Virus record (IMG/VR): IMGVR_UViG_2802429221_000012
Span: 1-6,833 of that record
DNA from: a virus
Lineage: Duplodnaviria > Heunggongvirae > Uroviricota > Caudoviricetes
Length of the DNA: 6,833 nucleotides
Strand: one strand, 5' to 3'
In this document: piece after piece, positions 1 through 6,833 of the stretch
Layout: every line of letters starts with the position of its first letter
How positions within the stretch are numbered: position 1 is the stretch's first letter
Program-made: the position numbers and the translations under genes
Notes under the pieces: model-generated
Database searches by the model: none
Told to the model about the DNA's origin: nothing
The model's input: the letters and a program-made list of their open reading frames with translations, nothing else

Positions 1-1005
1 TTAATCCCCCGTGGACACTGCGTGGACACTCACGCCACCTTTCAGCGGATTAAGGGCCACCGCATCCTGCAGGTAATCCGGTGCAAAATGTGCATATGCC
101 ATTGTTTGCTGAATGGTTGCGTGACCAAGAATCTTCTGAAGTGCAATAATGTTTCCTCCGTTCATCACAAAATGGCTGGCGAACGTATGCCGCAGCACAT
201 GTGCAGCCTGGCCTTTTGGTAAATCGGGCTTAACTCTTTTCAGCGCCAAGCAGAATTCCCGGTACTTCACCTCAAACAAGCCGCCTGTTTCTCTGGTTTT
301 GATCGCCTCACAAACTGCCTGCGAAATTGGCACTGTTCTCTTTCGGCCATTTTTGGTTTCAAGAAACGTTACACGGTTATGAACTATCTGTTCACCACGA
401 AGCTTACAAGCTTCACTCCAGCGCGCCCCTGTGCTTAAACACAAAAGCGCAACACGCCAGTAGTCGCCCTCCAGTGTATCGAGCAATAGCGCTACTTCCT
501 TCTGGGACAGGAAAGCCATTTCTCGTGGAGATACATAAAGAATAGAAATCCCCCTTACCGGATGCTCTGCATCCCAGAGGCCTATTTTCTTCAGTACGGT
601 AAACATTCCGGATAACCGATTCATGTATCTGTTAGCAGATGACGGTTTCAATCCATCAGCTATCTTTTGAGAACGCCACGCGATAATTTTCAGCTTATCA
701 AGATCCACAGCCTGCATATCAGCGCCAAGCTCATTGATTATGTTGCGCAGTTGTTTTCGATCTTCTTCAGCCTTACGCCTGTGCTGGCCGTGATACATCC
801 ACCACAACTCAAGCAAATCATTTAGCGTTCGACGATCACGGTAGCCCTGTATATATTCCCGCTTTTCAGCGTTCGCCATGATGTAGCGTTCAGTGGCCAC
901 CGCTACCGATTTTTTGTCAAATACCTTACGCACGCGCTTTCCCTTGCGTCCGTTCGGCCTGATGTCCAGCAAATAACGACCATCTTCGAGCTTCTTAATC
1001 GACAT
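1..1005 (-). CDS. int: Phage tyrosine integrase (site-specific recombinase), P2 Int-like, 334 aa
   Basis: Track ORF 1..1020(-) begins at a TTG; the first ATG is at 1005..1003 (MSIKKLEDGRY...), preceded on the coding strand by GGAGGG (complement of 1013-1018) at 7 nt spacing. C-terminal region contains HVLRHTFASH and QTMAYAHFAP, the H-x-x-R and catalytic-Tyr motifs typical of tyrosine recombinases. N-terminus and overall length resemble P2 Int from memory. Stop codon is at window positions 3..1. Confidence 0.9.
   Translation of the reverse strand: MSIKKLEDGRYLLDIRPNGRKGKRVRKVFDKKSVAVATERYIMANAEKREYIQGYRDRRTLNDLLELWWMYHGQHRRKAEEDRKQLRNIINELGADMQAVDLDKLKIIAWRSQKIADGLKPSSANRYMNRLSGMFTVLKKIGLWDAEHPVRGISILYVSPREMAFLSQKEVALLLDTLEGDYWRVALLCLSTGARWSEACKLRGEQIVHNRVTFLETKNGRKRTVPISQAVCEAIKTRETGGLFEVKYREFCLALKRVKPDLPKGQAAHVLRHTFASHFVMNGGNIIALQKILGHATIQQTMAYAHFAPDYLQDAVALNPLKGGVSVHAVSTGD
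11..30. repeat. Tandem direct repeat GTGGACACT-gc-GTGGACACT inside the 3' end of int; candidate integrase arm-type binding sites
   Basis: Seen directly: 9-bp unit at 11-19 and 22-30 with an 11-bp period. From memory, P2-family Int arm sites are short direct repeats containing GTGGACA near the int 3' end; that recollection is unverified. Confidence 0.3.
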
Positions 1006-1101
1006 CGCGAAGCCCTCCAATGAACCGCTCTACAATTTCTCCAGCCTCTTTCCAGCAATAATCAGACCAGACAAAAAGCAGGTCTAACCAGTTTTCTGGC
1101 C

Positions 1102-1422
1102 TCAGCGGGGTGATTTTTGGTTTGTTTCGGTTGAAACCTGATCGCCCTCCGAATCGAAGAAGCCATCAAGAGAGAGAGGCGGAGCAATCTGCCCCGTCGC
1201 AGCATTAGTTTGATTAAACATCACCCAATCCGAATACTTCCGAAAACGAGGATGATTCAAAATCAGGAGTAACGTTTCTCCAGGTATCATTCTTCCCAAT
1301 ATTTCATAATTTTTGAGATTGTTTTGAGATACCCCTGTCACCTCTTCCATCTCTCTACGTGACAATCCCTCTGCCTCTCGAATCAGGCGAAGTTTTTCTC
1401 CAAGGCTTGATTTATGGATCAT
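1102..1422 (-). CDS. C: Immunity repressor, P2 C-like HTH protein, 106 aa
   Basis: Track ORF 1102..1440(-) begins at GTG; first ATG at 1422..1420 (MIHKSSLGEKLRL...). Helix-turn-helix-like segment LSRREMEEVTGVSQNNLKNYE, and a C-terminal ...NQTNAATGQIAP... stretch resembling P2 C as I recall it. Divergent from cox, upstream of int, as in the P2 C-int operon. Confidence 0.8.
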   Translation of the reverse strand: MIHKSSLGEKLRLIREAEGLSRREMEEVTGVSQNNLKNYEILGRMIPGETLLLILNHPRFRKYSDWVMFNQTNAATGQIAPPLSLDGFFDSEGDQVSTETNQKSPR

Positions 1423-1537
1423 ATGTGATCTAAACTCCACGATATTGGGTTACATGTAATACAAAACATTCAAATAGCCAAAATAAGCCTATATAAGCCA
1501 TTTTGGGCCATTTGGACGAATTAAGGAGATTACCACA
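1423..1537. promoter_or_regulatory. Divergent Pe/Pc lysis-lysogeny switch region with candidate early promoter and operator repeats
   Basis: 115-bp AT-rich spacer between divergent C and cox starts. Candidate rightward promoter: -35 TTCAAA (1469-1474), 17-bp spacer, -10 TATAAG (1492-1497). Direct repeat TAAGCC at 1484-1489 and 1494-1499 flanks the -10; tandem CCAtttTGG / CCAttTGG at 1498-1506 and 1508-1515 overlaps the predicted transcript start. cox RBS AAGGAG at 1523-1528. Promoter and operator assignments are by eye and not experimentally anchored. Confidence 0.5.
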
Positions 1538-1825
1538 ATGAGCGAATCAGAGCTTGAGGGGTTCATTCAGGTAGCACCATATCCACTTGAAGCGGTGCCA
1601 TATCAACTATTTGCCAAGATGATTGGTCGCAAAGAATCAACCGTCAGAACCATGATTGACGCTGCAAAGTTACCAACGATTGACTTTGTGAAACCAGGTT
1701 CAGTGAAGACGCGAGCATCAGAAAACTGGGTATATCTGCCAGCATTTAACGCAGGTATGCGCAAAGCATTTTTTGATCAGCCGAAAGAGCGCCGCGACGC
1801 ATGGTTGCTCTGGCTGGGTCTTTGA
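1538..1825 (+). CDS. cox: Cox-like excisionase / early transcriptional regulator, 95 aa
   Basis: ATG 1538 with AAGGAG 9 nt upstream. Translation contains ...VPYQLFAKMIGRKESTVRTMIDAAKLPTID...NWVYLPAFNAG...RRDAWLLWLGL, closely resembling P2 Cox as recalled (WVYLPAWN, WLMWLGL). First gene of the rightward operon, divergent from C. Confidence 0.85.
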   Translation: MSESELEGFIQVAPYPLEAVPYQLFAKMIGRKESTVRTMIDAAKLPTIDFVKPGSVKTRASENWVYLPAFNAGMRKAFFDQPKERRDAWLLWLGL

Positions 1826-1836
1826 CGAGGATTTTT

Positions 1837-2178
1837 ATGAGACAACAACGTAATTCACGCTTCCGCAACGGTGCGGAACGCCATGCTAACCGTTTCGCTA
1901 CCAGTGCATCACGTAGCAACTCTCGCTACAGCCTGAGCGAAACACACGCAACGCCGGATGGCTACCCAGTAAAACAAATCGGCGAGCACGCCTGGTTGAT
2001 TGAGAAAGCTGGAATCGTGGTCCACAAATGCCCACGCAATCCGTTTACCGGAAACCGCATTTTTGCACTGAGCAGCGGCGACAATCAGTTCGGGCAGGAT
2101 TTCACATTATACGAAGCACTTCGCACGGTTGATCGTCTGCTTCGCGGGCAAAGTTTTATTAAACAGGCTGATTTATAA
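1837..2178 (+). CDS. Hypothetical phage early protein, 113 aa, basic N-terminus
   Basis: In-frame ATG at 1837 within track ORF 1801..2178, GAGG at 1827-1830 six nt upstream; begins 11 nt after the cox stop. Translation MRQQRNSRFRNGAERHANRF... has no domain I can recognise. Confidence 0.6.
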   Translation: MRQQRNSRFRNGAERHANRFATSASRSNSRYSLSETHATPDGYPVKQIGEHAWLIEKAGIVVHKCPRNPFTGNRIFALSSGDNQFGQDFTLYEALRTVDRLLRGQSFIKQADL

Positions 2179-2188
2179 CAGGTGCTTT

Positions 2189-2467
2189 ATGACCAAAGAG
2201 CATGCACAAGGTGTATTTATCCGTTTTATTGATTTTCGCGGTGAACTGTTATTACGTGCATCAGCTATTGATGCTGTAGCCCAGGCAGAAAAAAAAGCAG
2301 TTACTCACGTTTATGCGAACAACGCACAACTGATCGTGGAGCTTCCGTACCAGACCGTTCGCGAAGCCATTAACGAAGCTGAAAAAGCGTGCCAGGCTAA
2401 TAGCGATGAACCCTATATCGAAATTATTTGTATGGATTCAGAAGCTGAAATTAAGAAAGCAGATTAA
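2189..2467 (+). CDS. Hypothetical phage early protein, 92 aa, acidic
   Basis: In-frame ATG at 2189 within track ORF 2129..2467, 10 nt after the previous stop (MTKEHAQGVFIRF...). Same strand and tight spacing as the rest of the operon. No recognisable domain. Confidence 0.6.
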   Translation: MTKEHAQGVFIRFIDFRGELLLRASAIDAVAQAEKKAVTHVYANNAQLIVELPYQTVREAINEAEKACQANSDEPYIEIICMDSEAEIKKAD

Positions 2468-2478
2468 AGGGCGTTGTG

Positions 2479-2721
2479 ATGGGCAAAGAATATAAAACTC
2501 TCATTAACAAAGCACTTGAGCGTTTTTATTTTCGCTTAAGCGCATCAGGCGCTCATGCTGAACGTGCAGCCCGTGACTCATTGACCAGGGCAATCCGGAG
2601 TCTGTATGACGTGGCTTTTTACGCTGATGATCTGGATGCACTTAACGAACTTTCCGAGCTGATCTGTGCCGCAGAATGCGGGGAACATATTGAACCGTAT
2701 AAGCTGGGGAATATTGCATGA
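2479..2721 (+). CDS. Hypothetical phage early protein, 80 aa
   Basis: ATG at 2479 (track ORF starts at GTG 2476), 11 nt after the previous stop. Translation MGKEYKTLINKALERFYF...; stop TGA 2719-2721 overlaps the start of the next small ORF. Confidence 0.6.
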   Translation: MGKEYKTLINKALERFYFRLSASGAHAERAARDSLTRAIRSLYDVAFYADDLDALNELSELICAAECGEHIEPYKLGNIA

Positions 2722-2831
2722 GTATATTTATCTCATGGCTTGTTCTGATTATTTCGGTGGTCTGCGCCATTGGGATTATGCGAATTATTCATTCAGTAAA
2801 AAAGATTGAACGCTTTTTCACTGGTGAATAA
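2718..2831 (+). CDS. Small hydrophobic peptide, 37 aa, predicted single transmembrane helix with basic C-terminus (not in supplied ORF track)
   Basis: ATG 2718-2720 overlaps the upstream TGA stop (ATGA junction). Translation by hand: MSIFISWLVLIISVVCAIGIMRIIHSVKKIERFFTGE, stop TAA 2829-2831. About 20 hydrophobic residues then KK/R-rich tail. It is short, so a chance ORF in this AT-rich stretch is possible. Confidence 0.4.
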   Translation: MSIFISWLVLIISVVCAIGIMRIIHSVKKIERFFTGE

Positions 2832-2924
2832 CGATACAAATAAAACATCAAATTAAATAAGAAAACGTGAAAACCATCCGTATTAACGGAGGTATTCGCA
2901 CACGAAAATAACGGAGATACAAAA

Positions 2925-3335
2925 ATGCACGCAAAAGAAGAAGGTATCATCAGAGCACTGAAAGAAATTTCAAAGACAGAAAACGAAGTAGCGAAAAAAG
3001 CCATAGCAAATAATCATATGGACGTCGCAACCCACACACTGATAGTCGCAAGAGTCACGGCAGAAGCAGCCGAAATTATCGCACAACAGGATGCTGAACT
3101 GGCGGTTCTCAGAACACAACCAGTCACCGGACTGGATTTGTCTAACACCGGACGCCTTATTTACACAATTGGCTCGGAGCTACAGCGATACACCATTATC
3201 GCCGGGTTACAGGATAAATACCTGATCACTCCTCACCCCATAAGGGAATCAGAAATTCTGACAAATCTCCGCCTGATAGAGCGCTCTCAAGTCGCATTCA
3301 TTGATGACGCACAGTGCACCGTATTTAACGCATAG
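2925..3335 (+). CDS. Hypothetical protein, 136 aa
   Basis: ATG 2925 with GGAG at 2913-2916 (8-nt spacing), preceded by a 93-bp AT-rich spacer (2832-2924) that could hold an internal promoter. Translation MHAKEEGIIRALKEISKTENE... has no recognisable domain. Confidence 0.65.
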   Translation: MHAKEEGIIRALKEISKTENEVAKKAIANNHMDVATHTLIVARVTAEAAEIIAQQDAELAVLRTQPVTGLDLSNTGRLIYTIGSELQRYTIIAGLQDKYLITPHPIRESEILTNLRLIERSQVAFIDDAQCTVFNA

Positions 3336-3358
3336 GGTTACTGGACAAAGGGGGCGCA

Positions 3359-3562
3359 ATGGCAATTAAGCATTTTCCCGTCGTTCGCTTTACCTCCAGA
3401 GGGCGCGAATACGAGGTCGACGAACGCCTGATTACCACTATCGACAAACATCGTTCGGAAAAGGATGCACACCACATCTACCTCACTGACGGCACTTACT
3501 TCTGCGCCACGAATGTGGTGCGGGTGAACCTTATCCGACAGGTACAGGAGTCACGCAGATGA
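3359..3562 (+). CDS. Hypothetical small protein, 67 aa; first gene of a translationally coupled chain
   Basis: ATG 3359 with AAAGGGGG at 3347-3354. Stop TGA 3560-3562 overlaps the next ATG at 3559 (ATGA). C-terminal tail ...VRVNLIRQVQESRR. Confidence 0.6.
   Translation: MAIKHFPVVRFTSRGREYEVDERLITTIDKHRSEKDAHHIYLTDGTYFCATNVVRVNLIRQVQESRR
3520..3562 (+). repeat. Copy 1 of a duplicated ~43-nt gene-junction segment (C-terminal tail codons, Shine-Dalgarno, ATGA overlap)
   Basis: 3534-3562 TCCGACAGGTACAGGAGTCACGCAGATGA versus 3916-3944 TCCGACGGGTACAGGAGTCACACGGATGA: 26 of 29 identical by manual alignment, with weaker similarity extending about 14 nt upstream. Confidence 0.7.
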
Positions 3563-3825
3563 CCATTCTGGACTATATCGCTACTCATCCGGGTTGTAGC
3601 GGCGGAGAAATCGCCGCAGCACTGAATACTCCAACCACAGCCATTAATGCTGAGTTACGCCGACTTTGGCGCAGCGGCTTAGTCATCAGAACAAACCGCA
3701 GCACAGGTGGTCACGCTCGCAAAACAGGAGGCCGGGCTTCTTACCACGTAAACCCGATGCCGTTCGGGTGTGGCAACCCACTAACCCACATGTTTAACCA
3801 GCTACTGAAGGAAGCCAGAGCATGA
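3559..3825 (+). CDS. Putative winged-helix DNA-binding protein, 88 aa
   Basis: ATG 3559 overlapping the upstream stop, with AGGAG at 3546-3550. N-terminal segment LDYIATHPGCSGGEIAAALNTPTTAINAELRRLWRSGLVIR looks like a winged helix-turn-helix; this is inferred from the pattern, not from a search. Confidence 0.6.
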   Translation: MTILDYIATHPGCSGGEIAAALNTPTTAINAELRRLWRSGLVIRTNRSTGGHARKTGGRASYHVNPMPFGCGNPLTHMFNQLLKEARA

Positions 3826-3944
3826 GCACCATCAACCACCAGGAACCACGCGAACTGGCGACTGCCGTACAAAGAATGTCTACCCAAAAATCACTGCCAT
3901 TCCGTGTGAGCCCTGTCCGACGGGTACAGGAGTCACACGGATGA
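3822..3944 (+). CDS. Small ORF, 40 aa, coupled at both ends (not in supplied ORF track)
   Basis: ATG 3822-3824 overlaps the upstream TGA (3823-3825); stop TGA 3942-3944 overlaps the next ATG at 3941. Hand translation: MSTINHQEPRELATAVQRMSTQKSLPFRVSPVRRVQESHG. Its 3' end repeats the 3' end of the 3359-3562 gene. Confidence 0.4.
   Translation: MSTINHQEPRELATAVQRMSTQKSLPFRVSPVRRVQESHG
3902..3944 (+). repeat. Copy 2 of the duplicated ~43-nt gene-junction segment
   Basis: See copy 1. Both copies end in an ATGA stop/start overlap and encode an (I/V)R(Q/R)VQES tail on the upstream protein. Confidence 0.7.
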
Positions 3945-4159
3945 ACAGAAGGAGAATTACACGCAGACATCGCCGCACGCGCCTGAGCTCCCCGCCAACA
4001 CTAAAGGAACTCATTCAAAGCGAGATCGGTGATTTCTTCGCTGGGTTTGGATCACCTGGCGAACCAGAAACACCAGAAGCGATGCAGCGCGAACTCATGA
4101 TGCGCATCGATAACGTTTTTGACTTTTTCCTGAATAACAAAAGAGAGCAACCGACATGA
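3941..4159 (+). CDS. Hypothetical protein with arginine-rich N-terminus, 72 aa
   Basis: ATG 3941 overlapping the upstream stop. N-terminus MNRRRITRRHRRTR has 8 Arg in the first 14 residues, followed by an acidic C-terminal half (EIGDFF...EPETPEAMQRELMM...). Stop overlaps the next ATG at 4156. Confidence 0.6.
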   Translation: MNRRRITRRHRRTRLSSPPTLKELIQSEIGDFFAGFGSPGEPETPEAMQRELMMRIDNVFDFFLNNKREQPT

Positions 4160-4359
4160 ACGAAAGGACCTGGTTTCGCGCATACATGTGGGCGCTGGTA
4201 TGCGTCCTCTTTTCTCTCATTCTGTATGCAGGACTACTCCCCCGAATGATTTCATCAGACAGCTCCTTCCTGGTATTGCTGGGCATTTTCATTGCCATGC
4301 TGTACCCGGCAGGCGTTGTTCGCCTTTTCAGTAAATACATCAAGGAAATCAAACAATGA
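4156..4359 (+). CDS. Small integral membrane protein, 67 aa, two predicted transmembrane helices; putative partner of the downstream SPFH protein
   Basis: ATG 4156 overlapping the upstream stop. Two hydrophobic stretches (WALVCVLFSLILYAGLL and FLVLLGIFIAMLYPAGVV) separated by a short polar loop. Stop TGA 4357-4359 overlaps the SPFH gene ATG at 4356. Confidence 0.65.
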   Translation: MNERTWFRAYMWALVCVLFSLILYAGLLPRMISSDSSFLVLLGIFIAMLYPAGVVRLFSKYIKEIKQ

Positions 4360-5186
4360 AGAAATTCAAACTCTTTCAGATTATCCCGCTTTTTGCCGCC
4401 ATCCTGCTGGTTGGTTGCGATCGCGTTGAACCAGGTAATGTGGGCATCAAAGTCAACAAACTGGGCGACGATAAAGGCGTCGGTGAAGTGGTTGGCGTTG
4501 GCCGCTACTGGACAGGCTGGAATACCGAGGTTTACATCTTCCCGACCTTCAAACAAATGAAGACCTACGATGAGCCATTCAGCTTTCAGATGAGTGACGG
4601 CACAACCATCGGCTATCACATCGGTGTGGCCTACAAGGTTGATCCATCCAAAGTTACCACAGTGTTTCAGACCTACCGCAAAGGCGTGGATGACATTACC
4701 GACACTGACCTGCGCCAAAAGATCGCCGATGCACTCAACCGACTGGCCAGCAAAATGACCACCGATAAGTTTATCGACGGTGGCAAGTCTGAACTGCTGG
4801 ATTCAGCACTTAAAGACATTCAGGCAGAAATGACACCTATCGGCATTCAGGTAATGAGCCTCTCTTATGTGGGTAAGCCGGAATACCCGCCAACCGTTAT
4901 CGACAGCATTAATGCCAAAGTCACGGCAAACCAGAAAACTCTGCAACGCGAGCAGGAAGTCAAGCAACGCGAAGCAGAAGCCAACATGTTGCGCGCAGAA
5001 GCTGCCGGACAGGCTGATGCCATTCGCACAAAAGCCCAGGCTGAAGCCGACGCCATTCGTTTACGCGGTGAAGCTCTGCGCCAGAATCCCGGCGTTATGG
5101 AGCTGGAAGCAATCAACAAATGGAACGGCACGCTGCCGCAATACATGACCAGCAATACCGCTGTTCCGTTTGTTCCGGTGAAGTAA
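4356..5186 (+). CDS. SPFH/band-7 (stomatin/prohibitin/HflK-C-like) family lipoprotein, 276 aa
   Basis: ATG 4356 with AAGGAA at 4342-4347. N-terminus MKKFKLFQIIPLFAAILLVGCDR is a signal peptide plus lipobox (LVGC); Asp at +2 after the Cys suggests inner-membrane retention in enterobacteria. C-terminal Ala/Glu/Gln/Arg-rich predicted coiled-coil segment ...QREAEANMLRAEAAGQADAIRTKAQAEADAIRLRGEALRQNPGVMELEAINKW... is characteristic of SPFH-domain proteins. Family assignment is from motif recognition only. Confidence 0.75.
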   Translation: MKKFKLFQIIPLFAAILLVGCDRVEPGNVGIKVNKLGDDKGVGEVVGVGRYWTGWNTEVYIFPTFKQMKTYDEPFSFQMSDGTTIGYHIGVAYKVDPSKVTTVFQTYRKGVDDITDTDLRQKIADALNRLASKMTTDKFIDGGKSELLDSALKDIQAEMTPIGIQVMSLSYVGKPEYPPTVIDSINAKVTANQKTLQREQEVKQREAEANMLRAEAAGQADAIRTKAQAEADAIRLRGEALRQNPGVMELEAINKWNGTLPQYMTSNTAVPFVPVK

Positions 5187-5192
5187 TTAAAC

Positions 5193-5237
5193 CCGGCCGG
5201 TGAAAATCGCTGGCCGGAGCAGTATCAGGATTTTTTT
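5193..5237 (+). terminator. Candidate terminator-like hairpin downstream of the SPFH gene
   Basis: CCGGCCGG (5193-5200) pairs with CTGGCCGG (5210-5217), an 8-bp GC-rich stem with one G-U pair and a 9-nt loop. The T7 run (5231-5237) is 13 nt downstream, so this is atypical for an intrinsic terminator. Confidence 0.3.
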
Positions 5238-5338
5238 AGCATGCCGTTCTCACAAAAAAACCGCTTGCCATGCCGCAATCAGTCAGGTTACATTTCCGCT
5301 GTACCTCATAAAACGGGTGCCGGGTTTCGCAGCCTGCT

Positions 5339-5544
5339 GACTAGCAAAGCGCACAACCGCGCCAGCGGTTTTTTTGTGCGTACTGTATTGCCACGTCTTT
5401 TTCGCACACGAATTATGGCGGGGCGTACGGGGCCGACTTCGGTCGGGCCGGGTTCTTTGCTAGCCGGTACTGCGAACCTCGTACGTCTCGCCACCCACAG
5501 TTTCGCAGCTCTGGATGGTGAGTTTTCAAAACTTACTAGCAAAG
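5339..5544. repeat. Three copies of a 9-10 bp motif ACTAGCAAAG (two direct, one inverted) in the non-coding spacer; candidate regulator binding sites
   Basis: ACTAGCAAAG at 5339-5348 and 5535-5544 (flanks CTnACTAGCAAAGnG also match); inverted copy CTTTGCTAGC at 5455-5464. The core GCTAGC is palindromic. The third copy directly abuts the AAGAGG RBS (5542-5547) of the 5555 gene. Confidence 0.4.
5351..5379 (+). terminator. Candidate intrinsic terminator (short GC stem plus T7 run)
   Basis: ACCGC (5356-5360) / loop GCCA / GCGGT (5365-5369) followed immediately by TTTTTTT (5369-5375). Flanking GCACAA (5351-5356) and TTGTGC (5374-5379) are also complementary. The stem is short, so strength is uncertain. 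Confidence 0.4.
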
Positions 5545-5554
5545 AGGCCACACC

Positions 5555-5785
5555 ATGGCAAACCGCAAACAGCACCGCGCTATCGCGGAGCGTCGTCACA
5601 TCCAGACTGAAATCGATCGCAGACTCACCCGCGCTGCACACATCGCCTTTATCATGCAATCCAACACATTGCACAGACTCAACAGCACTATTTCAGCCGA
5701 CTACTGCGCCGCTGTATTCAGCTATCTGGCGGAAGACCTCCTGTCTCTTCAGGATCTCATCCAGCAGCAAAACAAACTCCATTAA
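5555..5785 (+). CDS. Hypothetical phage early protein, 76 aa
   Basis: ATG 5555 with AAGAGG at 5542-5547 (7-nt spacing). Translation MANRKQHRAIAERRHIQTEIDRRLTRAAHIAF...; same strand as, and upstream of, the replication gene. Confidence 0.6.
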   Translation: MANRKQHRAIAERRHIQTEIDRRLTRAAHIAFIMQSNTLHRLNSTISADYCAAVFSYLAEDLLSLQDLIQQQNKLH

Positions 5786-5858
5786 TTCCTGTTCCGGGCC
5801 TTTCCTGCACCTTGCGGCGGGAGGCCTTCGCACATCTGTAGTAAAGAGGATTGCCGCA

Positions 5859-6224
5859 ATGATTCTCGCCAACGACTTTCTTGAATACCTGCTCAACACA
5901 GAGCGTGATCTTGCCGTTCGCGTGCGTGAACGTTATGACATGTACCTGAAATCCCTGCCTGTACCGCAGCTCGCTGACGGAAAATTTGTTATTGATGGTC
6001 GCTACATGATTGACAGCCACGAGGGGAATTACAGGCTTTACCGCATTGAAGCCGGCACCCCGTCCGTTATTGGCATTTACCAGCGCCCATCCTCTGCGAT
6101 CGTCGATGTGATTGCCGACAGCATCCGCATCACACATCGCCATGCCGACACAGAAGACACCGTGCTGGAAATTCAGCGGCTGGCTACAGTCTGCCGCGAC
6201 ACCCTGAATGGCATGACGAAGTAA
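5859..6224 (+). CDS. Hypothetical phage early protein, 121 aa, immediately upstream of replication gene A
   Basis: Track ORF 5241..6224 is an open frame with a low-complexity S/T/R-rich 5' region that overlaps the terminator-like hairpins and the 5555 gene. The plausible start is the in-frame ATG at 5859, with AAGAGG at 5844-5849 (9-nt spacing). Translation MILANDFLEYLLNTERDLAVRVRERYDMYLK...; stop TAA 6222-6224. Confidence 0.6.
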   Translation: MILANDFLEYLLNTERDLAVRVRERYDMYLKSLPVPQLADGKFVIDGRYMIDSHEGNYRLYRIEAGTPSVIGIYQRPSSAIVDVIADSIRITHRHADTEDTVLEIQRLATVCRDTLNGMTK

Positions 6225-6230
6225 ATCACT

Positions 6231-6833
6231 ATGACAGCAGAGTACATCAGGGACTGGCAACAACCGCGCCACGCAGTGGGGCGTGAAGGAACGGGGATCC
6301 CCGCTCCTGAATCCGCGCTTTCCTCCTGGCTGGATGCCTACCGGGCAGAGAACGAGCGCCGCCAGGAAATAGCTGATGCGGCGTTCTCCGCCACACCGCT
6401 GGGCAACCTGATTAATAAAAGCCTGGACGCACAGGAAAAACAGGACAAAACCATCACACTGGCAGGAGACGCCAGAAAACAGGCACGCGGCGCGGTGGAT
6501 GAAGCCATGGCCTCGCTGCGCCTGCTGCCGTCCTATCTGCGCGATCCGCTTATTCGCCACCTCTCCTTCCTGCGCAAAAAACAGGAAGCCGATCGCCGGA
6601 AAGGCAAAAAGAGCTGGCAGGCTGAACGCTACGCGTGCGGAACCCTGCGCAAAATATTCGAACGTCTGGACCGCACCGACCACCGCTGGCTGACACCGGG
6701 TTATCGCTCCCTTGCCGGACGCGAACGCCTGGATGATTTGCTTTACCTACCGCAGCTCAACAAACACCAGATACAGACACTGGCCACCATGACGGCGGCG
6801 ATGTTCAGCAGCACCTTCGAAAAACTCTGCGAT
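6231..6833 (+). CDS. A: Replication initiation endonuclease, P2 gpA-like, N-terminal 201 codons (3' end beyond the window)
   Basis: ATG 6231, 6 nt after the previous stop; frame is open to the window end by manual translation (MTAEYIRDWQQPRHAVGREGTGIP...LRLLPSYLRDPLIRHLSFLRKKQ...AAMFSSTFEKLCD). The RLPSYLR and F..EKLCD segments resemble the N-terminal region of P2 gpA as I recall it; position after the early genes matches P2. Absent from the ORF track because it has no stop inside the window. Confidence 0.7.
   Translation, partial: MTAEYIRDWQQPRHAVGREGTGIPAPESALSSWLDAYRAENERRQEIADAAFSATPLGNLINKSLDAQEKQDKTITLAGDARKQARGAVDEAMASLRLLPSYLRDPLIRHLSFLRKKQEADRRKGKKSWQAERYACGTLRKIFERLDRTDHRWLTPGYRSLAGRERLDDLLYLPQLNKHQIQTLATMTAAMFSSTFEKLCD

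Follow-up and report, generated by a model that had tools for sequence, protein, structure and literature searches.

A 37-residue membrane peptide gene and a conserved stem-loop at the end of the early gene block of P88-type prophages

Judged by the way its sequence varies among relatives, the reading frame at positions 2718-2831 of a 6,833-nt stretch of phage DNA (positions 1 to 6,833 of IMG/VR record IMGVR_UViG_2802429221_000012, class Caudoviricetes; the whole stretch is here called the window) is a genuine gene that codes for a protein and evolves under purifying selection. That it is a real gene and that its 37-aa product is a membrane protein are, taken together, very probable. The best overall explanation, to which we assign a probability of roughly 0.6 (a blended figure for several parts), is that the frame encodes a membrane peptide which would act as a modulator made from an early operon, and that a putative RNA hairpin follows it.

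The gene is an ordinary, already annotated, lineage-restricted small phage membrane protein gene. RefSeq genomes of E. coli (annotated by PGAP) list it as WP_000021656.1, a hypothetical protein; the phage P88 record contains it as gp07 (YP_009113050.1) under the name "membrane protein", the P88_4B11 record contains the same ORF as gp47, and other phage records call it as well. A preliminary description of the window, made from its letters, had presented the ORF as unannotated, which these records contradict. The small ORF calls in RefSeq are confirmed as real genes by the present analysis. Our literature search found no paper that contains the peptide sequence or discusses the gene.

Genomic setting and coding status of the 37-codon frame

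The window is drawn from a P88/Xuanwuvirus-type P2-like prophage (Peduoviridae), a common E. coli prophage type, and covers its early region, with int, C, cox and replication A synteny (Table 1). Citrobacter phage phiSM, P88 and P88_4B11 match the whole window patchwise at 93-95% identity, and the 1-kb stretch around the 37-aa ORF matches prophages in E. coli chromosomes at 98.7% identity. Among 5,426 complete E. coli genomes, 1,364 match the same 1-kb stretch, 539 of them at a coverage of at least 80%; although about a quarter of these genomes show a match, the peptide gene has no family model.

The genes cox, DUF4761, phrog_3800 and DUF4754 and the peptide gene form a conserved block, with the 37-aa gene as the last member, in a rightward early operon of tightly packed + strand genes. 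A terminator scan of the + strand from cox to the spacer behind the peptide gene gave weak matches exclusively, all of them within genes. The DUF4754 gene lies directly 5' of the peptide gene, with a 4-nt overlap, in every diverged locus that was individually examined. Its product is modelled by AF2 as a helical hairpin (pLDDT 89), and a Foldseek comparison of this model with the PDB returned generic helical matches only (E > 1) and no informative fold. Sequence searches of the PDB with the peptide profile, DUF4754 and the product of the downstream 136-aa gene gave nothing below E = 0.2.

Table 1. Features of the window, with coordinates counted from its first nucleotide
Feature	Position	Strand	Remarks
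Integrase	1-1020	minus	
C-type repressor	1102-1440	minus	
cox	1538-1825	+	opens the rightward gene series
DUF4761 gene, then phrog_3800 gene	between cox and DUF4754 gene	+	
DUF4754 gene, upstream partner	2476-2721	+	Pfam PF15946, E = 2.9e-54; RefSeq start ATG 2479; TGA 2719-2721
SD-like GGGGAA	2706-2711	+	7-12 nt 5' of ATG; anti-SD duplex -5.5 kcal/mol
37-aa membrane protein gene	2718-2831, stop included	+	orthologue of P88 gp07 and WP_000021656.1
Predicted transmembrane helix, residues ~2-21 (19-20 residues)	2721-2780	+	from hydropathy, AF2 and family alignment
Net-positive amphipathic tail, residues 22-37	2781-2828	+	from charge and family alignment
A6 homopolymer in GTA AAA AAG	2798-2803	+	indels lead to 45 aa (...KRLNAFSL...) or 30 aa (...KKD)
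T5 homopolymer in CGC TTT TTC	2814-2818	+	one-base deletions lead to 45-aa alleles (...RFSLMNN...)
Spacer, 93 nt	2832-2924		between 37-aa ORF and 136-aa gene
A-rich part of spacer	2832-2866	+	moderately conserved; 3' end is the invariant AAAAC
Conserved stem-loop	2867-2899	either	core 2877-2881 (TCCGT) with 2886-2890 (ACGGA), loop 2882-2885
Outer stem	2867-2875 with 2891-2899		weakly supported
Cargo cassette, RBS and 136-aa gene	2904-3348	+	missing from P88 and P88_4B11
136-aa gene, phrog_9338	2925-3335	+	
67-aa gene, phrog_3459	3359-3562	+	directly after the spacer in P88-type phages
MarR-like wHTH gene, ead/Ea22-like gene, small membrane protein, SPFH lipoprotein	after 67-aa gene		
isrK/C4 RNA module, then start of replication gene region	far end of window		

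The frame translates to MSIFISWLVLIISVVCAIGIMRIIHSVKKIERFFTGE. Its ATG shares the tetranucleotide ATGA with the TGA of the upstream 80/81-aa DUF4754 gene, and an in-frame TAA at 2700-2702, six codons 5' of the start, makes 2718 the only possible start of the 37-aa ORF. Coordinates, translation and the overlap with the upstream stop are as the preliminary description gave them. An SD-like motif occupies the same position in the diverged relatives, where 8 of 9 loci reach -5.5 kcal/mol or better, compared to a background in which about 11% of positions reach -5 kcal/mol or better, and the motif persists even where the C-terminus of DUF4754 is unrelated.

An ORF of 37 codons is by itself no proof of a gene, because the window contains 77 ORFs of at least 30 aa. 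The pattern of variation is more telling. Among 91 related loci, which represent 59 unique sequences, 45% of the variants in frame 0 are synonymous compared to 27% expected (p = 0.0026) and none creates a stop codon, while frames +1 and +2 show no synonymous excess; the DUF4754 gene, used as a control, has a variant pattern like that of frame 0. Pairwise dN/dS by the NG86 method is 0.16-0.35 in frame 0, with a median of 0.23, whereas the median is 0.99 in frame +1 and 2.3 in frame +2; the set includes 41-aa relatives, and its most distant pairs have saturated synonymous sites. Homologues at the same position in related prophages, for which the preliminary description had proposed to look, retain the slot, the frame, the ATGA overlap and the length even when identity has fallen to about 55%.

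The abundance of ORFs in the window could also be taken to mean that the frame is a non-functional chance ORF in DNA that is conserved for another reason, as a regulatory RNA or as hitch-hiking sequence. The first ~72 nt of the ORF are almost invariant among close relatives, at synonymous sites too, and frameshifted alleles exist, both of which fit such an explanation. However, the synonymous excess and the low dN/dS are specific to frame 0, that frame has acquired no stop-creating substitutions in the related loci, and relatives of about 55% identity, in which synonymous sites are saturated, still preserve length, start, SD-like motif and the C-terminal FTG[ED]. We consider a chance ORF extremely unlikely.

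The peptide is 92-97% identical to the copies in P88-type phages (97% over 37 aa for P88 gp07) and 95% identical to the largest E. coli cluster, the E. coli homologues having been searched with the peptide extended upstream in frame. P88 gp07, WP_000021656.1 and P88_4B11 gp47 are its orthologues and share the 114-nt length, the ATGA overlap and the position in the early operon. The slot of this orthologue group, with the DUF4754 stop overlap on one side and the conserved hairpin on the 3' side, is present in the window as it is for P88 gp07 and WP_000021656.1. The window differs from P88 and P88_4B11 in an extra 136-aa cargo gene and in the TCCGT/ACGGA variant of the hairpin.

More distant relatives of 41 aa (P0142, P0143 and P0145) are about 54-68% identical to the 37-aa peptide and occupy the identical slot in a P2-like early operon, including the ATGA overlap with the DUF4754 gene; they were found in 23 and 10 of the 5,426 E. 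coli genomes. An exhaustive HMMER profile search of 1.84 billion proteins, from which the 41-aa relatives came, produced only 18 hits; those full-length hits that were retrieved are members of this peptide family, the rest being short fragments or fusions. By tblastn against 50,697 phage records, P2- and 186-type phages included, the peptide was found only in P88-type phages. Comparisons of the peptide with Pfam, PHROGs, NCBIfam and PADLOC yielded no significant match, and our searches found no homology to any characterised protein. As far as sequence searches reach, the family is confined to Escherichia-type prophages and its comparative depth is shallow.

The peptide and its possible role

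The 37-aa ORF is the most hydrophobic in the window, with a best 19-residue Kyte-Doolittle mean of 2.81 compared to less than 2.5 for all other ORFs, and hydropathy is maintained at 2.7-3.0 throughout the relatives. AF2, supplied with an alignment of 17 sequences, models a single continuous helix over residues 2-34 (pLDDT 87). The family alignment shows conservation of M1, F4, S6, W7 and L10, of G19 and a small-xxx-small arrangement of S/A13 and A17 inside the transmembrane helix, and of R/K22 at the membrane boundary. The tail displays a heptad-like hydrophobic stripe (I23, I24, V/L/I27, I30, F/L33, F34) among the charged residues K28 and E31, and its ending F-T-G-[E/D] is conserved. In all relatives the tail has a net charge of +1 to +3 and the N-terminus is uncharged. 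Hydropathy, the AF2 model and the tail charge agree in supporting the single predicted transmembrane helix with a short basic tail that was proposed at the outset. By the positive-inside rule, the peptide would be inserted into the inner membrane in the N-out/C-in orientation with a cytoplasmic tail.

In phage P2, the C protein represses the early promoter Pe. By analogy with P2, the peptide gene would be expressed from Pe only, in which case it would be silent in the lysogen and the peptide would be made early after infection or induction; a packed + strand operon that has neither an internal promoter nor a strong terminator fits such Pe-driven expression. Translation would be coupled to that of DUF4754, probably yielding the two products in a roughly fixed proportion. 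Once in the membrane, the peptide could bind a partner through the small-xxx-small face of its helix (S/A13, A17, G19) and its amphipathic tail; candidate partners are an inner-membrane protein of the host and DUF4754, singly or together. We put forward the role of a small membrane-anchored modulator tentatively, and at somewhat less than even chances. Generic membrane permeabilisation by the peptide is less likely.

The closest functional analogues, by analogy without homology, are bacterial small single-pass regulators and early-operon host modulators. MgrB, AcrZ, MgtS, SgrT and the SidA-type division inhibitors are proteins of 30-50 aa that combine one transmembrane helix with a short soluble tail and act by binding a larger membrane protein. 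The peptide resembles them in architecture, and its small-xxx-small transmembrane face fits partner binding, but it differs from them in being phage-encoded and part of an early lytic operon, and it shows no sequence similarity to them. Lambda CIII, Kil and 186 Fil are short proteins that are produced from the early lytic transcript and act on host functions. To our knowledge, they are soluble or amphipathic and none of them is an integral transmembrane peptide. The peptide shares with CIII, Kil and Fil the short length and the early lytic transcript and differs from them as a predicted transmembrane peptide; a host-directed role like that of Kil or Fil, one of those suggested in the preliminary description, is possible.

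A more specific extension, which we regard as speculative and rather unlikely as a whole, is that DUF4754 and the translationally coupled 37/41-aa transmembrane peptide constitute an unrecognised early host-takeover module of P88-type P2-like phages. In such a module the peptide would anchor or target one of the essential machines of the inner membrane, such as the divisome, FtsH/HflKC or Sec/YidC, and the stem-loop behind the gene would serve as a dedicated junction element delimiting a hotspot of fast-exchanging cargo, possibly with anti-defence functions. If the peptide does target a host membrane machine, it would be a new phage-derived small-protein inhibitor and would provide a handle on early host takeover by P2-like phages.

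The membrane character of the peptide led the preliminary description to compare it also with type I toxins, according to which a hok/ldr/tisB-like depolarising peptide, held in check by an antisense RNA, would serve prophage addiction or abortive infection. The resemblance is real: Hok/Gef, Ldr, TisB, Ibs and ShoB are shorter than 60 aa, have one hydrophobic helix and are often borne by prophages or plasmids, and the peptide is likewise small, very hydrophobic, single-pass, charged in its tail and prophage-borne; a hok/gef gene exists elsewhere in P88-type phages. The genetic organisation is different. Unlike Hok/Gef and other type I toxins, the peptide gene lacks a promoter of its own, a structured leader and a mok-like coupling ORF, and instead of forming its own transcription unit it follows a conserved protein gene, to which it is coupled, within a packed, polycistronic early operon; there is no 5' leader, because the ATG overlaps the DUF4754 stop in every relative. 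Simple promoter and Rfam scans, which could miss a non-canonical RNA, revealed no antisense RNA: the minus strand over and beside the ORF contains no promoter-like site, the sole match (2973->2946) lying in the non-conserved cargo gene, and Rfam finds no sRNA in 2718-2924. Pfam gives no match to Hok/Gef, and none to any other toxin family, the peptide has no Ldr homology, and PADLOC is silent. These observations turn against the toxin reading, which we consider very unlikely.

Alternatively, the peptide could be a superinfection-exclusion or defence protein that blocks DNA entry or triggers abortive infection against competitors. Many exclusion proteins are small inner-membrane proteins, as exemplified by T4 Imm, P22 SieA and HK97 gp15, and this general knowledge favours the idea, as do the lineage restriction of the peptide gene and its position adjoining a cargo hotspot. 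The gene belongs, however, to the conserved block and lies outside the variable cargo, and PADLOC has no match. Moreover, its early lytic operon would, by the P2 analogy, be repressed by C in lysogens, and a peptide that is absent from the lysogen because of this repression could not protect it. An exclusion or defence role is therefore unlikely.

The preliminary description had also mentioned holin-like peptides. One transmembrane helix with a charged C-terminus resembles the minimal layout of a holin or pinholin, a generic likeness that does not discriminate, and it could suggest a holin, an antiholin or some other lysis-timing peptide. Yet P88-type phages hold a complete late lysis cassette with holin/anti-holin, endolysin and DUF2570 genes among the late genes about 15 kb away (17862-18978 in P88, compared to 2931-3044 for the peptide gene in the early operon), the 37-aa ORF belongs to the early operon, and neither Pfam nor PHROGs gives a holin family match. 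We give this comparison scarcely any credence, and retain the modulator as the preferred reading.

The spacer, its stem-loop and the cargo hotspot

The two 200-nt windows with the lowest GC content in the whole window are 2701-2900 (0.35) and 2801-3000 (0.34), the next being 0.375, in agreement with the initial observation that the most AT-rich stretch lies at about 2700-2925. The low GC is largely a matter of content, because hydrophobic codons have T in the second position and the spacer is A-rich. Neither the T-rich ORF nor the A-rich tract requires a foreign origin, and the compositional dip needs none.

The same AT-richness had raised the idea of a promoter within the spacer that would drive the 2925 gene and the genes downstream of it. 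The spacer is AT-rich, is located at a module junction and, with 93 nt, is the largest intergenic gap in the operon, all of which a promoter would fit. On the other hand, a promoter scan of the + strand over 2832-2924 detected no sigma-70-like site at 9/12 or better, and no conserved -10- or -35-like hexamers occur in the spacers of diverged relatives. TATTAA, the best -10-like hexamer, overlaps the hairpin loop, whose sequence is free to vary from relative to relative, and what the spacer conserves is an inverted repeat rather than hexamers. Furthermore, the spacer is equally present in phages that lack the 2925 gene, such as P88. An internal promoter is quite improbable, and neither this interpretation nor the type I toxin interpretation should be propagated.

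The inverted repeat forms a conserved stem-loop 45 nt 3' of the peptide stop, and the consensus of the element across relatives is AAAAC-N(0-2)-A-TCCGC-N4-GCGGA-GG, with the core generalised as TCCGY-N4-RCGGA. Most relatives have the core TCCGC-N4-GCGGA and the window copy is TCCGT-ATTA-ACGGA (2877-2890); this double change from C-G to T-A keeps the pairing and amounts to one compensatory event. At nine loci ACGGA is changed to ATGGA, which still allows a G.U pair on the + strand, and one locus has a stem change that is G.U-compatible on the minus strand only. The 4-nt loop varies freely (ATTC, ATTA, ACTC, TCAC, AACG, AACA, ATCT). All 20 of the 20 unique variants fold stably on both strands, with means of -11.3 kcal/mol on the + strand and -13.1 kcal/mol on the minus strand compared to about -4.7 kcal/mol for shuffled sequences. 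Covariation in the hairpin, with its one compensatory pair, is not significant, as 32-43 of 500 shuffles reach the observed values.

The motif is tightly linked to the peptide gene. Out of 119 IMG/VR contigs that contain it, 115 have the peptide gene just upstream and two more are cut by the contig end; the other two correspond to the chance level for an 18-base pattern. The window and the 35.8-kb P88 genome each contain a single copy of the motif, which led us to reject a repeated operator. An Rfam scan of 2718-2924 gave no match at E <= 1. On the hairpin the terminator scan gave only a weak minus-strand match with a 5-bp stem. A terminator acting on the minus strand was considered and set aside: the stem is too short, the U-run pairs into it in the folds, and no conserved minus-strand gene lies downstream.

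We suggest with clear reserve that the hairpin may be an RNA structure of the early transcript that serves, where the modules meet, as an element of stability, processing or pausing. A protein-binding palindrome would fit the near-invariance of the stem sequence just as well and is a possible alternative to an RNA stem-loop.

Homology between related phages ends about 13 nt after the core stem, following ATTCGCACAC. Across 97 loci, the gene that comes first behind the hairpin is drawn from at least six unrelated families. One of them, a family of 124-138 aa, is itself very diverse: its 32 loci contain 23 distinct sequences. The 67-aa gene comes directly after the spacer in P88 and P88_4B11; in the window the 2925 gene intervenes as a bare RBS and ORF cassette, placed in a spacer that exists without the cassette in P88, and homology to P88 resumes at the RBS of the 67-aa gene. 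At the stem-loop the conserved block ends and a hotspot of cargo genes begins, and the module boundary that the preliminary description had suggested from base composition is borne out by the break in homology and the exchange of genes behind it. Early-expressed accessory or anti-defence genes could be sought with the help of this conserved hairpin and the cargo hotspot behind it.

Alleles with an altered tail

Approximately 3-10% of the sampled alleles carry one-base homopolymer indels (Table 1) that replace or truncate the tail of the peptide. In phage 503458, whose record has other split genes as well, the copy of the peptide gene is broken, and this phage was excluded from the comparisons. 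Programmed -1 frameshifting at A-AAA-AAG (2798-2804) was considered as a source of an alternative tail and is unlikely, since the 41-aa relatives do not conserve the heptamer. These distant relatives do share the tail motif of the 37/41-aa frame, which marks this frame as the ancestral functional one. The alleles with shifted tails are either decaying prophages, tolerated variants, which would imply that the tail is partly dispensable, or homopolymer sequencing errors.

Slippery heptamer and variant copies of the 37-aa ORF

The 37-aa ORF contains, in the correct frame, a dnaX-type -1 slippery heptamer, A-AAA-AAG, at which a -1 shift would yield a 30-aa product with a KKD end. In two IMG/VR contigs this 30-aa product is encoded in the genome itself, as an allele of the gene. 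Among the 41-aa relatives, the diverged homologues of the peptide, the heptamer is not conserved. In phage 503458 (L090, 361–468) the copy of the peptide ORF is broken by a 4-nt deletion followed by an additional A in the A-run, with the frame restored past an internal stop. The replication genes in this record are also split, and this points to errors in the assembly or to decay of the prophage.

A type I toxin gene of the hok/gef kind (MokW-like) lies at 34928–35068 in phage P88 (L098), near the right end of the genome and beyond the region that the window covers.

The slot following the spacer hairpin

The slot directly 3' of the spacer hairpin, together with the equivalent slot in the related loci L084–L097, is a cargo hotspot, and its first gene belongs to at least six unrelated families (97 loci). 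One of these, a family of 124–138 aa (phrog_9338), stands out for its unusual diversity: 23 different sequences occur at its 32 loci, which would fit an arms-race gene. At some loci a ParE-like gene adjoins the phrog_9338 gene.

Gene junctions, the SPFH pair and RNA genes

The coordinates of the features discussed are collected in the table. A 45-nt direct repeat is present in two copies that are 82% identical, each covering the 3' end of a gene together with the RBS and ATG of the gene that follows. The repeat has the appearance of a linker reused at gene junctions or of a scar left by recombination. Within copy 2 there is, in addition, an inverted repeat of 16 nt. The ead/Ea22-like gene (3822–4159) appears to be split in two in the window, and E. 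coli strain 1190 has one CDS of 99 aa where the window has the two ORFs.

The phrog_1130 gene overlaps the start of the SPFH gene, and the arrangement is reminiscent of an NfeD-like/SPFH pair that travels as cargo of the early operon. Genes of Stx-converting phages and phiP27 match the SPFH gene at 92–93% identity and are annotated there as 'serine protease'.

Strong Rfam matches identify isrK and the C4 antisense RNA, and this segment (5301–5498, + strand) forms a module of the P1/P7 type for c4 anti-repressor control within a P2-like early region, with 'ash/derepression' genes downstream. Because a 327-aa ORF from the mechanical ORF listing overlaps both RNAs, its N-terminal part is probably non-coding.

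Features of the window, in order of position
Feature	Position	Remarks
A-AAA-AAG heptamer	2798–2804	
Cargo slot	2925–3335	
45-nt repeat, copy 1	3521–3565	includes ATG of MarR-like gene at 3559
ead/Ea22-like, part 1	3822–3944	40-aa ORF
16-nt inverted repeat	3901–3941	
45-nt repeat, copy 2	3903–3947	includes ATG of 72-aa ORF at 3941
ead/Ea22-like, part 2	3941–4159	72-aa ORF; phrog_4144 match limited to positions 34–99
67-aa two-TM membrane protein (phrog_1130) and 276-aa SPFH/Band-7 lipoprotein gene	4156–5186	
327-aa ORF	5241–6224	
isrK	5301–5375 (+)	61.7 bits
C4 antisense RNA	5411–5498 (+)	82.8 bits

Follow-up and report, generated by a model that had tools for sequence, protein, structure and literature searches.

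SPFH proteins form closed membrane cages across all domains of life, and their clients are mostly still debated. In the HflK/HflC–FtsH cage (PDB 7vhp, 7wi3 and 9cz2), an SPFH domain at the periplasmic face of the inner membrane is combined with a long coiled-coil helix and a C-terminal capping segment; the proteins are anchored by their own N-terminal transmembrane (TM) helix and assemble as a K/C hetero-oligomer. In SPFH–NfeD operons (QmcA–YbbJ, PDB 8z5g; YqiK–YqiJ), the SPFH gene is paired and co-transcribed with that of a small membrane protein. P2-like phages carry morons (old, tin and fun/Z), swappable cargo genes at fixed positions between conserved flanking genes. Phage T4 produces Imm and Sp, a small inner-membrane protein and a membrane-anchored periplasmic protein, early in infection. 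Why many types of phage carry an SPFH gene was stated to be unclear as recently as 2026 (PMC13239085).

The locus described here lies in a window of 6,833 nucleotides, the whole stretch of viral DNA that was analysed (IMG/VR record IMGVR_UViG_2802429221_000012, positions 1 to 6,833). Its counterpart in phage P88 (NC_026014; Xuanwuvirus, Peduoviridae) is gp08–gp12, which has the same operon position and ~90% DNA identity, and to which the P88 record assigns no function. We consider it likely (probability about 0.7 for the reading as a whole) that positions 3359–5186 are a mosaic stretch in the distal part of the early operon (Pe/Cox side) of an E. coli prophage that is P2-like and of the P88 type, and that this stretch has three layers: two lineage genes (genes 1 and 2), two products of recombination (ORF3 and ORF4) and, at ~4156–5250, the only real cargo. 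The cargo would be a self-contained cassette of two genes, for a 2-TM hairpin and an SPFH lipoprotein, that acts as one unit and moves among P2-like, P1-like, lambdoid and many unrelated phages.

Organization of the early operon

The six ORFs of the chain (67, 88, 40, 72, 67 and 276 aa) and its five ATGA stop/start overlaps (at 3559, 3822, 3941, 4156 and 4356) were confirmed from an ORF listing and the raw sequence, all of them where a preliminary description of this DNA had placed them (Table 1). A Shine–Dalgarno-like purine run can be read 5' of every start. The overlaps had been taken to imply strict co-expression and probably fixed stoichiometry; the coupling does show co-expression but says nothing on stoichiometry. 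A further ATGA overlap is found in the same operon at 2718, and ATGA is the most frequent overlap class of phage operons, so such overlaps are not special to 3359–5186.

The interval from cox to A is 4.4 kb here (1825 to 6231) and 1.75 kb in P2 (26280 to 28034), longer as had been supposed. The P2 record shows different genes between cox and A (orf78, B and orf80–83) and none of the six, four of which had rightly been regarded as foreign to the P2 early region. Synteny of the window genes is confined to P88-type prophages; the earlier hedge that they might be a conserved part of some P2-like lineages holds for part of the chain and for one such lineage. The order in P88 is the same, namely a 67-aa protein, a winged-helix protein, an Ea22-like protein, a 67-aa membrane protein and a 276-aa lipoprotein, joined by 4-nt overlaps, but the 40-aa chimera and the 72-aa variant of the window correspond in P88 to a single intact Ea22-like gene of 104 aa, and P88 has no counterpart of the 136-aa gene at 2925–3335 of the window.

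Table 1. Features of the distal early operon, in window coordinates
Feature	Position	Strand	Basis or content
Gene 1, 67 aa, phrog_3459	3359..3562	+	ORF; phrog_3459 E=1.2e-45
Direct repeat D1, copy 1, 45 nt	3521..3565	+	Gene 1 3' end, Shine–Dalgarno and ATGA junction
Gene 2, 88 aa, MarR-type winged helix	3559..3825	+	ATGA-coupled to gene 1
ORF3, 40-aa chimeric remnant	3822..3944	+	Alignments to P88, L003 and L004
Direct repeat D1, copy 2, 45 nt	3903..3947	+	Joint making the ORF3 stop and ORF4 start
ORF4, 72 aa, Arg-rich N-terminus	3941..4159	+	phrog_4144 E=1.7e-27
Gene 5, 67-aa 2-TM hairpin, phrog_1130, first cassette gene	4156..4359	+	Hydropathy
Gene 6, 276-aa SPFH/Band-7 lipoprotein, second cassette gene	4356..5186	+	Band_7, phrog_200
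Cargo 3' tail	5187..5250	+	blastn boundaries; 11-bp hairpin ~5193-5217

The lineage genes

Genes 1 and 2 occur together in 1201 of 5426 complete E. coli genomes and, with the Ea22-like gene, are ordinary lineage-conserved early genes of P88-type prophages. Homologues of gene 1 are limited to Escherichia and close relatives, every one at 69% identity or more, and its omega is 0.13–0.19 (against P88 and relative L008). The AF2 model has five strands (pLDDT 86), and the predicted fold is a small all-beta barrel; a fold search gave SH3-, Sac7d- and Tudor-like matches only, none of them significant (E>0.1). The putative winged helix of the preliminary description is borne out in gene 2, which exceeds the cut-offs of both MarR_2 (E=4.5e-7, 30.4 bits; cut-off 27) and HTH_24 (24.8 bits; cut-off 21.9) and matches phrog_1687 ('MarR family', E=4.4e-31). 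As phrog_19053 (246 aa) spans genes 1 and 2, a fused form of the two exists. Judged by its distribution, gene 2 is lineage-conserved yet dispensable, since relatives of the L007 and L008 type have no copy.

A recombination joint and its two ORFs

ORF3 is chimeric. Its codons 1–29 are the N-terminus of an Ea22-like gene (P88 gp10 family), its phrog_4144 match covers residues 1–29 only, and its final ~11 codons are a duplicate of the 3' end of gene 1. The name 'Ea22-like' is an NCBI annotation only: P88 gp10 scores 20.5 bits against Ead/Ea22-like PF13935, below the gathering threshold of 27, and neither ORF3 nor ORF4 has a Pfam match. The repeat search gave 82% identity between the D1 copies at a spacing of 382. 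The second copy matches the gene 1/gene 2 junction of relatives L004 and L015, and L008 corresponds by blastn to the window minus 3566–3905, essentially the inter-repeat interval. PGAP labels ORF3 'frameshifted; incomplete' in L002, and in the nearest E. coli genome it treats ORF3 and ORF4 as two pseudogene fragments.

ORF4 is the small arginine-rich protein that had been noticed earlier. Its N-terminus is Arg-rich, and its C-terminal ~45 aa align with the C-terminus of the Ea22-like protein, to which they are homologous. The exact sequence is present in 433 contigs. Most relatives that carry ORF4 have it directly 3' of gene 1; in L007 and L008 an ATGA overlap joins gene 1 to the 72-aa ORF after it. 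With an omega against L007 of 0.26 overall and 0.17 in the Arg-rich N-terminal third, ORF4 appears to be a variant gene that is intact and subject to purifying selection, and the PGAP call of a partial pseudogene in L002, L007 and L008 is probably wrong.

The joint would be explained by illegitimate recombination in which a P88-type operon was broken within the Ea22-like gene and joined to an operon of the L007/L008 type, with the 72-aa variant gene directly after gene 1. Such an event would have left the 40-aa chimeric ORF and the duplicated 45-nt junction. The change may have run through recombination to the window type or through repeat-mediated deletion to the L008 type. The exact six-ORF layout is rare, the ORF3/ORF4 join being found at ≥95% identity in at most ~15 of the 5426 complete E. 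coli genomes.

The cargo slot

Positions 4156–5250, genes 5 and 6 with ~64 nt, are facultative cargo; the rest of the chain is not. Comparison by blastn with L013, L014 and L003 sets the edges of the cargo at ~4135–4159 and 5251, where homology with relatives that have an empty slot or other cargo restarts. The slot is empty in L013 and L014, has alternative cargo in L003 and has dropped the TM+SPFH pair in L007. This makes the cargo polymorphic in its presence, at one fixed site whose flanks are conserved, as in the P2-like morons. The cassette differs from the P2 moron slots in its place, inside the early lytic operon with the Ea22-like gene on one side and the isrK/C4 region on the other, and it has no detected promoter and a base composition that is not deviant. 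The suggestion that the whole of 3359–5186 might be a variable cargo slot is thus upheld for 4156–5250 and falls for the lineage-conserved genes 1 and 2. In the 3' tail, the hairpin (fold −22.7 kcal/mol, z=−2.35) has a U7 run 13 nt downstream; a crude terminator scan did not call it canonical, and it lacks an adjacent U-tract.

The P88-type TM+SPFH pair is present in 145 of the 5426 complete E. coli genomes. It fills the slot in ~12% of such operons, which are otherwise mostly empty at this site or occupied by other genes; in the occupancy sample of 60 evenly spaced hits, 29 had the empty-slot span (~1.1 kb) and five were filled in a P88 context. The cassette is also found at 386 plasmid places and is frequent in STEC, Stx phages and clinical isolates.

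The preliminary description had treated the six genes as one module, and a co-adapted set whose products act together in fixed proportions would indeed be suggested by five ATGA overlaps in succession and by the equivalent five-gene chain of P88 with the same overlaps. The distribution of the genes makes this highly improbable. The parts assort independently, with 1201 genomes for genes 1 and 2 against 145 for the cassette. The majority form, that of ST131 and O157:H7, has gene 1, the MarR gene and the Ea22-like gene followed by an empty slot; L008 has gene 1, ORF4, TM and SPFH genes but no winged-helix gene; L007 retains just gene 1 and ORF4; L003 has its different cargo; and the TM+SPFH pair is found alone in lambdoid and P1-like phages. 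ORF3, moreover, is a chimera, and the Ea22-like and TM genes of L004 and L015 are separated by ~11 nt instead of overlapping.

The hairpin gene and its pairing with SPFH

The product of gene 5 has two hydrophobic segments, roughly residues 9–28 and 36–55, in line with its earlier description as a 2-TM protein. Both termini would be cytoplasmic and the short loop periplasmic. A loop motif, P29-x-x-x-S33, is invariant or nearly so in three free-standing and 16 fused homologues. There is no NfeD Pfam match, and the matches obtained are sub-threshold only (RseC_MucC, E=0.021); with 67 aa, two TM segments and a short loop, gene 5 has no room for the NfeD OB-fold. The cassette therefore does not belong to the SPFH–NfeD operons, which it resembles in pairing an SPFH gene with that of a small membrane protein: its partner is a bare 2-TM hairpin of ~60–78 aa with a P-x3-S loop and no OB-fold.

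Among 80 IMG/VR viral loci, 78 have a 2-TM ORF upstream of the SPFH gene and overlapping its start. These pairs span P2-like, P1-like and lambdoid phages and include three very divergent types of 2-TM protein; the overlap is ATGA in 56 and 20 nt in 21. The same overlap occurs in phiP27, RCS47, L016 and L017. The arrangement is kept beside SPFH proteins of just 43–53% identity in unrelated phage replication modules, and in ~17 independent 50%-identity clusters a hairpin with the same P-x3-S motif is fused to the SPFH domain. There is an E. coli fusion as well, P0091. Conserved order, overlap and fusion are what argue for the pair being one unit.

The SPFH lipoprotein

The earlier calls of an SPFH protein and of a lipoprotein both stand. 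Gene 6 matches Band_7 (PF01145) at E=7.6e-31 (107.9 bits; cut-off 23.6) and phrog_200 at E=8.8e-112, and profile score and fold together place it in the SPFH/Band 7 superfamily. The AF2 model (pLDDT 92.6) comprises an SPFH domain (21–176), a 65-residue coiled-coil helix (179–243), a short helix and a C-terminal K-W-N-G-x-L-P motif. Among 107 representatives of the family, W256 and G258 are invariant and P261 is kept in 102. Foldseek aligns the full length with HflK/C, prohibitin, erlin, stomatin and QmcA (E 1e-14 to 1e-8). There are 66 PDB matches at E≤1e-3, the best 50 of which are all chains of SPFH-family proteins or of the major vault protein. The nearest solved structure by sequence is HflK (E=7e-4).

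The likeness to HflK/HflC covers the SPFH domain, the long coiled-coil helix, the C-terminal capping segment and the predicted periplasmic position, and extends over the full length of the structural alignment (Foldseek E ~1e-13). Identity is only 15–18%, and gene 6 falls far below the cut-offs of the HflK and HflC equivalog models (TIGR01933, 22.7 bits against 159.4; TIGR01932, 24.8 against 134.4). It differs further in its predicted lipid anchor, replaced in fused relatives by a third TM helix, and in being probably a homo-oligomer. QmcA gives a significant fold match; its SPFH domain is cytoplasmic, a topology opposite to that predicted for gene 6.

The N-terminus consists of MKKFK, a hydrophobic helix of the signal type (2–18) and the lipobox L-V-G-C21, which fits the pattern [LVI][ASTVI][GAS]C; the cysteine is found in 98 of the 107 representatives. 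From these features the product would be a lipoprotein lipidated at Cys21. Enterobacterial homologues keep Asp22 at position +2 and Arg at +3 in the motif GCDRVEPG, whereas across the family the +2 residue is T, D, E, S or Q. Fused homologues have their third TM helix, an inner-membrane anchor, where the lipid anchor would be. The +2 aspartate may retain the product in the inner membrane, but the localization is uncertain: outer-membrane vesicles of Pasteurella were found to contain an SPFH protein encoded by a prophage (PMC9872710), and if that protein belongs to the same family, localization in the outer membrane would be at least partial.

The mature SPFH part is near-frozen, with an omega of ~0.01 (0.008–0.011) at dS 0.4–1.0, and the anchor parts are free to diverge. 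Relatives (PHROG 200) are present on at least 558 IMG/VR contigs and in 2894 clusters at 50% identity.

Expression and proposed mechanism

The cassette lies in the C-repressed Pe early lytic operon, and distant SPFH homologues sit among replication and early genes. A crude consensus scan found no sigma-70-like site upstream of 4156; together with the operon position, this points to early lytic timing. An internal promoter may be active in lysogens. In phiP27 and P1-like phages, the intergenic region upstream of the cassette could hold a promoter of its own.

On the proposed mechanism, lifting of C repression at Pe would lead to co-translation of the pair. The hairpin would insert into the inner membrane and leave its two ends on the cytoplasmic side, and the SPFH protein would be exported, lipidated at Cys21 and retained in the inner membrane by Asp +2. 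The SPFH protein would then oligomerize into a closed, HflK/C-like cup by way of the long coiled-coil helix and the invariant KWNGxLP motif. The product of gene 6 probably forms such a cage at the periplasmic side of the inner membrane while the early lytic genes are being expressed. The hairpins would stand in for the transmembrane palisade of canonical SPFH N-terminal helices, so that hairpins and cup together would enclose a patch of inner membrane. What the fenced patch is for can be proposed only tentatively. An envelope-level role early in the lytic cycle, such as blocking the entry of superinfecting DNA or stabilizing the membrane, has perhaps a modest chance of being correct; control of a membrane protease, for example FtsH, is rather unlikely; something else accounts for the remainder.

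Alternative roles

The cassette could be an envelope-level anti-phage system, causing superinfection exclusion or abortive infection by a cage that either stops injected DNA from crossing the inner membrane or senses its passage, as with T4 Imm/Sp or P22 SieA. It is presence/absence-polymorphic cargo in a defined slot, it is spread over unrelated temperate phages and phage-plasmids, it is predicted to face the inner membrane and periplasm, and in P1-like genomes it is held in the accessory region. The T4 pair has an analogous layout, with no relationship in sequence or fold, and early expression would suit exclusion of the T4 type. PADLOC-DB v2.0.0, however, gave no match for SPFH, gene 1, ORF3 or ORF4 and weak generic matches only, below threshold (E≥0.005), for the winged-helix and 2-TM proteins, and a literature search found nothing tying SPFH to an anti-phage function. 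A lysogen would go unprotected by genes in a repressed early operon with no promoter detected, which argues against classical exclusion expressed in the lysogen. Homologues adjoin replication genes, also on contigs with no visible lysogeny genes, and the low omega is unlike that of fast-evolving arms-race proteins. An anti-phage role is thus conceivable, yet we would sooner doubt it than accept it. Alternatively, the SPFH protein might mimic HflK/C and cage or displace FtsH, altering the turnover of phage and host membrane and regulatory proteins and so the lysis–lysogeny decision or host takeover. HflK being nearest by sequence, HflK/C chains giving the best fold matches and the predicted periplasmic position of the SPFH domain would all fit, and the same speculation was made for another phage-borne SPFH protein (PMC4936722). 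Against this stand the wide failure of the equivalog models and an identity to HflK/C that does not exceed that to prohibitin, erlin or stomatin; the resemblance is therefore one shared by the superfamily in general. The switch of P88-type phages is Cox/C, and they are not known to have an FtsH-labile CII. The cassette is found, too, in phages whose contig shows no lysogeny module, and an FtsH-directed role appears improbable.

A role in lysogenic conversion or virulence, with triacylated SPFH protein released in vesicles and acting on the animal host, has a precedent in Pmorf0222, a 25–35 kDa HflK/C-like prophage protein of P. multocida that is expressed in the lysogen, is present in outer-membrane vesicles and activates TLR1/2, and whose deletion attenuates virulence (PMC9872710). 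The frequency of the cassette in STEC, Stx phages and clinical isolates would agree with such a role. Pmorf0222 is only a putative homologue of this family; TLR2 activation is generic to lipoproteins; and the family is widespread on environmental and lytic phage contigs. As SPFH is always accompanied by a 2-TM inner-membrane partner, a function at the bacterial membrane is indicated, and the virulence role is very unlikely. A broader view of the cassette, for which the odds are again rather long, would be that hairpin and lipid-anchored SPFH protein form an undescribed and very widespread phage membrane-cage system that walls off inner membrane early, either as an exclusion or anti-abortive-infection device or to capture a host membrane machine.

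Implications for study and annotation

Across the temperate phages of enterobacteria, a 2-TM gene and the SPFH gene that follows it form a strictly conserved pair with translational overlap; the two are fused in other phages, and the pair behaves as swappable cargo. Positions 4156–5250 (~1.1 kb) offer a compact unit for studying what would be a minimal homo-oligomeric bacterial SPFH cage. For annotation, the chain of six should not be handled as a unit. The records of phiP27 and RCS47 are without an annotated 2-TM gene.

Gene order in the early operon

The stretch comes from a prophage of the P88 type (genus Xuanwuvirus, Peduoviridae) and covers its end from integrase to A; in close relatives from E. 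coli the insertion lies beside pdxB. Both the list of ORFs and the raw sequence agree with the preliminary description in placing six genes of 67, 88, 40, 72, 67 and 276 aa in a row, with an ATGA stop/start overlap at each of the five joins. As had also been supposed, the P2 record contains none of the six in its early operon, and the cox-to-A distance of 4.4 kb in the window compares with 1.75 kb in P2. The reading of these overlaps as the mark of a fixed-stoichiometry six-gene module is not borne out, as comparison with relatives reveals the chain to be a composite. ATGA overlaps are not peculiar to it, a further one being found at 2718 in the same operon. In P88 the chain recurs at about 90% identity but consists of five genes, a single 104-aa ‘ead/Ea22-like’ gene replacing the 40-aa and 72-aa ORFs of the window (ORF3 and ORF4). 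The proposal that the chain is accessory cargo survives in part: a slot does exist, but it holds two genes (genes 5 and 6) rather than six.

The characters ascribed to the individual proteins were all recovered. The 88-aa putative winged helix scores above the Pfam thresholds for MarR_2 and HTH_24; the N-terminus of the arginine-rich 72-aa protein reads MNRRRITRRHRRTR; the 67-aa protein preceding the SPFH gene has two hydrophobic segments; and the 276-aa protein, which matches Band_7/SPFH in Pfam (E=7.6e-31), possesses a signal helix followed by the lipobox L-V-G-C21. Pfam offers no family for gene 1, ORF3 or ORF4, and an NCBIfam scan of all six proteins gave nothing useful besides weak HflK/C matches.

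Features of the window, in order of position; the six genes of the chain are gene 1, gene 2, ORF3, ORF4, gene 5 and gene 6
Feature	Position	Strand	Remarks
int	1-1020	minus	
C-type repressor	1102-1440	minus	
cox	1538-1825		
DUF4761 gene			after cox
Hypothetical gene			after DUF4761 gene
DUF4754 gene			after hypothetical gene
37-aa ORF	2718-2831	+	single TM; ATGA overlap with DUF4754 gene
Upstream variable slot	2905-3347		occupied by 136-aa ORF
136-aa ORF	2925-3335		directly before chain
Gene 1	3359-3562	+	67 aa
Repeat, first copy	3521-3565		gene 1/gene 2 junction
Gene 2	3559-3825	+	88 aa; MarR-type winged helix
ORF3	3822-3944	+	40 aa
Repeat, second copy	3903-3947		45 nt; 82% identical to first copy
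ORF4	3941-4159	+	72 aa
Gene 5	4156-4359	+	67 aa; 2-TM hairpin
Gene 6	4356-5186	+	276 aa; SPFH protein
Signal peptide of gene 6	4356-4418	+	
Mature part of gene 6	4419-5186	+	
Non-coding stretch			downstream of chain
isrK/C4 region	5288-5498	+	
Promoter-like site	5265-5294		
c4-a1b1 target match	5288-5340		Rfam, weak
isrK Hfq-binding sRNA	5301-5375		Rfam, 61.7 bits
Terminator-like hairpin	5355-5370		
Promoter-like site	5388-5416		
C4 antisense RNA	5411-5498		Rfam, 82.8 bits
‘Derepression’ protein	5555-5785		76 aa
121-aa ORF			after ‘derepression’ protein
Replication endonuclease A	from 6231		

Two further features lie upstream of the chain. The 37-aa ORF, another tiny membrane protein of this early operon, carries an annotation in P88 (gp07, ‘membrane protein’) as well as in every E. 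coli relative examined. The 136-aa ORF, which has no Pfam match, fills a second variable slot: homology to relatives without it stops at ~2904 and restarts at ~3348. It is present in the related prophage loci L002, L003, L008, L013 and L014, is absent from P88, L007 and L015, and has an 87-aa gene in its place in L004.

Conserved genes and a recombination scar

Genes 1 and 2 do not belong to the cargo but are early genes conserved in the lineage. Both are present in 1201 of the 5426 complete E. coli genomes, chromosomally in almost all, and are under purifying selection (omega 0.13-0.19 for gene 1); the winged-helix gene is missing from L007 and L008. The gene 1 family proved narrow in a homologue search. 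Gene 1 is given no function here because the fold matches of its AF2 model (SH3/Sac7d/Tudor-like) were all non-significant. The two genes may also be fused somewhere, as is suggested by the span of PHROG 19053 (246 aa), in which profile positions 84-134 correspond to gene 1 and 162-243 to the wHTH.

ORF3 is a scar. Its match to the Ea22-like family is confined to the first 29 residues, and the second copy of the repeat takes in its last ~11 codons and stop as well as the start of ORF4; this copy also matches the gene 1/gene 2 junction of L004 and L015. An ORF4-type 72-aa gene comes directly after gene 1, with an ATGA overlap, in ~165 E. coli genomes, and L008 is equivalent to the window minus 3566-3905, essentially the interval between the repeat copies. 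Taken together, the repeat, these genomes and L008 mean that the layout of the window is best read as a recombinant of P88-type and L008-type operons, although the events may have run in the opposite direction, with a deletion between the repeats giving rise to the L008 type. The exact six-ORF layout is rare, occurring in at most ~15 genomes; the exact ORF4 protein is found on 433 contigs.

ORF4 is probably a working gene. The alternative that it is pseudogene debris was rejected because the copy in L007, where the DNA is only 82% identical over the region, nevertheless keeps the reading frame and both overlaps, with an omega of 0.26 over the whole gene and 0.17 for its N-terminal third, which is rich in Arg. 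PGAP labels the ORF4-type gene an N-terminally incomplete pseudogene in L002 (4523-4660), L007 (3620-3757) and L008 (3617-3754).

The cargo slot

Facultative cargo is limited to genes 5 and 6, which are present in some relatives and absent from others. The P88-type pair occurs in 145 genomes, ~12% of those with genes 1 and 2, and among 60 hits sampled at even spacing the slot has the span of an empty one (~1.1 kb) in 29 and is filled in P88 context in five. Prophages of ST131 and O157:H7 have an empty slot, with the Ea22-like gene directly before the non-coding region. Other occupants are found in L003 (NZ_OZ039818, 4954-5775), namely a protein of 183 aa in which two segments are of HTH type (HTH_11, HTH_24), and an ash-family pseudogene, which is truncated. 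The left edge of the cargo is the end of the Ea22-like/ORF4 gene, and on the right homology to both empty-slot and other-cargo variants restarts at 5251. No foreign-DNA signature is visible in the base composition of the cargo. Scans of the window and of the phages phiP27 and RCS47 for promoters and terminators, in which promoter-like sites were about as numerous as in shuffled sequence, found no convincing cassette promoter or terminator.

The 2-TM and SPFH pair

From just past the signal peptide onward, the SPFH gene shows 87-93% DNA identity to genes of phiP27, Stx2 phages and P1-like phage-plasmids. In phiP27 (NC_003356) an unannotated 62-aa 2-TM ORF (2762-2950) overlaps the SPFH start, as does a 78-aa one (2730-2966), also unannotated, in the P1-like phage RCS47 (NC_042128). 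A locus search of IMG/VR from a 10-sequence alignment, which returned only relatives at >=92% identity, found the upstream ORF in 78 of 80 loci: 56 with the ATGA overlap, 21 with a 20-nt overlap and one abutting. The two exceptions are a frameshifted copy and a locus whose sequence extends only 210 nt upstream of the SPFH gene. The three types of 2-TM protein are mutually only 20-43% identical, and all have Pro-x-x-x-Ser where TM1 ends. Several records mislabel the SPFH gene as a ‘putative serine protease’.

Homologue searches with the 2-TM protein gave close relatives only, so remote partners were sought through SPFH neighbours and fusions. An equivalent small ORF precedes SPFH genes of only 43-53% identity in unrelated phage replication modules, and hairpin-SPFH fusions form ~17 independent clusters at 50% identity, two of them found in phage-like contigs. 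The fusions retain the Pro-x-x-x-Ser motif, and their third hydrophobic segment is lipobox-like. Because the two are fused in so many clusters, genes 5 and 6 would appear to work as one unit. A 347-aa E. coli protein with eight member sequences joins a P1-type 2-TM protein in frame with the SPFH lipoprotein; this may be a genuine fusion or the product of a 1-nt indel.

The gene 6 protein belongs to the SPFH superfamily and bears the sequence signature of a lipoprotein. In its AF2 model (pLDDT 92.6) the signal helix leads into the SPFH domain (residues 21-176), which is followed by a helix of 65 residues (179-243), a shorter one (245-255) and a tail. Full-length fold matches are to subunits of solved SPFH cages, namely HflK/C, prohibitin, erlin, stomatin, QmcA and flotillin (E 1e-14 to 1e-8, identity 14-18%), and the nearest solved protein by sequence is HflK (E=7e-4). 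Identity with HflK or HflC was tested and rejected, the protein failing the NCBIfam equivalog models for both by a wide margin; a test of genes 5 and 6 as an SPFH-NfeD pair was also negative. Of 107 SPFH representatives, 98 have the lipobox Cys and 102 have P261, and W256 and G258 are invariant; in solved SPFH cages the cap closes at this C-terminal segment.

The cassette has diverged very unevenly along its length. Among P2-like, P1-like and lambdoid copies the mature part shows almost no amino-acid change (omega 0.008-0.011, dS 0.42-0.97), whereas in the signal peptide and the 2-TM gene synonymous sites have reached saturation (pS 0.73-0.82; protein identity 20-43%). There is therefore a mosaic boundary at the lipobox, and the mature-domain module has evidently been swapped among cassettes more recently than the anchor parts. 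The SPFH family, PHROG 200, is large (2894 clusters at E<=1e-3) and strongly constrained.

Proposed working and role

The pair resembles a canonical TM-anchored SPFH protein divided in two. As the cassette lies within the C-repressed early operon and a consensus scan found no promoter-like site upstream of it in the window, the two proteins would be expected to be made on prophage induction or phage infection. Positive residues at either end of the hairpin suggest that it would lie in the inner membrane with both termini cytoplasmic. Export of the SPFH protein and its lipidation at Cys21 would probably be followed by retention in the inner membrane, because the protein has Asp at +2 and fused relatives anchor the same domain by a TM helix. 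It would then assemble on the periplasmic face as a cup resembling HflK/C, fenced within the membrane by the hairpins. As phage cargo, the cassette would pair a lipid-anchored SPFH scaffold with a 2-TM partner dedicated to it; mechanistically, there is nothing surprising yet.

Of the roles considered for the cage, an early function in the envelope ranks first, though only tentatively: it might shut out superinfecting DNA or stabilize the membrane. Against exclusion, a PADLOC scan of all six proteins gave only generic HTH matches, with no defence model matched by the SPFH protein, and the literature found does not link SPFH to anti-phage function. That literature consists of genome-annotation mentions, one speculation and one Pasteurella virulence paper. 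The speculation, HflKC-like control of lysis-lysogeny by a phage-borne SPFH protein (PMC4936722), is akin to a somewhat less likely role in which the cage controls FtsH or a protease. A vesicle-borne virulence lipoprotein, as in the case of Pasteurella Pmorf0222 (PMC9872710), is improbable. A 2026 paper states that the role of phage SPFH lipoproteins ‘remains unclear’ (PMC13239085).

The region downstream of the cassette

The gap downstream of the SPFH gene contains matches to isrK and C4 above the Rfam gathering scores, together with the weak c4-a1b1 target match, two promoter-like sites and a terminator-like hairpin. The 76-aa ‘derepression’ protein that follows has a weak, sub-threshold match to the Pfam Derepression family. 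The whole looks like an antisense-RNA/antirepressor module of the P1/P7 immI type or the P4 type, set in a P2-like early region.

Follow-up and report, generated by a model that had tools for sequence, protein, structure and literature searches.

Mosaic joints in lambdoid phages reportedly arise by illegitimate or short-homology recombination, as in the model of Hendrix and Juhala. Such joints have also been described for P2-like phages, and most of those described leave no duplication behind. The locus analyzed here, part of a window of 6,833 nucleotides of viral DNA (IMGVR_UViG_2802429221_000012, one strand), resembles them in having an abrupt break in homology, a crossover within a microhomology of a few bases, a viable hybrid and an operon that can still be read. 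Its gene layouts, designated (i), (ii) and (iii) below, coexist in the population. Unlike most mosaic joints, however, that of the window lies inside two coding regions rather than at a gene boundary, and it is therefore marked by a visible duplication of 33-42 nt and by a chimeric mini-ORF.

Hairpins that sequester a Shine-Dalgarno (SD) sequence and its AUG until an upstream ribosome opens them are known from the MS2 coat-replicase junction and from rpmI-rplT and atpH-atpA of Escherichia coli. The window shares with these systems an AUGA stop/start overlap, with the SD and the initial A of the AUG placed in the 3' arm of a predicted hairpin within the upstream ORF. It differs from them in that this upstream ORF is a non-conserved chimera, and in that the coupling is here a prediction from sequence. 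Being restricted to one lineage of layout (iii), the stem does not constitute a conserved feature of the operon.

Template-switch (quasi-palindrome) mutations are reported to create or perfect hairpins (PMC8794818). As in such cases, the window holds an imperfect inverted repeat that was nearly perfected by clustered changes complementary to the opposite arm. A difference is that the changes at this locus are spread across the two arms and among several alleles, with an internal mismatch left in place.

The last group relevant to this locus comprises the phrog_4144 or Ead-Ea22 proteins of P2-like and lambdoid phages, whose full-length homologues of 98-102 aa carry the NCBI name 'ead/Ea22-like family protein'. 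Two ORFs of the window, of 40 and 72 aa, resemble this family in covering its positions 1-30 and 34-99, respectively. The family gene is not intact in the window, however: its N-terminal piece continues into a foreign tail, and, unlike the full-length proteins, the 72-aa gene is a short natural variant with a different, arginine-rich N-terminus.

The repeated junction and its operon

The window represents the early operon, from Cox to A, of a P88/P2-like E. coli prophage, as judged from a RefSeq locus of 18.9 kb from E. coli AJ1 (L001; NZ_OZ547217), a type (iii) lysogen, that is 99.8% identical to it. In L001, this region forms the left end of a P2-like prophage integrated beside pdxB, between int/C/Cox and the replication gene A. 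The genes are ordered as integrase, C-type repressor, Cox, DUF4761, DUF4754, several small ORFs, a 67-aa gene and a MarR gene, followed by two PGAP pseudogene fragments, a small membrane protein and an SPFH protein, and then by replication endonuclease A, ParM, Ogr, portal and terminase. The closest named phage is Escherichia phage P88 (Xuanwuvirus). The features considered below are the following:

3359-3562, plus strand: 67-aa early-operon gene matching phrog_3459 (function unknown, E=1e-45), whose last ~14 codons, SD and ATGA make up repeat copy 1
3521-3565, plus strand: repeat copy 1, the native 3' tail of the 67-aa gene, with its SD at 3546-3550 and the ATGA into the MarR gene at 3559-3562
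3559-3825, plus strand: 88-aa gene of the MarR family (winged helix), ATGA-coupled at both ends (Pfam MarR_2, E=4.5e-7; phrog_1687)
3822-3944, plus strand: 40-aa chimeric ORF, with codons 1 to ~29 from the N-terminus of the 98/99-aa gene and the last ~11-14 from the duplicated tail of the 67-aa gene
3901-3941, plus strand: predicted strong RNA hairpin, in copy 2 only, with arms at 3901-3916 and 3926-3941 and the loop at 3917-3925
3903-3911, plus strand: crossover zone (microhomology) CGTGTGAGC, placed by pairwise alignments with the related loci L180 and L089
3903-3947, plus strand: repeat copy 2, the tail of the 67-aa gene, SD and ATGA that arrive with the 72-aa gene, colinear with the 67-tail/72-aa junctions of L003 and L089
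3941-4159, plus strand: 72-aa gene (ORF, profile match) whose N-terminus is rich in arginine and whose C-terminal domain is that of phrog_4144
4156-5186, plus strand: downstream ATGA-coupled cargo genes, namely a 67-aa membrane protein (4156-4359) and an SPFH/Band-7 lipoprotein (4356-5186)

The 67-aa gene at the start of this segment is conserved across 260 viral contigs, and the 88-aa gene that follows is named 'MarR family transcriptional regulator' by PGAP. The cargo genes match phrog_1130 and phrog_200, with Pfam Band_7 at E=8e-31; they are present in L004, L180 and L182 and absent in L002 and L003. Between 3559 and 4356 there are five consecutive ATGA stop/start overlaps, and no promoter-like or terminator-like site was found at either of the two repeated junctions.

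A sequence-only reading of the window had described a repeat of ~43 nt, at 3520-3562 and 3902-3944, and this repeat is indeed the top direct repeat when the whole window is compared with itself. In that comparison it spans 45 nt (3521-3565 against 3903-3947) with 37 of 45 identities (82%) and a spacing of 382 nt, while a hand count over a slightly wider span, 3520-3565 against 3902-3947, gives 37/46. Its core of 29 nt (3534-3562 and 3916-3944) has 26 identities, as had been reported. The match is far above chance level: the best ungapped local self-match scores 21, against 11-15 in 40 dinucleotide shuffles, and the 20-nt core CCGACRGGTACAGGAGTCAC occurs exactly twice where 0.01 occurrences are expected, two occurrences being reached in none of 200 shuffles. 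Nothing resembling the unit is found elsewhere in the 18.9 kb of L001.

The other elements attributed to both copies are likewise visible in the sequence and its translation. The tails, described as (I/V)R(Q/R)VQES, read ...LIRQVQESRR* in copy 1 and ...PVRRVQESHG* in copy 2. AGGAG is located at 3546-3550 and 3928-3932, and the ATGA overlaps at 3559-3562 and 3941-3944. The 40-aa ORF said to be coupled at both ends does start in an ATGA shared with the MarR stop (3822-3825) and end in the ATGA at 3941-3944.

The joint behind the second copy

Three arrangements of this segment occur among relatives. In layout (i), found in the majority, the 67-aa gene is followed by the MarR gene and then by a 98/99-aa Ead/Ea22-like gene (phrog_4144). 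In layout (ii), the 67-aa gene is ATGA-coupled straight to the 72-aa gene, without MarR. Layout (iii) is the two-copy arrangement of the window.

The two sides of copy 2 align with different layouts. To the left, colinearity with the 98-aa gene of L180 (…TCGCGTGAGC) extends from 3822 to 3911 and is then lost; over this part the window also aligns with the 98/99-aa gene of L002 and L004 before diverging. To the right, from ~3904, it is colinear with the 67-aa tail and 72-aa gene of L089 (…CAGGTGAACCTTATCCGAC…CGCAGATGAACAGAAGGAGAATTAC), and the two are near-identical past the ATGA. The microhomology at the joint comprises 9 bases, CGYGTGAGC/CGGGTGAAC, which read CGCGTGAGC in the L180 allele of the 98-aa gene and CGGGTGAAC in the 67-aa tail. 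The left edge of copy 2 lies inside the broken gene of the 99-aa family and not at a gene boundary. This edge is also visible on a larger scale: when positions 3300-4200 were compared by megablast with 5426 complete E. coli genomes, 1317 genomes matched, and in ~790 of them the match stops at ~3901-3904, the start of copy 2.

In relatives, the native upstream neighbor of the 72-aa gene is the 67-aa gene. The 72-aa start of L089 and L095, which matches that of the window over the residues compared, stands directly after a 67-aa tail ending in ...CGCAGATGA, and the same tail end is kept in L179 and L169, the least-derived alleles of type (iii). The 72-aa protein shares only its C-terminal ~45 residues with the 99-aa protein. 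An origin of its N-terminus from the frameshifted middle of the 99-aa gene was considered and rejected, given a DNA identity of ~33-60% depending on the register (hand comparison) and a homologue in a Hafnia prophage (P0020) that has its own N-terminus; the short form is for these reasons treated as a natural variant.

Judged by these alignments, copy 2 is shown to be a recombination scar that carries the native upstream context of the 72-aa gene. Through a single short-homology crossover, a type (i) parent would have contributed its 99-aa gene as far as codon ~29 and a type (ii) parent its 67-aa gene from codon ~54 onward. From the former, the hybrid would retain the 67-aa gene, MarR and the N-terminal part of the 99-aa gene, and from the latter the last ~11-14 codons of the 67-aa gene, the SD, the ATGA and the 72-aa gene. 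One such crossover would therefore leave both the 43-nt direct repeat and the chimeric 40-aa ORF. An event of this kind is ordinary phage mosaicism and belongs to a known class. The locus offers a base-resolved example of a mosaic joint inside coding sequence that is tolerated in a translationally coupled phage operon, since the scar supplies the stop/start overlap by which ribosome flow would be preserved.

Profile matches for the 40-aa ORF agree with this origin. Residues 1-29 match phrog_4144 positions 1-30 (E=2e-7) and the 72-aa ORF matches positions 34-99, while no family matches the 40-aa ORF over its full length, phrog_4144 covering residues 1-29 only. PGAP annotates the corresponding parts of L001 as pseudogene fragments, one equivalent to 3822-3906 ('missing C-terminus') and the other to 4022-4159 ('missing N-terminus'). 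On these matches the 40-aa ORF is a chimera and not a conserved small protein, and it should not be named as a new small protein in annotation.

This ORF is probably relevant only as a translated coupling bridge. It would be translated from the retained start of the 99-aa gene and, because it keeps those start signals and ends in an ATGA, it probably still carries ribosomes from MarR onward. The path of these ribosomes would lead from MarR through the 40-aa ORF to the 72-aa, membrane-protein and SPFH genes along the chain of five ATGA overlaps. Other alleles differ in how this path is built: L179 has an in-frame variant of 42 aa, and frameshifts in L168 and L169 fuse the start of the 40-aa ORF to the 72-aa frame; the fusion products are P0007, of 106 aa, and P0018, of 91 aa, the latter encoded on the contig behind L169. 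From the ATG that overlaps MarR, ribosomes would arrive at the 72-aa start or read through it in each of the eight distinct alleles examined, which fits the bridge role as weak evidence. In the window itself, a hand reading finds the 72-aa frame open back to 3809 and devoid of a start codon over that extent. L182 carries a frameshift within the 72-aa gene; together, the frameshifts of L168, L169 and L182 show some alleles to be decaying, which is compatible with weak selection over the whole segment.

Taken as a whole, the best explanation of the locus is a recombination scar with a chimeric ORF acting as a coupling bridge and a hairpin that buries the SD and AUG of the 72-aa gene, a reading to which a probability of roughly 0.7 is assigned.

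The predicted hairpin at the second junction

The inverted repeat that forms the hairpin of copy 2 has arms of 16 nt that are 88% complementary, with 14 of the 16 pairs of the Watson-Crick type and a loop of 9 nt. Its 3' arm includes the SD AGGAG (3928-3932) and the A of the AUG (3941). The RNA of copy 2 is predicted to fold with a minimum free energy of -30.3 kcal/mol (z=-5.0; 0/200 shuffles as good), and its stem persists when a context of 241 nt is folded. Copy 1 reaches -15.4 kcal/mol (z=-0.83) and the scar of L179 reaches -16.6 kcal/mol (z=-0.77). Both are typical coupling junctions in having an SD and an ATGA, but the conserved signal proposed for them is not supported, nor do the folds of the two copies (z=-0.8 for copy 1, z=-5.0 for copy 2) support a shared RNA signal.

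Among homologous junctions the stem is not conserved, being weak in the copy-1-type junctions, L179 and L168. Across the 38 distinct alleles of the copy-1 type, 4-10 of the 16 in-register positions form Watson-Crick pairs, and the predicted folds lie between -6 and -13 kcal/mol. A conserved hairpin in copy 1 was rejected as a candidate on these pair counts, and also on the folding: a 9-bp stem does exist in some alleles (L115), but the fold is no better than that of shuffled sequences. Within type (iii), the in-register pairs number 7 of 16 in L179, 10 in L168, 11 in L169 and 14 in the window lineage. Given the weak hairpins of L179 and L168, the two-copy layout appears to work without a strong stem. 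An intrinsic terminator at this position was rejected as well, for the stem is followed by UGAACAGAAGGAG and not by a U-tract, and the terminator scan returned nothing at 3901-3950 on the plus strand. Processing of the stem, of ~16-18 bp, by RNase III was considered as well and may occur.

Changes in the hairpin arms were scored against the parental tail, L089, within the part that is securely derived from the tail:

hairpin L13, T to C: U·G becomes C-G
hairpin L15, A to G: A·C becomes G-C
hairpin R12, G to A: U·G becomes U-A
hairpin R14, A to G: C·A becomes C-G
hairpin L10, A to G: neutral

Four of the five changes improve pairing, one is neutral and none weakens it. The chance of this outcome is estimated by hand as ~0.002 if changes are unbiased and as ~0.01-0.07 under a null model restricted to transitions. 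The hairpin varies within the window lineage at 3920, 3922 and 3924, that is, at 3 of 9 positions in the loop and 0 of 32 in the arms. The placement of all three in the loop has a probability of (9/41)^3, or ~0.01, and the 0/32 for the arms is by itself not significant (~1.5 expected). These observations are suggestive of a directional process, which could be either selection for a stem that sequesters the SD or quasi-palindrome correction.

The hairpin may accordingly be non-adaptive. A serious contender, though rated at less than even odds, holds that it is functionless: during replication, intramolecular template switching would have acted on an imperfect inverted repeat released from its former constraint, and the product would persist by chance. 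That template switches create and perfect hairpins is documented (PMC8794818), and the two right-arm changes (CGCAG to CACGG) lie side by side and match the left arm by exact complementarity. The weak hairpins of the sister alleles and the decay in parts of the segment also agree with this explanation. A single template switch cannot account for everything, however, because both arms have changed, the subsets of changes differ by allele (left arm in L169, right arm in L168) and the central 2x2 mismatch was left uncorrected. The confinement of within-lineage variation to the loop is a further point against it.

Under the preferred reading of a scar with a coupling bridge, the tail sequence, once freed from encoding the 67-aa protein, would have gained transitions in the window lineage that turned a weak quasi-palindrome into a hairpin of -30 kcal/mol, burying the SD and AUG of the 72-aa gene. 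At the ATGA of 3941-3944 the upstream stop overlaps the downstream start, and in the predicted fold the SD and A3941 are paired in a stem inside the upstream ORF. A stem of -30 kcal/mol should allow only very inefficient initiation at 3941 by ribosomes arriving independently. Ribosomes on the 40-aa ORF would instead melt the stem, terminate at the UGA within AUGA and re-initiate on the 72-aa gene, with coupling continuing into the membrane-protein and SPFH genes. The 72-aa gene and those after it would then depend on translation of the 40-aa ORF, in a coupling that would be obligate.

A more tentative proposal, and a rather unlikely one, is that the scar fragment became a new regulatory RNA, a de novo translational-coupling switch shaped by selection and/or template switching, of which the alleles L179, then L169 and L168, and finally the window are extant. 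If this were true, the cargo genes for the membrane protein and the SPFH protein would be strictly dependent on a functionless chimeric leader ORF, and the conversion would have taken only a few percent of sequence divergence. Should the hairpin be functional, the extant allele series would trace, step by step, how a coupling hairpin arose from a recombination scar, which would make it a modest yet instructive example of RNA-structure evolution. The notable feature of the locus, of the rank of a footnote, is this lineage-specific turning of a scar into a predicted strong hairpin that sequesters an SD and AUG.

Direction of change and reuse of the junction

The three layouts differ widely in frequency. 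Among the 5426 complete E. coli genomes, layout (i) is found in ~1100, layout (ii) in 182 and layout (iii) in 16, the derived layout (iii) being both rarer and less diverse than its two parental layouts. Scans for the pattern of the type (iii) joint recovered one metagenome contig (L178) and eight viral contigs, so the allele sample of this layout is small. A scan of genome contigs with the pattern ATCCGACNGGNACAGGA gave, among the matches listed, chance hits in unrelated taxa, the pattern being too unspecific. Layout (ii) was found in ~45 viral contigs, with at least three alleles at 80-86% amino-acid identity. It is also old, since in the Hafnia prophage a 66-aa homologue is ATGA-coupled to the 71-aa homologue P0020 (61% identity) through a diverged junction.

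These figures bear on the possibility that layout (iii) is ancestral and that layout (ii) arose from it by deletion between the direct repeats. Repeats separated by 382 nt are a classic deletion substrate, and the direct succession of the 67-aa gene and a window-like 72-aa start in L089 and L095 is what such a deletion would leave. This explanation is nonetheless improbable, as the route from (iii) to (ii) is the less parsimonious one: layout (ii) has ~11 times the frequency, is the more diverse of the two and extends to Hafnia with its diverged junction, copy 2 begins within a gene that more than 1000 genomes carry at full length, and L089 is devoid of the copy-2-specific bases. The 72-aa alleles of type (iii), as compared here, suggest nesting within the diversity of type (ii). 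The direction from (ii) to (iii) is favored by parsimony, though not proven.

Just as little weight is given to the idea that the 43-nt unit is a conserved linker or boundary, a portable site of homologous recombination for repeated module swaps. In its favor, homology between types (i) and (ii) breaks precisely at the ATGA following the 67-aa gene, and two direct copies could mediate the loss of MarR and the 40-aa ORF. The sample of related loci, made up of 160 from viral contigs plus RefSeq E. coli loci, holds the motif once in 152 of 163 loci and twice in 11. Wherever the motif is single, it forms the coding 3' end of the 67-aa gene, and the next gene after that tail is either MarR (in the majority) or the 72-aa gene (~45 loci), with no third partner among the related loci. 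Copy 2 is upstream of the 72-aa gene in every case. With one upstream gene and only two downstream partners, the unit does not qualify as a conserved inter-module linker. The placement of copy 2 inside a disrupted gene, in 16/5426 genomes, and the uniqueness of the unit within the L001 locus also count against such a linker, as does the L089-type junction, which keeps the copy-1 tail to its last base (CGCAGATGA), unlike what would be expected of a crossover in the 20-nt identical core. The rare, derived lineage and the left edge inside a broken gene argue that the duplication is the product of one crossover and not the substrate of repeated shuffling.

The sequence-only reading had offered module shuffling at a conserved linker as one possibility. 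Recombination is borne out, with the 67-aa tail preceding either MarR or the 72-aa gene, while a reusable linker is contradicted by the single occurrence of the motif in 152/163 loci. The search of related prophages that it had called for found different genes after the junction (MarR, 72-aa) but not different genes before it, where the 67-aa gene is always present, apart from the scar copy. For annotation, the repeat is neither a new mobile cassette nor a new regulatory motif.

It is scarcely credible that both copies are one functional cis element (a protein or sRNA site, or a structured coupling signal) selected at two junctions, as in the mRNA binding site earlier suggested for them: the 20-nt block is identical bar one base and an SD lies within both copies, but the conservation of copy 1 is explained by the coding of the 67-aa C-terminus, the SD and the ATGA, the second copy is missing from ~99% of related prophages, and the copies do not qualify as a conserved RNA element because copy 1 has no significant structure (z=-0.8), the strong hairpin being confined to copy 2, because the stem is absent in sister alleles and because Rfam 15 gave no match at either site at E<=1. 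The sole Rfam matches of the window, to isrK, C4 and c4-a1b1, lie further downstream at 5288-5498.

The chain of overlapping small genes

Five ATGA stop/start overlaps follow one another in succession between positions 3559 and 4359 of the window:

3559, 67-aa gene into the MarR gene
3822, MarR gene into the 40-aa ORF
3941, 40-aa ORF into the 72-aa gene
4156, 72-aa gene into the membrane protein gene
4356, membrane protein gene into the SPFH gene

Judged from these overlaps, the interval 3559-4359 would form an uninterrupted run of translationally coupled small genes, unusual in its length. The chain is interrupted in L182, the related locus of E. coli EC21Z-048, since there the 72-aa gene is frameshifted in a CTCCCCGCC run (at about 1690-1720 of L182, the homologous position in the window being about 3990), which provides evidence for decay of parts of the segment in some lysogens.

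In two other related loci, L168 (2501-2821) and L169 (2501-2776), the start of the 40-aa ORF is fused to the 72-aa frame by two independent frameshifts, one close to codon 6 and the other to codon 19, and the fusion products are P0007, with 106 aa (a cluster of 14 members), and P0018, with 91 aa. Going upstream, the 72-aa frame stays open as far as window 3809. These frameshifts may represent either real alleles or assembly errors.

The RNA hairpin containing the Shine-Dalgarno sequence of the 72-aa gene carries a local substitution hotspot in its loop (3917-3925): three of the nine positions (3920, 3922, and 3924) vary among otherwise near-identical alleles sharing the gene layout of the window, and about 4.6% of the sites in the flanks vary among the same alleles. 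The loop could be under weaker constraint, or its single-stranded state could make it more mutable.

Cargo genes and integrases

The chain leads into a two-gene cargo cassette, also found in two related loci:

window 4156-5186, small membrane protein (phrog_1130, 'moron' category) and SPFH/Band-7 lipoprotein
L004 5786-6816, the same cassette
L180 1830-2860, the same cassette

The cassette is missing at the same position in L002 and L003, so that P88-like prophages differ in having it or not at this site. Its role may be in superinfection exclusion or defence.

At the other end lies the integrase:

1-1020, minus strand, integrase gene, whose stop codon is exactly the start of the window

In the 99.8%-identical RefSeq genome (L001, 4386-6706) the prophage directly adjoins pdxB, and the neighbours are dmsA for L002 and btuC for L003. 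These differing neighbours indicate that closely related early operons are combined with different integrases and with different attachment sites.

The antisense RNA region

Rfam matches define three features:

5288-5340, plus strand, c4-a1b1 target, weak match
5301-5375, plus strand, isrK Hfq-binding sRNA (61.7 bits, above the gathering score)
5411-5498, plus strand, C4 antisense RNA (82.8 bits)

The isrK/C4 region is an antisense immunity module of the P1/P7 type within a P2-like early operon. The RNAs (5288-5498) lie closely 5' of genes annotated in relatives as ash-family and derepression proteins. A mechanically called 327-aa 'ORF' (5241-6224) overlaps the isrK and C4 RNA genes and, because it crosses them, its 5' part is probably spurious.

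A simple scan of both strands of the window returned 21 terminator-like sites, compared with 8.2 ± 3.0 in shuffled sequence. The site at 5355-5370, which is followed by TTTTTTTG, corresponds to the 3' end of isrK.

Follow-up and report, generated by a model that had tools for sequence, protein, structure and literature searches.

We describe a pair of phage genes that lies in the early region of the window, by which we mean the whole stretch of 6,833 nucleotides that was analysed (Table 1). The pair encodes a small two-helix membrane hairpin and a lipoprotein of the SPFH family, and judged from sequence and gene order this pairing is conserved and old, while its recognition is new here. Since many unrelated phages, the majority of them strictly lytic, carry the pair, it probably serves to remodel the host inner membrane in infection and not to steer lysogeny. 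The fuller reading that we prefer is that the two genes are translationally coupled, and that their products would form a periplasm-facing SPFH cage with its hairpin on the host inner membrane, acting in lytic development; we would give this reading an even chance.

Table 1. Features of the locus, with their positions in the window and the basis of each assignment
Feature	Position	Strand	Description and basis
Integrase	1-1020	-	profile matches
C-type repressor	1102-1440	-	profile matches
cox	1538-1825	+	Cox-like excisionase/repressor; Pfam Phage_Cox E 1.2e-22; PHROG 272; heads the P2-type early region
Partner gene	4156-4359	+	67 aa, two-helix membrane hairpin; PHROG 1130; N4 gp19 family
Hairpin-loop signature	4234-4266	+	LLPRMISSDSS, residues 27-37; partner alignment A4
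ATGA stop/start overlap	4356-4359	+	partner and SPFH genes; read from sequence
SPFH/Band_7 lipoprotein gene	4356-5186	+	276 aa; PHROG 200; N4 gp20 family
Lipoprotein signal peptide (predicted)	4356-4418	+	lipobox LVGC, residues 18-21 (4407-4418); motif rules
SPFH (Band_7) alpha/beta domain	4422-4982	+	residues 23-209; Pfam envelope, AF2
Single 65-residue helix	4890-5084	+	residues 179-243, Ala/Glu/Gln/Arg-rich; AF2
Conserved C-terminal motif	5121-5138	+	W256-N-G258-T-L-P261; consensus KW[ND]GxLP
GC-rich 11-bp hairpin	5193-5217	+	just 3' of the SPFH stop; RNA fold -22.7 kcal/mol, z -2.35
Replication nickase (P2 A-like), N-terminal part	6231-6833	+	PHROG 91 'nicking at origin of replication', E 1.1e-17

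An earlier note on this DNA had assigned the larger of the two proteins to the SPFH/Band_7 family, and a Pfam profile search bears this out: PF01145 matches with E = 7.6e-31 and 107.9 bits (cutoff 23.6), and the match covers the whole profile (positions 2-176 of 176). The protein also matches PHROG 200 ('lipoprotein', E = 8.8e-112) and has 99.3% amino-acid identity to gp12 of phage P88. An AF2 model of the monomer (pLDDT 81.3) has strands at residues 20-95, helices at 97-159, a strand at 164-176 and then the long helix. This order of an SPFH domain and a long coiled-coil helix is that of the cage-forming family members. When the model was compared with the PDB using Foldseek, 66 matches were found at E <= 0.001. 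The top hit was HflC (7vhq_G, E = 2.5e-13); prohibitin, erlin, HflK, stomatin, flotillin and QmcA were found as well, and the 40 best matches consist entirely of SPFH cage proteins and vault. By sequence, the nearest solved structures are HflK and prohibitin-2, and it is the segment 179-243 that is aligned to both of them, by sequence as well as by fold. This helix is the counterpart of the coiled-coil helix that builds the wall in SPFH cages. Of the C-terminal motif, W256, G258 and P261 are invariant or nearly so (alignments A1 and A3). The pLDDT is below 60 from about residue 250, a part of the model that covers the motif, and the W256-P261 region presumably forms a cap that depends on oligomerisation.

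Membrane helices and the lipoprotein signal were assigned from hydropathy and motif rules. The SPFH protein starts with MKKFKLFQIIPLFAAILLVGC, directly followed by DR; the layout of the signal, MKKFK-LFQIIPLFAAIL-LVGC, is basic, then hydrophobic, and ends in a lipobox of the form [LVI][ASTVI][GAS]C. Cys21 should be lipidated and become the first residue of the mature protein; Asp22 (4419-4421) is the predicted inner-membrane retention residue, Asp at +2 being an inner-membrane retention signal in Enterobacterales. The earlier note had pointed to this combination of lipobox and Asp, which can indeed be read in the sequence: among 106 close relatives with a recognisable motif, all keep D-R at +2/+3, and 96 keep the lipobox Cys, which is absent in the other 10 or so. 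Outside enterics, S, T or G is the usual residue at +2, so that inner-membrane retention is not generalisable to the whole family. A lipobox is recognisable in most of 140 distant cluster representatives. In Megablast alignments with the lambdoid and P1-like alleles, the similarity begins exactly at the lipobox (about 4413-4416 in the window).

The partner had been described as a small membrane protein with two membrane-spanning helices, and hydropathy and the positive-inside charge pattern agree on this. Hydrophobic stretches lie at about residues 6-33 and 31-58, and the distribution of K/R (positions 4, 8 and 30, and 56, 60, 63 and 66) fits an N-in/C-in hairpin. The protein matches PHROG 1130 ('membrane protein', E = 8.1e-23), which is filed under 'moron, auxiliary metabolic gene and host takeover', and has 94% amino-acid identity to P88 gp11. 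An alignment of 30 partners (A4) runs without gaps through the core and gives the family consensus G...P.LISA.ST..V..G, in which P29, S33 and the downstream G43 are nearly invariant. The same loop motif is found in N4 gp19, GAP31 gp161, Munch, phi1026b gp49, V10, Pacha and cr128, and it recurs where distant SPFH proteins carry a hairpin as a fused N-terminal extension. We defined the module as a hairpin with two transmembrane helices and about 50-85 residues, located directly upstream of an SPFH gene or fused to it, with the loop motif P-x-[LM]-[ILVM]-S-[AS]-x-[SDN]-[TSD]. The pair in the window belongs to this module by its loop, its ATGA overlap and its matches to PHROG 1130 and PHROG 200. 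With the partner as sole query, the word-indexed protein collection yielded just 17 close relatives; the breadth of its family was recovered from synteny and the loop motif.

We were not able to place the partner in any Pfam family, neither with the window protein nor with 30 diverse partners, and Pfam and PDB profile searches with these 30 gave only chance-level hydrophobic matches. One match of the window partner, to RseC_MucC (E = 0.021), was rejected because it was seen in only 2 of the 30 members. A class II holin was considered as well, as size and topology would fit, but there are no lysis genes adjacent and no holin family match (two of the 30 partners gave one holin match each in Pfam, at chance level, E = 0.038 and 0.058). 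The suggestion that the partner is of the NfeD/YbbJ/YqiJ type had to be given up. At E <= 0.1 the Pfam NfeD profile (PF01957) matched neither the window partner nor any of the 30 diverse partners, and there is no OB-fold domain, for which a protein of 67 residues leaves no room in addition to the hairpin.

That the DNA comes from a prophage, as had been supposed, is confirmed by the integrase, the C-type repressor, Cox and the replication nickase, and by the similarity to P88 (94% nucleotide identity to the gp11/gp12 region). P88 is a P2-like phage (Xuanwuvirus) with essentially the same locus and gene order, with no difference of substance; its gp16, a 'replication endonuclease', takes the position of the nickase. 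P88 gp11 is annotated merely as 'membrane protein' and gp12 as 'lipoprotein / serine protease', of which the serine protease is unsupported: the Pfam scan found no protease domain. Hairpin and SPFH genes are thus located between cox and the replication nickase A, in the early region of a P88-like prophage. The nickase ORF leaves the window at 6833 and marks the downstream end of this region. Every ORF between 1538 and 5186 lies on the plus strand, and from 3359 onward the ORFs are chained via overlapping stop and start codons; for the hairpin and SPFH ORFs, the ATGA overlap implies translational coupling.

A promoter scan found no sigma-70-like promoter directly upstream of the pair. The RNA hairpin just behind the SPFH gene may end or stabilise the transcript; it does not qualify as a canonical terminator, since the U-run is about 12 nt further downstream, and a scan for consensus terminators did not call it. 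The GC content of the pair (0.47-0.53) is like that of its neighbours, so that the composition gives no evidence of a recent foreign 'moron'. Two long ORFs, 5241-6224 (plus strand) and 5757-6683 (minus strand), were not accepted as genes over 5241-5860, as the isrK and C4 RNAs occupy this stretch.

Next, we looked at how far the pairing is conserved. The SPFH gene is preceded by a hairpin ORF in 81 of 85 viral loci, in most genome loci where the SPFH identity is at least about 39%, and in 8 of the 10 diverse lineages of cultured phages that were sampled, N4 with gp19/gp20 included. P88 has the pair, and in phiP27 and RCS47 the hairpin ORF is present yet unannotated. Furthermore, hairpin and SPFH protein are fused in P0001 and in about 20 of the 140 distant cluster representatives, and all 19 hairpin-fused distant forms that were read by eye keep a Cys at the lipobox position. 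The order within these fusions (hairpin, signal-like helix with Cys, SPFH domain) requires an N-in/C-in hairpin and a periplasmic SPFH domain. The earlier note had taken the two proteins for a functional pair, and synteny across very distant relatives together with the natural fusions argues, at the level of sequence, that they do work as one. The overlap of the two genes is 4 nt in a Salmonella prophage (L162) as well, it is 8 nt in N4 gp19/gp20, and a single base is shared in two further loci (L165 and L166). An SPFH gene without an adjacent hairpin occurs in the FelixO1-like phage Pistou, in Bruynoghevirus U47 and in the phiCbK-like phage CcrSwift, as well as in Kapaibacteria, a Myxococcaceae genome (L053) and a TM-anchored clade of Oxalobacteraceae.

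Among enteric phages there are three alleles of the module, in which the partners are only 25-46% identical whereas the mature SPFH proteins are 95-98% identical. With one component diverged and the other near-constant, the partner outside its loop motif seems to lack tight co-adaptation with the SPFH domain, and something other than the SPFH protein may be what it interacts with.

The family is present in 379 phage records, and the listed sample of these is mostly virulent. The virulent carriers include N4-like, rV5-like, jumbo and crAss-like phages; virulent carriers from the environment include a roseophage and Caulobacter, crAss-like and Lak phages. In addition, 711 of 5,426 complete E. 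coli genomes (13%) have the family, in prophages and plasmid-prophages. As for gene neighbourhoods, the pair is located between the genes of an ssDNA-binding protein and DNA polymerase A in the Salmonella prophage, directly after the RNAP II genes in N4-like phages, and it is also found on a 157-kb virulent-type contig with RNR and Thy1 genes. In a Bruynoghevirus the SPFH gene stands alone, about 5.4 kb from the left end and after genes of 'conserved early protein' type, next to a neighbour without the hairpin motif. Outside phages, Dyella and related Rhodanobacteraceae hold the pair in about 25 chromosomal loci that are syntenic and vertically kept, next to nrdAB and the gene of a BlaR1/M56 membrane peptidase. 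This locus counts for a general rather than a phage-specific function.

From these observations we propose the following course of events. The 67-residue hairpin would insert into the inner membrane with both ends in the cytoplasm (N-in/C-in), so that its loop, P-x-M-I-S-S-x-S-S, would face the periplasm. The SPFH protein would be exported, lipidated on Cys21 and held at the inner membrane by the Asp at +2; given such an anchor and such retention, the SPFH domain and the long helix should face the periplasm, as in HflK/C. It would then most likely assemble into a homo-oligomeric ring or dome enclosing a patch of membrane, by homology with the solved relatives (HflK/C, prohibitin, erlin, stomatin, flotillin). 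The hairpin could supply the membrane-spanning helices that a lipoprotein lacks, with its loop touching the membrane-proximal face of the SPFH ring. As the module sits among early and replication genes, we infer that it would act during lytic development and not in a lysogeny switch. What the cage acts on is more tentative: by analogy with HflK/C, our leading guess, which is possible though not the probable outcome, is that it sequesters or modulates an inner-membrane client of the host such as FtsH. Virulent phages would profit from this as well, for instance if sigma-32 or membrane proteins of the phage were stabilised. We rank next, likewise as speculation, a role in excluding superinfecting DNA or in stabilising the membrane.

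Among named systems, HflK/HflC with FtsH of E. coli (PDB 7vhp, 7vhq, 7wi3 and 9cz2) is the best match by structure and sequence. It shares the SPFH fold and the long wall helix, its periplasmic orientation on the inner membrane is predicted for the window protein as well, and a cage is expected by homology. On the other hand, HflK/HflC is a pair of paralogues with an N-terminal TM anchor, whereas the window has a single SPFH gene with a predicted lipid anchor, an identity of only 16-18% and a separate hairpin partner with two TM helices. All NCBIfam matches (HflC, HflK and FloT) are sub-threshold; for the equivalogs the scores are 24.8 bits for HflC (TIGR01932, cutoff 134.4) and 22.7 bits for HflK (TIGR01933, cutoff 159.4). 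With scores this far under the cutoffs, no TM anchor and no K/C pair, the likeness to HflK/C that had been drawn is not one of orthology. The second-best match by fold and sequence are the prohibitins, bacterial prohibitin-like proteins and eukaryotic PHB1/2 (PDB 8rrh and 9o9z), whose assembly faces the periplasm-equivalent compartment and partners with an FtsH-type AAA protease; they are, however, TM-anchored hetero-oligomers without lipid anchor and hairpin partner. No FtsH-type gene was seen in the neighbourhoods examined.

The operons of SPFH and NfeD proteins (QmcA-YbbJ, PDB 8z5g; YqiK-YqiJ; FloT-YuaF) co-transcribe the SPFH gene with that of a small membrane partner directly upstream, a layout that resembles the one here, but their partner contains an NfeD/OB-fold and their SPFH protein is cytoplasmic, while we have a hairpin only, of about 60-80 residues, and an SPFH protein that is predicted to be periplasmic. 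In these operons, partner and SPFH protein are at times fused or duplicated (Hinderhofer 2009, PMC2636767); for the subfamilies SPFH3, 4 and 6-12, Hinderhofer et al. found no partner (PMC2636767). The same two-gene module is found in coliphage N4, a virulent podovirus. N4 gp19 is a hairpin of 68 residues with the loop LLPSMVSALDS, and gp20 is 63% identical to the window SPFH protein, with a Tyr at +2 and Asp-Arg at +3/+4 (C-Y-D-R). In the literature searched we found no published function for N4 gp19 or gp20 and no experimental study of a viral SPFH assembly; on N4 gp19/gp20, on SPFH proteins in anti-phage defence or superinfection and on phage HflK/C it contained annotation-level remarks and speculation only.

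Several other explanations have to be weighed against the lytic-development cage. The earlier note had suggested that the pair mimics or perturbs HflK/C, alters the degradation of CII-type regulators by FtsH and in this way shifts the decision between lysis and lysogeny. It is established that HflK/C modulate FtsH and that FtsH degrades lambda CII (Kihara et al. 1997, cited in PMC8540360), and speculation on lysogeny and FtsH for phage SPFH proteins is already in print (PMC4936722, PMC8540360). HflK and HflC are the closest relatives by sequence and structure and have the same predicted orientation, and in lambdoid Stx/phiP27 phages the pair is found near int and xis. However, most of the carriers listed are virulent and have no lysogeny decision to make, an argument that PMC8540360 likewise raises. 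In the window phage, which is P2-like and has a C/Cox switch, a scan of the early ORFs detected no CII-type regulator. The pair follows cox within the lytic early region, and Rhodanobacteraceae keep it in a non-phage locus. As virulent carriers predominate and the pair sits among early and replication genes in temperate phages too, biasing lysogeny is unlikely as a general function, and we consider this reading very improbable. Another reading is that an early-made cage and its hairpin stop the DNA or the ejection proteins of an incoming phage on their way through periplasm and inner membrane, perhaps also through low-level expression in lysogens, in a role analogous to that of T4 Imm and Sp, P1 Sim and P22 SieA. 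The predicted location at the inner membrane and periplasm and the position among early genes would agree with this, as would the PHROG category of the partner. In N4-like phages the pair adjoins a gene annotated as 'superinfection exclusion, similar to P22 gp17', and P1-like plasmid-prophages carry it in an accessory slot between upl and tRNA-Met/ban, in which P1 carries tciABC. Moreover, the partner allele strictly tracks the phage backbone while the mature SPFH protein is near-constant, as expected of a specificity determinant. Yet the likeness to Imm, Sp, Sim and SieA is one of possible role only, all being small early or accessory phage membrane proteins that act at the inner membrane or in the periplasm: no SPFH protein is among them, and in sequence and fold they are unrelated to the pair. 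In PADLOC-DB v2, the SPFH protein has no match and the partner matches 21 residues of PDC-M18B (14.3 bits, E = 0.0076); neither protein matches a known defence or abortive-infection system there, which also speaks against the abortive-infection device of the earlier note. A large SPFH cage would be an unusual way to block entry, and the syntenic chromosomal copies in Rhodanobacteraceae better fit a housekeeping membrane role. We regard exclusion as unlikely.

A cage could also reinforce or compartmentalise the inner membrane and avert premature lysis, for instance if it held back holin-like proteins or protected phage membrane proteins from quality control; the hairpin itself could be the confined client. 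The partner has the size, the topology and the charged C-terminus of a class II holin-like protein, and N4 is noted for very delayed lysis. PMC10434171, PMC8581546 and PMC11222466 connect bacterial SPFH proteins with tolerance of membrane stress. Nevertheless, the pair never adjoins a lysis cassette in the contexts examined, and the holin matches of the partners are those at chance level given above, so that an effect on lysis timing seems doubtful to us. Finally, a triacylated prophage lipoprotein might reach the surface or vesicles and act on the animal host via TLR1/2, that is, as a factor of lysogenic conversion and virulence. In Pasteurella multocida, the prophage-encoded, HflK/C-like PM0222 (25-35 kDa) is found in uninduced cultures and OMVs and acts through TLR1/2, and a deletion mutant is less virulent in mice (PMC9872710). 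This comparison is by description and assumes that PM0222 is homologous to the phage SPFH family; if PM0222 does belong to it, this would argue for expression in lysogens and a different location, and against the lytic-development cage. The family is common in prophages and plasmid-prophages of pathogenic E. coli. However, given the Asp at +2, the protein should stay at the inner membrane in enterics, TLR2 recognises any lipoprotein, and an effect on an animal host cannot explain the spread over virulent environmental phages. We find a virulence role hardly credible.

Apart from the mechanism, there are consequences for annotation: the label 'serine protease' is wrong for the SPFH protein, and finding this protein does not mark a phage as temperate. 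The hairpin partner was previously unrecognised and is often unannotated, although hundreds of cultured phages carry the family, classic models such as N4 and the P1-like, Stx-converting and P2-like phages among them. Structural work on SPFH cages (HflK/C, prohibitin, stomatin, flotillin, erlin) has been feasible only since 2022. With its natural fusions and three swapped partner alleles, the pair is a compact two-gene system for the question of how SPFH cages are anchored and what they capture. The boldest version of the lytic-development cage would be an early host-takeover device that captures an inner-membrane machine, with FtsH as the prime candidate, and reprograms membrane proteostasis, while the fast-evolving hairpin sets the specificity for the client and the phage type. 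We think this version unlikely as it stands; if it were true, it would be the first viral SPFH cage, together with a new, non-NfeD class of SPFH partner, and open to direct study in N4, P1-like and Stx phages. More generally, the pair could show what phages gain from remodelling the inner membrane of their host.

The hairpin gene and the SPFH gene form a conserved unit, and this is the main result that we add here. A hairpin ORF was present at 81 of 85 viral loci, and a contig end explains one of the four exceptions. At L005 and L006 (Shigella flexneri, E. coli) it was lost to an IS1 insertion (5600-6000); IS1 transposase fragments occupy its place and the SPFH gene is orphaned. The SPFH core of the window recurs, with 87-93% nucleotide identity, in lambdoid phiP27 and Stx2 phages and in P1-like plasmid-prophages. 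In the phiP27/Stx2 and P1-like records the upstream gene is unannotated, yet hairpin ORFs of 62 or 78 aa overlap the SPFH start. Partner ORFs that lack annotation, with a stop codon overlapping or abutting the start of the SPFH gene, were seen in phiP27, RCS47, other P1-like records and the crAss-like cr128_1 (see table).

The same coupling is seen within single proteins. An exhaustive profile-free search gave 2,894 clusters (50% identity) at E <= 1e-3 and 221 at E <= 1e-30. Of the 140 full-length representatives, the majority are lipoproteins with a length near 280 aa; some 20 others have 320-390 aa and carry an N-terminal extension that consists of a hairpin and then a third, signal-like helix. 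One such fusion (P0001) is also found among the P1-like relatives, and the Cys at the lipobox position was kept in all 19 hairpin-fused extensions inspected by eye. With hairpin, export helix and SPFH domain in this order, the fusions lend independent support to a periplasmic location of the SPFH domain and to an N-in/C-in hairpin.

Among species-representative genomes, nearly all loci with identities down to about 39% have the hairpin ahead of the SPFH gene, for example in Enterobacterales, Sutterella, Dependentiae and Methylumidiphilus; at three Patescibacteria loci (about 30-34% identity) hairpin and SPFH are parts of one protein. The hairpin was absent in Kapaibacteria and in one Myxococcaceae genome (L053), and it was also absent in a TM-anchored Oxalobacteraceae/Chitinibacter clade with 27-31% identity. 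About 25 Dyella/Rhodanobacteraceae genomes (within L018-L059) hold the pair in a stable, non-phage chromosomal locus, always divergently adjoining a gene for a BlaR1-type M56 membrane metallopeptidase, near nrdAB. This adjacency could be inherited synteny or a hint of a link between SPFH proteins and membrane proteases.

The membership of the 276-aa protein in the SPFH family, assigned from motifs in the earlier note, was borne out by a Pfam Band_7/SPFH match over its full extent (E 7.6e-31). The N-terminus of the protein, MKKFKLFQIIPLFAAILLVGC-D-R, has the classic form of a lipoprotein signal with Asp at +2, in agreement with what had been read there. Note that lipoprotein and helix calls are based on hydropathy and motif rules, not on dedicated predictors. 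Every one of the 106 scorable close relatives has D-R at +2/+3, and 96 have the lipobox Cys; in the other ten it is replaced by Y (n=8), W (n=1) or F (n=1). In P0116, a widespread enteric variant (175 contigs), Cys has become Tyr (IIGYDRVEPG), and proteins with such a replacement cannot be lipidated at the usual site.

An AlphaFold2 model from a 39-sequence alignment (pLDDT 81.3) has an alpha/beta SPFH domain, a 65-residue helix (179-243), a short helix and a low-confidence tail, in which the invariant W256-x-G258-x-x-P261 is located. Foldseek against the PDB returned HflC (E 2.5e-13), prohibitin, erlin, HflK, stomatin, flotillin, vault and QmcA, and the nearest solved chains by sequence are HflK and prohibitin-2. 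The predicted membrane-proximal SPFH1 face includes the conserved FPTFxQ and GxVGxKV region. We rejected the possibility that the protein is an HflK or HflC orthologue. Deposited relatives are variously misannotated as 'serine protease', 'transposase', 'transferase', 'peptidyl-tRNA hydrolase' or 'tail length tape measure protein'; the first of these labels, found in many records, is unsupported, as the Pfam scan shows no protease domain.

The partner is indeed predicted to be a small protein with two transmembrane segments: its 67 aa include two hydrophobic segments, which have basic residues at either end, as well as a short loop (PRMISSDSS), a pattern that fits an N-in/C-in hairpin. It is not of the NfeD type with which the earlier note had compared it, and no Pfam family matched. 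A loop signature, G...P.LISA.ST..V..G, is common to the stand-alone partners and the fused extensions in a gapless alignment, with P29, S33 and G43 nearly invariant. Hinderhofer et al. found no partner for SPFH subfamilies 3, 4 and 6-12 (PMC2636767).

Features of the window and of related loci
Feature	Locus	Position	Strand	Remarks
Integrase	window	1-1020	-	
C-type HTH repressor	window	1102-1440	-	
cox	window	1538-1825	+	
Small early ORFs	window	after cox	+	PHROGs 2492, 3800, DUF4754, 9338, 3459, MarR-type winged-helix protein, 4144
Partner ORF	window	4156-4359	+	67 aa
SPFH ORF	window	4356-5186	+	276 aa; ATGA shared with end of partner ORF
isrK Hfq-binding sRNA	window	5301-5375	+	61.7 bits, gathering score 50
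C4 antisense RNA	window	5411-5498	+	82.8 bits, gathering score 45
PHROG 3688 gene	window	5555-5785		appears to be a real gene
PHROG 3237 gene	window	5865-6224		appears to be a real gene
Replication nickase A, N-terminus	window	6231 to window end		
Unannotated partner ORF	L002 (phiP27)	2762-2950		
Unannotated partner ORF	L003 (RCS47)	2730-2966		
Unannotated partner ORF	L178 (crAss-like cr128_1)	~1017-1209		
'Superinfection exclusion' neighbour	L168	3391-3705		Moo19 gp29
'Superinfection exclusion' neighbour	L170	1669-1983		N4 gp18
Rhodanobacteraceae example	L038	2848-5001 and 5744-6783	- and +	

The window corresponds to the left end of a P2-like prophage of the Xuanwuvirus P88 type. Its order of early ORFs, pair, two small RNAs, PHROG 3688, PHROG 3237 and nickase A is that of P88, with 94% nucleotide identity across the pair, and its SPFH protein is 100% identical to a chromosomal protein of Salmonella enterica (L004). 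Since the ORFs from 3359 onward are chained by stop/start overlaps, the pair is embedded in the early region from cox to A. Its GC content is unremarkable and no sigma-70 consensus was found directly upstream of it; a GC-rich hairpin (5193-5217, z -2.35) without an adjacent U-tract lies 3' of the SPFH stop codon. Two long entries in the mechanical ORF list, 5241-6224(+) and 5757-6683(-), are probably not genes as listed, because two sRNAs lie within 5241-5860; the genes for PHROG 3688, PHROG 3237 and the nickase appear to be the real ones. These sRNAs, isrK and C4, lie directly downstream of the SPFH gene, and the only promoter-like plus-strand hits in this part of the window (5265-5294 and 5388-5416) are just 5' of them. 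The region looks like an antirepressor-control module of the P1 immI type (c4/icd/ant) or the Gifsy-1 isrK type within a P2-like early region; P88 has 'derepression protein' annotated at this position.

In a protein-level search, 379 of 50,697 deposited phage genomes had a member of the SPFH family. The family is found mainly in phages and, among the carriers listed, mostly in virulent ones. Carriers include N4-like podoviruses, rV5/GAP31-like myoviruses, FelixO1-like phages, Bruynogheviruses, jumbo phages (Munch, Lak, phiCbK-like), one crAss-like phage and roseophages; the temperate carriers are of the P2, lambda, P1, SSU5 and phi1026b types. The same pair occurs in coliphage N4. Its hairpin, gp19, has 68 aa and the loop LLPSMVSALDS; its lipoprotein, gp20, is 63% identical to the window protein, and the two genes, which overlap by 8 nt, directly follow those for RNAP II. 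Immediately ahead of the pair, N4-like phages have a gene whose annotation reads 'superinfection exclusion, similar to P22 gp17'. Of the 10 lineages sampled, 8 have a hairpin with the motif beside the SPFH gene. GAP31 has one small gene between the two, in CcrSwift the neighbour is a different multi-TM protein, and beside the SPFH genes of Pistou and U47 a hairpin with the motif is missing.

Placement among early or replication genes recurs in three divergent members whose neighbours, labelled by Pfam, we checked. All lie within phage early or replication blocks: one in a Salmonella prophage, flanked by the genes for an ssDNA-binding protein and DNA polymerase A, the others in an Epibacterium prophage and on a 157-kb virulent-type contig with RNR, Thy1 and homing endonucleases. 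In complete E. coli genomes the SPFH gene occurs in 711 of 5,426 (418 chromosomal places, 386 on plasmids), and the full window-type pair in 145. P1-like plasmid-prophages have the pair between upl and tRNA-Met/ban (RCS47, 2730-3774), in the slot that holds tciA-tciB-tciC in P1 itself.

When the P2-, lambda- and P1-type alleles are compared, identity is 95-98% in the mature SPFH part, 32-42% in the signal peptide and 25-46% in the partner. The boundary is sharp: nucleotide similarity to phiP27 and RCS47 starts exactly at the lipobox (window ~4413-4418), and which partner allele is present (67, 62 or 78 aa) goes with the phage backbone. Possibly the mature SPFH part was exchanged by recent recombination; it is also possible that partner and signal peptide evolve fast as a specificity determinant.

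We propose that the SPFH protein would be lipidated and retained in the inner membrane, its SPFH domain oriented to the periplasm, and that it would assemble into a ring or dome, as homology with every solved relative suggests. The hairpin could serve as a transmembrane 'fence' that touches the ring via its loop, and the pair would probably be expressed early in lytic growth. As to the client, our tentative preference is for a host inner-membrane machine such as FtsH, which would be captured or modulated in an HflK/C-like manner. This is speculative, and we prefer it because FtsH-type proteases are the partners of all the nearest relatives and because inhibiting or corralling FtsH would also benefit virulent phages. 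FtsH degrades sigma-32, LpxC and SecY.

Two rivals to an FtsH-type client are live. The pair might exclude superinfecting DNA, which we hold to be rather doubtful (the earlier note had named membrane-level exclusion or abortive infection); a part in membrane stabilisation or lysis timing seems to us unlikely. The other proposal of that note, a lysogeny switch via CII, is very improbable as a general role. The analogy between HflK/C and CII on which it draws is already in print (PMC4936722, PMC8540360).

The genes themselves are catalogued as PHROG 200 and 1130, N4 gp19/gp20, P88 gp11/gp12 and RefSeq 'SPFH domain-containing protein'. We were not able to find a functional study of the pair in the literature; according to one remark, why a phage genome should carry the gene 'remains unclear' (PMC13239085). 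PM0222, a Pasteurella prophage protein that is only possibly related, has been described as a TLR1/2-activating virulence factor (PMC9872710). No earlier description appears to exist of the conserved hairpin partner, its motif or the fusions, nor of a distribution in which virulent phages dominate. In summary, the pair belongs to a known kind, the operon of an SPFH gene with a partner.

Follow-up and report, generated by a model that had tools for sequence, protein, structure and literature searches.

A presumed spacer in the early operon of a P88-like, P2-type prophage resembles the RNA-based immunity cassettes of P4, Gifsy-1 and P1/P7

The DNA analysed here, a viral stretch of 6,833 nucleotides (the window), carries part of the early operon of a P88-like, P2-type E. 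coli prophage, with int, C (1102-1422), cox and the endonuclease gene A, all of P2 type, as neighbours. Between the SPFH module and a gene for a 76-aa protein (5555-5785) lies an interval of 368 nt (5187-5554), and further downstream follow orf121 (5859-6224) and the replication gene A, which starts at 6231; all features described below are on the plus strand unless stated otherwise. The interval had been described in an earlier note as a GC-rich gap without a convincing ORF. Its GC content is indeed above that of the whole window (54% vs 50%), but an open frame (5241-6224) spans it. No tRNA or tmRNA was found in the region. The 384-nt region folds better than its shuffled versions (z = -5.4). 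A minus-strand ORF of 122 aa (5306-5674) has no family match and overlaps both RNAs described below, and we treated it as spurious; the GenBank record of P88 places a minus-strand hypothetical ORF over the same cassette.

Alignment with relatives put the 5' limit of the conserved sequence, which together with the 5555 gene we call the cassette, near position 5246. Upstream of this limit, the first 60 nt (5187-5245) vary with the upstream neighbour, which is what one would expect if the gap were a scar or junction from insertion of the SPFH cargo and its hairpins fortuitous, as had been considered before. We rejected this explanation as exceedingly improbable, since relatives without SPFH keep the sequence from about 5246 on in front of the same genes, the region matches curated RNA families, and the cassette is present at a coverage of at least 80% in 1152 of 5426 complete E. 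coli genomes, that is, in about one in five. The order cassette, epsilon-like gene, orf121 and A is constant among relatives, with the SPFH cargo present or absent. The variable part contains a hairpin predicted by folding just 3' of the SPFH stop codon (5193-5217, 11-bp stem, 3-nt loop), which occurs only in SPFH-carrying relatives (the window, L013, L070/P88 and L048; alignment A1). It had been taken, with the limits 5193-5237, for a terminator-like hairpin: the stem is real, but the terminator scan did not call a canonical terminator there, and the T-run at 5230-5236 lies 13 nt off. This hairpin is part of the optional SPFH cargo and stands outside the cassette.

The first element of the cassette is a predicted sigma-70-like promoter at 5265-5294, for which the promoter scan gave a -35 hexamer TTGCCA (5265-5270) and a -10 hexamer TACATT (5289-5294) separated by an 18-nt spacer. 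The scan found the same site in P88, and among relatives the hexamers are near-invariant and the spacer is variable (alignment A1). The site, identified by its consensus match, ends 6 nt before position 1 of the Rfam isrK model, and is placed to start an IsrK-like RNA at about 5301; its geometry is similar to that of PisrK in Gifsy-1. The isrK family (RF01394) matched at 5301-5375 over model positions 1-77 with 61.7 bits (E = 9.2e-12; gathering score, 50 bits). The corresponding leader RNA (5301-5377), of the IsrK/P4 seqA type, would consist of two hairpins (5301-5320 and 5321-5336), a single-stranded linker and a Rho-independent terminator. The c4-a1b1 family (RF03163) scored 19.6 bits (E = 0.19) at 5288-5340, below its gathering score of 46.7 bits; filing the leader under this family was rejected, as the isrK model fits better, although a1 and b1 sites exist in it and co-vary. 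The terminator at 5355-5377 (6-bp stem 5355-5360/5365-5370, GCCA loop, U7 at 5371-5377) is invariant in 25 of 25 relatives; the terminator-like hairpin seen earlier at 5351-5379 was recognized by the terminator scan as a canonical intrinsic terminator.

A second promoter-like site at 5388-5416 was rejected as a conserved promoter. Its -35 hexamer differs among relatives (TTGCCA, TCGCCA or TCGTCA), the promoter scan of P88 did not call it, and a transcript from it would miss the outer stem of the C4 RNA, because its -10 hexamer is the 5' flank of that RNA. We also considered a long-range complementarity between 5241-5268 and 5361-5388 as an antiterminator for transcripts from Pe; the match is largely an A-run opposite the U-run of the terminator, both arms are invariant and show no covariation, and it may simply be a UP-like A-tract of the promoter.

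The second RNA of the cassette lies at 5411-5498, where the Rfam family C4 (RF01695) matched over its full length (model positions 1-87) with 82.8 bits and E = 9.9e-16, the gathering score being 45 bits. The Infernal/Rfam comparison that had been proposed for this interval thus gave two curated families above their gathering scores, in line with the suggestion that the interval encodes a small RNA. The minimum-free-energy fold of these 88 nt coincides with the consensus structure, a three-way junction (-47.7 kcal/mol, z = -4.8), with an outer stem (5416-5432/5477-5493), a UUCG hairpin (5433-5446) and a further hairpin (5447-5468). The UUCG-tetraloop hairpin had been noticed before at 5431-5449; its sequence was given correctly, and the consensus fold limits the hairpin itself to 5433-5446. 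In the 25 P88-like relatives, all structural helices of the C4 element are 100% paired and the outer stem contains two compensatory pairs. In P1 and P4, the C4/CI RNA is reported to be a stable RNA that is cut from its precursor by RNase P and represses in trans. The 5' base of the C4 stem carries a conserved AUG (5415-5417) belonging to the eta-like frame discussed below; it occurs at the same offset in 87 of 94 C4 loci and maps to the first AUG of Gifsy-1 orf45 (PMC4825925).

The two RNAs are linked by repeated short sequences. The motif ACTAGCAAAG occurs at 5340-5349 and 5535-5544, and its inverted form, with one mismatch, is present at 5455-5464 (the 9-mer 5455-5463 is exact). This gives three matches against 0.30 expected, a number reached in 0 of 200 shuffles. 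The three copies had been reported before, the first of them one position off (at 5339 instead of 5340). A second triplet, missed at that time, consists of GTTTCGCAGC at 5324 and 5500 and its complement CTGCGAAC at 5470. The earlier note also missed that the repeated motif forms an antisense/target set. We read the ACTAGCAAAG copies as the b1/b'/b2 triplet of a P1 immI/P4 immunity-type system, and UUCGCAG/CUGCGAA/UUCGCAG as the a1/a'/a2 triplet. The putative target sites a1 (UUCGCAG, 5326-5332, in the loop of the second leader hairpin) and b1 (CUAGCAAAG, 5341-5349) precede the terminator. The antisense loop b' (UCUUUGCUAG, 5454-5463) and the antisense segment a' (CUGCGAA, 5470-5476, at the junction) lie within the C4 RNA, and the second pair of targets follows it, a2 (UUCGCAG, 5502-5508) being immediately 3' of the C4 RNA and b2 (CUAGCAAAGA, 5536-5545) further downstream; all six came from the repeat search. 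The b' and a' segments are complementary to the sites a1 and b1 on their upstream side and to a2 and b2 downstream, and b2 lies at the ribosome-binding site of the next gene: as had been remarked for the third motif copy, it overlaps the Shine-Dalgarno sequence AAGAGG (5542-5547) of the gene that starts with ATG at 5555.

The covariation of these sites was followed in 25 P88-like cassettes, which are almost invariant apart from six co-varying sites. The a1-a' helix was 99.4% paired, with both sides changed at 5 of 7 pairs; the corresponding values were 99.1% and 7 of 9 for b1-b', 95.6% and 6 of 10 for the 10-bp helix b'-b2, and 100% and 5 of 7 for a'-a2. These pairing values were reached by 0 of 500 shuffles, and slid controls were only 27-52% paired. 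The compensatory changes in homologous prophages that had been named as a check are thus found at five to seven pairs in each antisense/target helix, and the pairings are kept by compensatory change across relatives. The same arrangement was seen in a wider sample of 99 non-redundant C4 loci: 97 of them have, at fixed offsets on both sides, 7 nt or more that are perfectly complementary to a', and 82 have such a stretch for b' downstream, compared with 4-10% for mismatched loci. In nearly all loci of this sample, b2 ends in the Shine-Dalgarno sequence, 7-11 nt before the start codon. The recognition sites themselves are diverse, with 13 a/b combinations among the epsilon-type cassettes and 38 b' and 26 a' types overall.

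The gene under b2 encodes a 76-aa protein related to epsilon of satellite P4. BLASTP gave 29% identity over 66 aa (E = 2e-8) with P4 epsilon, the two proteins have motifs in common (alignment A2), and the P88 ortholog is annotated as 'derepression protein'. The Pfam family Derepression (PF25738) matched with 22.1 bits (E = 1.3e-4), under its gathering score of 27, and an NCBIfam search matched neither the 76-aa protein nor orf121 nor P4 epsilon itself. The BLASTP match and the common motifs support homology of the protein to the P4 epsilon anti-repressor, and it may share the role of the latter. P4 E has been reported to bind and inactivate the P2 C repressor (PMC2995052). In one relative (L023), the C protein is 35% identical, yet the epsilon-like protein is 100% identical; since epsilon variants do not track the type of C repressor, a strict partnership with the prophage's own repressor is unsupported. 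A scan with the epsilon alignment, using one genome per species, found 3 loci only (E. albertii, Salmonella and a 'Vagococcus' contig that is probably mislabelled). The product of orf121 showed no similarity to P4 orf151 or orf106. Most likely, the RNA switch masks the ribosome-binding site of this P4-epsilon-like anti-repressor gene; the gene most directly controlled is the 76-aa gene at 5555 and not gene A.

The open frame that spans the cassette starts with ATG 5241, upstream of the internal promoter, and passes through both RNAs and, in the +1 frame, across the epsilon-like gene (5241-5858). We call it eta-like. The ATG is conserved among relatives and has no strong Shine-Dalgarno sequence. 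In most relatives, the TGA of the frame overlaps the ATG of orf121 as ATGA; the window differs, as here the frame lacks the ATGA end and runs in frame into orf121 up to 6224. In 77 of 92 loci, no stop interrupts the frame over the length of the cassette, and 24 of 24 epsilon variants are free of stops in it, compared with 1.6-33% expected from synonymous resampling. Its conservation could in part reflect RNA-level constraints. Such an open frame, together with a weak match to Phage_ASH in Pfam (22.4 bits, under the cut-off of 26) and with RefSeq, where the cassette is either unannotated or called 'ash family protein', could also mean that the region primarily encodes an Ash/Eta-like protein from 5241 and that the RNA similarity is a by-product. 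We regard this as very unlikely, because the variable positions change in ways that keep sites as far as about 200 nt from each other paired, for which protein constraints offer no explanation, because two covariance models score far above their thresholds, and because the predicted protein has no domain match above the cut-off. Translation that serves as a passage through the cassette accounts for the evidence better than conservation of a protein product does. Probably, by analogy with P4, the eta-like frame lets ribosomes on Pe transcripts override the terminator; translation of eta from the late promoter is reported to do likewise in P4.

Taken together, the presumed spacer is, by its sequence, an unannotated copy of a known phage RNA switch, consisting of an IsrK/seqA leader and a C4/CI antisense RNA, and the region 5246-5554 with the 5555 gene very probably constitutes an RNA-based secondary immunity cassette of the P4, Gifsy-1 and P1/P7 immI kind. 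Cassettes of this kind are already known, and what is new is only the phage group that carries one. The homologous systems of P4, P1 and Gifsy-1 are described in PMC3632133, PMC10111431, PMC4825925 and PMC8198154. In P4, the layout is PLE, seqA, CI RNA/seqB and seqC within eta/kil, followed by epsilon, orf151, cnr/orf106 and alpha. Upstream of epsilon, its locus matches both Rfam families, again with isrK (60.8 bits) preceding C4 (74.9 bits), and follows the same logic of a1 b1, b' a' and a2 b2, the P4 segments GUGAGAA and UUCACAGG facing UUCUCAC and CCUGUGAA. P4 too has a long ORF over the RNAs (eta, 214 aa) and, downstream of them, epsilon and then a replication gene. In P4-like loci, however, the target at the ribosome-binding site controls kil, a gene within eta whose end coincides with the start of epsilon. 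Here b2 lies directly on the ribosome-binding site of the epsilon-like gene, and the spanning frame crosses epsilon in another frame and is coupled to orf121 instead. P4 is furthermore a satellite with an alpha primase, whereas the window belongs to a complete phage of the P2 type, which has int, a repressor of the P2 C type, cox and the rolling-circle endonuclease A. Given these P2-type neighbours, the element does not qualify as a P4-like satellite when judged by alpha primase, sid, psu and delta; the cassette would work like the P4 module, though its carrier is no P4-like satellite.

The Salmonella prophage Gifsy-1 has the layout isrK, orf45 (STnc1160) and anrP. Here again IsrK and C4 matches follow one another in the same order, upstream of anrP, the orf45 frame begins at the conserved AUG at the foot of the C4 stem and ends in ATGA on the next gene, and the gene downstream encodes an anti-repressor. 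Experiments have shown that transcription reads through the IsrK terminator and that orf45 is translated and coupled to anrP (PMC4825925); the published model stressed activation by IsrK, and the downstream element was not recognised as a C4-family RNA (PMC4825925). Gifsy-1 differs in being lambdoid and in controlling a Rha/Ant-type anti-repressor of about 190 aa. The immI region of P1/P7 (a1 b1, c4, a2 b2 and icd/ant with ant1/ant2) resembles the cassette in its processed antisense RNA with two recognition segments and targets on both sides, in having its distal target on the ribosome-binding site of a small first gene, and in the anti-repressor output (PMC8198154, PMC8546580). The P1/P7 c4 RNA is the basis on which the Rfam C4 family was built. 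Unlike P1/P7, the window places a terminator of the IsrK type between b1 and C4, lacks an icd homolog and Ant1/2, and has an epsilon-family protein as the one controlled. Phage 186, a member of the P2 family, encodes its own small anti-repressor, Tum, under LexA control. The cassette differs from this arrangement by its control through antisense RNA, and no LexA-box-like site was found in or near it, so that SOS control at this site is unsupported.

We infer the promoter, the RNA ends, the processing and the repression in trans from these analogies, and the following mechanism is proposed on the same basis. The promoter at 5265-5294, which probably does not depend on the C repressor, would make the short leader RNA, and read-through from it would yield a precursor from which a stable C4-like RNA is cut. 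This RNA would pair with a2 and b2 on read-through transcripts or on superinfecting transcripts of the same specificity, blocking translation of the epsilon-like anti-repressor and favouring premature termination before orf121 and A. As a1 and b1 of the leader would compete with a2 and b2 for pairing with a' and b', the switch would be tuned by the amount of leader relative to C4 RNA. On Pe transcripts, ribosomes starting at ATG 5241 would translate the eta-like frame across both the terminator and the C4 structure, which would prevent termination and bring ribosomes to orf121, so that A would be expressed in lytic growth. Partial read-through of the short terminator together with translation of the spanning frame on Pe transcripts is a plausible route to expression of A. 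Of the earlier interpretation, the small RNA and the regulated terminator/antiterminator checkpoint before the replication genes have stood and the cargo scar has not; the checkpoint is a fair description that matches the reported working of the homologous P4 cassette (PMC10111431, PMC3632133).

Since C4/CI represses in P1 and P4 and IsrK activates in Gifsy-1, the net effect of the cassette may be repression or activation. It is possible, though we put it well below an even chance, that activation in the style of Gifsy-1 dominates: the C4-like element would then be mainly an inhibitory fold in cis of the read-through mRNA, which an IsrK-like RNA would open in trans, turning on the epsilon-like gene and leading to induction instead of immunity. 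This would fit the homology to the Gifsy-1 isrK locus and the fact that the pairing of a1/b1 with a'/b' is conserved as strongly as the downstream pairing; in Gifsy-1, IsrK supplied in trans raised translation of anrP more than 100-fold, and deletion of the isrK promoter abolished spontaneous phage release (PMC4825925). However, the processed C4/CI RNA is reported to be a trans-acting repressor in P1 and P4 (PMC8198154, PMC3632133, PMC10111431), and because every C4 precursor carries a1 and b1 too, activation does not follow from stoichiometry alone. Both views can hold together, as they differ in the dominant state and not in the identity of the element.

The diversity of the recognition sites bears on another reading, in which competition between co-resident elements is the main role. 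The C4-like RNA would then silence anti-repressor or replication genes when P88-like phages or P4-like satellites of the same specificity come in, and the epsilon-like protein would target the C repressors of other P2-type prophages and not its own. Strongly diversified a/b specificities are the pattern expected of immunity determinants, the independence of epsilon variants from the resident C repressor points the same way, some E. coli genomes have up to 4 copies of the cassette, and a similar idea was raised earlier for lambdoid prophages (PMC3632133). Within our sample, however, no a/b combination was common to epsilon-type, P4 Kil-type and Rha-type cassettes, and cross-talk with P4-like satellites is therefore unsupported here. 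We consider competition improbable as the main role.

Returning to immunity in the style of P4, a bolder reading, which we put well below an even chance, is that P88-like phages carry a complete P4-style module (a translated eta-like frame, the seqA/IsrK leader, the CI/C4 RNA and an epsilon-like anti-repressor) before their own replication genes, where it acts as a gate with two inputs. Internal-promoter transcripts would be untranslated, terminated and silenced by the C4-like RNA, and Pe transcripts, translated out of frame over epsilon, would escape both the terminator and the antisense RNA and hand their ribosomes to orf121 and A. If this is true, the immunity and helper-derepression genes of the satellite share ancestry with a module of the helper-lineage phages. 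The conserved open frame suggests that translation is a general second input to switches of the C4 family.

Recognition of the cassette explains an apparent gap in the early operon of P2-type prophages and corrects the annotation for a whole group of them. The diversified a/b sites are natural orthogonal antisense/target pairs that could serve as regulators, and the cassette offers a tractable system for the induction of P2-type prophages without a LexA-controlled anti-repressor. RNA immunity with an epsilon-type anti-repressor, best known from the satellite P4, very probably also resides inside helper-type phages, beside their replication genes.

The window represents the early region of an E. 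coli P2-type prophage. It carries an integrase gene (1-1020) and a P2-C-type repressor gene (1102-1422) on the minus strand, and on the plus strand cox (1538-1825), a run of small ORFs followed by a membrane-protein gene, the SPFH protein gene (4356-5186) and, after the gap, a 76-aa ORF (5555-5785), a 121-aa ORF (orf121, 5859-6224) and the beginning of the A replication endonuclease gene (from 6231). E. coli chromosomes match the entire window at 95-97% identity, adjoining pdxB, and the gap is 90-94% identical to phage P88 and other Xuanwuvirus (Peduoviridae) genomes.

The earlier note had described 5187-5554 as a structured gap that could encode a small RNA. Indeed, the region folded far better than shuffled controls (z = -5.4), and a scan over all Rfam families gave two matches above gathering scores, both in the gap: isrK at 5301-5375 (61.7 bits; gathering 50) and C4 antisense RNA at 5411-5498 (82.8 bits; gathering 45; E = 1e-15). 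A c4-a1b1 match overlapping the isrK match was sub-threshold. Folding of 5411-5498 was predicted to give exactly the C4 consensus structure. The UUCG hairpin was found as described, and the terminator-like hairpin at 5351-5379 is a canonical intrinsic terminator, with a stem at 5355-5370 followed by U7. A promoter-like sequence, TTGCCA-18-TACATT (5265-5294), stops 6 nt before IsrK model position 1; its hexamers are conserved and its spacer is variable. Directly 5' of its -35, the segment 5249-5268 (CACAAAAAAACCGCTTGCC) is an 18/20 reverse complement of 5361-5380, which comprises the 3' half of the IsrK terminator and the U-tract; both segments are invariant in relatives. This match could reflect either an UP-like A-tract of the promoter or pairing at long range that is restricted to transcripts from the early promoter Pe.

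The repeat ACTAGCAAAG was also recovered, with copies at 5340 (a slight correction of the first coordinate) and 5535 and an inverted copy with one mismatch at 5455-5464; these three copies compare with 0.30 expected, and no shuffle reached three. The earlier note had overlooked another family of repeats, GTTTCGCAGC, which occurs at 5324 and 5500 and has a complementary copy at 5470. The inverted ACTAGCAAAG copy forms the loop of C4 hairpin 2 (antisense segment b'), and CUGCGAA is the single-stranded junction of the C4 structure (antisense segment a'). Therefore, the direct repeat copies are target sites, all on the plus strand: a1 (5326-5332) and b1 (5341-5349) in the leader, a2 (5502-5508) downstream of C4, and b2 (5536-5545) over the Shine-Dalgarno sequence of ATG 5555. 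The P1/P7 immI operon has the same a1 b1 / C4 / a2 b2 layout (PMC8198154, PMC8546580).

Scanning viral contigs for the C4 pattern yielded 120 C4-type loci, 99 of which were non-redundant and served for complementarity counts. In 97/99 loci, a' had a perfect complement of at least 7 nt upstream and another at a constant offset immediately downstream; for b', one occurred downstream in 82/99 and upstream in 72/99, whereas loops swapped from other loci as a control found a complement in 4-10%. The 99 loci contained 38 b' loops and 26 a' segments, and in almost all of them b2 ends within the Shine-Dalgarno sequence, 7-11 nt before the start codon. In an alignment of 25 distinct cassettes preceding an epsilon-like gene, the six a/b sites vary and the rest of the cassette is almost invariant. 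Pairing was retained in 100% of cells for a'-a2 (5/7 pairs changed on both sides), 95.6% for b'-b2 (6/10), 99.4% for a1-a' (5/7) and 99.1% for b1-b' (7/9). None of 500 shuffles equalled the observed values, and sliding the partner by 1-3 columns reduced pairing to 27-52%. Judged from the sequences, this covariation is what marks an immunity-specificity determinant that is under diversifying selection and whose antisense segments and targets strictly co-evolve.

The a and b specificities are freely combined, a' CUGCGAA occurring alongside five or more distinct b' loops among the C4 loci (L004-L123), which suggests that the two recognition modules are exchanged by recombination. No a/b combination was common to epsilon-type, P4 Kil-type and Rha-type cassettes in our sample; this argues for orthogonality and leaves cross-talk with satellites unsupported. 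In the b' UGCGUUUG variant (L022, L040, L056, L064), b1 and b2 pair only via G-U wobble, b2 with one additional mismatch, and the exact-match search landed on GCAAAC within the first codons of the epsilon-like gene. C4 cassettes also precede genes other than anti-repressors, namely a Tad2-like (Thoeris anti-defence) ORF (L049, L105) and a helicase-like ORF of >760 aa (L004, L075), and one locus (L055) has two cassettes 870 nt apart with differing specificities, each ahead of a Rha gene.

The 76-aa protein encoded downstream of b2 shares 29% identity with P4 epsilon over 66 residues (E = 2e-8), including motifs such as FSYLxxD; its match to Pfam 'Derepression' is sub-threshold (22.1 bits vs 27). 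For P4 epsilon (E), an anti-repressor function and binding to the P2 C repressor have been reported (PMC2995052). Since the epsilon-like variants track neither the resident C repressor nor the a/b specificity, the protein may have a broad range of action or target other prophages. The cassette and its surroundings contain no LexA-box-like site. An enterobacterial P88-like epsilon gene (67% identity) on a contig labelled Vagococcus sp. (Firmicutes; L125) is probably assembly contamination or mislabelling.

Satellite P4 has the same two Rfam matches in the same order just upstream of epsilon (isrK 60.8 bits, C4 74.9 bits), corresponding to the seqA and CI RNA of the P4 literature (PMC3632133, PMC10111431). 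In Gifsy-1, IsrK (79.3 bits) and a C4-family element (69 bits) lie directly upstream of the anti-repressor gene anrP. There, a fraction of transcripts passes the IsrK terminator, IsrK activates orf45-anrP translation in trans, and a stable processed RNA, STnc1160, lies downstream of IsrK (PMC4825925); the Gifsy-1 paper names this RNA without identifying its C4-family membership.

The 24 epsilon-type relatives are without exception P88-like early operons, each with an uninterrupted series of cassette, epsilon-like gene, orf121 (or a distant homolog) and A. The membrane-protein and SPFH pair (4156-5186) is present in only 4/24 (the window, L013, P88 and L048). This distribution refutes the idea, considered earlier, that the cassette region is the scar of a cargo insertion; by the same comparison, the pair itself is optional cargo, with an insertion point flanked by the orf3941 homolog and the cassette and with its own 3' hairpin (5193-5217). 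The hairpin is assigned to the cargo because the pair is optional and cassette homology starts near 5246, with sequence farther upstream varying with the neighbouring gene. The terminator proposed at 5193-5237 is confirmed as a hairpin, but its T-run is 13 nt off and the terminator scan was silent. The hairpin also occurs in P88, a viable phage recovered after mitomycin C treatment (PMC5285337), from which we infer that it is not an efficient terminator.

An open frame runs from ATG 5241 to 6224 through the IsrK-C4 cassette; its counterpart in L003 lies at 8168-8812 (minus strand). One given frame was open across the entire cassette, and the other two closed, in 77/92 non-redundant C4 loci from viral contigs. 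In most epsilon-type relatives, ATG 5241, which is upstream of the internal -35, is conserved as the frame start, and the terminal TGA and the next gene's ATG overlap in the form ATGA, even where identity in that gene falls to 23%. In relatives without SPFH cargo, the counterpart of ATG 5241 lies shortly past the preceding gene's stop. The epsilon-like gene is crossed entirely in the +1 frame, with no stops in 24/24 distinct sequences compared with 1-5 stops in the other frame, and synonymous resampling kept the +1 frame open in just 1.6-33% of trials per sequence. The openness of this eta-like frame is conserved. In the window and L023, one extra nucleotide in the Shine-Dalgarno region of orf121 joins the eta-like frame to that gene, giving a 327-aa ORF without the ATGA end; the shared segment 5838-5861 reads TGTAGTAAAGAGGATTGCCGCAATG and has the appearance of a recombinant between two types of junction in relatives. 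Between the epsilon-like stop and this Shine-Dalgarno sequence lies a GC-rich hairpin without a U-tract (5796-5828; GGCCUUUCCUGC...GCGGCGGGAGGCC), which is kept in relatives; 5786-5858 folds at about -24 kcal/mol.

In P4, the corresponding frame is the eta ORF (214 aa); it covers seqA and CI and stops where epsilon starts. Translation of eta from an upstream late promoter was reported to block immunity-specific termination, while the constitutive promoter lies inside eta, so that its transcripts are untranslated and terminated (PMC10111431). The AUG at 5415-5417, located at the 5' base of the C4 outer stem, is conserved: it is in the open frame in 87/94 loci and corresponds to A107 of Gifsy-1 (L127, 34208-34210), the first start of orf45; therefore, orf45 runs through the C4-family RNA. 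It ends 45 codons after A107 with a TGA overlapping the anrP ATG, and experiments demonstrated both that it is translated and that it is coupled to anrP (PMC4825925).

Earlier publications already describe the RNA families, the mechanism and how IsrK/C4 relate to seqA/CI (PMC3632133, PMC10111431, PMC4825925). We found no publication describing the cassette for P88-like P2-type phages, and it is absent from the P88 and PhiSM papers. Database records leave it unannotated or mis-annotate it, as a minus-strand hypothetical protein (P88) or an 'ash family protein' (RefSeq; E. coli H73, H75, H76); minus-strand ORFs cover it at 5306-5674 in the window and 5033-5221 in L002. These annotations look like artefacts of the conserved RNA. 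Pfam PF10554 (Phage_ASH), which a P4-like satellite census took as an epsilon marker (PMC8628076), matches the ORF overlapping the CI/C4 RNA and not epsilon (59.7 bits for the P4 ORF vs a weak 22.4 for the window translation).

Sequence analysis establishes that both RNAs belong to their families, that the six sites are complementary and covary, that b2 overlaps the Shine-Dalgarno sequence, that the 76-aa protein is an epsilon homolog, and that the operon position and the open frame are conserved. We propose that the candidate promoter at 5265-5294 would drive the leader independently of Pe, and that most of its transcripts would end at 5377. Read-through transcripts would be processed to the C4-like RNA, which would pair with a2 and b2, blocking epsilon-like translation and favouring termination before orf121 and A, with a1 and b1 of the leader competing for the antisense segments. 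More speculatively, ribosomes starting at ATG 5241 on Pe transcripts would translate the whole cassette; this would override the terminator as well as the antisense control, and ribosomes would reach orf121 and A. If true, this last step would answer the question, raised in the earlier note, of how A is expressed. An epsilon homolog directly under b2 in a helper-type phage, and an eta-like frame overlapping the epsilon-like gene out of frame, may be of interest to P2/P4 specialists.
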